NCBI GenBank assembly: GCA_963559865.1
Contig: CAUWMC010000003.1
Span: 25,056-89,055, forward strand
Length of the DNA stretch: 64,000 nt
Direction of reading: 5' to 3'
From: an uncultured Helicobacter sp.
GTDB taxonomy: Bacteria > Campylobacterota > Campylobacteria > Campylobacterales > Helicobacteraceae
This document shows, piece by piece, positions 1 through 64,000 of the stretch. The notes below the pieces were generated by a model. That model was not told the DNA's origin, made no database searches, and saw only the letters and a list, made by a program, of their open reading frames with translations. Within the stretch, counting starts at the first letter, position 1; each line of letters starts with the position of its first letter. Both the position numbers and the translations under genes were made by a program.

Positions 1-10796: not shown

Positions 10797-11381
10797 ATGC
10801 AATATGACATTTCCAATCAAGCAAAGCTTCCAACGCGTTTTGGGGATTTTTTTACAATGAGTTTTCGTGAGTATCTAGTAGATTCTACAATACGAGAACA
10901 TCTTGTGGTTTTTACGCAACATCTTAGTGAAACTCCATTAGTGAGAATCCACTCCGAATGCCTAACCGGCGATGTTTTTGGCTCACAAAAATGCGATTGC
11001 GGTAATGAACTTGCCCTTGCGATGGAGAAAATCGCTCAAAGCGATGATGGCGGTATGCTTATTTATTTACGACAAGAAGGACGCGGGATAGGACTATTTA
11101 ATAAGATTAATGCTTACGCCCTGCAAGATAAGGGCTATGACACGGTGGAAGCAAATCAAAAGCTAGGCTTTGAGGGCGATATACGAAGCTATGAGATTGT
11201 AGGTGAGATTTTTAAGCATTTTAATATTACACAAATCAATCTCCTTACAAATAATCCACGCAAGATTCACGCCTTAGAGCCGTATGCAAAAGTTGTGCGA
11301 CATAGCATTATCACCCCTTGTAATCCGCACAATAAAGCCTATCTTGAAGTCAAAAAACAAAAGCTTGGGCATTTACTCTAA
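10797..11381 (+). CDS. ribA: GTP cyclohydrolase II
   Basis: [23 protein letters not shown] and LLTNNP motifs. Confidence 0.96.
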
Positions 11382-11415
11382 GAGAGCTTAAAGATTCTAA
11401 TGCAAGGACACAAAA

Positions 11416-12657
11416 ATGGCAGATTTTCCTAAACTCATCAGCTACCAAGAAGCCATCAATATTTTAAATACCATTCCACTAGAGCCACTAGGCACGCAGC
11501 AGGTGCATTTTAAAAACGCCTTGAATAGAATCTTAGCTCAAGATATAAAAGCCCCTTGTAATGTCCCAGCCTACCCTACTGCGGCGATGGACGGCTATGC
11601 GATTATGTTTGAGGACTTAGAGCTACTTGCCACACAAGGACTAGCTATCCTCCCGCCAAATAAAGCTGGAAACCCCACGCGCCCCAATCTCACAAAAGCC
11701 CACGCGATAAAAACTTTCACCGGCTCTATAATGCCACTTAATGCCGATACACTTGTCATTGTAGAGCATATCACACTGAAAGATGACAGAATCTTTCTTA
11801 ACGCTCCCATAGATTCTATCCGTAAATCCCAGTGGATACGCCAAGTTGGCGATAACTATAAGGAAAATGAGATTTTACTCCATAAAGGCGATAAAATTGG
11901 TGCTTTTGAAGTAGGCTTGTTAGCAGAGCTTAATCAAAGCTTTGTGCAAGTGTATCAAAAGGCAAAAGTTGGAATCTTGTGTGTGGGCGATGAGATCATT
12001 GAAGTGGGGCAAGATAGCCCACATCAAAATGTCGTGCGGAGTGTCAATACACACCTTTTAGAATCTTTGCTTTTGCAAATGGGACAAGAGCCTATCATTT
12101 ATCCTATCACAAAAGATGATAAAACTCTTATCAAAGCAGCCTACACTCAAGCGTTAAAAGAGTGTGATATGCTACTTACCACCGGTGGTATGAGTATGGG
12201 AGATTATGACTATACACAAGAGGTAATGCAAGAATTAAGCCAGATTCACTTCAAAGGTGTGCGATTAAAACCGGGCAAACCTGTTGCATTCGGGAGTGCT
12301 AACAATACGCTTATTTTGGGCTTACCGGGCTTTCCAAATTCCTGTGCGGTAACTTTTTTACTCTTTGGCACAACTCTCCTTGCTCGTTTGCACAATAGAA
12401 TCCACAAGCCCCTATGCCTTGAAGCAACCCTGCTTGAAGAATGCAAACGCAGTGATTCTCGCCTAGAGTTTCGTGCTTGTGAAGTGTTTTCACACAATGG
12501 CAAATTAAGCATAAGTTTTGCAAGTAAAAAATCTATACAAAGCTCAATGGTGAATAATCTCACGCACAACACTGCCCTTGCAATTTTAGAAGAAAATGGC
12601 AGTGATTTACCCAAAGGTGCGATAGTGCAAGTGATGTTCCTTCATCATCTTGTGTAA
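11416..12657 (+). CDS. moeA: Molybdopterin molybdotransferase
   Basis: AAMDGYA, FTGSIMP, TTGGMSMGDYD, KPGKP and GLPGFP motifs. Confidence 0.94.
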   Translation: MADFPKLISYQEAINILNTIPLEPLGTQQVHFKNALNRILAQDIKAPCNVPAYPTAAMDGYAIMFEDLELLATQGLAILPPNKAGNPTRPNLTKAHAIKTFTGSIMPLNADTLVIVEHITLKDDRIFLNAPIDSIRKSQWIRQVGDNYKENEILLHKGDKIGAFEVGLLAELNQSFVQVYQKAKVGILCVGDEIIEVGQDSPHQNVVRSVNTHLLESLLLQMGQEPIIYPITKDDKTLIKAAYTQALKECDMLLTTGGMSMGDYDYTQEVMQELSQIHFKGVRLKPGKPVAFGSANNTLILGLPGFPNSCAVTFLLFGTTLLARLHNRIHKPLCLEATLLEECKRSDSRLEFRACEVFSHNGKLSISFASKKSIQSSMVNNLTHNTALAILEENGSDLPKGAIVQVMFLHHLV

Positions 12658-12684
12658 AATCTCAAGCAAAAGGAGTTTTTATTT

Positions 12685-12909
12685 ATGGTAAAAGTTGAAT
12701 TTTTAGGACCGATGAGCTATATCCCCTCTATGGAGCTAGAAGTAAGCACATTGCAGGAGTTAAAGGAAATTTTAGGCAAAGATTCTACTTTGCAGCAATG
12801 GCTTGAGATTAGTGCGGTGGCTGTTAATGATGAGATTGTTGAAAATCTCTCACACCCACTACATAATGGCGATAAGATAGCCTTACTCCCTCCTGTGTGT
12901 GGTGGATAA
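12685..12909 (+). CDS. moaD: Molybdopterin synthase sulfur carrier
   Basis: 74-aa ubiquitin-like protein ending LLPPVCGG. Confidence 0.93.
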   Translation: MVKVEFLGPMSYIPSMELEVSTLQELKEILGKDSTLQQWLEISAVAVNDEIVENLSHPLHNGDKIALLPPVCGG

Positions 12910-13517
12910 TGCTAAGTTTATATAACGGAGCATTGCCAACGGACAAGCTTTACACACAATGGGAAGCAATGGCTCAAAGTAAAAATTACGGAGCGGTGAG
13001 TATTTTTAGCGGTATCGTGCGAAGAGAGCAGAATCTAAAATCTCAAAACCCAAAAACGCCGACTGCGGAAATATCTTTAGATAATTTCAAGGGTTGTGTA
13101 GATTCTTGTGCGAGAAGCTACCTAAGCGGTAGTGCCGATGCACAAGAAGCAAACTCCCTTGAAATTGCTGAAAAGATGACGCAGATTCTAGATTCTAGTG
13201 ATATAGAAGCGCTGAGTTTTGATATTTATAAGCCACTGCTAGAAAAGTGGTTTAACTCGTGGCAAGAGAAAGCCCATAATGTGGGGGCTTATGTATGTAT
13301 GGCACATAGTATAGGTGATGTGCCTTGTGGCAAAAGCTCTTTTATGTGTGCTATTATCTCTTCACATCGCAAGGTTGCACTTGACTTGTATGCGGAGTTT
13401 GTAGAGGATTTTAAAGCCAATGCACCTATTTGGAAGTATGACATTATCAATGGGCAAAGAATCTACGCCAAAACGCGAAGCAAAGCCCTTAAAGGAAGTG
13501 GTATCTTATGCAGCTAG
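12909..13517 (+). CDS. moaE: Molybdopterin synthase catalytic subunit carrying a ~57-aa in-frame insertion
   Basis: FSGIVR...LSFDIY, HSIGDV, HRKVAL and KANAPIWK motifs. ATG 12909 overlaps the moaD stop. Confidence 0.9.
   Translation: MLSLYNGALPTDKLYTQWEAMAQSKNYGAVSIFSGIVRREQNLKSQNPKTPTAEISLDNFKGCVDSCARSYLSGSADAQEANSLEIAEKMTQILDSSDIEALSFDIYKPLLEKWFNSWQEKAHNVGAYVCMAHSIGDVPCGKSSFMCAIISSHRKVALDLYAEFVEDFKANAPIWKYDIINGQRIYAKTRSKALKGSGILCS
13029..13199. repeat. Palindromic (REP/MITE-like) element inserted in frame in moaE
   Basis: Nested inverted repeats: aatttcaaggg/cccttgaaatt, ttcttgtgc/gcacaagaa, ctacc/ggtag and ctgcg/cgcag. The ends are agaatcta and tagattct. Confidence 0.75.
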
Positions 13518-14065
13518 ATTCTAAGCCCATTATTTTTGCCTTTAGTGGAAGAAGCAATAGTGGCAAAACGACACTGATTTGCAAATTAAGTGAATATTTT
13601 AAAGCAAGGGGGGCAAAGGTAGCTATTTTCAAGCACGACCCAAAGGATAAGGCAGTCTTTGACACGCAGGGCAAAGATTCATATAAGTTTTTTCAAAGTG
13701 CTGATGCAGTAGCTCTTATCTCGCCTACACGCACTATTTTGCAAATAAAAAATGGCAATGGGAGTGAAGATTCTAAAAACCCTGCTGAAATGAGAGCATT
13801 TTATACATATATAGAGCTTTTTAAAGACTATGATTTTATCTTTATTGAGGGGTTAAAGACCCTGCCTTTTAAACGCATCGTTGTCGCACGAGAGAATATA
13901 GAATCTGATTATATCCCTTATGCGGACGCTTTTGCCATAGATGAGAGTGTGGGTAATGCTGAGATTCTGCCAAGCCATATTCCTAAGCTTACTCTCAATA
14001 ATACCGCACAAATTGCGGATTTCATTTTACAATCTACAACAAAGGATAACCAATGCAAACAATAA
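13508..14065 (+). CDS. mobB: Molybdopterin-guanine dinucleotide biosynthesis protein B
   Basis: FSGRSNSGKTTLI P-loop, IFKHDPK and FIEGLK motifs. Confidence 0.9.
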   Translation: MQLDSKPIIFAFSGRSNSGKTTLICKLSEYFKARGAKVAIFKHDPKDKAVFDTQGKDSYKFFQSADAVALISPTRTILQIKNGNGSEDSKNPAEMRAFYTYIELFKDYDFIFIEGLKTLPFKRIVVARENIESDYIPYADAFAIDESVGNAEILPSHIPKLTLNNTAQIADFILQSTTKDNQCKQ

Positions 14066-14583
14066 AAATCGGTGTGCTTGTCTCAAGCGATAGAGCCTCT
14101 CAAGGAATCTATGAAGATGAATCTGGCAAGGCAATACAAGAAATATTAGAGAGTTTTATTCTCAATCCTTGCGAGTATCATTATCATATTATCGCCGATG
14201 AGCAAAGACTTATAGAATCTTATCTCAAAGATTTGAGCGATAAACAAGGCTGTGATCTCATCATCACCACAGGTGGCACAGGACCGGCAAAGCGAGATGT
14301 AACACCCGAAGCCACGCAATCTGTGTGCCAAAAAATGCTTCCCGGATTTGGAGAGCTTATGCGGAGCGTGAGTTTAAAATATGTCCCCACGGCGATTTTA
14401 TCACGCCAAAGTGCGGGGATTCGCGGAAAATCTTTGATTATCAATCTCCCGGGCAAACCAAAAAGTATTAAAGAATGCCTTGAGGCTGTATTCCCCGCTG
14501 TGCCTTATTGTCTTGATTTAATTGAGGCAGGATATATTCACGCAAATGCTGAACATATCACTATATTCCGCCCAAAAGCCTAA
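14053..14583 (+). CDS. mog: Molybdopterin adenylyltransferase
   Basis: [23 protein letters not shown] and NLPGKP motifs. Confidence 0.94.
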
Positions 14584-14597
14584 ATAAAAGGAATCCT

Positions 14598-15068
14598 ATG
14601 CAGCTCACACATTTAAATGAACACAACAACCCCACAATGGTAGATGTCAGCCCAAAGGAGATAAGCCATAGAGAAGCTTATGCAAGTGGCATTATCACTA
14701 TGAGCAAAGAAGCCTTTGAAGCAGCTATCAATCATACAGGTAAAAAAGGAGCTATCACGCAAACTGCCATTATTGCCGCTATTATGGGTAGTAAAAAAAC
14801 AAGTGAGCTTATCCCTATGTGTCATCCGCTTATGCTCAACAAAGTTGATGTTGATATTACACCAAATTCTAGCTCCTGCTCCATTAAGCTTGGTGTGCGT
14901 GTGAAATGTGAGGGTAAAACAGGCGTGGAAATGGAAGCACTCACCGGCGTAAGCATAGGGCTTTTAACCATCTATGATATGCTTAAAGCCATTGATAAAG
15001 CTATGAGTATGAGTGAGATTCAGCTTGAATCTAAAAGTGGCGGCAAAAGTGGTGATTTTCATAGATAG
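14598..15068 (+). CDS. moaC: Cyclic pyranopterin monophosphate synthase
   Basis: LTHL, MVDVS, LIPMCHP, GVEMEAL and KSGGKSG motifs. Confidence 0.95.
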
Positions 15069-15083
15069 AGCTAGGAGAAAAGT

Positions 15084-16427
15084 ATGAATCTTACCCTAAG
15101 TGTTGGGGTTATTAGTCTGTGTATGTGCTTTGGCTTTTATATATGGCATACACGCCGTATAAGAAAACTAGAATCTTCACACAATATTGTGCTTGAGCAG
15201 TATAAGGAGCGATTATCACAACAAAATATCGCCCTTCAAAAAGCACAAAATGAGCAAGAAATTTTACAATCCCAAATGACACAGCGACTACAAGATATGC
15301 ACCAAATGCACCAAAATGCCCTGCTTGAAGAGAAAGCACATTCTCAAGCAATGCTTCAAAACCTAAAAGAGCAGTTTATCTATGCAAAAAACGAGCAGGA
15401 AAGACTAAAAGAGCAGAATAAACAAGAATTACAAAATGCCTTTAAAGCTTTAAGTGCCGATATTTTGGCTCAAAATACACAAAGCTTTAATCAAAATCAA
15501 ATGCTTTCTCTCCAGCCATTGCGTGATGAGATTCAACGCTTTACAAAACAACTTTCACTTAATCACGAAACAAATCTCAAACAACACACAAGCCTAGAAA
15601 CGCAGATTCACCAGCTCCATAAGCTGAATCTTCAGCTCTCAACCGATGCACATAACCTTACAAATGCCCTCAAAGGTGAGAATAAAATACAAGGCAATTG
15701 GGGAGAGGTGATTCTTCAAAGGGTGCTGGAAAATAGCGGATTGCAGCAGGGGCGGGAATATGAGATTCAGCAAACTTTGTATGATGATAGCTCCAACTTA
15801 CTGCGTCCAGATGCGATTATCAAGCTCCCTAAACACAATGAGCAGGAGCGGTGCGTTGTAATAGATTCAAAAACTTCGCTTATAGCCTATGAACGATTAT
15901 GTAATGCAGAAAATGAGGAGGATAAGATTCTAGCGAGAAAAGAATTAGCCCTTTCTATCCAAAGCCATATCAATGCCTTAAGCGGAAAGAATTACCAACA
16001 ATATTTGCAGGGGCAAAAGCTTGATTTTGTGCTGATGTTTGTGCCAATTGAAGGGGCATTTCTAGAAGCTATGCAATATGATATGAGCCTGTATGATAAG
16101 GCGTATCAAAAAGGTGTGGTGCTTGTCTCGCCTACAACCATTATGGCGGTGCTACGCATTATCCATAATTTGTGGCAGTTTGAACATCGTAATAAAAATG
16201 TTGATAAAATCTTTAATGAGATTCAAAAGCTTTTTGTTTATATTGATCGGTTTGAAAATACACTTGATAAACTAGGCAAAAACATCAACACTTTACAAAA
16301 AACTTTCACTGATGATGTGATGGTAAAATACAATGGAACGCAAGGTATTGCCAATAAAAGCGAGAATATCCAAAAACTCCTCAAAGGCGCAGGTGTGGAT
16401 ATGATAGATCAAGACACCTTACCCTAG
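15084..16427 (+). CDS. rmuC: DNA recombination protein RmuC
   Basis: N-terminal transmembrane segment, coiled coil, QGNWGE, RPD, IDSK, FVPIEG and SPTT motifs. Confidence 0.92.
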   Translation: MNLTLSVGVISLCMCFGFYIWHTRRIRKLESSHNIVLEQYKERLSQQNIALQKAQNEQEILQSQMTQRLQDMHQMHQNALLEEKAHSQAMLQNLKEQFIYAKNEQERLKEQNKQELQNAFKALSADILAQNTQSFNQNQMLSLQPLRDEIQRFTKQLSLNHETNLKQHTSLETQIHQLHKLNLQLSTDAHNLTNALKGENKIQGNWGEVILQRVLENSGLQQGREYEIQQTLYDDSSNLLRPDAIIKLPKHNEQERCVVIDSKTSLIAYERLCNAENEEDKILARKELALSIQSHINALSGKNYQQYLQGQKLDFVLMFVPIEGAFLEAMQYDMSLYDKAYQKGVVLVSPTTIMAVLRIIHNLWQFEHRNKNVDKIFNEIQKLFVYIDRFENTLDKLGKNINTLQKTFTDDVMVKYNGTQGIANKSENIQKLLKGAGVDMIDQDTLP

Positions 16428-16465
16428 AATTGTTGTTTTAGGGTATTCATATTTGCTTGACAAGT

Positions 16466-16496
16466 CCCATTAATGTGATTTTCCTGCATTAATGGG
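16466..16496. terminator. Probable bidirectional intrinsic terminator
   Basis: Perfect 10-bp stem cccattaatg/cattaatggg between convergent genes. Confidence 0.6.
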
Positions 16497-16509
16497 TAAA
16501 TATTACATC

Positions 16510-17205
16510 TTAGTTTTCAATAATATAAGGCACGGATCGCACACCTGTATCAGCTACGGCTTGTGTTAGCTCTTGGGCTGCTTTTGTATCCATACTTTGA
16601 GCCTTGCTTTTTGGCTCATAAAGTTTAGCCAACATTGCGATATCCTTGGCTTGATTTCCACTCTTGTTTTTGAGTGCATTAGCAGCCTTCAGCATAGAAT
16701 CTTCACCCAAAAATCCAACGACTAAAAGTTCCACATTGGCATCTTCTAGGCGTTTATCAAGGTTTGCAAACTCCTTTTGGCAATAAGGACAATTTGCATC
16801 AGAGACAACATAAATCGTCTTAGCCCCATTCTTTTTGGACTTAAAGTGAAAAACATTAGCACTTTGTTTTTTGAACACTTCTTGCAGTTTAATATTAATC
16901 TTTGCTTTTTCTTTTTCATAAACATCTTTATAGAATCCCTGAATCTTAGACTGCACTGACCTATCTTGTATCAGCAACGCATCGGGTTGGAAGATAAATC
17001 TACCATCATTTGTTGCTAAAAATGGCACTTGTTGATTATTAACATCAATCACCACCATACTTAGCCCACTTCCCAAATCACTGCTTGAGATAATATTCCC
17101 CTGCACATTATTAGCCTGTAAAGTCTTTTGGAGTTCAGCCTTATCCGCTGCTCCATATGCTACACTTAAAGCACACAATACGCTTAAAGCAAATTTTGTT
17201 TTCAT
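16510..17205 (-). CDS. Periplasmic DsbG/DsbC-like thiol:disulfide oxidoreductase (HP0231-like)
   Basis: Signal peptide, SDANCPYC (CXXC) and VP cis-proline motif near the C-terminus. Confidence 0.85.
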   Translation of the reverse strand: MKTKFALSVLCALSVAYGAADKAELQKTLQANNVQGNIISSSDLGSGLSMVVIDVNNQQVPFLATNDGRFIFQPDALLIQDRSVQSKIQGFYKDVYEKEKAKINIKLQEVFKKQSANVFHFKSKKNGAKTIYVVSDANCPYCQKEFANLDKRLEDANVELLVVGFLGEDSMLKAANALKNKSGNQAKDIAMLAKLYEPKSKAQSMDTKAAQELTQAVADTGVRSVPYIIEN

Positions 17206-17266
17206 ACTGCTCCTTTTGTTTTTTAAGAGACATTATAACGATGATAGTGTAATAATTTAGAATCTT

Positions 17267-19048
17267 TTAAGTCTCTGGTATCTCTTGTGGGGATTCAATA
17301 GGTTTAAGATAGCCCTCCTCAAGCAAAAGCTCCACAATGTGCTTAAAAATTGGAGCGGCTGTTTTGCTACCATAATAATCATCTTTTATATCAGATTCAA
17401 AGGCTACAACGCCTATTGTGTAGGAGCGTGTCTCATCTTGTGCAAATCCAAAAAATGAGCCATTATACTTTGTGTCATACTTACCACCACTTGCAATTCT
17501 AGCTGTGCCTGTCTTGCCCCCCGTGATAACGCCATCAACCTGTGCGACTTTAATCACTCTCTGCACAACTTGGATAAGTGTATCATACACCTGCTGCACG
17601 ACATCTGGAGATAAAATTGCGATTGGTTCAAGCTGTTTTGGGATATATTTTTCCCCACTTGGAGAAGTTACATACTCGCTCACACGAGGTGTTATGAGAT
17701 ACCCTCCATTGCTAAAAATTGCATAAGAACGCAAAAGCTGTATAAAAGTGGCTCTCATACCATAGCCATAACTCACACTCGCACGATACACTTCATTATT
17801 AAAAGTCTTTGGACTTGGCACTAAGCCTGTTTTTTCATAAGGCAAGTCAATGCCACTTAGCTCACCAAAACCAAAAGCGTGTAAGGCTGTGTGATATTCT
17901 TTTGGATTGAGATTTTGAGAGATTTTTACCATTCCTATATTGCTTGAACGCACAATAATATCCTCCACACTCGCACTTTTTAGCGGGTGAGTATCACGGA
18001 TCGTGTAGCTTTTAAGCTTATAGTAGCCATCATTAAGTTCAATCACATCGCTTGGCTTGACCATACCCTTTTGCAACAAAATCGCATAGATAATTGGCTT
18101 AATCGTGCTGCCGGGTTCATAAGAATACTCAATAGCATTAAGATTCAAATTTGGATAATCTTTTTGCTGAATACTCTTAGGATCAAAGCGGTTAGAAGTC
18201 GCTAAAGCTAGAATCTTGCCTGTTTTAGAATCCATAACTCCAGCGATAATTTCACGCACTTTATAACGCTTTTTCGCCTCATCAAGCGTGAGTTCAATTT
18301 TTCTTTGTAGGCTTAGTGGTATGCTTAAAGTAATATCAAAGCCATCTTGACGACTTTGGATATTTGCTTCCTTATTGGCGATGATATTAAAGCCCACATC
18401 GCGTTTGCCTGTAATTCTACCATCTTGCTTGGCTGAAAGAATGTCATTATAATACTTTTCCACGCCTTTGACACCATCAACACGCGTGATATTTTGGCTT
18501 TCAATCTTGCGTGTATAGCCAATAAGCGGCTCTAGGATATTCTTATAGGTGTAGATTCTATTGTTACCGCTCACTTCAATGCTAAGACCCATTTTTTGAA
18601 TCACCCGACCTTTTTTATCCTCATACTCGCGGAATACATCATAGCGAATAAGAATGAGATTAAGATTCTTAAGGTGGGTGGCGATTGTTGAATTAAGCGT
18701 GTAGGATAAAACAACATAACCTTTTTGATTAACTTTTTTAGCTATCTCATCTTTTGGAATCCCACTATATACGGAAAAAAGCGTGATAAAAAGCTCTTTT
18801 TTATCTGGATCTATACTTTGAGTATTTACACTTGCTTTATACAGCTTATCACTATATGCAACCTCAAATCCATCACTTGTATAAAGACTGCCACGGACTG
18901 AAGTATCGCTCTTTGTGGCACTAAGCGTGGGGAGTTTTCTAGGAGTTACTATTTTGACATACGCGATACTTAAAAAAACAAAAAAACATAAAATAATCAA
19001 GAAAAAAACAGATATGACAACACCTGTTTTTTTGGGATAATACGCCAC
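17267..19048 (-). CDS. ftsI: Cell-division transpeptidase PBP3
   Basis: EPGSTIK (SxxK), SSN and GKTGT motifs; N-terminal transmembrane segment; follows fliE as in H. pylori. Confidence 0.9.
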   Translation of the reverse strand: MAYYPKKTGVVISVFFLIILCFFVFLSIAYVKIVTPRKLPTLSATKSDTSVRGSLYTSDGFEVAYSDKLYKASVNTQSIDPDKKELFITLFSVYSGIPKDEIAKKVNQKGYVVLSYTLNSTIATHLKNLNLILIRYDVFREYEDKKGRVIQKMGLSIEVSGNNRIYTYKNILEPLIGYTRKIESQNITRVDGVKGVEKYYNDILSAKQDGRITGKRDVGFNIIANKEANIQSRQDGFDITLSIPLSLQRKIELTLDEAKKRYKVREIIAGVMDSKTGKILALATSNRFDPKSIQQKDYPNLNLNAIEYSYEPGSTIKPIIYAILLQKGMVKPSDVIELNDGYYKLKSYTIRDTHPLKSASVEDIIVRSSNIGMVKISQNLNPKEYHTALHAFGFGELSGIDLPYEKTGLVPSPKTFNNEVYRASVSYGYGMRATFIQLLRSYAIFSNGGYLITPRVSEYVTSPSGEKYIPKQLEPIAILSPDVVQQVYDTLIQVVQRVIKVAQVDGVITGGKTGTARIASGGKYDTKYNGSFFGFAQDETRSYTIGVVAFESDIKDDYYGSKTAAPIFKHIVELLLEEGYLKPIESPQEIPET

Positions 19049-19056
19049 AAATACCC

Positions 19057-19362
19057 TTAGATTTGAGTTCTTAGGATTTCTTTATACGCATTAATGGCTT
19101 TGTTTCTTACCTCAAGCATTACTTTCATACTATTTTCTGCACGATTAATTGCAATAGCAGCTTGATGCAAATCTTTCACCTGCCCACTTGCCATATCAGC
19201 AAGAGCCTTTTCTGAAGTTTGCTGCTCGGCATTCACTTCTTGGATAGAATTTTTAAGCGTATTGATAAAATCAAGCCCATCTTGCCTATTTTGTGTATTT
19301 TCCACTTTTTTAGTGCCGATAGGCTGAACATTGTTTGTAATCACACCAAATTGATTAGCCAT
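19057..19362 (-). CDS. fliE: Flagellar hook-basal body protein FliE
   Basis: DLHQAAIA and EVRNKAINAYKEILRTQI motifs. Confidence 0.94.
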   Translation of the reverse strand: MANQFGVITNNVQPIGTKKVENTQNRQDGLDFINTLKNSIQEVNAEQQTSEKALADMASGQVKDLHQAAIAINRAENSMKVMLEVRNKAINAYKEILRTQI

Positions 19363-19371
19363 TTATCTCTC

Positions 19372-19863
19372 CTATGCTTGAAACATTGTAATAGCGTTAC
19401 TTGCCATATTTTTTGCACTTTGAAACGCTGCAACATTCGCTTGATATGCACGAGTTGCCTCTATTAAATCGGCCATTTCCACAACAGGATTAACATTAGG
19501 ATATGCGACATAACCTTCAGAGTTCGCATCTGGGTGGCTTGGGTCGTATTTCATAAGTGGTTCCCTATCATCGCGTGCAATCTTTTGAATATAAACGCTC
19601 ATTATAGCAGGTTTTGGTTCTTTTCCCAAATCTCCCTCATTGAGTGGGTCTTCATACTTAAGCTGTTGGTTATTTTTTCCTAATTTTTCATTTAATACTT
19701 TATTAAAATCAAATGCACGAAACACCACTTCTCTCCTGCGGTATGGTCCGCCCTCATCAGTGCGTGTGGTATTAGCATTTGCAATATTTGATGAGATTGT
19801 ATTAACACGCACCCTTTGAGCTGAAAGCCCATAGCCACTTATGTCAAAACTTGATAAAAACAT
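19372..19863 (-). CDS. flgC: Flagellar basal-body rod protein FlgC
   Basis: NIANANTTRT, GPYRRR, YDPSHPDA and PNVNPVVEM motifs. Confidence 0.96.
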   Translation of the reverse strand: MFLSSFDISGYGLSAQRVRVNTISSNIANANTTRTDEGGPYRRREVVFRAFDFNKVLNEKLGKNNQQLKYEDPLNEGDLGKEPKPAIMSVYIQKIARDDREPLMKYDPSHPDANSEGYVAYPNVNPVVEMADLIEATRAYQANVAAFQSAKNMASNAITMFQA

Positions 19864-19881
19864 CTCTACTCCTTAACCTAC

Positions 19882-20316
19882 TTAAATATTTCTTCCAGAA
19901 TCCATAGCATAGGCAAAAATTCCCTTGTGTCGTTTCAATGCACTTGTAAGAGCCTGATACATTGTGCTATTCTTGCCCATTTCACTTGTCTCTACATCTA
20001 AATCCACGCTATTGCCATCATTTTTTGCCAAATGTCCATCACGCCAAAACATAGTTGCACTATCTTTGACATTGCGTCTGCTATCAAGATGACCCTTGGC
20101 AGTTTTAGCAATATCAAGCTTGTAGCTTCGCTCCCCTGTGCCGAAAAGACGCTTATTCTCACGAGCAAGATACTGCTCAAAATTCACATCTTTTGGGCGA
20201 TAAAAAGGCGTATCAACATTGGCAATATTTGAAGCAATCATATCTTGCCTGATTGAACGATAATCAAGTGCCTTATACACGACAGAATAAGCTTTAGAAA
20301 TATCTGCAATGGCCAT
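19882..20316 (-). CDS. flgB: Flagellar basal-body rod protein FlgB
   Basis: SNIANVDTPFYRPKD and DGNSVDLDVE motifs. Confidence 0.95.
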   Translation of the reverse strand: MAIADISKAYSVVYKALDYRSIRQDMIASNIANVDTPFYRPKDVNFEQYLARENKRLFGTGERSYKLDIAKTAKGHLDSRRNVKDSATMFWRDGHLAKNDGNSVDLDVETSEMGKNSTMYQALTSALKRHKGIFAYAMDSGRNI

Positions 20317-20365
20317 CTTAACCCCTTTTTTACCTCGTAGTTTCTAGTTTATAACTCCAAAAAAT

Positions 20366-20383
20366 AAGCAAAATATATTCCAA
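20366..20383 (-). promoter_or_regulatory. Sigma54 (RpoN) promoter of flgB
   Basis: TTGGAATATATTTTGCTT on the minus strand gives exact -24 GG / -12 GC spacing, about 50 bp upstream of flgB. Confidence 0.85.
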
Positions 20384-20642
20384 ATTATACATTCTTTCTA
20401 TTACAAATCTTAAGAGTCTTGACATTTCTATTTAGTAACCTTGCGGCTCAAATTTTATTAATCAATATCTCAACTCACTAGCAACGATTCTAAACTTAAT
20501 TTATCTTTGCTTATCTCCATTTACTTGATAAGACAATCTAGTAATAAGCAAAAATTACTAAAAAATCAAAATTACAATATGTAGTTTAACTTTTTGTGTT
20601 AGTATTTCGCTTTACAAAAAATTCAAATTACAAGGTGAGTTT

Positions 20643-21803
20643 ATGAAAAAATCGTTTCTTTTCACTTCAGAATCTGTAACCGAAGGACACCCAGATAAAA
20701 TGGCAGACCAAATCAGTGATGCAGTGCTTGACTACATCATTGAGCGGGATAAAAATGCACGGGTAGCGTGTGAGACTCTTGTAAGCAATGGCTTTTGTGT
20801 TATCGCTGGAGAGCTAAAGACAAGCGTATATGCCCCTATGCAAGAAATTGCTAGAAAAGTCGTGCAAGAAATCGGCTACACAGACGCGCTTTATGGCTTT
20901 GACTACCGCAGTGCAGCGGTGCTAAATGGCATTGGTGAGCAAAGCCCGGATATCAATCAAGGCGTAGATAGGGCTGATGGCGAGATAGGTGCAGGCGATC
21001 AAGGGCTTATGTTTGGCTATGCGTGCCGTGAGACACCCTCTCTTATGCCTTTGCCTATTTGGCTATCCCATCGCATTACAGAGGGCTTAGCAGCAAAACG
21101 CAAAGATGGCACACTGCCTTTTTTACGCCCAGATGGCAAGAGCCAAGTTACTGTGCGTTATGAAGATGGTAAGCCTGTAAGTATTGATACAATCGTTATA
21201 TCAACGCAGCACAGCCCAGAGACACAGCAGACACATTTGAAAGACGCAGTCATTGAAGAAATCGTGCAAAAGGTGATCCCACAAGAGTATCTCAACGATA
21301 ATATTCGTTATTTTGTAAATCCCACAGGCAAATTTGTCATCGGCGGACCACAAGGCGATGCAGGGCTAACCGGGCGTAAAATCATCGTGGATACTTATGG
21401 CGGGAGCTGTCCGCACGGAGGTGGGGCATTTAGCGGGAAAGATCCTAGCAAGGTGGATAGAAGTGCGGCGTATGCGGCTCGCTATGTAGCTAAGAATCTT
21501 GTAGCAAGTGGCGTGTGTGATAAAGCAGTCGTGCAAGTCGCGTATGCTATTGGCGTGGTAGAGCCTGTATCAATCCTTGTAGATACGCAAGGCACAGGCA
21601 AGGTGGAAGATTCTGTATTAACAGAATGTGTGAAAAAAGTCTTTAGACTTACGCCTAAAGGCATTATAGAATCTTTAGACTTACTTCGTCCTATTTATCG
21701 CAAAACTGCAGCGTATGGACACTTTGGACGAGAATTGCCGGAACTTTCTTGGGAGAAAACTGATAAGGTTGAAGCGATTAAAGATTTCTGTGGAGTGAAG
21801 TAA
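20643..21803 (+). CDS. metK: S-adenosylmethionine synthetase
   Basis: [27 protein letters not shown] and TAAYGHFG motifs. Confidence 0.98.
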
Positions 21804-21820
21804 GAAGAGATAGAATCTAA

Positions 21821-21855
21821 GTGAGTTAGAATCTAAACAATAGATTCTAACTCAC
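21821..21855. terminator. Bidirectional terminator with a perfect 15-bp stem
   Basis: gtgagttagaatcta-aacaa-tagattctaactcac between convergent metK and ychF. Confidence 0.75.
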
Positions 21856-21884
21856 CTTAAAAACTTAAACTTCAAATACACTAT

Positions 21885-22985
21885 CTACACATTAAACCTA
21901 AAGTGCATTACATCGCCATCTTGCACGACATAGTCCTTACCTTCAATCCGCATAGCCCCAGCTTCTTTTGCCTTTGCTTCTCCGCCATATTTGATAAAAT
22001 CATCATAGCTTATACATTCCGCACGGATAAAGCCCTTTTCAAAATCCTTATGTATCACACTAGCCGCCTTTGGTGCTAAATCCCCACGCCTTATCGTCCA
22101 AGCTCGAACTTCTTTCACCCCCGCAGTGAAGTAGCTAATAAGCCCTAGCCTTGAAAAGCCCTCTCTAATAATCTGCTCTAGCCCACTTTCACTTGCCCCA
22201 AGACTTGCCAAAAACTCCGCTCTTTCACTATCTTCCATTCCTACCATCTCTTCTTCAATCTTCGCACAAAGCTTGATAGCAATGCCCCCATTTTGTGCGG
22301 CGTATTCACGCACTTTTCGCACATATTCGTTATCTGAATCTAGCCCATCTTCACTCACATTTGCCCCATACATCACTTCCTTATTTGTGAGAAATCGCAA
22401 CTCACGATTAAGTGTCAAAAACTCTTCACTATCCTTTTTAGCAAAGGTTTTTACCGGCTTATTAGATTCTAAATGTGCTAAAAGCTCTTGTGCAATGGAG
22501 AGTTGTGCGTTTGCACCCTTTTGTGCTTTGCTCTCTTTTTGTAGCTTTTCAATGCGTTTATTAAGGCTTGCCATATCAGCAAAAAGCAGCTCTAGCTCAA
22601 TAATCTCAATATCACTAATAGGGTCAATCCGCCCCTCTATATGCGTAATATTAGAATCTTCAAAGCATCGCACAATATGCAAAATCATATCCGCTTCTTT
22701 GATATTTGCCAAAAACTGATTGCCTAGCCCCTCGCCTTTGCTAGCCCCTCTTACAAGCCCTGCAATATCTACAAACTCCACGACTGAATGTTGAATCTTT
22801 TGGGGATTTACTATCTTTGCCAACTCATCTAGCCTAGAATCTGGCACAGGCACAACCGCCTTATTTGGCTCAATCGTGCAGAATGGATAGTTTGCCGCCT
22901 CTGCGTTTTGTGCCTTTGTGAGTGCATTAAAAGTCGTTGATTTACCAACATTTGGAAGCCCAACAATACCAATTGATAGTCCCAT
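21885..22985 (-). CDS. ychF: Redox-regulated ATPase YchF
   Basis: GLPNVGKST, NYPFCTIEPN, DIAGLV and HKDFEKGFIRAE motifs. Confidence 0.97.
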   Translation of the reverse strand: MGLSIGIVGLPNVGKSTTFNALTKAQNAEAANYPFCTIEPNKAVVPVPDSRLDELAKIVNPQKIQHSVVEFVDIAGLVRGASKGEGLGNQFLANIKEADMILHIVRCFEDSNITHIEGRIDPISDIEIIELELLFADMASLNKRIEKLQKESKAQKGANAQLSIAQELLAHLESNKPVKTFAKKDSEEFLTLNRELRFLTNKEVMYGANVSEDGLDSDNEYVRKVREYAAQNGGIAIKLCAKIEEEMVGMEDSERAEFLASLGASESGLEQIIREGFSRLGLISYFTAGVKEVRAWTIRRGDLAPKAASVIHKDFEKGFIRAECISYDDFIKYGGEAKAKEAGAMRIEGKDYVVQDGDVMHFRFNV

Positions 22986-22987
22986 AC

Positions 22988-25188
<2,201 letters not shown>

Positions 25189-25737
25189 CTATTTTCCCTC
25201 ATATTCCAAAATGCTGAATACTTTTGTGTGTGAAAGGAGCTTTTTCTCACCTTGCAATCCTTTGAGATTGATAATAAAAGCCGCCTCAACACATTCAGCC
25301 CCCATAGATTCTATTAGCTTCACACTTGCTTCTGCTGTGCCACCTGTGGCAATTAAGTCATCTACTAACACAACTTTTGGATTTTTAACCTCTCTAAATG
25401 CGTCAATATGCATCTCCACTTCATCAAAGCCATATTCTAGGCTATACTTTTCACTCACGGTTGTAAAAGGAAGCTTACCTTTTTTGCGTATAGGGACAAA
25501 GCCAATGCCCATAGCAAATGCCAAAGCCGAGCCAAAAATAAAACCCCTTGCTTCAATCCCAGCGATAAAGTCTATTTTTTTATCCATATAGCGATTTTTT
25601 AGAATCTCAATCACTCCATTAAAAACTTCAGCATTCCCAATCAGCGTGGTAATGTCGCGGAAAATAATATCAGGCTTTGGGTAGTCAGGTATAGCGCGTA
25701 TAGAATCTGCTATCTTTTGTTTATCTATGGTATTCAT
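25189..25737 (-). CDS. apt: Adenine phosphoribosyltransferase
   Basis: FRDIT, IEARGF, RKKGKLP and [10 protein letters not shown] motifs. Confidence 0.97.
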
Positions 25738-25773
25738 TCAAAAACTCCTTTATGTGATTTTAAAGAGAGAATC

Positions 25774-26127
25774 TTAGAGCAACGCCTCTATTTTTTGCTC
25801 TAAGTCTTTGATTCTAGCCTTATACTTATCGGTTTCAATTCTATATTGAGAATTTCGCGATTTGAGCACCTTTACTTCATTTTTAAGTGCATTCATCTCT
25901 TGAGTAAGAATGTCAATATTCCCCAACGCCCTTTGTAGCTGCAACTGATGCTTACGGATAAGAATCTCCGCTTCATTAAGTGTGAGCTTCATCGCTGCGG
26001 AGTTTCTCTCCTCCTTTTGTGCCACAGAGCGATAGAAAAATGTCCGCACAAGCATATATAACACAAATAGAATAAATCCTGTAAGAAAAAACCATTGTGC
26101 GATAAAAGTCCCAACACCTTGTCCCAT
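25774..26127 (-). CDS. Conserved hypothetical protein (transmembrane segment plus coiled coil), HP0573-like
   Basis: N-terminal transmembrane segment, heptad-rich C-terminus, conserved position between rpiB and apt. Confidence 0.75.
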   Translation of the reverse strand: MGQGVGTFIAQWFFLTGFILFVLYMLVRTFFYRSVAQKEERNSAAMKLTLNEAEILIRKHQLQLQRALGNIDILTQEMNALKNEVKVLKSRNSQYRIETDKYKARIKDLEQKIEALL

Positions 26128-26142
26128 AAGCCTCTCCTTAAT

Positions 26143-26598
26143 TTAGCCTAAATCCTGCAATTTATCAACCCTCTGCGTATGTCGCCCACCCTCAAATTCC
26201 GAATCTATAAATGCTTCAAGGATTGACTCCACCTCACCAAGTCCGCTCACACGCTCCCCCATACATAAGACATTAGCATCATTATGTAATCTCGCCATTT
26301 TTGCCATATACGCATCGTGGCATAATGCTGCACGGATATGTTTATAACGATTAGCAGCAATGCTCATTCCAATTCCGCTCCCACAAATCAAAATCCCCTT
26401 GTATTGTGGATTCTCTTTCAAAGCATCGCATACTTTTTTTGCATAATCAGGATAATCCACCCTTTGTGTATCTTGTGGGGCTAAATCAATCACGCTAAAG
26501 CCCTTTTCCTGCAACAAAGTAATCACAAAGTTTTTAATATTCACCCCAGCGTGATCTGTGCCTATCACATAAGTTTGTTTTTGATTGTCTCTTTGCAT
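26143..26598 (-). CDS. rpiB: Ribose-5-phosphate isomerase B
   Basis: TDHAG, CGSGIGMSIAAN, HNDANVL and FEGGRH motifs. Confidence 0.95.
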   Translation of the reverse strand: MQRDNQKQTYVIGTDHAGVNIKNFVITLLQEKGFSVIDLAPQDTQRVDYPDYAKKVCDALKENPQYKGILICGSGIGMSIAANRYKHIRAALCHDAYMAKMARLHNDANVLCMGERVSGLGEVESILEAFIDSEFEGGRHTQRVDKLQDLG

Positions 26599-26617
26599 AT
26601 TGTCCCCTTGCTTGTCT

Positions 26618-27634
26618 TTATTTAGGCATTGCGTCTCTCATTTTTTGTTCCAAGCCCTCTGTTGTTCTAAACATTCTATCCCAGCGGATTGTGTAGCGTT
26701 TGCTCTTATCTATATCCGCCCCAGATTCTTCGCTATTTGCCTTATTTAAGCTAAGATAGATAAACCACGGCTGCCCGACAATATTTTTATATGGCACACT
26801 CCCCCAAAAGCGTGAATCAAAGCTATTATTGCGATTATCACCTACCATAAAAAACTCATCTTGCTTAATTTTGATATAAAACATATCATCATATTTTTCC
26901 ATACTGCGAATTGTTCTATTATTAAACATATCCGTAAAAGCGACATTTCTATCCTCTATAAGCCCATTTGTATCTGTGATATATTCTTTTTTCCATAGCT
27001 CACACCCAAGCTCACCATCGCCTATATTTGCACCTCCCATACCCTCTACACACACTCTTTTGTAGAGCTTTCCTTGCTCATCTGCTTTGTAACGAATTTC
27101 ACTATAAGGATTCTCATAATACACGCTCTCATAGGCAATGCCCGGGTGTTGCCCCATATACGGCTCTTTGACAAAAAGTTTGCCAAACCGCTCCACAAGC
27201 ACATAGCCAGAAAAATGCTCTTTAATATACTCATCGCCCTCAAATGGACGCAAATACATTCCATCTTTATCAAAAATCACTTCATCGCCACCCACAGCAA
27301 AAGTGCGTTTGACATAATATACCTTTTGCTCGTGCGGAGGGATAAAGACTACCACATCACCCCTTTTTGGTCGCTCTCCCTCAAGCAAATGCCCATTTCC
27401 ACGAAAATCAGGCAATACATTCACTTCAACCCAAGGGATTCTAGGCGTTGGGATTCCATAGCTAAATTTTTTCACAAACAAAAAATCACCCTCATATAAT
27501 GTCCCCACCATTGAACGCGTAGGAATCACAAAAGCCTGCATAACAAAGAATATCAAAAATAAAACGATGATAATCGTCCCTGTCCAGCTTGAAACAAATG
27601 CTTTTAGTCCATTAAAAATTTTTTTCATAATCAT
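26618..27634 (-). CDS. lepB: Signal peptidase I
   Basis: IPTRSM (catalytic Ser), YVKR (catalytic Lys) and GDNRNNSFDSRFWG motifs. Confidence 0.95.
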   Translation of the reverse strand: MIMKKIFNGLKAFVSSWTGTIIIVLFLIFFVMQAFVIPTRSMVGTLYEGDFLFVKKFSYGIPTPRIPWVEVNVLPDFRGNGHLLEGERPKRGDVVVFIPPHEQKVYYVKRTFAVGGDEVIFDKDGMYLRPFEGDEYIKEHFSGYVLVERFGKLFVKEPYMGQHPGIAYESVYYENPYSEIRYKADEQGKLYKRVCVEGMGGANIGDGELGCELWKKEYITDTNGLIEDRNVAFTDMFNNRTIRSMEKYDDMFYIKIKQDEFFMVGDNRNNSFDSRFWGSVPYKNIVGQPWFIYLSLNKANSEESGADIDKSKRYTIRWDRMFRTTEGLEQKMRDAMPK

Positions 27635-27644
27635 ATCCTTTTGT

Positions 27645-28499
27645 TTATGCTCTTTGTGTCAAGCGATACAATGCAGCTTTATAGGTATTTTGCAATAATG
27701 TAGCAATCGTCATAGGTCCTACTCCACCGGGCACAGGGGTAATAAAACTTACCTTTTTAGAGACATTTTCAAAATCCACATCGCCCACCAACGCCCCAGA
27801 TTCCAAACGATTAATGCCAATATCCACCACAATAGCACCCTCTTTTATCATATCCTCTGTGATTAGCCCAGCCTTACCCACGCCAACACACACAATATCC
27901 GCATTTTTAGTATAAGCACTCACATCTCGCGTTAGAATATGCGTGCAGCTCACACTCGCACCAGCATTTAGCATTAACGCAGCAAGAGGCTTACCTACGA
28001 TATTGCTCATTCCTACAATGACAACATCTTTGCCACTCACATCAATATCATAATGCTTTAAAAGATTCATAACACCAAGTGGTGTAGCAGGAATAAAGCC
28101 ATCAAGATTCACGCTCAATCGCCCCACATTAAAAGGGTGGAATCCATCTACATCTTTGCGTGGATCTATGGCTTCAAGCACCTTTGAAGTTTGGATATGC
28201 TGAGGCAGAGGCAGTTGCACCAAAATCCCATCAATATTTGGATTCTTATTTAAAATATCAATCACGGAGAGTAACTCATCTTCGGTAATACTTGGAGGCA
28301 TTTCGTGTGTTACAGAGTAGATTCCCACACGCTTACACGCCTTAGCCTTCATCTGCACATACGCGCAACTTGCAGGATCATTTCCCACTAAAATCACCGC
28401 TAAACCGGGAGTTATGCCTTGTTTTGTAAGATTATGAATCTTTGTCGTTAAATCTTGTTCAATATTTGCACTTAGAGTTTTGCCATCAAGTAAAGTCAT
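27645..28499 (-). CDS. folD: Methylene-THF dehydrogenase/cyclohydrolase
   Basis: [17 protein letters not shown] and [11 protein letters not shown] motifs. Confidence 0.97.
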
Positions 28500-28571
28500 T
28501 TTAAGCCTTTGTGATTATCATTTCGCTATTATAATACAAGATGTTAAAAATACTGCTTCAAGCGAGGAAAT

Positions 28572-28901
28572 ATGAGTAAAAAACTAATGTTATACGCTCT
28601 AGTGGTGGGATTTATCCACGCTCAAAGTGAGATACTTTCATTAAATGAATATGGTAAAAATCTCTATGAGAATCCACGCGGTATTGCGTGTAGTAAATGC
28701 CACGGAGCAAGTGGAGAGCCTACCATAATAGCACACTACAAGCACAAAGGCATAGAAAAAACACTTCTTGCTCCTCGTATTAACAACATTGAATTTAGCA
28801 TATTTGAAAAGGCACTTAAAAAGCAAAAGGGTGTTATGCCCACATATTATCTTACAGATGAAGAGATAAAAGCCATTTATATGTATCTCTACCGCCCATA
28901 A
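28572..28901 (+). CDS. Small periplasmic monoheme c-type cytochrome
   Basis: Signal peptide, CSKCH heme motif and distal GVMP methionine. Confidence 0.88.
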   Translation: MSKKLMLYALVVGFIHAQSEILSLNEYGKNLYENPRGIACSKCHGASGEPTIIAHYKHKGIEKTLLAPRINNIEFSIFEKALKKQKGVMPTYYLTDEEIKAIYMYLYRP

Positions 28902-28984
28902 TCGCCTAATAAATCAAAGGATACATAAGGGAATTTTGTGGAGATTCTAAAAGTTTGAATAAACTACAAAGAGTGAGAATTTAA

Positions 28985-29008
28985 CCCTCCCCTTACCCAA
29001 GGAGAGGG
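28985..29008. terminator. Putative terminator hairpin between the cytochrome c gene and flaA
   Basis: ccctc-c-cctt / aagg-a-gaggg stem between convergent genes. Confidence 0.4.
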
Positions 29009-29040
29009 AAAGGAGTGGCTAAAGCCAAGAGAATGCTTAA

Positions 29041-30564
29041 TTAGTTAAGCAATCTTAGGATATTTTGCTGAATAGCATTTGCTTGAGAAAGTGCATAGCT
29101 ACCAGATTGAGCAAGGATATTAAGCTTGCTAAATTCTGAACTTTCAGCTGCAAAATCCACTTCACGGATACCAGATTCAGCTGCCTTAACATTCACTTGA
29201 GTAATAGTGATGTTATTGACTGTGCTTACCATTTGTCCTTGAACAGAACCAAGGTCAGCTCTAATCTTATCAAGCATTTTTTGTGCAGATTCTGCGATAT
29301 CCATTGTTACCATAGCACCACGCAAACTTGTTACACCAGCACCAAGATCCGCACCACCACTTGCGATAACCGCATTGTAGTTTGCACCTGAAGCAGACTT
29401 CACATCAGCGTTAAACACACCTGTTACATCACGAAGGTTTGCTGTTGTTTGAGCAACCTTTGTATCATCTTTATAACCTGTTGAGCTAATGTTTGTCCCA
29501 GAGACAACAATATCTCTCGCATCAGTTCTTACAAGTGAAAGGCGTCCATAGTTTGTAGAGCCTTGTTTCAAATCGTGAGTGCCATTTACCATTTCTACTG
29601 AAATAGGACCTTGATTACCCACAGCACCATCAATTTTTAAATCAATACCGCGTCCATCTGTGCTTCTTAGCATTAAGCGACCGAAGTTATCAGTATAAGC
29701 CTCAACACCTGTATGCATTGTAGCAGCATTGAAAGCCTGAACCAAACGACCATCGCTATCATTTTTCTTAATGCCGATGATATCCCCAATAGAGATTCCA
29801 TTAATCATAACGCCCGCCATACTTCCAGACTTAATCGCCTCATTAGAAGTAGTAATGGCATTTGCTTGAGCACGAACACCTGTCTTATCAGAGTTTTTAT
29901 TGATAACTTCGGCTAAAACGCCAAGCCCTGTTCCTGCTGAGTGAGAAATCTTTACAGATTCTAAAGTAACATCATTCACACCATCAACATTCTTAAACAC
30001 AACTGTTGTTTCACCAGAAGCTGTTACAAGCGCTCCCGTCTCTACACGAACCTGTCCAATCTTATCAGATGTTGTTGAACCAATAGAAGCCTTGATAGAT
30101 TGATTTGAGTAAGCTCCCACTTGGAATTCTTTGTTTGAGAATTGCCCTGAAAGCAACGCCATACCATTATAAGTGGTAGTATTACCAATATTATCAAGAC
30201 CCTCAATAAGTCGCTTAATGTCCATTTGAATCATTGAACGAGATTGAGTAGATTGCCCATCTTGAGCTGCTTGAACCGCTTTAGTTTTGATTGTATCAAG
30301 GATTTTGATTTGCTCATCCATCGCCTTATCCGCAATTTGGATAATCCCCATACCATCATTTGTATTTCTAATTGCTTGTCCTAAAGCACTTGCTTGAGAA
30401 CGCAAACTATCAGCAATCGCCATACCTGAAGCATCATCTGCTGCCTTGTTGATTCTAAGACCTGAACTCAACTTCTCCATTGAGTTTTTAAGGTTGTATT
30501 GAGTAAAAGTCGAAACAGCGTGCGCATTGAGTGCGTTTATGTTAGTATTGACCTGAAAAGCCAT
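29041..30564 (-). CDS. flaA: Flagellin A
   Basis: [31 protein letters not shown] and QNILRLL motifs; sigma28 promoter upstream. Confidence 0.93.
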
Positions 30565-30570
30565 GGTAAC

Positions 30571-30600
30571 TCCTTTTTTTGTTTTTCCTTAGGTGTCCTT
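30571..30600 (-). promoter_or_regulatory. Three AAGGA (CsrA-type) motifs in the flaA leader
   Basis: The leader reads AAGGAcacctAAGGAaaaacaaaaaAAGGAgttaccATG; the last copy is the RBS. Confidence 0.5.
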
Positions 30601-30617
30601 GCCCTTGGTTGAAAGAC

Positions 30618-30644
30618 ATATCGGCTATGTAAAAATTTTTTTAA
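30618..30644 (-). promoter_or_regulatory. Sigma28 (FliA) promoter of flaA
   Basis: TTAAA -35 box and GCCGATAT -10 box with a 14-15 nt spacer on the minus strand. Confidence 0.85.
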
Positions 30645-30822
30645 TGTATTTTGCTAGATTCTGTATTTTTTGCGTGAAATATTGAATCTCAAGACATTGG
30701 CAAGTTACTTTTAGAGACATTATAGGCACAAAACAAGCAAACTTACACCTACAATATATAATAATAACTTTGTCAGTGCATAATTAAAGTTTAAAATAAA
30801 CTTGCCTTTTAGGAGTTTCACA

Positions 30823-31287
30823 ATGGAAGATATATTTGACCCAAAATCTTTAACAATGAGTGTGCTTGCCTCACCAAGTATGGCAAACTTTAGCGGTGTT
30901 ATGCACGGCGGAGAGCTTATGAAGCTTTTAGATCAAGTGGCGTATGCTTGTGCTACACGATATTGTGGCTGCGGCGTGGTAACTATCGGTGTTGATGGAA
31001 TGGTATTTAAAAACCCCATTCCCATTGGCTCACTTGTGATTTTTCTTGCCTCTGTGAATTATGTAGGGAGCAGTAGCTGCGAAGTGGGGATTAAAGTCAT
31101 TAGTGAAGATATTAAAAATCGCTTTGTTACACATTGCAATAGCTGCTACTTTACAATGGTAGCCATTGACAAAGAGGGTAAAAAAGTCAAAATCCCACCA
31201 CTCACCCCCACCACAGAAGCCGAAAAAAGACGCTTTGAAGCAGCTAAAAAACGCAAAGAATTTAGAATCCAAATCAAACCTAACTAA
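30823..31287 (+). CDS. Acyl-CoA thioesterase (HotDog, YciA-like)
   Basis: ANFSGVMHGG, LLDQVA, VNYVGSSS and YFTMVA motifs; AGGAG RBS before ATG 30823. Confidence 0.9.
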   Translation: MEDIFDPKSLTMSVLASPSMANFSGVMHGGELMKLLDQVAYACATRYCGCGVVTIGVDGMVFKNPIPIGSLVIFLASVNYVGSSSCEVGIKVISEDIKNRFVTHCNSCYFTMVAIDKEGKKVKIPPLTPTTEAEKRRFEAAKKRKEFRIQIKPN

Positions 31288-31379
31288 ACCTTGACAAATT
31301 TTCTCTAGCCCTAAAGCAACATCAATCCAGCATTGCAGAATCTTTGGGGCAATCTCTACATTAAACTTCATCAATGATT

Positions 31380-33338
31380 TTATGGCTTTTCACATTCCTT
31401 TGCCTTAGCTTTCATAAGAAAGTTTTGCAGTGCGGAGACACGCCCTTTGAGATAAGCTTGAAAATCTGGAAAAGATTCAAGTAAAATAGCTAGAATCGTG
31501 CTTGTATAGGGCATTTTTTGAATCTCCTTTAATGCCTCCTCATTATTTTGAAAAATAAATCTATTGAGATTCAAATCCGCCACCTTCAAGCGAAAATACA
31601 CATTCCCATCAGCCACTTGCTCTAAGAGGCTTGAGGGCAATATCTCATCTGTCATTATGCCATTTTCCTTATCAAAAAACAGGCTATATCCGCACACACT
31701 CTGCTTTTCTTGCAGTCTCCCCAAACGCTCATCTATGGGTAGATTCTGTTTATAGCATTTCCTATCCGCCACGCCCACAACCATAAACCTATCAAAATCA
31801 ACAAAGTATTTGCTCATTTGAGCAAAATCCACAACGCCAAAGACCTCCTCCATACGAATCTTAAATAAATCCGGTGCAATGCCCTCATAGCCCTGAATCT
31901 TATATGCCTGATACACTAAAGATAGCATCAACTCCACATCTGCAGCATCAAGGCAAAATACTTCTCCCTGCGGGGTATTTTGCTCCTTTGCCATAAGCTC
32001 CTTTATTTTCTGCATTTCTTGCGGGGACAAATCAAGGGCGATCTTTATAAATCCATCTTCATCTTTAGGCCTACTCTCTACAAAACTAATAGAGCTAAAA
32101 GCTTCTCTATCGGTTTTTTCTAGCACTCCTAGCATTTCTTTATATAGATTCATATCATCTTCATTTATGACATCAGTATATTGAGCGAGTTCAGTTTGAA
32201 TCCTGTGTAATAGATTCTCAAAATACTCTCTATCTTGGTGCAAGCCCGATAAGATATACGCTCCAACAAACATTGAAGCGAGATAGTTTTGAAAATATGC
32301 TGCTGAAAATGTATGCTGCTGAATCTGAATAAACTGAAAGTCTTTTTGTAAATATTCTAGGGCAGATTCTATATTAGGCGAGACATTATCGTTTAAAAAT
32401 GCAAGGGTGAGATAATTAAGCCCATAAATGTAATTCCCCACTTCAGCATCTTCATAAGTGTTTTTCAGCGGATTTTGTGCAATCTCTACAATCTCTTTTG
32501 CCTGTGGGCTTGCAAAGTCCCTTATTTGAAATAACTCATAGGCTTTTTGCAAACGCTCAGTCTCCGCCCCACCCATATCTCGCTCTCTCTGCACTATAAA
32601 TGAATATGTCAAAAGTTGCTGTAAGATTCTATCTATTGGCATTTGCCCTTGCAACGAAGCATCGCCAAACAGCTCTAACGCCTTGTCATATAGCTCATAA
32701 TGCTTAGGCGGAAGAAAATCTTTATATTGTTTAAGGTAATTTTGAGTTTCAGCCTTAAAGCGTAAAGTATTCTCTAAATCCCGTTCCAATGTTTGGCTAC
32801 GATACAATCCATAAAGAGCCAAAAGCCGTATTTGAATCTGAAATTCTATCACTTCTCCAAGCAAGCCAGATTCTTTAGCATTCTCTTCTTGCTTCCACAG
32901 CAAATCCTTAAGACTATCCACACTGCCCTGCTCCACGAGTAAAAGAGCAAGATCGGTATCAATCTCTAGCTCATAGGCGAGATCTATCGTAATAGCATTT
33001 TGTGCTGTCCTTTCCCGCAAATCTTTCTTTATCAAATGGATTGTTTCAGGGATTTGCTGATAAGAACCCACGCCCTTATTTATCTCGTAGGCTTTTTGCA
33101 AGTAGCCTTTCACATTTGCAGGGCTAGACAATGAAGTATCTTGCTCTTTATTGCTAGGCTCATATACAACATAAGCTAGAATCTTATCCATAATACTCCC
33201 AAGATTATCGCTCACTTCAAGCTTTAGCTCGGGCTTTTGTGCTTGAGGCTCTAAATCTTGTGCCTTTTTAGAATCATCACTACAAGCAAAAAGCCCAAAC
33301 ATCACAAGCACAAGCCCCAAAATTCTAAGTATTCTCAT
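31380..33338 (-). CDS. Uncharacterised 652-aa lipoprotein with two degenerate ~183-aa helical repeats
   Basis: Lipobox LFAC; LQKAYE and LxQYxD...LY motifs recur 546-549 nt apart. Confidence 0.7.
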   Translation of the reverse strand: MRILRILGLVLVMFGLFACSDDSKKAQDLEPQAQKPELKLEVSDNLGSIMDKILAYVVYEPSNKEQDTSLSSPANVKGYLQKAYEINKGVGSYQQIPETIHLIKKDLRERTAQNAITIDLAYELEIDTDLALLLVEQGSVDSLKDLLWKQEENAKESGLLGEVIEFQIQIRLLALYGLYRSQTLERDLENTLRFKAETQNYLKQYKDFLPPKHYELYDKALELFGDASLQGQMPIDRILQQLLTYSFIVQRERDMGGAETERLQKAYELFQIRDFASPQAKEIVEIAQNPLKNTYEDAEVGNYIYGLNYLTLAFLNDNVSPNIESALEYLQKDFQFIQIQQHTFSAAYFQNYLASMFVGAYILSGLHQDREYFENLLHRIQTELAQYTDVINEDDMNLYKEMLGVLEKTDREAFSSISFVESRPKDEDGFIKIALDLSPQEMQKIKELMAKEQNTPQGEVFCLDAADVELMLSLVYQAYKIQGYEGIAPDLFKIRMEEVFGVVDFAQMSKYFVDFDRFMVVGVADRKCYKQNLPIDERLGRLQEKQSVCGYSLFFDKENGIMTDEILPSSLLEQVADGNVYFRLKVADLNLNRFIFQNNEEALKEIQKMPYTSTILAILLESFPDFQAYLKGRVSALQNFLMKAKAKECEKP

Positions 33339-33356
33339 TTTTATCTCCTTTTTGCC

Positions 33357-34049
33357 TTATTTCTTCAGCTCTAGCTCAAAGCTATGTATCTCCCCATTCA
33401 CACTCACACTCACTTGAATCAAGCCCTCCTTGAATCCACTAGGTGCATAAAGCATAAAACCGCCCTTTGGTATCCCCTTTGGCTCTAGGGTATTTTTTTG
33501 CAAAACACTCGCAAGAATAATCGCTCTCTTTGCCCGATTTTCATCAAGTCGCATTTGCTGCTGCATTCTCTCTCGTGCGGAAATAATCATATAATCATAC
33601 ACATAAAATCCGCCCATATACCCCCTATACACAAAAGGTATTCCCACAGGCACATCTGGCATAGGAGCTGGAGGCAAATACAAATGATAAGATTCTATCA
33701 CACTCCCAAAATCATAGCTATCAGTCTTTAGCTCACCCTCGCTTAACGCAGGAATTTCTTGATTATTTTGATATATACGCACATTAGTTTTATCAAAGAT
33801 TGTGGGCTGATTGGCAAGATTCTGTGCTAGGACAAAAATAGCTAGGGGGATACCGCTTGACCCACCGACTTTGCCTTGCCCCACTTCAATACGCACCTTA
33901 CTCTTTGGTTGTATAGAATCTAAAATTTTCACGCCCTCATTGTATAGGCTTACATTCTTAGCCTCAAGCGTGTAACTCGCACATCCGCTCCACAAAGCCA
34001 CGATACCAACAAGCACAAAGCCATATAGTAGCCATAATGCAGCTCTCAA
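33357..34049 (-). CDS. Uncharacterised 230-aa lipoprotein
   Basis: Hydrophobic signal ending in WSGC lipobox-like sequence; beta-rich mature domain. Confidence 0.65.
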   Translation of the reverse strand: MRAALWLLYGFVLVGIVALWSGCASYTLEAKNVSLYNEGVKILDSIQPKSKVRIEVGQGKVGGSSGIPLAIFVLAQNLANQPTIFDKTNVRIYQNNQEIPALSEGELKTDSYDFGSVIESYHLYLPPAPMPDVPVGIPFVYRGYMGGFYVYDYMIISARERMQQQMRLDENRAKRAIILASVLQKNTLEPKGIPKGGFMLYAPSGFKEGLIQVSVSVNGEIHSFELELKK

Positions 34050-34058
34050 GCCAAACTC

Positions 34059-34400
34059 CTAGTAATCACTCTCCTTTGCCTTTGCACCAGCAATACAGAG
34101 CAAAATAATTGAAAAAAGATTCGCCACAACCGCACCCACAACAAGTGCCGTAGCAATCTCAATATCACCAAAAACCTGCAAAAACACAAATGCAGGAATC
34201 AAATGAAAATCAGCCACTAAAGAGCTTGCAAAAAGCTCGGCAGAAAGGCTATTTTTCACACCGATACGCAAGGTTGTAGCGATAAAATTAATCGCTGTTG
34301 CAATAAACAAAATGACAATATTGCTCTCATACAAAAAGCCTAGTGTAAAAGTCAAGCTCATCAAACTAAAAAATACAAAAAATACCCTACCCCAATCCAT
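34059..34400 (-). CDS. Small membrane protein following secF (HP1548/DUF6394-like)
   Basis: Four hydrophobic segments, MDWGRVFF N-terminus, conserved position after secF. Confidence 0.7.
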   Translation of the reverse strand: MDWGRVFFVFFSLMSLTFTLGFLYESNIVILFIATAINFIATTLRIGVKNSLSAELFASSLVADFHLIPAFVFLQVFGDIEIATALVVGAVVANLFSIILLCIAGAKAKESDY

Positions 34401-34422
34401 ATTTCCTCCTTATACACAACCT

Positions 34423-35394
34423 TTACAGGCGACCTTTCTCATACATCTCACGCAAACGCTTCTTCTCCTCCTTGCGTTTGAGCTTTTTAGCTTCCTTTTG
34501 ATAATACTCCTCAAGGCTAAAGCCAAACATCATAGCCAAACGCGGAGCAACAAAAATTGAACTACAAGTCGCCACAATCACACCCACAAGCATAGGGAGT
34601 GAAAATCCTACAATAATCTCTCCGCCAAAAAGATAGAGTGTCAGCACCACAAAAAACACCGTGAGTGAAGTAAGCAAGGTGCGTGAGAGTGTGCGAGAAA
34701 CCGCTTCATTAATCACATATCGCATATCTTTTTGACGCTTTATGAGCATTTGCTCACGGATTCTATCAAAGATAATAATCGTATCATTAATGGAATATCC
34801 AATCAGTGTAAGCAAGGCTGCCAAAACATCAAGATTAAAATCCACTCCTGCAAGAATCACCACACCAGATACAATCACCACATCGTGTATCAATGCCAAA
34901 ACACCAGCTAAAGAGAATCTCCACTCATACCTAAAGGAAATATAAATCATCATTGCCACAAGTGCTAAGGTGAGTGCAATAATACCATTTTGTTTAAGCT
35001 CATCACCCACCTTTGGACCAACAGAATCTAGCCGTCTTAACTCAAAATCCCCACTTGGCTTTAAAAGTGTAATAATATCTTGTGCCATATCCTCATTTAC
35101 ACCTGTTGGGATATATGGAATCTTAAGTAGCACTTCTTGTTTAGAGCCAAACTCACTCACTTGCGAATTTTTAAACCGCTCATCTTTGGCGAGTAATTCC
35201 CTAATCTCCGCTAAAGGAGCGTCTTTGCTATATTGCAACTGCACCACAGAGCCACCAGCAAAGTCAATCCCTAAACTAAAACCTTTCACACCCAAAAGCA
35301 CAAAAGAAGCTATAATCAAAACAATTGAAACAACAAGCCCATAAGAACTATACTTGACAAAATCATACACTTTTACTTTCTTAAAGACTTCCAT
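34423..35394 (-). CDS. secF: Protein translocase subunit SecF
   Basis: GIDFAGG, VGPKVGDEL, GYSINDTIIIFDRIRE and SRTLLTS motifs. Confidence 0.96.
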   Translation of the reverse strand: MEVFKKVKVYDFVKYSSYGLVVSIVLIIASFVLLGVKGFSLGIDFAGGSVVQLQYSKDAPLAEIRELLAKDERFKNSQVSEFGSKQEVLLKIPYIPTGVNEDMAQDIITLLKPSGDFELRRLDSVGPKVGDELKQNGIIALTLALVAMMIYISFRYEWRFSLAGVLALIHDVVIVSGVVILAGVDFNLDVLAALLTLIGYSINDTIIIFDRIREQMLIKRQKDMRYVINEAVSRTLSRTLLTSLTVFFVVLTLYLFGGEIIVGFSLPMLVGVIVATCSSIFVAPRLAMMFGFSLEEYYQKEAKKLKRKEEKKRLREMYEKGRL

Positions 35395-35399
35395 TATTG

Positions 35400-37178
35400 C
35401 TATCCTTTTATGTTTTGTGTTTGAGTGCTTGGTAGCTTAATCCCAAACCACAAACTCACATTACCACTTTTCACAATCCTCGCCAACATTGCTTGGTAAA
35501 TGCCGTGAGTGCCAACAATAGCAGTCAAAATGGAGGCTGTGATACCAATCCCCATTGTAATGGCAAAGCCCTTAATCGCACCACTTCCAAAGGCATAGAG
35601 CAAAATAGCCGCGATAAGTGTTGTGAGGTTTGAATCAAAAATTGCCCTTGAAGCATTTGCATAGCCCATTTCTATGGACTTAGCAATGCCAAATCCCTCA
35701 CGCAAGGCTTCGCGGATTCTCTCATTAATGATAATATTCGCATCAACTGCCATTCCCACCGTAAGCACAATTCCAGCCATTCCCGGCAGCGTCAAAGACG
35801 CCCCAAAACAAGCCATAACCGCAATGATTAAGACAATATTGACAAATAATGCCACAACAGCAATAACACCAGCCAAAGAATAATATACCATCATAAATAA
35901 CACCACAAGCACAAAGCCACTTATAAGGGCAATAAGCGATGCTTTAATAGAATCTTCCCCAAGGCTTGGACCCACACTGCGTTTTTCAAGCACTTCCATA
36001 GGGGCAGGTAATGCTCCACTTTTCAAAGCAATAGCCAAATCACTCGCTTCTTCTACACTAAAGCCACCGCTGATTTGCCCGCTCCCACCGCCGATACGCT
36101 CTCGTATCACAGGTGCGGAATACACCTTACCATCAAGCACAATCGCCATTCTTTTGCCAACATTAGCACCAGAAAAATCCCCAAAGATTCTAGCACCCTT
36201 TGAATCTAGGCTAAAACTCACGATGGGTTGATTATTTTGATCAAATGCTGCTCTTGCATCTGTGAGCATTGAACCATCAAGGATTGGCACAGCTTTGAGC
36301 AAAATGACTTGATTGCCCCTTGCCTTTTGAGATTCTAGCTCCGCACTTAGACGCTTTATTTCATTTATGAGATTCTCTTTTTTTTGTATATCAGTTTGAG
36401 AAGGTGCATTTTCTAATGTATTGAGCTGAGATTGAATAGAGGCGAGATTATTTTCCAATGCCTGTATAGTGGAATTTGCAAAGGGTAAAATCACATCATT
36501 ATATTTTTGTGCCTCAAGCTCACTCATCGTGCTTACACGCGCATTTCTCTCTTCATCAACAGCCATCATTTGCAAATGTGCGGGTTTAGCTATTAAATCC
36601 CTTGCTCTCTGCTCTTCTTCCACACTCTTAATGCCCGGTAGCTGCACCAAAATATTATCTTTACCCTGTTGAGTAACGCTTGGCTCGGCTAACCCAAACT
36701 CATCTAAACGATTACGAATCGTGCCAATGGCTTGTTTTAACGCACTATCTTTGATTTCCTCTTTATACTCCGGAGCAAAAACAATGGTATAAAAGCCATT
36801 ACTCTCACTCACCTGCAAACCATTAATCGCAGAGAGAATCCGCTCAATCTTTGGCTTCTCATCGCTATCCACAAGCTCAAAGCTTACATATTCTTCAAGC
36901 ACTTTAAGATTATCAATTAAAACATTCTCTTTTTTGGTGTCAAAGACAATTTGTGAGGCAAGAGAAGAGAATCTTGCCTTAATCGCCTCCTCGGTTTTCA
37001 CGCCAAGCAAGAGATTTAGCCCCCCTTGCAAGTCAAGTCCTAAGGATATTTTACGCCCTTGAATATCTGTAAAGGAAGGTAGGCATAAGGCAATGCCAAG
37101 CACTGCTGCTACAATAAGCGACCATAAACGATAATTAAAGCCTTGAGTATTTTGAGGCTGAAATGACGACTTTGCCAT
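35400..37178 (-). CDS. secD: Protein translocase subunit SecD with a coiled-coil insertion
   Basis: [36 protein letters not shown] and IFDSNLTT motifs. Confidence 0.96.
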
Positions 37179-37472
37179 CTATTCTTGAGCTTCACTCTCA
37201 TCAAGTTTATATGCAATAAACTCTCTTGAAAGTCTTACGATCGTATCATCATTTAAACGCACACTAAAAAATGTCTTTTCTGCTTTGACAACCTCACAAA
37301 TCAGCCCGCCAGTAGTGATAATCTTATCACCCTTTTGCAATGCATTAATCATCTCTTGATGTTTTTTGCGTTTGACATTTGCTGGGCGAATCAGCAAAAG
37401 GTAAAAAATAGCGATAAAAAAAACAATAGGGAGTAATGAGATAAGCGTTTCTTGCATTCCACCTTGTTCCAT
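37179..37472 (-). CDS. yajC: Preprotein translocase subunit YajC
   Basis: FYLLLIRP and LQKGDKIITTGGL motifs. Confidence 0.94.
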   Translation of the reverse strand: MEQGGMQETLISLLPIVFFIAIFYLLLIRPANVKRKKHQEMINALQKGDKIITTGGLICEVVKAEKTFFSVRLNDDTIVRLSREFIAYKLDESEAQE

Positions 37473-37520
37473 AACAATCCTTTAAGAGTAAATTAAAGTG
37501 CGGATTGTATCCAAAAATAG

Positions 37521-38852
37521 TTAAGATTTGGCTTTGCTGATTTGATGATAAACAAGCAAAAAGAGTGAGCCAACAATCCCAGCAATACTTGAAGCAAGTA
37601 AAATTGCCACCTTAGCTACATCTGCAGAGCCCGGATCATCAAAGGCTAAATTACTTACAAACATTGACATTGTAAAGCCAATCCCCGCAAGCATTCCTGC
37701 CCCAAAAATATGACTCCAAGTTACACCCTCTGGACGCGAGGCAATTTTGAGTTTTTCACATACAAAGCTCAAGCCCAAAATCCCCAAAGGCTTACCAACA
37801 ACGAGCCCAAGAATAATACCAAGCATAATATGGTCAATGTGGAAATTCACTTCAGCTTGTATATTTACCCCAGCATTTGCAAATGCAAAAAGTGGCATAA
37901 TGATATACGCACATAGCGGTTGCAAGGCGTGTTCTAGCCGCAAAAGAGGGTTTTGCACCTTTGTAAAATCGTGTGAAAGCTCATTAATGGCACTCATTTG
38001 CTCCGTATCAAGCAAAATATTTTTTCGCTCCTTTTCCTTATCCACAAACACCTGCATAAGTTGTCGCACAACTTCAATAAAATCTTTGCTTTGAATCTTA
38101 GGCTTCACAGGAATACAAAATGCCAATGCCACAGCAGCTATTGTCGCGTGAATCCCGCCGTGATGCACACAAAACCATAAAACAATCCCAACACCCAAAT
38201 ACACATCAAGTCGCCTTACCCCAAAGCGATTTAAAACCACCAAAAATGCCACAATGCCAAATGCCGCAAAAAGATAAGTAAAATGCAAGCCTTCAGGTGA
38301 TGGATAAAAAATCGCAATCACAGCAATCGCACCCAAATCATCAGCCACAGCCAAAGTTACAAGAAAAACTTTCAAAGCCAAAGGCACACGCTTTCCAAGG
38401 AGTAAAATCACACCCAAAGCAAAGGCGATATCCGTTGCCATTGGAATCCCAAAGCCGTGATATGAGGGTGTGCCAGCATTCATCGCATAATAAATCACAC
38501 CCGGCACAACCATACCACCAATAGCCCCAATCACAGGAAAGGCAGCCTTGGCAAACCCCGATAAATCCCCAAATAATAACTCACGCTTTATCTCCAAGCC
38601 TACCATAAGAAAAAATACAGACATCAACACATCACTAATCCAATCGTGTATGCTAAAGCCATAAAAATTCCCCGCAAAACTAAAGCCAAAGGGCTGCTCC
38701 CAAAAGTTTTTATACAAATCAGCCAAGGGTGAATTTGCCACAATCATCGCACTCACAGCACAAAAAAACAAAAAAATACCACTAAAAGATTCTGCACGGA
38801 TAAAATTACTCAATGCTTCTGAAATCTTATTCTGCCTTGCTTGTTTTGTCAT
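37521..38852 (-). CDS. nhaA: Na+/H+ antiporter NhaA (copy 1)
   Basis: [21 protein letters not shown] and AGIGFTMS motifs. Confidence 0.95.
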   Translation of the reverse strand: MTKQARQNKISEALSNFIRAESFSGIFLFFCAVSAMIVANSPLADLYKNFWEQPFGFSFAGNFYGFSIHDWISDVLMSVFFLMVGLEIKRELLFGDLSGFAKAAFPVIGAIGGMVVPGVIYYAMNAGTPSYHGFGIPMATDIAFALGVILLLGKRVPLALKVFLVTLAVADDLGAIAVIAIFYPSPEGLHFTYLFAAFGIVAFLVVLNRFGVRRLDVYLGVGIVLWFCVHHGGIHATIAAVALAFCIPVKPKIQSKDFIEVVRQLMQVFVDKEKERKNILLDTEQMSAINELSHDFTKVQNPLLRLEHALQPLCAYIIMPLFAFANAGVNIQAEVNFHIDHIMLGIILGLVVGKPLGILGLSFVCEKLKIASRPEGVTWSHIFGAGMLAGIGFTMSMFVSNLAFDDPGSADVAKVAILLASSIAGIVGSLFLLVYHQISKAKS

Positions 38853-38874
38853 TGCTACTCCTTAAAATTTAATA

Positions 38875-40386
38875 TCAAATTACACTTTGTGTGTTTTTAA
38901 GCCTTTGAATCTCATCTTCTTCGCTTAACACCTCCATTTGCTCTTGCTTTTTTATTGTGCTTAAATACACCGCAACTAGCCCAAGCAATGCTGCAATAGA
39001 TGATGCCACAAGAATGGAAATCTTAGATAGATCAATACTCATCATATCGTCTTTGTAAGCAAGATTTGCTACAAACATTGACATTGTAAAGCCAATACCC
39101 GAGAGCATACCAACAGATAGGATATGTCCATAGTTTAAGTCCTTTGGACGCGTAGCAAGATTGAGCCTCTCTCCCACAAAACAAAATAGCACAACACCTA
39201 TTGGCTTCCCTACCACCAAACCCAAAATTGTCCCAATCATCACGCTATTCAGGCTAATCTCAACGCCATCTTCAAGCGACACTCCAGCATTGGCAAAAGC
39301 AAAAAGCGGCACGAAAAAATACGCACATAGCGGTTGCAAGGCGTGTTCTAATCGCAAAAGAGGGTTTTGTGCGTAGCGTGAGTATGTCCCTATGGTGTCA
39401 AGCATATGCACGAGTTGTGAAGTCTTTGCCATATCAATCTTTTTTTCCACATCTTGTGTGCCAAACACAAAATTTTTAATATTCTTAAAGCTCCCCTTCC
39501 AGAATCCAAGCTTTTCTGCCTCATTTGTATGGATAACATCACTCCACTCATTTGTAGCAGTTTTCATCTTATCAAACTCTTTAAGCATATTAATAAAATA
39601 CCGCCTATTTACACGCGTCCGCCCCGGAATTGCCATAGCCAAAATCACTGCCGCAATCGTTACGTGAATCCCACTATGATGCACACAAATCCACAGCAAG
39701 ATTCCAACCAAAAAATACAATGACAAATGCTTTGTATCACGATAATTAAGATACACCAGCACTGCTATGAGTGCCAAAGAAGCATAAATCCACTCCAAAT
39801 GAATAGTATCTGAATAAAAAATAGCGATAACAGAAATAGCACCCAAATCATCTGCCACAGCCAAAGTTACAAGAAAAACTTTCAAAATCTTTGGCACCCT
39901 ATGACCAAGGAGCATAACAAGCCCTAAAGCAAAAGCAGTATCGGTGCTCATCGCTACGCCAAAGCCATTTTCGTATGCCGTGCCAACATTAAAATACAAA
40001 TAAATTATCACAGGACATACAATCCCGCCAAATGCCGCCAAAAATGAAAAGCTCACTTTCTTAAATCCTGCTAACTCTCCATACAGCATTTCACGCTTCA
40101 TCTCTAAACCCACGAGCAAAAAGAAAAACGACATCAGCACATCATTGATAAACTCTTGCAAATTGGTCTTTAGGCTTGAATCTGCAAAAAAGACCCCAAA
40201 ATCAGTATGAAAAAACTCAAAATACATATCCGCATAAGGAGAGTTTGCCACAAGCATAGCCGCTGCCACGCAAAATGCAAGCAAGATTCCACCAAAAGAT
40301 TCGTGTTTAATAAAGGCATTAAGATTTTCTTGCAATTTATCTTTGACATATGAGTGTTTGGTGGGCTTTAGCTTTGCCTCTTGCAT
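38875..40386 (-). CDS. nhaA: Na+/H+ antiporter NhaA (copy 2, longer loop)
   Basis: [20 protein letters not shown] and SGIGFTMS motifs. Confidence 0.93.
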
Positions 40387-40622
40387 AGAATCTCCTCTAA
40401 AGATAATGCCAAATCAGTTTTGGGTTCTAAGTTTTGAGTATGGAAACCTTAAAAAAAGTGGGGCGTTGAAAGTCCGCATTATACTTAATTGAAATGCTCT
40501 AGTCAAGGGGAGCTAAGCGACTTTTTAGACTTACTCTCATTAATTTCATACTTCTTTATAAGATAAAACCTACCCAAACCTTCTGCAAACCAAAGATTCT
40601 GCTCTTACAAATAGAATCCAAC

Positions 40623-43589
40623 TTATACTTCCACCTCATCAAACAACACTTCCTCAAACTGCTCATCTTGCTTGTTTAAAGGATAGACAACAAAACCTCG
40701 TATAGTTTTACACTCCTTCATAGTTTCATACTCCTTCTTGGCAAGGTATTTTTGCTTCAAAAACTCCATATACCCACGCACTTGCTGCTTTTGTGAATCT
40801 ACATCACCCGCTGCACTTTTATAATCTAGCACAATCCATTCTTGTTTATCATACAAAAGCGTATCCATACGATAAAGATAATTATCCGTCATATAGCTCA
40901 CTTCACACGCAATATGCTTTGCTCCAAGCAACTTTTTAAACACCACATTTTGTGTGCAATCCACAGCCTTTTGAATGGACTGCTCTATATTTTCTAATGA
41001 CAATACAAATCCATAGCGGTTAAACAAAATGCTTTGTATATCCTCTATTGCCATTTTATATCCCAAATATAGCTCAAACACGCTATGCAAAGCACTTCCA
41101 AAAATGATATTACGCCAACTTTGTATATCTAGGACTTCACGGCTTTGCTCCACTCGTATAAAGTCCTCCTGCTCCCCAAGCTTTGGCATTGTATGAAGGA
41201 GATATTGGCAGTTTTGCAAAGTCTGCTCTTTGTATGCCTTTGGTAAGAGTGAAATCTCATCAAGACGATGAGGGAGATTCAAAATGTCAAATTTTCCCTT
41301 AGGCTTCATTAGAACACTTAGCCCATATTTTGCCCGTGTAAAAGCCACATACAAAACATTGCGTTTTTCTTGATTTGTATGCAATGTGTGGGTTTGTAAT
41401 GCTTGCTTATATGCCTCATCAAAAACCTCTCTATGCTTCATTTTATAATAAAGCCCTTTGATGTGAATCTTGTCATACTCGGTAATAAACTTATCCTTGC
41501 TATGATTTTCCCCACCTAGTTTATCGCACAAAATCACATACTCAAACTCCAAGCCCTTTGATTTATGGATAGTCATAATTTTCACACCATAATTGCTTTG
41601 AGTTGGGGCTTGACACAACATCGTAGGCAATTCCTGCAAAAACTCCTCAATGCTCCTATACTCGCAGCTTATCTCCAAAAATCGCCAACTCACACTTTGA
41701 GCAAGCTCCAATGCCTCAATAAGCGATAAAATCGCCTTTGAAGGTGGCGTATCTATGCGAATACGAAGTGATTTGATAGTATCCATCACAGAATGCGAGT
41801 AAGATTCTCCAAGAAGCTTTGAGATATTTTTTTCATACAGCTTTAATGCACCTTTCATTTTGAAATAACTCTCTTCATTTTCCGCACTTTGTGCATATTC
41901 TTGCGTTTGCATTTTAGAATCTAGAGCAATATATTTAAGAGCATTAAGCAGGATTTTCACTTCTTTTTTTTCAAGCAATTGAGAATTTGTCTCCGTTACA
42001 ATATTGAGCTTAGGCATTTGTGCTTGAATATACTCTTTGAGACTCAAAATATCTTTATTGTCAAAAACCAAAATAGCTATCTCATCTTCACTTGCTCCGC
42101 GTTGCAAGAGTGTCTCTAGCTCATCATAAACCTGTGTGATGAGAGATTGTCTATGCTCTGCTGTTTCTTCTTTGATAGATTTTTTTGTATATTTATTATC
42201 TTGAGATGGCACAGATTCTATAATCCGCACAAAGCCATCATTATGAGTAGGAGCAAATGGATATTGCTGATTAATATATTGCTCAAAACATTGTGAAAAT
42301 ACTTCATTATTAAAATCAATCACGCGTTTGCTTGAGCGGTAGTTATAGCCAAGATTCTCTTGGGTAAGATTTTTTGTCGCCTCTTCAAAAATCCCCGCAT
42401 AGCTTCCACGAAACATATAAATACTCTGCTTCTCATCACCCACCATAAACACACTTCTATCGCCTATGCGTCCATTCCCAGCTAGAATCTCCTCAATAAT
42501 GGGTTGCAAGATTTGATACTGCATACAGCTTGTATCTTGAAACTCATCAAGCAAAATATGTGTAATCCTCTCATCTAAGCGAAAATAAAAAAAATCCCTG
42601 TCTATATTTTGTGCAAGTAGTTCATAATTTTTCATACCTATGGTATCAAAATCAAGCACATTATCTCTTTGCATTACTTTGTGTTGAGCTTGTTGATACC
42701 GAGCAAGATAATGCAAAATCTGCGTAAGAATCTGCCCTTGCTTTTGACTATAATACATCGCAAAAAGCTCATAAATCTCATCACGCACACAATCCATAGA
42801 GGATAAATCACTCTTTGTAAGATGACTATGCTCACTCCATTGTGCCAACATATTGACTTCTTTTGTTTGCATAAGCTCATCAAAAGTCTTATCAAATAGC
42901 TTTATAGCCCTTGGAGCGACATTTTGCCTTATTAGCTCATCACGAATCTTAGCCATATTCTCACTAATTTTTTGAGCTATCTGCTCTAGATTCAAATGCT
43001 TAGCATTTTGTTTGGTAGAACAAGAATTTTTAAGCACATCATTTGGTAAAAAAGAAAATTTATCTAGCATACTCAAAAAGCCTTCCAAACTTAGCCCTTG
43101 AGTAAAACAGAATCTTGCAATCTCTTGTATCTCTTTATGCGATAATGCTCCTAAAAACATCTCATAAATTTCATTTTTATTTCTCTCGCCTACATCAAAT
43201 TTTAGCGAAACGCCCACATACCAACAAAACTTTTTCAACACTGAATAAAAAAATGAATCAATAGTCGCAATGCGTGGATTGCTCTGTATAAAGTTTGCAT
43301 ACACATCGGCAATATTTTCACTGATATGTTTGGCACTTAGCCCCTTTTGTAGTAAAGCCTTGTAAATGTCATTGCTCTCAAAAGTGCCACCTTCAAAGCT
43401 TTGCAAAAGACTTTTCAAATGCTCATAGATTCTATGGTGCATTTCAATTGAAGCTTTTTTTGTAAAAGTAAGTGTAAGAATCTGATGCGGATTTGCCCCT
43501 TGAAAAAGCAAATAAATAAAACGCAATGAAAGATTAAATGTCTTGCCACTTCCCGCAGATGCCTTTAATGCCAAAAACTGCTCTTGCAT
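40623..43589 (-). CDS. addA: AddA (RecB-like) helicase-nuclease
   Basis: ASAGSGKT, LDEFQDTS, VGDEKQSIYMFRG, TIHKSKGLEF, C-terminal D...LDYK nuclease motif; synteny with nhaA. Confidence 0.88.
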   Translation of the reverse strand: MQEQFLALKASAGSGKTFNLSLRFIYLLFQGANPHQILTLTFTKKASIEMHHRIYEHLKSLLQSFEGGTFESNDIYKALLQKGLSAKHISENIADVYANFIQSNPRIATIDSFFYSVLKKFCWYVGVSLKFDVGERNKNEIYEMFLGALSHKEIQEIARFCFTQGLSLEGFLSMLDKFSFLPNDVLKNSCSTKQNAKHLNLEQIAQKISENMAKIRDELIRQNVAPRAIKLFDKTFDELMQTKEVNMLAQWSEHSHLTKSDLSSMDCVRDEIYELFAMYYSQKQGQILTQILHYLARYQQAQHKVMQRDNVLDFDTIGMKNYELLAQNIDRDFFYFRLDERITHILLDEFQDTSCMQYQILQPIIEEILAGNGRIGDRSVFMVGDEKQSIYMFRGSYAGIFEEATKNLTQENLGYNYRSSKRVIDFNNEVFSQCFEQYINQQYPFAPTHNDGFVRIIESVPSQDNKYTKKSIKEETAEHRQSLITQVYDELETLLQRGASEDEIAILVFDNKDILSLKEYIQAQMPKLNIVTETNSQLLEKKEVKILLNALKYIALDSKMQTQEYAQSAENEESYFKMKGALKLYEKNISKLLGESYSHSVMDTIKSLRIRIDTPPSKAILSLIEALELAQSVSWRFLEISCEYRSIEEFLQELPTMLCQAPTQSNYGVKIMTIHKSKGLEFEYVILCDKLGGENHSKDKFITEYDKIHIKGLYYKMKHREVFDEAYKQALQTHTLHTNQEKRNVLYVAFTRAKYGLSVLMKPKGKFDILNLPHRLDEISLLPKAYKEQTLQNCQYLLHTMPKLGEQEDFIRVEQSREVLDIQSWRNIIFGSALHSVFELYLGYKMAIEDIQSILFNRYGFVLSLENIEQSIQKAVDCTQNVVFKKLLGAKHIACEVSYMTDNYLYRMDTLLYDKQEWIVLDYKSAAGDVDSQKQQVRGYMEFLKQKYLAKKEYETMKECKTIRGFVVYPLNKQDEQFEEVLFDEVEV

Positions 43590-43700
43590 AGCCCTATCCT
43601 TAATTAAATACTCGCAGAATCTTAATTATCCCTAAGTCTTATCTAAAATATAGCAGATAGAAATTATACCCCAAGTGTAAAACTTTTTGCAAATTTTAAC

Positions 43701-43721
43701 CTTGATTACACTTTGCTAAAC
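43701..43721 (+). promoter_or_regulatory. Possible HAIR-like HspR operator
   Basis: CTTGATT-N7-GCTAAAC matches 10 of 14 positions of CTTGAGT-N7-ACTCAAG, upstream of cbpA-hspR. Confidence 0.3.
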
Positions 43722-43782
43722 TTTTATGATACAATTACGCTTAAATTTAACTATAAATCACTATAAATTTAAGGAGTTATAT

Positions 43783-44676
43783 ATGTCAAAAAGTCTTTAT
43801 GATACACTTGAAATCAGTGAAAATGCCTCACAAGAAGAGATTAAAAAAGCCTACCGCAAGCTTGCAAGAAAATATCACCCAGATATCAACAAAGATTCTG
43901 GAGCGGAAGAAAAATTTAAAGAGATTAATGCCGCGTATGAAGTTTTAAGCGATGAGAATAAAAAAGCACAATATGACCGCTTTGGCGATGCGATGTTTGG
44001 CGGACAAAACTTTCACGATTTTTCACGCTCACAAGGCAGTGGAGCAAATATTGATGATATTCTTTCCTCAATTTTTGGGCAAGGTGGATTTAGCGCGGGC
44101 AATGGGAGTGGATTCTTCGGTGGAGGATTCAGCGGATTTGGTAGTGGCGGGGATTTTGGCTTTTCAAACTTCAACGCCCCAAATCTTGATGTGCAAGAAA
44201 ATATTCAAATTCCATTTGAAAATGCCGCACTTGGTGGGAGCTATCATTATAGTGGGAGAAGTGGGAGCTTTGATATTAAGATTCCCGTAGGACTAAAAGA
44301 TAATGAAACAATCCGCCTAAAAGGCAAGGGAAACTCACACAATGGACGCTCTGGGGATTTGCTCCTCAAAGTCAAAGTGCTAGATTCAGCAGAATATGAG
44401 CGAGTAGATGATGATCTCTATAAGAATATTGACATTTCACTTAAAACCGCTCTCTTTGGCGGCAAAATCTCACTTGAAACACTCTATGGGCAAGTTACTC
44501 TCACAATCCCACAAAATACAAAAAATAATCAAAAATTCCGCATTAAAGGCAAAGGGATTAAAAACCGCAAAAGTGGGATTTTTGGGGATTTATATGTGAA
44601 AAGTAATATCATCTTACCTCATACAGATGAGCTAAGCAAAGAGGCTCAAGTTGTGCTTCAAACACAACTCCCATAA
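43783..44676 (+). CDS. cbpA: DnaJ-class co-chaperone CbpA
   Basis: J domain with HPD, G/F-rich linker, C-terminal domain, no zinc finger; AAGGAG RBS before ATG 43783. Confidence 0.9.
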
Positions 44677-44713
44677 ACCAAACCCAAGCAAAATCAAGTA
44701 AGGAGCAAACAAA

Positions 44714-45076
44714 ATGTATAGCTATGATGAACCTGTATATCTTATCAGTGTTGTGGCAAAGATTCTAGAGATTCACCCACAAACTTTGCGTCAATATGAA
44801 AAAGAGGGTTTAATCCAGCCCGGACGCACCGATGGCAAAATGCGTCTCTACTCACAACGCGATATTGATAAGATTAAAACCATACTCAAGCTTACACGCG
44901 ATATGGGAGTAAATCTCGCAGGGGTGGATATTATCCTACGCTTAAAGGAACGACTTGATGAGCTTGATAAAATGGCAGGAGATTTGCGTGAGGATTTAGC
45001 CAAACATCAAGGCAAAACAAATGTTTTACAATCACATCAAAGCTCTTATGAAATTATTTTGTTTCAAAAAAAGTAA
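44714..45076 (+). CDS. hspR: Heat-shock repressor HspR (MerR family)
   Basis: YLISVVA, IHPQTLRQYEKEG and GVNLAGV motifs. Confidence 0.95.
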   Translation: MYSYDEPVYLISVVAKILEIHPQTLRQYEKEGLIQPGRTDGKMRLYSQRDIDKIKTILKLTRDMGVNLAGVDIILRLKERLDELDKMAGDLREDLAKHQGKTNVLQSHQSSYEIILFQKK

Positions 45077-45085
45077 AGTCTGCAT

Positions 45086-46315
45086 TTGCTAAATCTCGCT
45101 TCCATACTCCGCCCAGAATCTTTGCAGGACTTCATCGCCCAAGAGCATATTCTTGCCTCCAATACCCCACTTTTTAAAATGCTAAAACACAATGCTTTGT
45201 CGCATTGCTTTTTCTATGGACCGCCCGGCAGTGGCAAAACCACCCTTGCTACGCTTATTGCCAAAGAGCTGAATAAGCCTTTTGCTACTTATAACGCCAC
45301 AAGCTTTAAGATAGAAGAGCTGCGGCAATTTGTCAAAAGCTATGAAAACACATTGTTCCAGCCTATTATCTTTATTGATGAAGTTCATCGCCTCACCCGC
45401 ACACAGCAGGAGGTTTTGCTCCCTATTATGGAATCTTATAGTGCTATCATCATAGGTGCTAGCACTTACAACCCCTTTCATTCCCTGACAAATGCTATCC
45501 GCTCTCGTAGCTTCATTTTTGAGCTAAAGCCCCATTCCACAACGCATTTAGATTCTATTTTAGATAAGGCACTCACCTATTTAAAAGATAATAGAAATAT
45601 GCACATAGAGCTTGAATCTCAAGCGAGAGATTATCTCATTTCCTCAAGTGTGGGCGATGCTAGAGCTATGCTCAATCTCCTTGATGCCGCGATAAGCAGC
45701 GGAGAATCAACAATCTCTCTTCATACTCTAAAAGCCCTGCGTCCTTACGCACTCCACGATGGGGCAAGTGAAAGCCAAAGCCACTACACACTTATAAGTG
45801 CGTTAATTAAATCCATACGCGGAAGTGATGTCAATGCAAGTGTGTATTATTTAGCACGGCTTATCGCGGGAAATGAGAATCCGGAATTTATCGCGAGGCG
45901 ACTTGTGATTCTAGCAAGTGAAGATATTGGCAATGCCAACCCAAATGCGTTAAATCTCGCCACTAGCACAATGATGGCTGTTAGCAAAATCGGTTATCCT
46001 GAATCTCGCATTATCTTATCTCAATGTGTGATTTATCTCGCCTCTTCGCCCAAAAGCAACACCGCCTACAATGCCATAAATGCCGCACTTGCCTCTATCA
46101 AACAAGGCTGTGTGCTAGAAGTGCCTAAGCAGATTTTGCCTGATTCTAGCTCCTATCTCTATCCACACGATTTTGGTGGCTGGGTAGAGCAGAGCTACCT
46201 TACACAAGATTTGGATCTTGTAGAATCCACAAACAAAGGCTTTGAAAAAACGCTCAATGAATGGCTAGAAAAAATCAAAGGCATAAGCAAGAATAAAGGG
46301 GCGGAGAATGCCTAG
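45086..46315 (+). CDS. rarA: Replication-associated recombination AAA+ ATPase RarA/MgsA
   Basis: GPPGSGKTT, FIDEVHR, KSIRGSD and ASEDIGNA motifs. Confidence 0.93.
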   Translation: MLNLASILRPESLQDFIAQEHILASNTPLFKMLKHNALSHCFFYGPPGSGKTTLATLIAKELNKPFATYNATSFKIEELRQFVKSYENTLFQPIIFIDEVHRLTRTQQEVLLPIMESYSAIIIGASTYNPFHSLTNAIRSRSFIFELKPHSTTHLDSILDKALTYLKDNRNMHIELESQARDYLISSSVGDARAMLNLLDAAISSGESTISLHTLKALRPYALHDGASESQSHYTLISALIKSIRGSDVNASVYYLARLIAGNENPEFIARRLVILASEDIGNANPNALNLATSTMMAVSKIGYPESRIILSQCVIYLASSPKSNTAYNAINAALASIKQGCVLEVPKQILPDSSSYLYPHDFGGWVEQSYLTQDLDLVESTNKGFEKTLNEWLEKIKGISKNKGAENA

Positions 46316-47207
46316 ATTCACGCTTAGATTCACACTCATTGTCTTATATATGCTGTGTGCTATGCCTTATGCTTTTGGAGCGGGTATTGATGTCAATCCC
46401 GATAAACGCGGTTGGCATATCGAGCTAAAGCGTATCTCAACAAATCTTAGCTCCACTACCATTAGCGGGCAAGATGAGTATGTGAAGTTTTCAGATAGCC
46501 GTATTAAGGGTGATTCACAGCTTATTGCACAAGGACATTTTGATTTGGGACTTGACTTTTACGCACCGCGTTATATTGTGTTTAACTCCACTCTTGCAGA
46601 GTATGGACGCACAATCCTTGTAAGAGAAAATGAAAAAATCAGCAACACCACACTAGATAGAATCTTAATATCCACAGACTATACACACAGAATCTGGTAT
46701 ATCCCCACATTTGCCGGAGGCTTTGAAATTGGTCCATCTATCAAGGCAAACTATCAAACCGGCTTTGAAAACAAACGGCAAATTACGCGGTTGAATGCTG
46801 GAATCAAGCTCTTTGATGGGGTGTATATCAAAGATTTACATCTTAATGCCTTTAGTGAAAAGGACTTTGCCCTAAAAACAGAATCTGAAAACTACGGCTG
46901 GGAGGGTGGCATCAAGCTTGAATATAAATTTCAACAAGGCTCAAAGTTTTATTGCTTTACAAGCTTCCGCCATTACCTTTATAGCTCCGCTCCAAAAGAA
47001 TACAATCCACTCTATCAGCTAGAGGTGGAAGTCCGTTTAGATACAAAATTTTACAAAAGATTAGCCATTGCTCCATTTGTGAAGTATTATGCCCTGCAAG
47101 GACGCAATATCCCAACAAAAGGCGATAGCCTTCTACTTGGATTCTCACTCTCATTTGGGCATATTTTCCTTGATGCAACAAAAAAGCAGGAACTAGCCCC
47201 GCTATAA
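46308..47207 (+). CDS. Putative outer-membrane beta-barrel protein
   Basis: Signal peptide and many amphipathic beta strands; start overlaps the rarA stop. Confidence 0.55.
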   Translation: MPRFTLRFTLIVLYMLCAMPYAFGAGIDVNPDKRGWHIELKRISTNLSSTTISGQDEYVKFSDSRIKGDSQLIAQGHFDLGLDFYAPRYIVFNSTLAEYGRTILVRENEKISNTTLDRILISTDYTHRIWYIPTFAGGFEIGPSIKANYQTGFENKRQITRLNAGIKLFDGVYIKDLHLNAFSEKDFALKTESENYGWEGGIKLEYKFQQGSKFYCFTSFRHYLYSSAPKEYNPLYQLEVEVRLDTKFYKRLAIAPFVKYYALQGRNIPTKGDSLLLGFSLSFGHIFLDATKKQELAPL

Positions 47208-47270
47208 AGCTTAAATTTACAAGAAAACTACAATGGCATAAAACAAAGCACGATAGGAAAGCTTAAAATG

Positions 47271-47284
47271 TTTTTTTTTTTTTT
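47271..47284. repeat. T14 homopolymer in a convergent intergenic region
   Basis: 14 consecutive T followed by gTAAAAT. Confidence 0.8.
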
Positions 47285-47479
47285 GTAAAATCCCAGAAAC
47301 TCTACAATCTAACATATTGTATAGAATCTTATGGGCTTGTAGATTTATATTGTATAGATTGCAAAAGTCTTTTAGATTCTAAATCCTAACACCTATTACC
47401 GCTATTTGTCTTAAAGCAAGGCAAAATGGAAAGAAAAATGCTAAAAAATGATAACTATCTTGATGATAAAATTTAAAAT

Positions 47480-48811
47480 CTACAACCCATATCTAGCGAT
47501 TTTATGACGCAAAACCTCTATATTCATACCAAGCATATCACTTGCTTTTTGTAAATCATTTTGAGATTGCAAAAGCGTTTGGGCGATAAGCTGTTTTTCT
47601 AGCTCACTTATGCCCTGCTTTGGTGAAGTGCCTCCACCAAAGGCTTGATTGCGAGATTCTAAACACAAATCCTTTGGGCTTATCTCTTCACTTTCACTTA
47701 AAATCCCAGCCCGCTCCACGACTGAAAGCAACTCTCGCACATTACCATACCATTCATACGAGAGCAACGCCTCTTTTGCCTCTTTGGAAAATCTCTTTTG
47801 CCCTAAATCATATTGCACGCACACAGATTCTAGCTTCCACTCACTTAGAGGCAAAATCTCCTCTTTTCTTTCTTTGAGTGGAGGGACAGGCAAAGGAATG
47901 GTCTGCAAACGGAAAAATAAATCTTCCCTAAACTCATTTTTGGCAATTTTAGCCTGAATATTGGCATTTGTCGCGGAAATAAAACGCACATCAATTTTAA
48001 TGGGCTTTGAGCTTCCTAAGCGTGTAACACTCTTTTCTTGCAAAACACGCAAAAGCTTAGCTTGAAGAGCTAAAGGCATTTCGCCAATCTCATCTAAAAA
48101 CACACTTCCACCATTAGCGTCTTCTAAAATACCCGGTTTTGGGCTTGTAGCGTCTGTAAAAGCTCCTTTTTCATAGCCAAAAAGTTCGGATTCTAATAAA
48201 TGCTCGGGGATTGCTGCCATATTAATGGCGATAAATGGTGCATTAGCACGAGATGAATTTTTATGAATGAAGTTTGCAAACACATCTTTACCAACCCCGC
48301 TTTGCCCCAAAATCAGCACACTTGCATCTGTTTTAGCCACTTTAAGTGCAATATTTTTTGCTTCCTCTAATTTTGGAGAAGTGGATATAAAGTCTTTAGT
48401 AAGATTCTGTGATTTATGAGAATGCGTAGAATCTTGAGCTTTTGTGGGGCTTTGCGTGATTGTATGGACGCGGTGGCTTCGCTCTATGGCTTCAATGAGT
48501 GCTTCTATCTCAAAACCTTTCACAAGAAAGTCTTTCACGCCCAAGCGGATAGACTTAATCGCATTTTGCACGGAGGCATTACCTGTGATGACAATGGCTT
48601 CATATCGCCCATTTAGCTCTTGTAAAAAGCTTAATCCGTCCATTTGAGGCATATTGATATCAGTAATCACAAGATGAAAACTATCATCAAGCTTTTTTAG
48701 AGCATCTTTTGGATTCTTAAAGCTTACAATTTCATACTGCGAGTAGTCTTCAAACGCCGTTTCAAGCGACTTTCTATAATTAATATCATCTTCTATAATG
48801 GCAATTTTCAT
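47480..48811 (-). CDS. flgR: Sigma54-dependent flagellar response regulator FlgR
   Basis: Receiver domain (TDINMP), GQSGVGKD, ESELFGYEKGAFTDA and DLFFRL motifs; downstream of gyrA-hyp as in H. pylori. Confidence 0.92.
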   Translation of the reverse strand: MKIAIIEDDINYRKSLETAFEDYSQYEIVSFKNPKDALKKLDDSFHLVITDINMPQMDGLSFLQELNGRYEAIVITGNASVQNAIKSIRLGVKDFLVKGFEIEALIEAIERSHRVHTITQSPTKAQDSTHSHKSQNLTKDFISTSPKLEEAKNIALKVAKTDASVLILGQSGVGKDVFANFIHKNSSRANAPFIAINMAAIPEHLLESELFGYEKGAFTDATSPKPGILEDANGGSVFLDEIGEMPLALQAKLLRVLQEKSVTRLGSSKPIKIDVRFISATNANIQAKIAKNEFREDLFFRLQTIPLPVPPLKERKEEILPLSEWKLESVCVQYDLGQKRFSKEAKEALLSYEWYGNVRELLSVVERAGILSESEEISPKDLCLESRNQAFGGGTSPKQGISELEKQLIAQTLLQSQNDLQKASDMLGMNIEVLRHKIARYGL

Positions 48812-49281
48812 CTCTCCCCCTTGGCTAAAATATACATTACAATGCTTTTATCAACAAGCTTTGCTCTAACTCTTGTGGGAGCTATCTCAAGGCTTACTCT
48901 TGAGCTTATGGCGTTATTTCTACCTTTTGTGCTTTCACGCACATTGACTTCGTGCGTATATAAACACTCAAGCACCTGCTCCTTTTCTTGCTTCAAAATA
49001 GATGAGATAAAATAGGGCATATCGTCCATAATAAGATACCTACTCGCATCAATCTCGCATTCTTTTGTGATATGATACCCGCTCTTTTCCTGCATTACTT
49101 GCGACACGCGGTAACGCTCACGCTGAGCTAGATTGTCTTGACTAACAATCTTGTATGAGATAAGCAGCTCAACTTCAACTCCATCAAACCGCTCATCATA
49201 AGGGAGCAAATCAAGCTTGTTTGCCCCAAATGCACAAAGCCAAGTGCCAAGCATAAACCACGCTACAAGTTTATAACGCAT
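48808..49281 (-). CDS. Conserved hypothetical exported protein (HP0702-like position)
   Basis: Signal-like N-terminus; lies between gyrA and flgR with an ATGA overlap. Confidence 0.65.
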   Translation of the reverse strand: MRYKLVAWFMLGTWLCAFGANKLDLLPYDERFDGVEVELLISYKIVSQDNLAQRERYRVSQVMQEKSGYHITKECEIDASRYLIMDDMPYFISSILKQEKEQVLECLYTHEVNVRESTKGRNNAISSRVSLEIAPTRVRAKLVDKSIVMYILAKGER

Positions 49282-49300
49282 AGAATCTCCTATTCTTGCA

Positions 49301-51778
49301 CTAATCTTCTTGTGTCAATCCCTCTTGTTCTTCTTCATCTTCTTTTGGCTCTTTGGGGCAAACATTGGCATAAGCTACCTTATCATTGCCAACATTGACA
49401 ATTTTCACGCCACTTGTATTACGCCCTGCTTCGCGTATAGCTTCAGTATCTACGCGTATCATTTTCCCCGAGCTTGTAAGCACCATCAAATCCATATTTT
49501 CATCATTAATATTCACTACACTTACAAGCTTACCTGTTTTTGGTGTAAGCTTCATTACAATCACACCCTTGCCCGCACGGCTTTGGAGACGATACTCTCC
49601 TGCTAGTGTTTGCTTGCCAATACCTTGCTCACTCACGGTCAAGAGCTTATCTGTATCACTTGTGATTGTTGTCGCAGCAATGACACAATCTTCACTTGCT
49701 TTAAACTTAATACCCGTTACCCCTCGGCTCACACGCCCAATCTCGCGTAGCTCATCAATGCCAAAGCGGATACACATACCTTGGAAAGTAGCGATAAACA
49801 ACTCTTTGACAGCAGAATCCACAATATGTGCCGTTACAAGCTCATCGTTCTCATCAAGGTTAATCGCCCTTACACCCACGCTGCGAATATTACTATATTC
49901 TTTAAGATTTGTGCGTTTCACAATACCATTTTTGGTAAAGAATACAAGCGATTTATCATCGTTAAAATCAGTCGTTGTGATAGTTGCCATAATCTTTTCA
50001 TCAGGGGAAAGATTAATAAGATTTACAACTGCCTTACCAATAGCTGTGCGTCCTGCTTCTGGAATCTTATAGACTTTGAGCCAATAGAGCTGTCCTTTGT
50101 TGGTAACAAACATAATCGTATCGTGCGTATTTGCCACAAAGAAAGATTCAATAAAGTCATCTTCGTGCGTATTTCCGCTAATCTTACCCTTGCCACCGCG
50201 GTTTTGCTTCTCATAAGTTTTAAGCAACACTCGCTTAACATAGCCACGATGACTCATTGTTACCACAACTTTTTCATTTGGGATTAAATCCTCTATATCA
50301 ATGCTGTCATAATCCTCTTCAATTTGTGTCTTACGCTTTGAGCTAAACTTTTCTTTTATCTCCAATAGCTCATCTTTAACAATACTCTTAAGCTTTTCTT
50401 CACTTCTAAGAATAGATTCTAAATACGCAATTTGCTCTTGCAGCTCGGCATATTCAGCATTAATCTTGTCTCGCTCCAACCCTGTAAGGCGTTGCAAACG
50501 CATCTCAAGAATAGCTTTAGCTTGCAATTCACTGAGCTTAAATCTCTCTACCAAAGCATTTTTTGCTTCTTCTGAATCTTTTGATGAACGAATAATGCGG
50601 ATAATCTCATCAATATTATCAAGTGCGATGATTAAACCCTCCAAAATATGCGCTCTAGCCTTAGCCTTTTCAAGCTCAAAAATGCTTCTACGGATAATAA
50701 TAGTCTTACGATGAGAGATGAAAATCTGCAATAGCTCAAGGAGATTAAAAATTTTTGGCTCTTTATTATTAATCGCAAGAAGGATAATTCCAAAGGTGCT
50801 TTCCATCGTTGTGGATTTAAAAAGATGATTCAGCACTATCTCACTCATCGCATCGCGTTTTAGCTCAATAACTACACGAATCCCTTCCCTATCGCTTTCA
50901 TCTCGCACTTCTGCAATGCCCTCAATAATTTTCTCTCTAGCAAGTTCGGATATTTGCTCCACAAGCTTGGCTTTATTCACCTGATAGGGCACTTCATCAA
51001 CAACAATCACATCTTTGGTTTTTGTTTTTTCAATATGCACTTTAGCGCGCACACGGATTCTACCTCGCCCCGTGCGATAAGCCTCTAAGATTCCCGCCTT
51101 GCCATAGATAATACCACCTGTTGGAAAGTCTGGTCCTTGAACAATATCAAGCACATCATCAACATTTTGCGTGTTGTTATCAATCACAAAAATGAGTGCA
51201 TCAATAATCTCATCAATGCGGTGTGGTGGGATAGAAGTCGCCATACCCACAGCAATACCGCTTGAGCCATTTACAAGCAAATTTGGGATTCTACTAGGTA
51301 GGACATCTGGCTCACTTAGCGTGTTGTCATAGTTTGGCACAAACTCCACCGTGTCTTTATCAATATCGCGTAGCATTTCTTCACTCGCACTTGTCATACG
51401 CGCTTCTGTATAACGCATAGCCGCCGCACCATCGCCATCAATAGAGCCAAAGTTCCCCTGCCCATCTACAAGCTCAAGTCGCATAGAAAAGTCCTGTGCC
51501 ATACGCACAAGCGCATCATACACAGCCATATCGCCGTGCGGGTGGTATTTACCAATCACATCACCCACAATTCTCGCACTTTTCTTATAAGGGCGGCGGG
51601 GGGATAGGCTTAGCTCATTCATTGCATACAAGATTCTTCTATGCACCGGTTTAAGCCCATCTTTAGCATCTGGTAAGGCTCTCCCCACAATAACGCTCAT
51701 TGAATAATCAAGATAACTCTCTTTAATAGAATCATCAATCTTTACTTCTATGCTTTTATCTTCTAGTAAGCTATCCAT
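49301..51778 (-). CDS. gyrA: DNA gyrase subunit A
   Basis: [22 protein letters not shown] and QNRGGKG (GyrA box). Confidence 0.98.
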
Positions 51779-51898
51779 TCTCTCTCCAAAATGATTTTTT
51801 AAGGCAGGATTCTAGCCCAAATTGACTAAAAATAGGCTTACTTCTAAGCAAAAAGGATTATAATAGCCCCTTATTATTTCTCTCCCAAAGGTCTTACA

Positions 51899-52510
51899 AT
51901 GGATAGTATAGAAAAAATCATTCTTCTTTGCCTTATGGGCTTTTTTGGTGCAATCACACCCGGACCCGATATTTTACTCACGCTCAAAACAACCTTGCGT
52001 TGTGGAATCTTGCAAGGATTCAAGGTGCTTTTTGGCATAGCAAGTGGGTGGTTTGTGTATTTGGGAATTATTTATGTGGGTTTAAGCCATTGGCTCAATA
52101 CGCCCATTACACAGCTTATACTTAGCTTTTTGGGTGGAGGCTATTTGCTCTATCTTGCTTTTGCTATGCTCAATGCCACGCCCTACACGCTAGATTCTAC
52201 ACACAATGCTAGAAAAGATGGATTCTTACAGGGCTTAATACTCAATATCTCTAATCCCAAAGCTATTTTATTTTTTGTCTTTTTGGTTACACCCTTTGTT
52301 GATGAAGACATTAAACTTGGGCTTGTAGCATTGTGGTGTTCACTTTTTATGGCTTTTGTCTTTGTGATTTTGAGTGCAAATATAGCAAGAAGTTACATTA
52401 ATGCAAAAACTTTTTATGTGATTGATAGAATCTGTGGAATCTTATTTGCCATTTTTGCGTGGCTTTTATGTTTTGAATGTGGGGAGCTTGTTGCTACATT
52501 ATTGTCTTAG
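51899..52510 (+). CDS. LysE/RhtB family exporter
   Basis: ITPGPD and LNISNPKA motifs; six hydrophobic segments. Confidence 0.9.
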   Translation: MDSIEKIILLCLMGFFGAITPGPDILLTLKTTLRCGILQGFKVLFGIASGWFVYLGIIYVGLSHWLNTPITQLILSFLGGGYLLYLAFAMLNATPYTLDSTHNARKDGFLQGLILNISNPKAILFFVFLVTPFVDEDIKLGLVALWCSLFMAFVFVILSANIARSYINAKTFYVIDRICGILFAIFAWLLCFECGELVATLLS

Positions 52511-52527
52511 CCTTTTAAAGCTAGATT

Positions 52528-53373
52528 CTACCATAAACGCAATTCTGTATTTGTCTTTTTATACAGGCTATCACTCTTCCCATCAAGGTCATATTCCACT
52601 GCAAAGCCATATTTTATATCCGCCACACCTGATTTTTTAATACGGATATTCTCATAAGTATCCGTTGGGATTTTTAGACTGCCCACGGACGCATTTGAAC
52701 GCGGTGGAATCTTCTTATTCACTTCAGTTTCACTGATTAAATCTCCATTAATATACAATGCAACATAACTGATAGTAGCAAACTTATCACTTGCATTATT
52801 AATACTAATATTGACACTTCCTTGCCCAAGATTAAATGAAGAAGCATTGAGCGTGATGTCAGAGTTTTTAATACTCACAGCAGGCAAGGAGCGAGTAGCC
52901 AAAATATAACGCGCTGGTGTATCACCTTTGTGATTTTCCGCATACATATCCGCACCACGAGAAAGCAAAAGACTTATCATTTCAGGATTCTTTCTCATCA
53001 CCGCATAGTGCAAAGGCGTATTTCCCAAATGCTCATCAGCCACCTTAACCTTCGCCCCTTTATCAATCAATGCCTTAGCAAATTTAAGATTATTCAAAGC
53101 TACCACCTTAAGTAATGGCGTCTCGCCGTGAGAGACTGCATTCACATCAGCACCGCGTTCAATCAAAAGATACAAAATCTCCAAATTACCCTTTCTTGCC
53201 GCATCATAAAGTGGGGTGCTACCACGCAGTCTTGCTTCAATATCAGCCCCAAGATTTATGCCCTTACGCACCTCTGTATAATTATTGCTAAAAAGCAGAT
53301 AATTATATCTATCATTTGCCCCATAGCAACTCATACTTAAAATAAAGCCTAATAGTATAAAATAGATTCTCAT
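52528..53373 (-). CDS. Exported ankyrin-repeat protein with a beta-rich C-terminal domain
   Basis: Signal peptide and three G-x-TPL ankyrin units (GSTPLYDAA, GETPLLKVV, GNTPLHYAV). Confidence 0.88.
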   Translation of the reverse strand: MRIYFILLGFILSMSCYGANDRYNYLLFSNNYTEVRKGINLGADIEARLRGSTPLYDAARKGNLEILYLLIERGADVNAVSHGETPLLKVVALNNLKFAKALIDKGAKVKVADEHLGNTPLHYAVMRKNPEMISLLLSRGADMYAENHKGDTPARYILATRSLPAVSIKNSDITLNASSFNLGQGSVNISINNASDKFATISYVALYINGDLISETEVNKKIPPRSNASVGSLKIPTDTYENIRIKKSGVADIKYGFAVEYDLDGKSDSLYKKTNTELRLW

Positions 53374-53388
53374 TGTTTGCTCCTTTGC

Positions 53389-53883
53389 CTACTTGGCTAG
53401 ATTTAAATGCTTTTTACTTAAAGTTTTCATTCTTTGGTATATAGAATCAAAATCCATTCCATAAGTGCGAGTATCAGCAATACTTGTTATAAAATTTGTA
53501 TCGCCAATATATCGTGGCACAAAGTGCATATGTAAATGCTCGGGGATTCCAGCTCCGGCGGCTTTTTTGATATTTATCCCCATATTCACCCCTTGTGCGC
53601 CATACTCATAGAGCATAGCCATCGCCTTGTGTGAAAGCGTATGGAGATGAAGCCATACTTCAAGTGGCAATTTCTCTGGAGAATCGCAATGCGCCAAAGG
53701 CAGGAGCATAAAATGTCCGGGCGTGTAGGGATAAAGATTCATAACGCCAAATGCAAAATCATCACGATAAATCACGCGATTTTGTTCATCATCTTGTGGA
53801 TTTTTAGCAATTTGACAAAATACACACCCATCAATGCAAGAGCCAAAATATTCACTCCTCCAAGGTGCGTAGATTCTCTGCAT
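53389..53883 (-). CDS. HIT family hydrolase
   Basis: YAPWR, CVFC, NLYPYTPGH and HLHMH histidine triad; start placed at ATG 53883 (GAGG RBS). Confidence 0.92.
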   Translation of the reverse strand: MQRIYAPWRSEYFGSCIDGCVFCQIAKNPQDDEQNRVIYRDDFAFGVMNLYPYTPGHFMLLPLAHCDSPEKLPLEVWLHLHTLSHKAMAMLYEYGAQGVNMGINIKKAAGAGIPEHLHMHFVPRYIGDTNFITSIADTRTYGMDFDSIYQRMKTLSKKHLNLAK

Positions 53884-53891
53884 TCTAATCC

Positions 53892-55370
53892 TCAAATATA
53901 ACTTGGTGCATCATTACTAAATAGCACTAAATCGTGTGGTTGAGAGCAGGATTTAAGCATATCTTCAAGCATAGATTTATCTTTGATAAGAATTTTTTGC
54001 GTGTTGTGAATATTATCAGCAAGCGTTCTAGCATTCAACTCTCCCGTGATAATGGCAATATCAAAGACTTCATCAATAGCTTGTGCAAGTTCAATATTTG
54101 CCTCTTTGGTGCTTTCTACAATACCCGGTGTTACAATAATCCTGCGTCCATTATAAAGCGAAGAGAGACGAATAGCCTCTTTCATACCTTTAAGATTCCC
54201 ATTAAAACCATCATCAATAATGAGCTTTTGATTTGTCTCAATCTTATTCAGCCGATGCGGAATTGGCTCAATTCTCCTAACCGCCTTTTGAATCTCCTCC
54301 ACCCTTAGCCCAAGCTCAATCCCCATATAAATCGCCGCACTAAGATTGACAACATTGAACTGCCCTAGCACCATTGTTTCAAAGCGATGCCACTCATTCT
54401 TAATAAATAACTCAAAGCTTGTGCCATCAAGAGTTGCCTCGACATTCCGCACATTTTCAGGAAAATATGTGATTTTTTTAGCAAGGGAGTTTTCAAGATT
54501 CTGCGGTTTTGGGTTATCCTTAAATACAAAAGCTTTTTTAAGCCTTTTACTTTGCAATAGCTCAAATTTTGTCTCAACAATATTTTCTAAACTTTTAAAG
54601 TATTCCAAATGCTGCTCACCAACCTCGCCGACAACTGCATAATGTGGATTAATAAACTCACTAATCAAAGCAATATCGCCTTTCAAACGCGCCCCAGCTT
54701 CAGCAATATAAATCTCTGTGGTGTAATCAAGATTATTATTAATATCCGCTACAATGCCCGTGTGCGTATTGACACTACGCGGTGTAGCATAGACACGATA
54801 CTTTTCTTTTAGAATCTGGGTGAGAAAGTTTTTCATACTTGTTTTGCCATAGCTCCCTGTTACGCCAATAACAATAAGACGCGACATAATATCAAGCTTT
54901 TCTTTTGCAAGAGCGATGTAACGATTAAGTAAGACATTTTCATATATTTTTGAAATCACGCTCGCAAAAATTAAAGGCATTAAATCAAGCAATCCACTCT
55001 CAATATCAAGCACATAGCACAAAGATTCATTCAAAGTCATAAAAATAAAAAAGATTACAAAAAACTTCACCACACGAGGCGTGAAGTTTAACCTCTTATC
55101 AAGCTTAATCGCCCAAACCACAAGAGAGATAAAATACACTAGGCTCAAGCTCACAAGGATATAATCACCAAAAGGGCTAGGCACAAAGAATCCGCCAACA
55201 TAAATTAACAAAGGAATAATAAAATAATACAAATGCCAAGAGCGTTTATGATGCATAAACAACACTCTTTTAAAACTATAATTATACCATTGCAAATTTG
55301 TCATTCCATAATATGCTAGACACAGCACAAACACCCATTGTGCTATTGTATCAATGATGTGCATATCCAT
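53892..55370 (-). CDS. murF: Mur ligase with N-terminal membrane domain (MurF-like, HP0740 type)
   Basis: GVTGSYGKTS, EAGAR, IDDGFNGN and IVTPG motifs. Confidence 0.8.
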   Translation of the reverse strand: MDMHIIDTIAQWVFVLCLAYYGMTNLQWYNYSFKRVLFMHHKRSWHLYYFIIPLLIYVGGFFVPSPFGDYILVSLSLVYFISLVVWAIKLDKRLNFTPRVVKFFVIFFIFMTLNESLCYVLDIESGLLDLMPLIFASVISKIYENVLLNRYIALAKEKLDIMSRLIVIGVTGSYGKTSMKNFLTQILKEKYRVYATPRSVNTHTGIVADINNNLDYTTEIYIAEAGARLKGDIALISEFINPHYAVVGEVGEQHLEYFKSLENIVETKFELLQSKRLKKAFVFKDNPKPQNLENSLAKKITYFPENVRNVEATLDGTSFELFIKNEWHRFETMVLGQFNVVNLSAAIYMGIELGLRVEEIQKAVRRIEPIPHRLNKIETNQKLIIDDGFNGNLKGMKEAIRLSSLYNGRRIIVTPGIVESTKEANIELAQAIDEVFDIAIITGELNARTLADNIHNTQKILIKDKSMLEDMLKSCSQPHDLVLFSNDAPSYI

Positions 55371-55379
55371 ATTTACTCC

Positions 55380-55667
55380 TTATCTTAGAATCTCAAAGCC
55401 ATCAAATTCTGCCTTAGCAACATCACAAGATTCTATATGCGACACCTCACTTTTGATTGTGCCAACTTCTAGAATCTTGTGCAGTTTTTGCAAATGCTCC
55501 TCATCTCCTTGAGCAACAACACGCACACTGCCATCAGCAAGATTGCATACATAGCCACTTATTTTTATTCCCTCTTCATTGATGGCATCAACCTTTGCCT
55601 TTACAAAACGGCGAAATCCCACGCCCTGCACCTTGCCAAAAACTAAAAATTGCCTACTTATTTTCAC
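55380..55667 (-). CDS. acyP: Acylphosphatase
   Basis: GKVQGVGFR and GYVCNLADGSV motifs; GTG start with AGGAG RBS inside the upstream gene end. Confidence 0.9.
   Translation of the reverse strand: MKISRQFLVFGKVQGVGFRRFVKAKVDAINEEGIKISGYVCNLADGSVRVVAQGDEEHLQKLHKILEVGTIKSEVSHIESCDVAKAEFDGFEILR

Positions 55668-64000: not shown

What the first reader, a model, noticed from the sequence alone, without database searches (positions are those of the whole stretch)
13029..13199. Palindromic DNA element inserted in frame inside moaE and bounded by the iterated motif
Seen: 57 extra codons (QNLKSQ...ILDSS) lie between GIVRRE and DIEALSFDIY, where Helicobacter MoaE normally has a short loop. The DNA forms a nested hairpin: ctgcg/cgcag (13063/13180), aatttcaaggg/cccttgaaatt (13083/13156), ttcttgtgc/gcacaagaa (13103/13140) and ctacc/ggtag (13118/13128). 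The ends are agaatcta (13030) and tagattct (13189). Established: Rickettsia palindromic elements insert in frame into proteins. Inference: this is a non-autonomous REP/MITE-like element that targets or duplicates AGAWTCT sites and creates new peptide sequence in a housekeeping enzyme. That would link the iterated motif to a mobile-repeat system.
Basis: partly seen in the sequence, partly recalled or inferred. Interest (0 to 1): 0.8.

Follow-up and report, generated by a model that had tools for sequence, protein, structure and literature searches.

The report
In-frame palindromic repeat inside Helicobacter moaE
The extra 56 codons in this Helicobacter's moaE gene are one copy of a hairpin-forming DNA repeat that sits, readable in frame, inside dozens of unrelated genes of the H. 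cinaedi group, a cultivable counterpart of the Rickettsia palindromic elements whose way of spreading is still unknown.

Summary
Window 13029-13199 lies in frame in moaE and folds into a nested hairpin (RNA -59.3 kcal/mol, z = -7.1). Net insertion is 168 bp (56 codons). Seven congeners have an empty site. H. cinaedi and H. labetoulli share the insert, and H. magdeburgensis keeps only its left end.

It is not single-copy. A 122-nt core (13063-13184) occurs at least 50-60 times in this 1.9-Mb genome and 46-60 times in the three close relatives. Other species of the genus hold 0-17 copies.

- 19 of 31 full-length cores lie in real genes (AlaRS, ABC-F, LysE and others). All 19 are open in one frame, against 3 of 12 non-genic copies.
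- Arms pair in 88.9% of cells and 32 of 40 pairs show double-sided changes, while copies are only 64% alike (median).
- G·U does not exceed A·C, so the symmetry reads as a DNA-level palindrome.
- Copies exchange inner hairpin modules by gene conversion.

No Y1/RAYT, TnpB or rve transposase was found. AGAWTCT flanks many copies, but it is a genus-wide hyper-abundant word, also present in genomes without the element. The "targets or duplicates AGAWTCT" idea is therefore not supported.

Verdict: an RPE-like family, unreported in the literature I could search, whose mobilisation is unknown.

The parts
12909..13517 (+). moaE (molybdopterin synthase catalytic subunit), 202 aa, host gene of the insert
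   Evidence: ORF list. Pfam MoaE matches aa 96-170. 3RPF aligns to aa 2-44 and 98-200. The AF2 model superposes on 3RPF with TM 0.92 normalised to the target.
13029..13196 (+). Whole inserted unit, 168 bp = 56 codons (boundaries uncertain by about 3 nt), absent from seven congeners
   Evidence: Protein and DNA alignments of moaE orthologues. BLAST and nhmmer homology to other copies extends over query positions 1-168.
13029..13062 (+). Left flank of the unit: AGAATCT word (13030-13036) plus an A/C-rich linker (...CAAAACCCAAAAACGCCGA)
   Evidence: Similar linkers precede the core in most copies.
13063..13184 (+). 122-nt core hairpin of the repeat family (CTGCGG...CGCAG)
   Evidence: nhmmer and the covariance model R1 score it at 130 bits. 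In alignment A1 the 40 pairs are 88.9% paired.
13063..13067 (+). Helix 1, 5' arm (pairs with 13180-13184)
13071..13097 (+). Helix 2, 5' arm (pairs with 13153-13177); 16 of its 21 pairs show double-sided changes among copies
13103..13111 (+). Helix 3, 5' arm (pairs with 13140-13148); swapped as a block at the orthologous LysE locus between G000 and G002
13118..13132 (+). Helix 4 and tip (CTACC-TAAGC-GGTAG); replaced by TTTAT-TAGAT-ATAAA in the H. labetoulli moaE copy
13183..13196 (+). Right flank: two tandem AGATTCT words (13183-13189 and 13190-13196); the first overlaps the last 2 nt of the core
11416..15068 (+). Context: the Moco operon moeA (11416-12657), moaD (12685-12909), moaE, mobB (13508-14065), mog/moaB (14053-14583), moaC (14598-15068)

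Best explanation
The segment is one copy of a lineage-specific family of non-autonomous palindromic DNA repeats. The family has a 122-nt core hairpin; the full unit is about 165-170 bp once the A/C-rich linker and AGAWTCT words are included. It is greatly expanded in the Helicobacter cinaedi / H. labetoulli / H. magdeburgensis clade, to which this genome belongs.

Shown:
- The unit entered moaE before these species split.
- It landed in the loop between two beta-strands, just after the conserved GxVR motif.
- It has stayed there because the consensus has essentially one stop-free reading frame.
- The ribosome therefore reads through it and adds 56 residues without breaking the MoaE fold.

Inferred: in the protein the extra residues form a mostly disordered excursion from the surface.

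Shown:
- Genic copies are filtered to be open and in frame. Non-genic copies are not.
- Each copy keeps its two arms complementary although copies have diverged strongly from each other.
- Inner hairpin modules are exchanged between copies by gene conversion.
- Cores are lost by deletion at the base of the hairpin.

Inferred: the hairpin is needed at the DNA level, as single-stranded or cruciform DNA, either for propagation or through arm-to-arm correction. It is not an RNA motif.

Unknown: the enzyme or route that creates new copies. It is not a Y1/RAYT, TnpB-type or rve-type transposase encoded in these genomes.
For: Copy number:
- BLAST and iterated nhmmer find 45-51 copies in the genome.
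- The covariance model finds at least 60 in G000 and G002, 48 in H. cinaedi and 46 in H. magdeburgensis. Nine other species of the genus hold 0-17. Outside the genus there are essentially none, except 10 in one other genus.

Empty site:
- Seven congeners have an empty moaE site. Three genomes share the filled site. One has an internally deleted copy.

Hosts and frame:
- Hosts are real and unrelated: ABC-F, TupA ATP-grasp, Lnb_N, LysE, AlaRS, AMP-binding, DUF7897, IlvD, GuaA, a histidine kinase and a DNA methylase.
- All 19 genic cores are open in the canonical frame, against 3 of 12 non-genic cores (Fisher p = 1e-5). 18 of 19 have the host's orientation.
- Among 21 aligned cores, that frame is open in 15; each of the other five frames is open in 0-5.

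Hairpin conservation:
- 88.9% of cells are paired, 32 of 40 pairs have double-sided changes, 0 of 500 shuffles reach this, and slid controls give 39-51%.
- Copies are only 64% identical at the median and 92% at most.
- G·U 32 against A·C 24 shows no RNA-strand bias.

Exchange and loss:
- Positions 71-137 of the H. labetoulli moaE copy match a different locus (the C20 type) with one mismatch, while its ends match the G000 moaE copy.
- Both arms of helix 3 are swapped at the orthologous LysE locus.
- A 'CTGCAG' footprint at C15:14614 marks precise loss of a core.

Protein:
- AF2 gives pLDDT above 90 for the MoaE fold and below 50 for insert residues 43-74. The model superposes on 3RPF with TM 0.92.
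- moaE remains under purifying selection: 37 synonymous against 17 non-synonymous codon changes versus H. cinaedi.
- The 202-aa form is found on 46 H. cinaedi contigs.
Against: - No clean target-site duplication and no sharply defined end was found. Polymorphic sites between G000 and G002 have messy junctions or remnants. Fresh insertion has therefore not been caught, and some presence/absence differences are clearly deletions.
- No pair of copies in this genome is more than 92% identical, so there is no sign of very recent transposition.
- No cognate transposase was found.
- Translation of the insert is inferred from frame conservation only.
- Conservation of the hairpin in resident copies is not what a purely selfish, decaying element predicts.
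Confidence: 0.8

Rival explanations
1. The family spreads without any transposase. New copies arise by illegitimate or microhomology-mediated recombination and gene conversion of imported or resident DNA, as expected in naturally transformable Helicobacter. The ubiquitous AGAWTCT words on both sides would serve as recombination or uptake anchors. The palindrome would be maintained by intrastrand (arm-to-arm) mismatch correction.
For: - No Y1, TnpB or rve transposase occurs in the high-copy genomes, and the assembly has no repeats longer than 900 bp.
- Conversion between copies is documented.
- AGAWTCT is enriched beside cores: 20 of 31 upstream and 12 of 31 downstream, against about 0.1 expected.
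- The non-Watson-Crick cells show no G·U excess.
- Orthologous cores diverge either much less (1.6%) or much more (19%) than their flanks (5-11%). This fits a low point-substitution rate plus block replacement.
Against: - The empty moaE sites have no exact AGAWTCT to anchor recombination.
- The motif is equally abundant in genomes without the element.
- No mechanism is known that would place a 168-bp unit at many unrelated sites with so regular a 122-nt core.
- Only three transposase families were searched.
Confidence: 0.25
2. The hairpin is a functional RNA or host-level cis element, for example an mRNA stabiliser, an RNase III site or a translational pause. On this view it has been domesticated, and host selection keeps the structure.
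For: - The RNA fold is very stable.
- Hairpins are retained in old, diverged resident copies.
- The moaE insert diverges less than its host gene between G000 and H. cinaedi: 8 of 168 against 64 of 441, p = 6e-4. The flanks diverge normally right up to the junction.
Against: - G·U pairs are no commoner than A·C (32 against 24, p = 0.35), unlike typical structured RNAs.
- There is no Rfam match.
- The lower divergence is not general: five other orthologous copies average 7.4% against 6.8% in their flanks.
- Copies sit in unrelated genes and in intergenic DNA with no common context.
- The copy-number difference between sister species (0 to 60) argues against a host function.
Confidence: 0.1
3. 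The repeated unit is a selected protein module, such as a shared interaction or localisation peptide, moved between genes. The DNA symmetry would be incidental.
For: A recognisable peptide (AEVSL..F.GC....SYLSGND.....S.KS.KETTQ) recurs in the same frame in many proteins.
Against: - Twelve of 31 full-length copies are non-genic, and 9 of those carry stops or frameshifts.
- Double-sided base changes preserve pairing while changing the peptide (for example SYLSGSAD to SLLDINDK).
- The peptide matches no Pfam family.
- AF2 gives low confidence and disorder for it.
- Codon changes in the insert are 3 synonymous to 4 non-synonymous, against 37 to 17 in the host.
Confidence: 0.04

Closest known systems
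Rickettsia palindromic elements (RPE; Ogata et al. 2000, as summarised in PMC2229807 and PMC10969869)
   Same: - Palindromic repeats of 105-150 bp that form long stem-loops.
- Dispersed in intergenic DNA and, unusually often, inside conserved protein genes.
- One open frame is fused in frame to the host protein.
- Insertion at tolerated, surface positions.
- No known transposase and no clear target-site duplication.
   Different: - A different phylum (Campylobacterota, a free-living and cultivable enterohepatic Helicobacter).
- Sequence homology to RPEs was neither expected nor tested.
- The core length is strictly 122 nt.
- Arm-arm complementarity is documented as maintained well above inter-copy identity.
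- Inner hairpin modules are swapped between copies.
- The copies are flanked by a genus-wide hyper-abundant 7-mer.
REPIN/REP elements mobilised by RAYT (Y1) transposases
   Same: - Hairpin-forming repeats of about 100 nt.
- The stem is preserved by paired changes, implying a single-stranded DNA hairpin as the relevant form.
- Vertically persistent populations of diverged copies.
   Different: - REPINs are extragenic and depend on a RAYT gene. Here 61% of full-length copies are genic and no PF01797 protein exists in any of the 13 genomes of the genus.
- No GTAG/CGTC head tetranucleotide was looked for.
Classical bacterial MITEs with intragenic copies (ERIC/IRU, YPAL/RU-2, 107-bp Correia; PMC2229807)
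   Same: - Size below 200 bp.
- Terminal inverted repeats.
- Stable stem-loop transcripts.
- Some copies are fused in frame to ORFs.
   Different: - Those families usually show TA termini, target-site duplications or a parent IS with matching ends. None of these was found here.
- The genic fraction here is far higher than for those families.
Neisseria intergenic mosaic elements (NIME: RS units bounded by dRS3 repeats) and Caulobacter CIR repeats carrying GANTC (own knowledge for NIME; CIR as described in PMC2229807)
   Same: - Variable repeat modules bounded by a short, highly iterated inverted-repeat word.
- AGAWTCT contains GANTC.
   Different: - Those are intergenic.
- Here the bounding word is genus-wide and independent of the element, and the modules are read in frame inside genes.

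Membership tests
RPE-like in-frame palindromic repeat (functional class) | Palindromic unit of about 100-170 bp with a stable stem-loop | tested here: met
   122-nt core within a 168-bp unit. z = -7.1 as RNA and -6.0 as DNA. Forty-pair consensus hairpin.
RPE-like in-frame palindromic repeat (functional class) | Many dispersed copies, both intergenic and inside unrelated conserved protein genes | tested here: met
   About 50 to at least 60 copies. Of 31 full-length cores, 19 are genic and 12 non-genic. Hosts were confirmed by Pfam.
RPE-like in-frame palindromic repeat (functional class) | Genic copies keep the host frame open through one element-encoded frame | tested here: met
   All 19 genic copies are open, against 3 of 12 non-genic (p = 1e-5). 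Among 21 aligned cores the canonical frame is open in 15.
RPE-like in-frame palindromic repeat (functional class) | Orthologues without the insert exist (an insertion, not an ancestral segment) | tested here: met
   Seven congeners and more distant Campylobacterota lack it.
RPE-like in-frame palindromic repeat (functional class) | The insert is translated and the host protein stays functional | not testable with these tools
Only indirect support is available: frame conservation, purifying selection on moaE and an intact predicted fold.
RPE proper (Rickettsia families RPE-1 to RPE-10) | Sequence homology to a described RPE family and occurrence in Rickettsia | not tested
   No RPE sequences were compared. 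The organism is a Helicobacter, so membership of the named families is not claimed.
Classical MITE | Target-site duplication at the insertion | tested here: inconclusive
   None is visible at moaE or at four polymorphic sites, but the empty sites are diverged or carry remnants.
Classical MITE | A parent autonomous IS with matching terminal repeats | tested here: not met
   The assembly has no repeat longer than 900 bp. G000 and H. cinaedi have no PF01797, PF07282 or PF00665. The IS607-like unit of G002/G012 is unrelated. Other transposase families were not searched.
REP/REPIN-RAYT system | A RAYT (Y1, PF01797) gene in the genome | tested here: not met
   0 of 13 genomes of the genus, while the control genomes score.
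REP/REPIN-RAYT system | Extragenic location | tested here: not met
   19 of 31 full-length cores lie inside genes.
Structured RNA family (Rfam) | Match to a curated covariance model, with G·U-tolerant covariation | tested here: not met
   No Rfam hit at E <= 1. G·U 32 against A·C 24.

The most novel reading that the evidence does not exclude
Resident copies are not decaying junk. Their palindromy would be actively maintained, either by a hairpin-templated (arm-to-arm) correction and module-swapping process or by host-level selection. The family would spread by a transposase-independent route tied to the genus-wide AGAWTCT word, acting as an uptake or recombination signal. That would be a new mode of propagation for in-frame selfish DNA, in a cultivable bacterium where it can be tested.
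Probability: 0.18. Interest if true: 0.85.

Novelty: new member of a known kind. Interest (0 to 1): 0.6.

Why it matters
In-frame invasion of housekeeping proteins by palindromic repeats has been a textbook oddity of Rickettsia since 2000. Rickettsia is an obligate intracellular bacterium in which the mobilisation mechanism and the effect on proteins have been hard to study.

Here the same phenomenon appears independently in enterohepatic Helicobacter, which are cultivable. Sister species range from 0 to at least 60 copies, many strain genomes are available, and filled, empty and partly deleted alleles exist for the same gene.

That makes several open questions directly testable:
- how such elements spread without a recognisable transposase;
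- why their hairpins persist;
- how enzymes such as MoaE, AlaRS, IlvD or CarB tolerate 40-80 extra residues.

It also matters for annotation. These inserts split Pfam domains and inflate protein lengths in H. cinaedi-group genomes without being flagged.

Tried and rejected
- **RAYT/IS200 (PF01797), TnpB (PF07282) and rve (PF00665) transposases.** These are absent from the high-copy genomes. The only TnpB-bearing unit, which is IS607-like and occurs in G002/G012, has no similarity to the element.
- **Self-BLAST for IS-sized repeats.** Nothing longer than 900 bp. Draft assemblies can collapse IS copies at contig ends, so this is weak.
- **Rfam.** No match.
- **A pre-existing target repeat.** I considered that the core inserts into a '...linker-CTGCAG-AWTCT' unit. 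Only one such solo unit exists in the genome (C15:14614), so it is better read as a deletion footprint.
- **A recent recombination import.** I considered this as the reason for the low divergence of the moaE insert against H. cinaedi. It is rejected because the flanks diverge normally right up to both junctions. The low divergence is also not general across loci.
- **AGAWTCT as a product of the element.** Rejected by the genus-wide counts.
- **One concatenated 21-kb flank query against relatives.** Abandoned as impractical. I fetched 20 G002 copies instead and compared them locally with G000.
- **Literature.** Six searches and two reviews mention no such element in Helicobacter. The library lacks most subscription journals, so prior description cannot be excluded.

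Full report
**The thing itself**

Window 13029-13199 lies inside a 202-codon ORF (ATG 12909, stop 13517). Its N-terminal 40 and C-terminal 105 residues are MoaE. Pfam MoaE matches residues 96-170, and H. pylori MoaE (PDB 3RPF) aligns to residues 2-44 and 98-200. The gene sits in a Moco operon: moeA, moaD, moaE, mobB, mog, moaC.

The 171 nt fold into one long nested hairpin:
- as RNA, -59.3 kcal/mol against -32.7 +/- 3.7 for dinucleotide shuffles (z = -7.1);
- as DNA, z = -6.0;
- no shuffle did as well in either case.

**Insertion, not ancestral sequence**

Among 13 species of the same genus, the full insert is present in this genome, in G002 and in G008. G002 is H. labetoulli 48519 (MoaE 94% identical). 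G008 is H. cinaedi CCUG 18818 (90%).

G012 is H. magdeburgensis MIT 96-1001. It keeps only the left ~54 nt, followed by a deletion.

Seven other species read GIVRAE-NNI-SALSFDIY with nothing in between, as do more distant Campylobacterota. The net difference is 168 bp = 56 codons.

No target-site duplication is visible, and the empty sites contain no exact AGAWTCT; G003 has a one-mismatch AGAATCC there. The 202-aa form is annotated as MoaE and is found on 46 contigs of H. cinaedi, so the insert is fixed there.

**A repeat family**

BLAST of the 171 nt against the window's own 1.9-Mb assembly gives about 25 hits. Iterated nhmmer gives 45-51.

The conserved part is a 122-nt core, window 13063-13184, running CTGCGG...CGCAG. 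It is preceded by an A/C-rich linker, and AGAWTCT words often lie on both sides.

A covariance model of the core (R1) gives these counts:

| Genome | Copies |
|---|---|
| G000 (this genome) | at least 60 |
| G002 (H. labetoulli) | at least 60 |
| G008 (H. cinaedi) | 48 |
| G012 (H. magdeburgensis) | 46 |
| nine other species of the genus | 17, 11, 10, 7, 4, 4, 2, 0, 0 |

Of 18 genomes from other genera of the family and order, only one has a real set (10 copies), and three have single weak hits. The window itself holds only the moaE copy.

A profile of the encoded 40-residue peptide finds only 135 cluster representatives among 1.84 billion proteins. The family is therefore narrow in distribution.

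**Copies inside genes**

Of 31 full-length cores in this genome, 19 lie in open frames of at least 150 aa. Eighteen of those have the host's orientation, and all 19 are stop-free in the same element frame (peptide AEVSL..F.GC...SYLSGND...S.KS.KETTQ).

Of the 12 non-genic cores, 9 carry stops or 1-2-nt length changes in that frame (Fisher p = 1e-5). Among 21 aligned cores that frame is open in 15, while each of the other five frames is open in 0-5.

Hosts are real and unrelated:
- ABC-F ATPase, TupA-like ATP-grasp, Lnb_N, LysE, AlaRS, an AMP-binding enzyme and DUF7897;
- in the public representatives, IlvD, GuaA, an alpha/beta hydrolase, saccharopine dehydrogenase, a histidine kinase and a DNA methylase.

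Pfam domains are split by the insert, for example LysE into 2 stretches and AlaRS into 3. This is the pattern described for Rickettsia palindromic elements (PMC2229807, PMC10969869). The contrast between genic and non-genic copies is my main argument that genic copies are translated and not skipped. It is an inference.

**The hairpin is maintained**

On an alignment of 21 cores (A1), a 40-pair structure is paired in 88.9% of cells. Thirty-two of 40 pairs show changes on both sides. None of 500 column shuffles reaches any of the five measures, and sliding the partner by 1-3 columns drops pairing to 39-51%.

The copies themselves are only 64% identical at the median, 92% at most and 45% at least. 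Arm-arm complementarity therefore far exceeds what shared ancestry would leave.

Among non-Watson-Crick cells, G·U (32) is not commoner than A·C (24; p = 0.35). The symmetry is thus Watson-Crick on both strands, a DNA-level palindrome, and not a wobble-tolerant RNA structure. Rfam has no match.

**How the double-sided changes arise**

At least part of them comes from block exchange:
- *moaE in H. labetoulli.* The copy is identical to this genome's moaE copy at positions 1-70 and 138-168. At 71-137, the inner hairpin with both arms and the tip, it matches the copy at a different locus (the C20 type) with one mismatch.
- *LysE locus.* Both arms of helix 3 differ as blocks between G000 and G002 while the flanks are 94% identical.
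- *A nested piece.* At another locus a 33-nt in-frame mini-hairpin is present in one species and absent in the other.

Across five orthologous G000/G002 copies, core divergence is either very low (1.6%) or very high (up to 18.9%), against 5-11% in the flanks. That suggests a low point-substitution rate punctuated by conversion.

For moaE itself, the insert differs from H. cinaedi at 8 of 168 positions, against 64 of 441 in the rest of the gene (p = 6e-4). The flanks diverge normally right up to both junctions. That conservation is not general across loci.

**Gain and loss**

Twenty G002 copies were compared with G000. Several are absent from the orthologous G000 site although the flanks are 94-99% identical. 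The 'empty' alleles are not clean, however:
- one keeps both flanks joined by CTGCAG, a precise loss of the core at the base of the stem and the only such solo unit in the genome;
- one keeps the last ~15 nt of the core;
- two are replaced by unrelated short sequence.

Deletion is therefore documented. Fresh insertion is not.

**Mobilisation**

No Y1/RAYT/IS200 transposase exists in any of the 13 genomes. G000 and H. cinaedi have no TnpB and no rve integrase. The assembly has no repeat longer than 900 bp. The IS607-like unit found only in G002/G012 is unrelated to the element. As with RPEs, the agent is unknown. Other transposase families were not searched.

**The iterated motif**

AGAATCT and AGATTCT are the two commonest 7-mers of the genome: 5637 copies, one per 338 bp, against 30-860 for one-mismatch variants.

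The word is equally over-represented in all 13 species, at 2815-6007 copies against 234-416 for the reversed control word. That includes the two species with zero copies of the hairpin element.

The reverse association is real. AGAWTCT lies 10-50 nt upstream of the core in 20 of 31 copies and at -2 to +25 downstream in 12 of 31, where about 0.1 is expected. Whether the words are part of the mobile unit, or the element settles in AGAWTCT-rich linker DNA, is open.

**The protein**

AlphaFold2 with a 32-sequence alignment gives these confidences:

| Residues | pLDDT | Predicted state |
|---|---|---|
| 1-40 and 100-180 (MoaE fold) | above 90 | ordered MoaE fold |
| 43-74 (insert) | below 50 | no secondary structure |
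| 76-96 (insert) | 50-66 | helix |

The model superposes on H. pylori MoaE with target-normalised TM 0.92 and rmsd 2.2 A. The insert leaves the fold between strands 29-36 and 101-106, two residues after the invariant Arg of GxVR.

moaE has stayed under purifying selection since the insertion: 37 synonymous to 17 non-synonymous codon changes against H. cinaedi. The insert itself shows 3 to 4. The 57-aa peptide matches no Pfam family.

**Classification**

The element works like an RPE. It is a palindromic unit of about 100-170 bp, dispersed, with one open frame, and tolerated in frame at surface positions of conserved proteins, with no known transposase.

It is not a member of the named RPE families, because it occurs in a different phylum and homology was not tested. 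It fails the defining tests for REP/REPIN-RAYT: there is no RAYT, and most copies are genic. It also fails those for a classical MITE: no target-site duplication was seen and no parent IS was found.

I found no description of such elements in Helicobacter in six literature searches and two reviews of bacterial MITEs. The searchable library is incomplete.

I rate it a new member of a known kind. Two features go beyond the RPE description and deserve follow-up: active maintenance of arm complementarity, and modular swapping of inner hairpins.

Noticed in passing
whole genome; in the window e.g. 13030-13036, 13183-13189, 13190-13196: AGAATCT and AGATTCT are the two commonest 7-mers of the genome: 5637 copies, one per 338 bp, about 15 times the base-composition expectation. 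The word is similarly enriched in all 13 species of the genus (2815-6007 copies, against 234-416 for the reversed control word). It contains GANTC. It looks like an uptake-, recombination- or methylation-related genus-wide word and is independent of the hairpin element.
   Followed up: partly
G000 contigs outside the window: C5:88649-91997 (AlaRS, 1116-aa open frame), C1:226357-229987 (CarB, 1210 aa), C4 minus strand, reverse-complement offsets 50478-52566 (IlvD, 696 aa; element copy at C4:64345-64478), C21 minus strand, offsets 47093-49340 (saccharopine-dehydrogenase-like, 749 aa; copies at C21:211-1316): Housekeeping proteins look far longer than I would expect for these enzymes (no orthologue lengths were measured). 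They carry several other recurrent in-frame peptide modules besides the hairpin element, for example HSVLSDKSGSASPCSLQRTPSASHSQDSHNPNLSSQSLECQ, TRIVDSTPCHFERSEKST.LECQDS and SNSKIVSEKCGLQGKSQGSYLSGNDRSDFSQLPHLSPQAELP. These are often bounded by AGAWTCT-encoded LES/LDS motifs. About 113 short repeated segments, 12 kb in all, have at least 5 copies in the genome.
   Followed up: partly
G000 C3 minus strand, just upstream of the window (reverse-complement offsets 96350-98756; element copy at C3:19692-19820); also representative P0026: GuaA (GMP synthase) carries a GNAT acetyltransferase domain inserted between its GATase and synthetase parts (802-aa ORF). A related public representative is 1653 aa long with several GNAT domains.
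   Followed up: no
window 129-237: A different palindromic repeat (GGGGTGGGGGATTTTTAAGGGGGAG...CCCCTCCCCCTTAAAG), with up to 8 BLAST hits per base elsewhere in the genome. It is unrelated to the 122-nt family.
   Followed up: no
G000 C15:14570-14640: A solo footprint: AGAATCTACAAGCTCAAAACGCCCA-CTGCAG-AATCTACA. Both flanks of an element are joined exactly where the 122-nt core is present in H. labetoulli. It is the only such unit in the genome.
   Followed up: yes
G000 C1:156781-156935, C1:173817-173971, C2:103335-103489: Variants of the core 155 nt long carry a nested 33-nt mini-hairpin (ATGCAGTTGCAAAGCAACAAATCCACACTTGCA, in frame). At C1:173817 it is present in G000 but absent from the orthologous H. 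labetoulli copy, with only 2 other differences in the core.
   Followed up: partly
G000 C1:~250300, C8:~63520, C1:~176070: Homopolymeric G/C tracts of 9-12 nt lie directly beside several element copies. They are possible phase-variable tracts.
   Followed up: no
G012:C35 (2040-bp contig), G002:C21:46102-46305: An IS607-like unit (211-aa plus 425-aa TnpB-type ORFs) occurs only in H. magdeburgensis and H. labetoulli. It is not found in this genome or in H. cinaedi CCUG 18818.
   Followed up: partly
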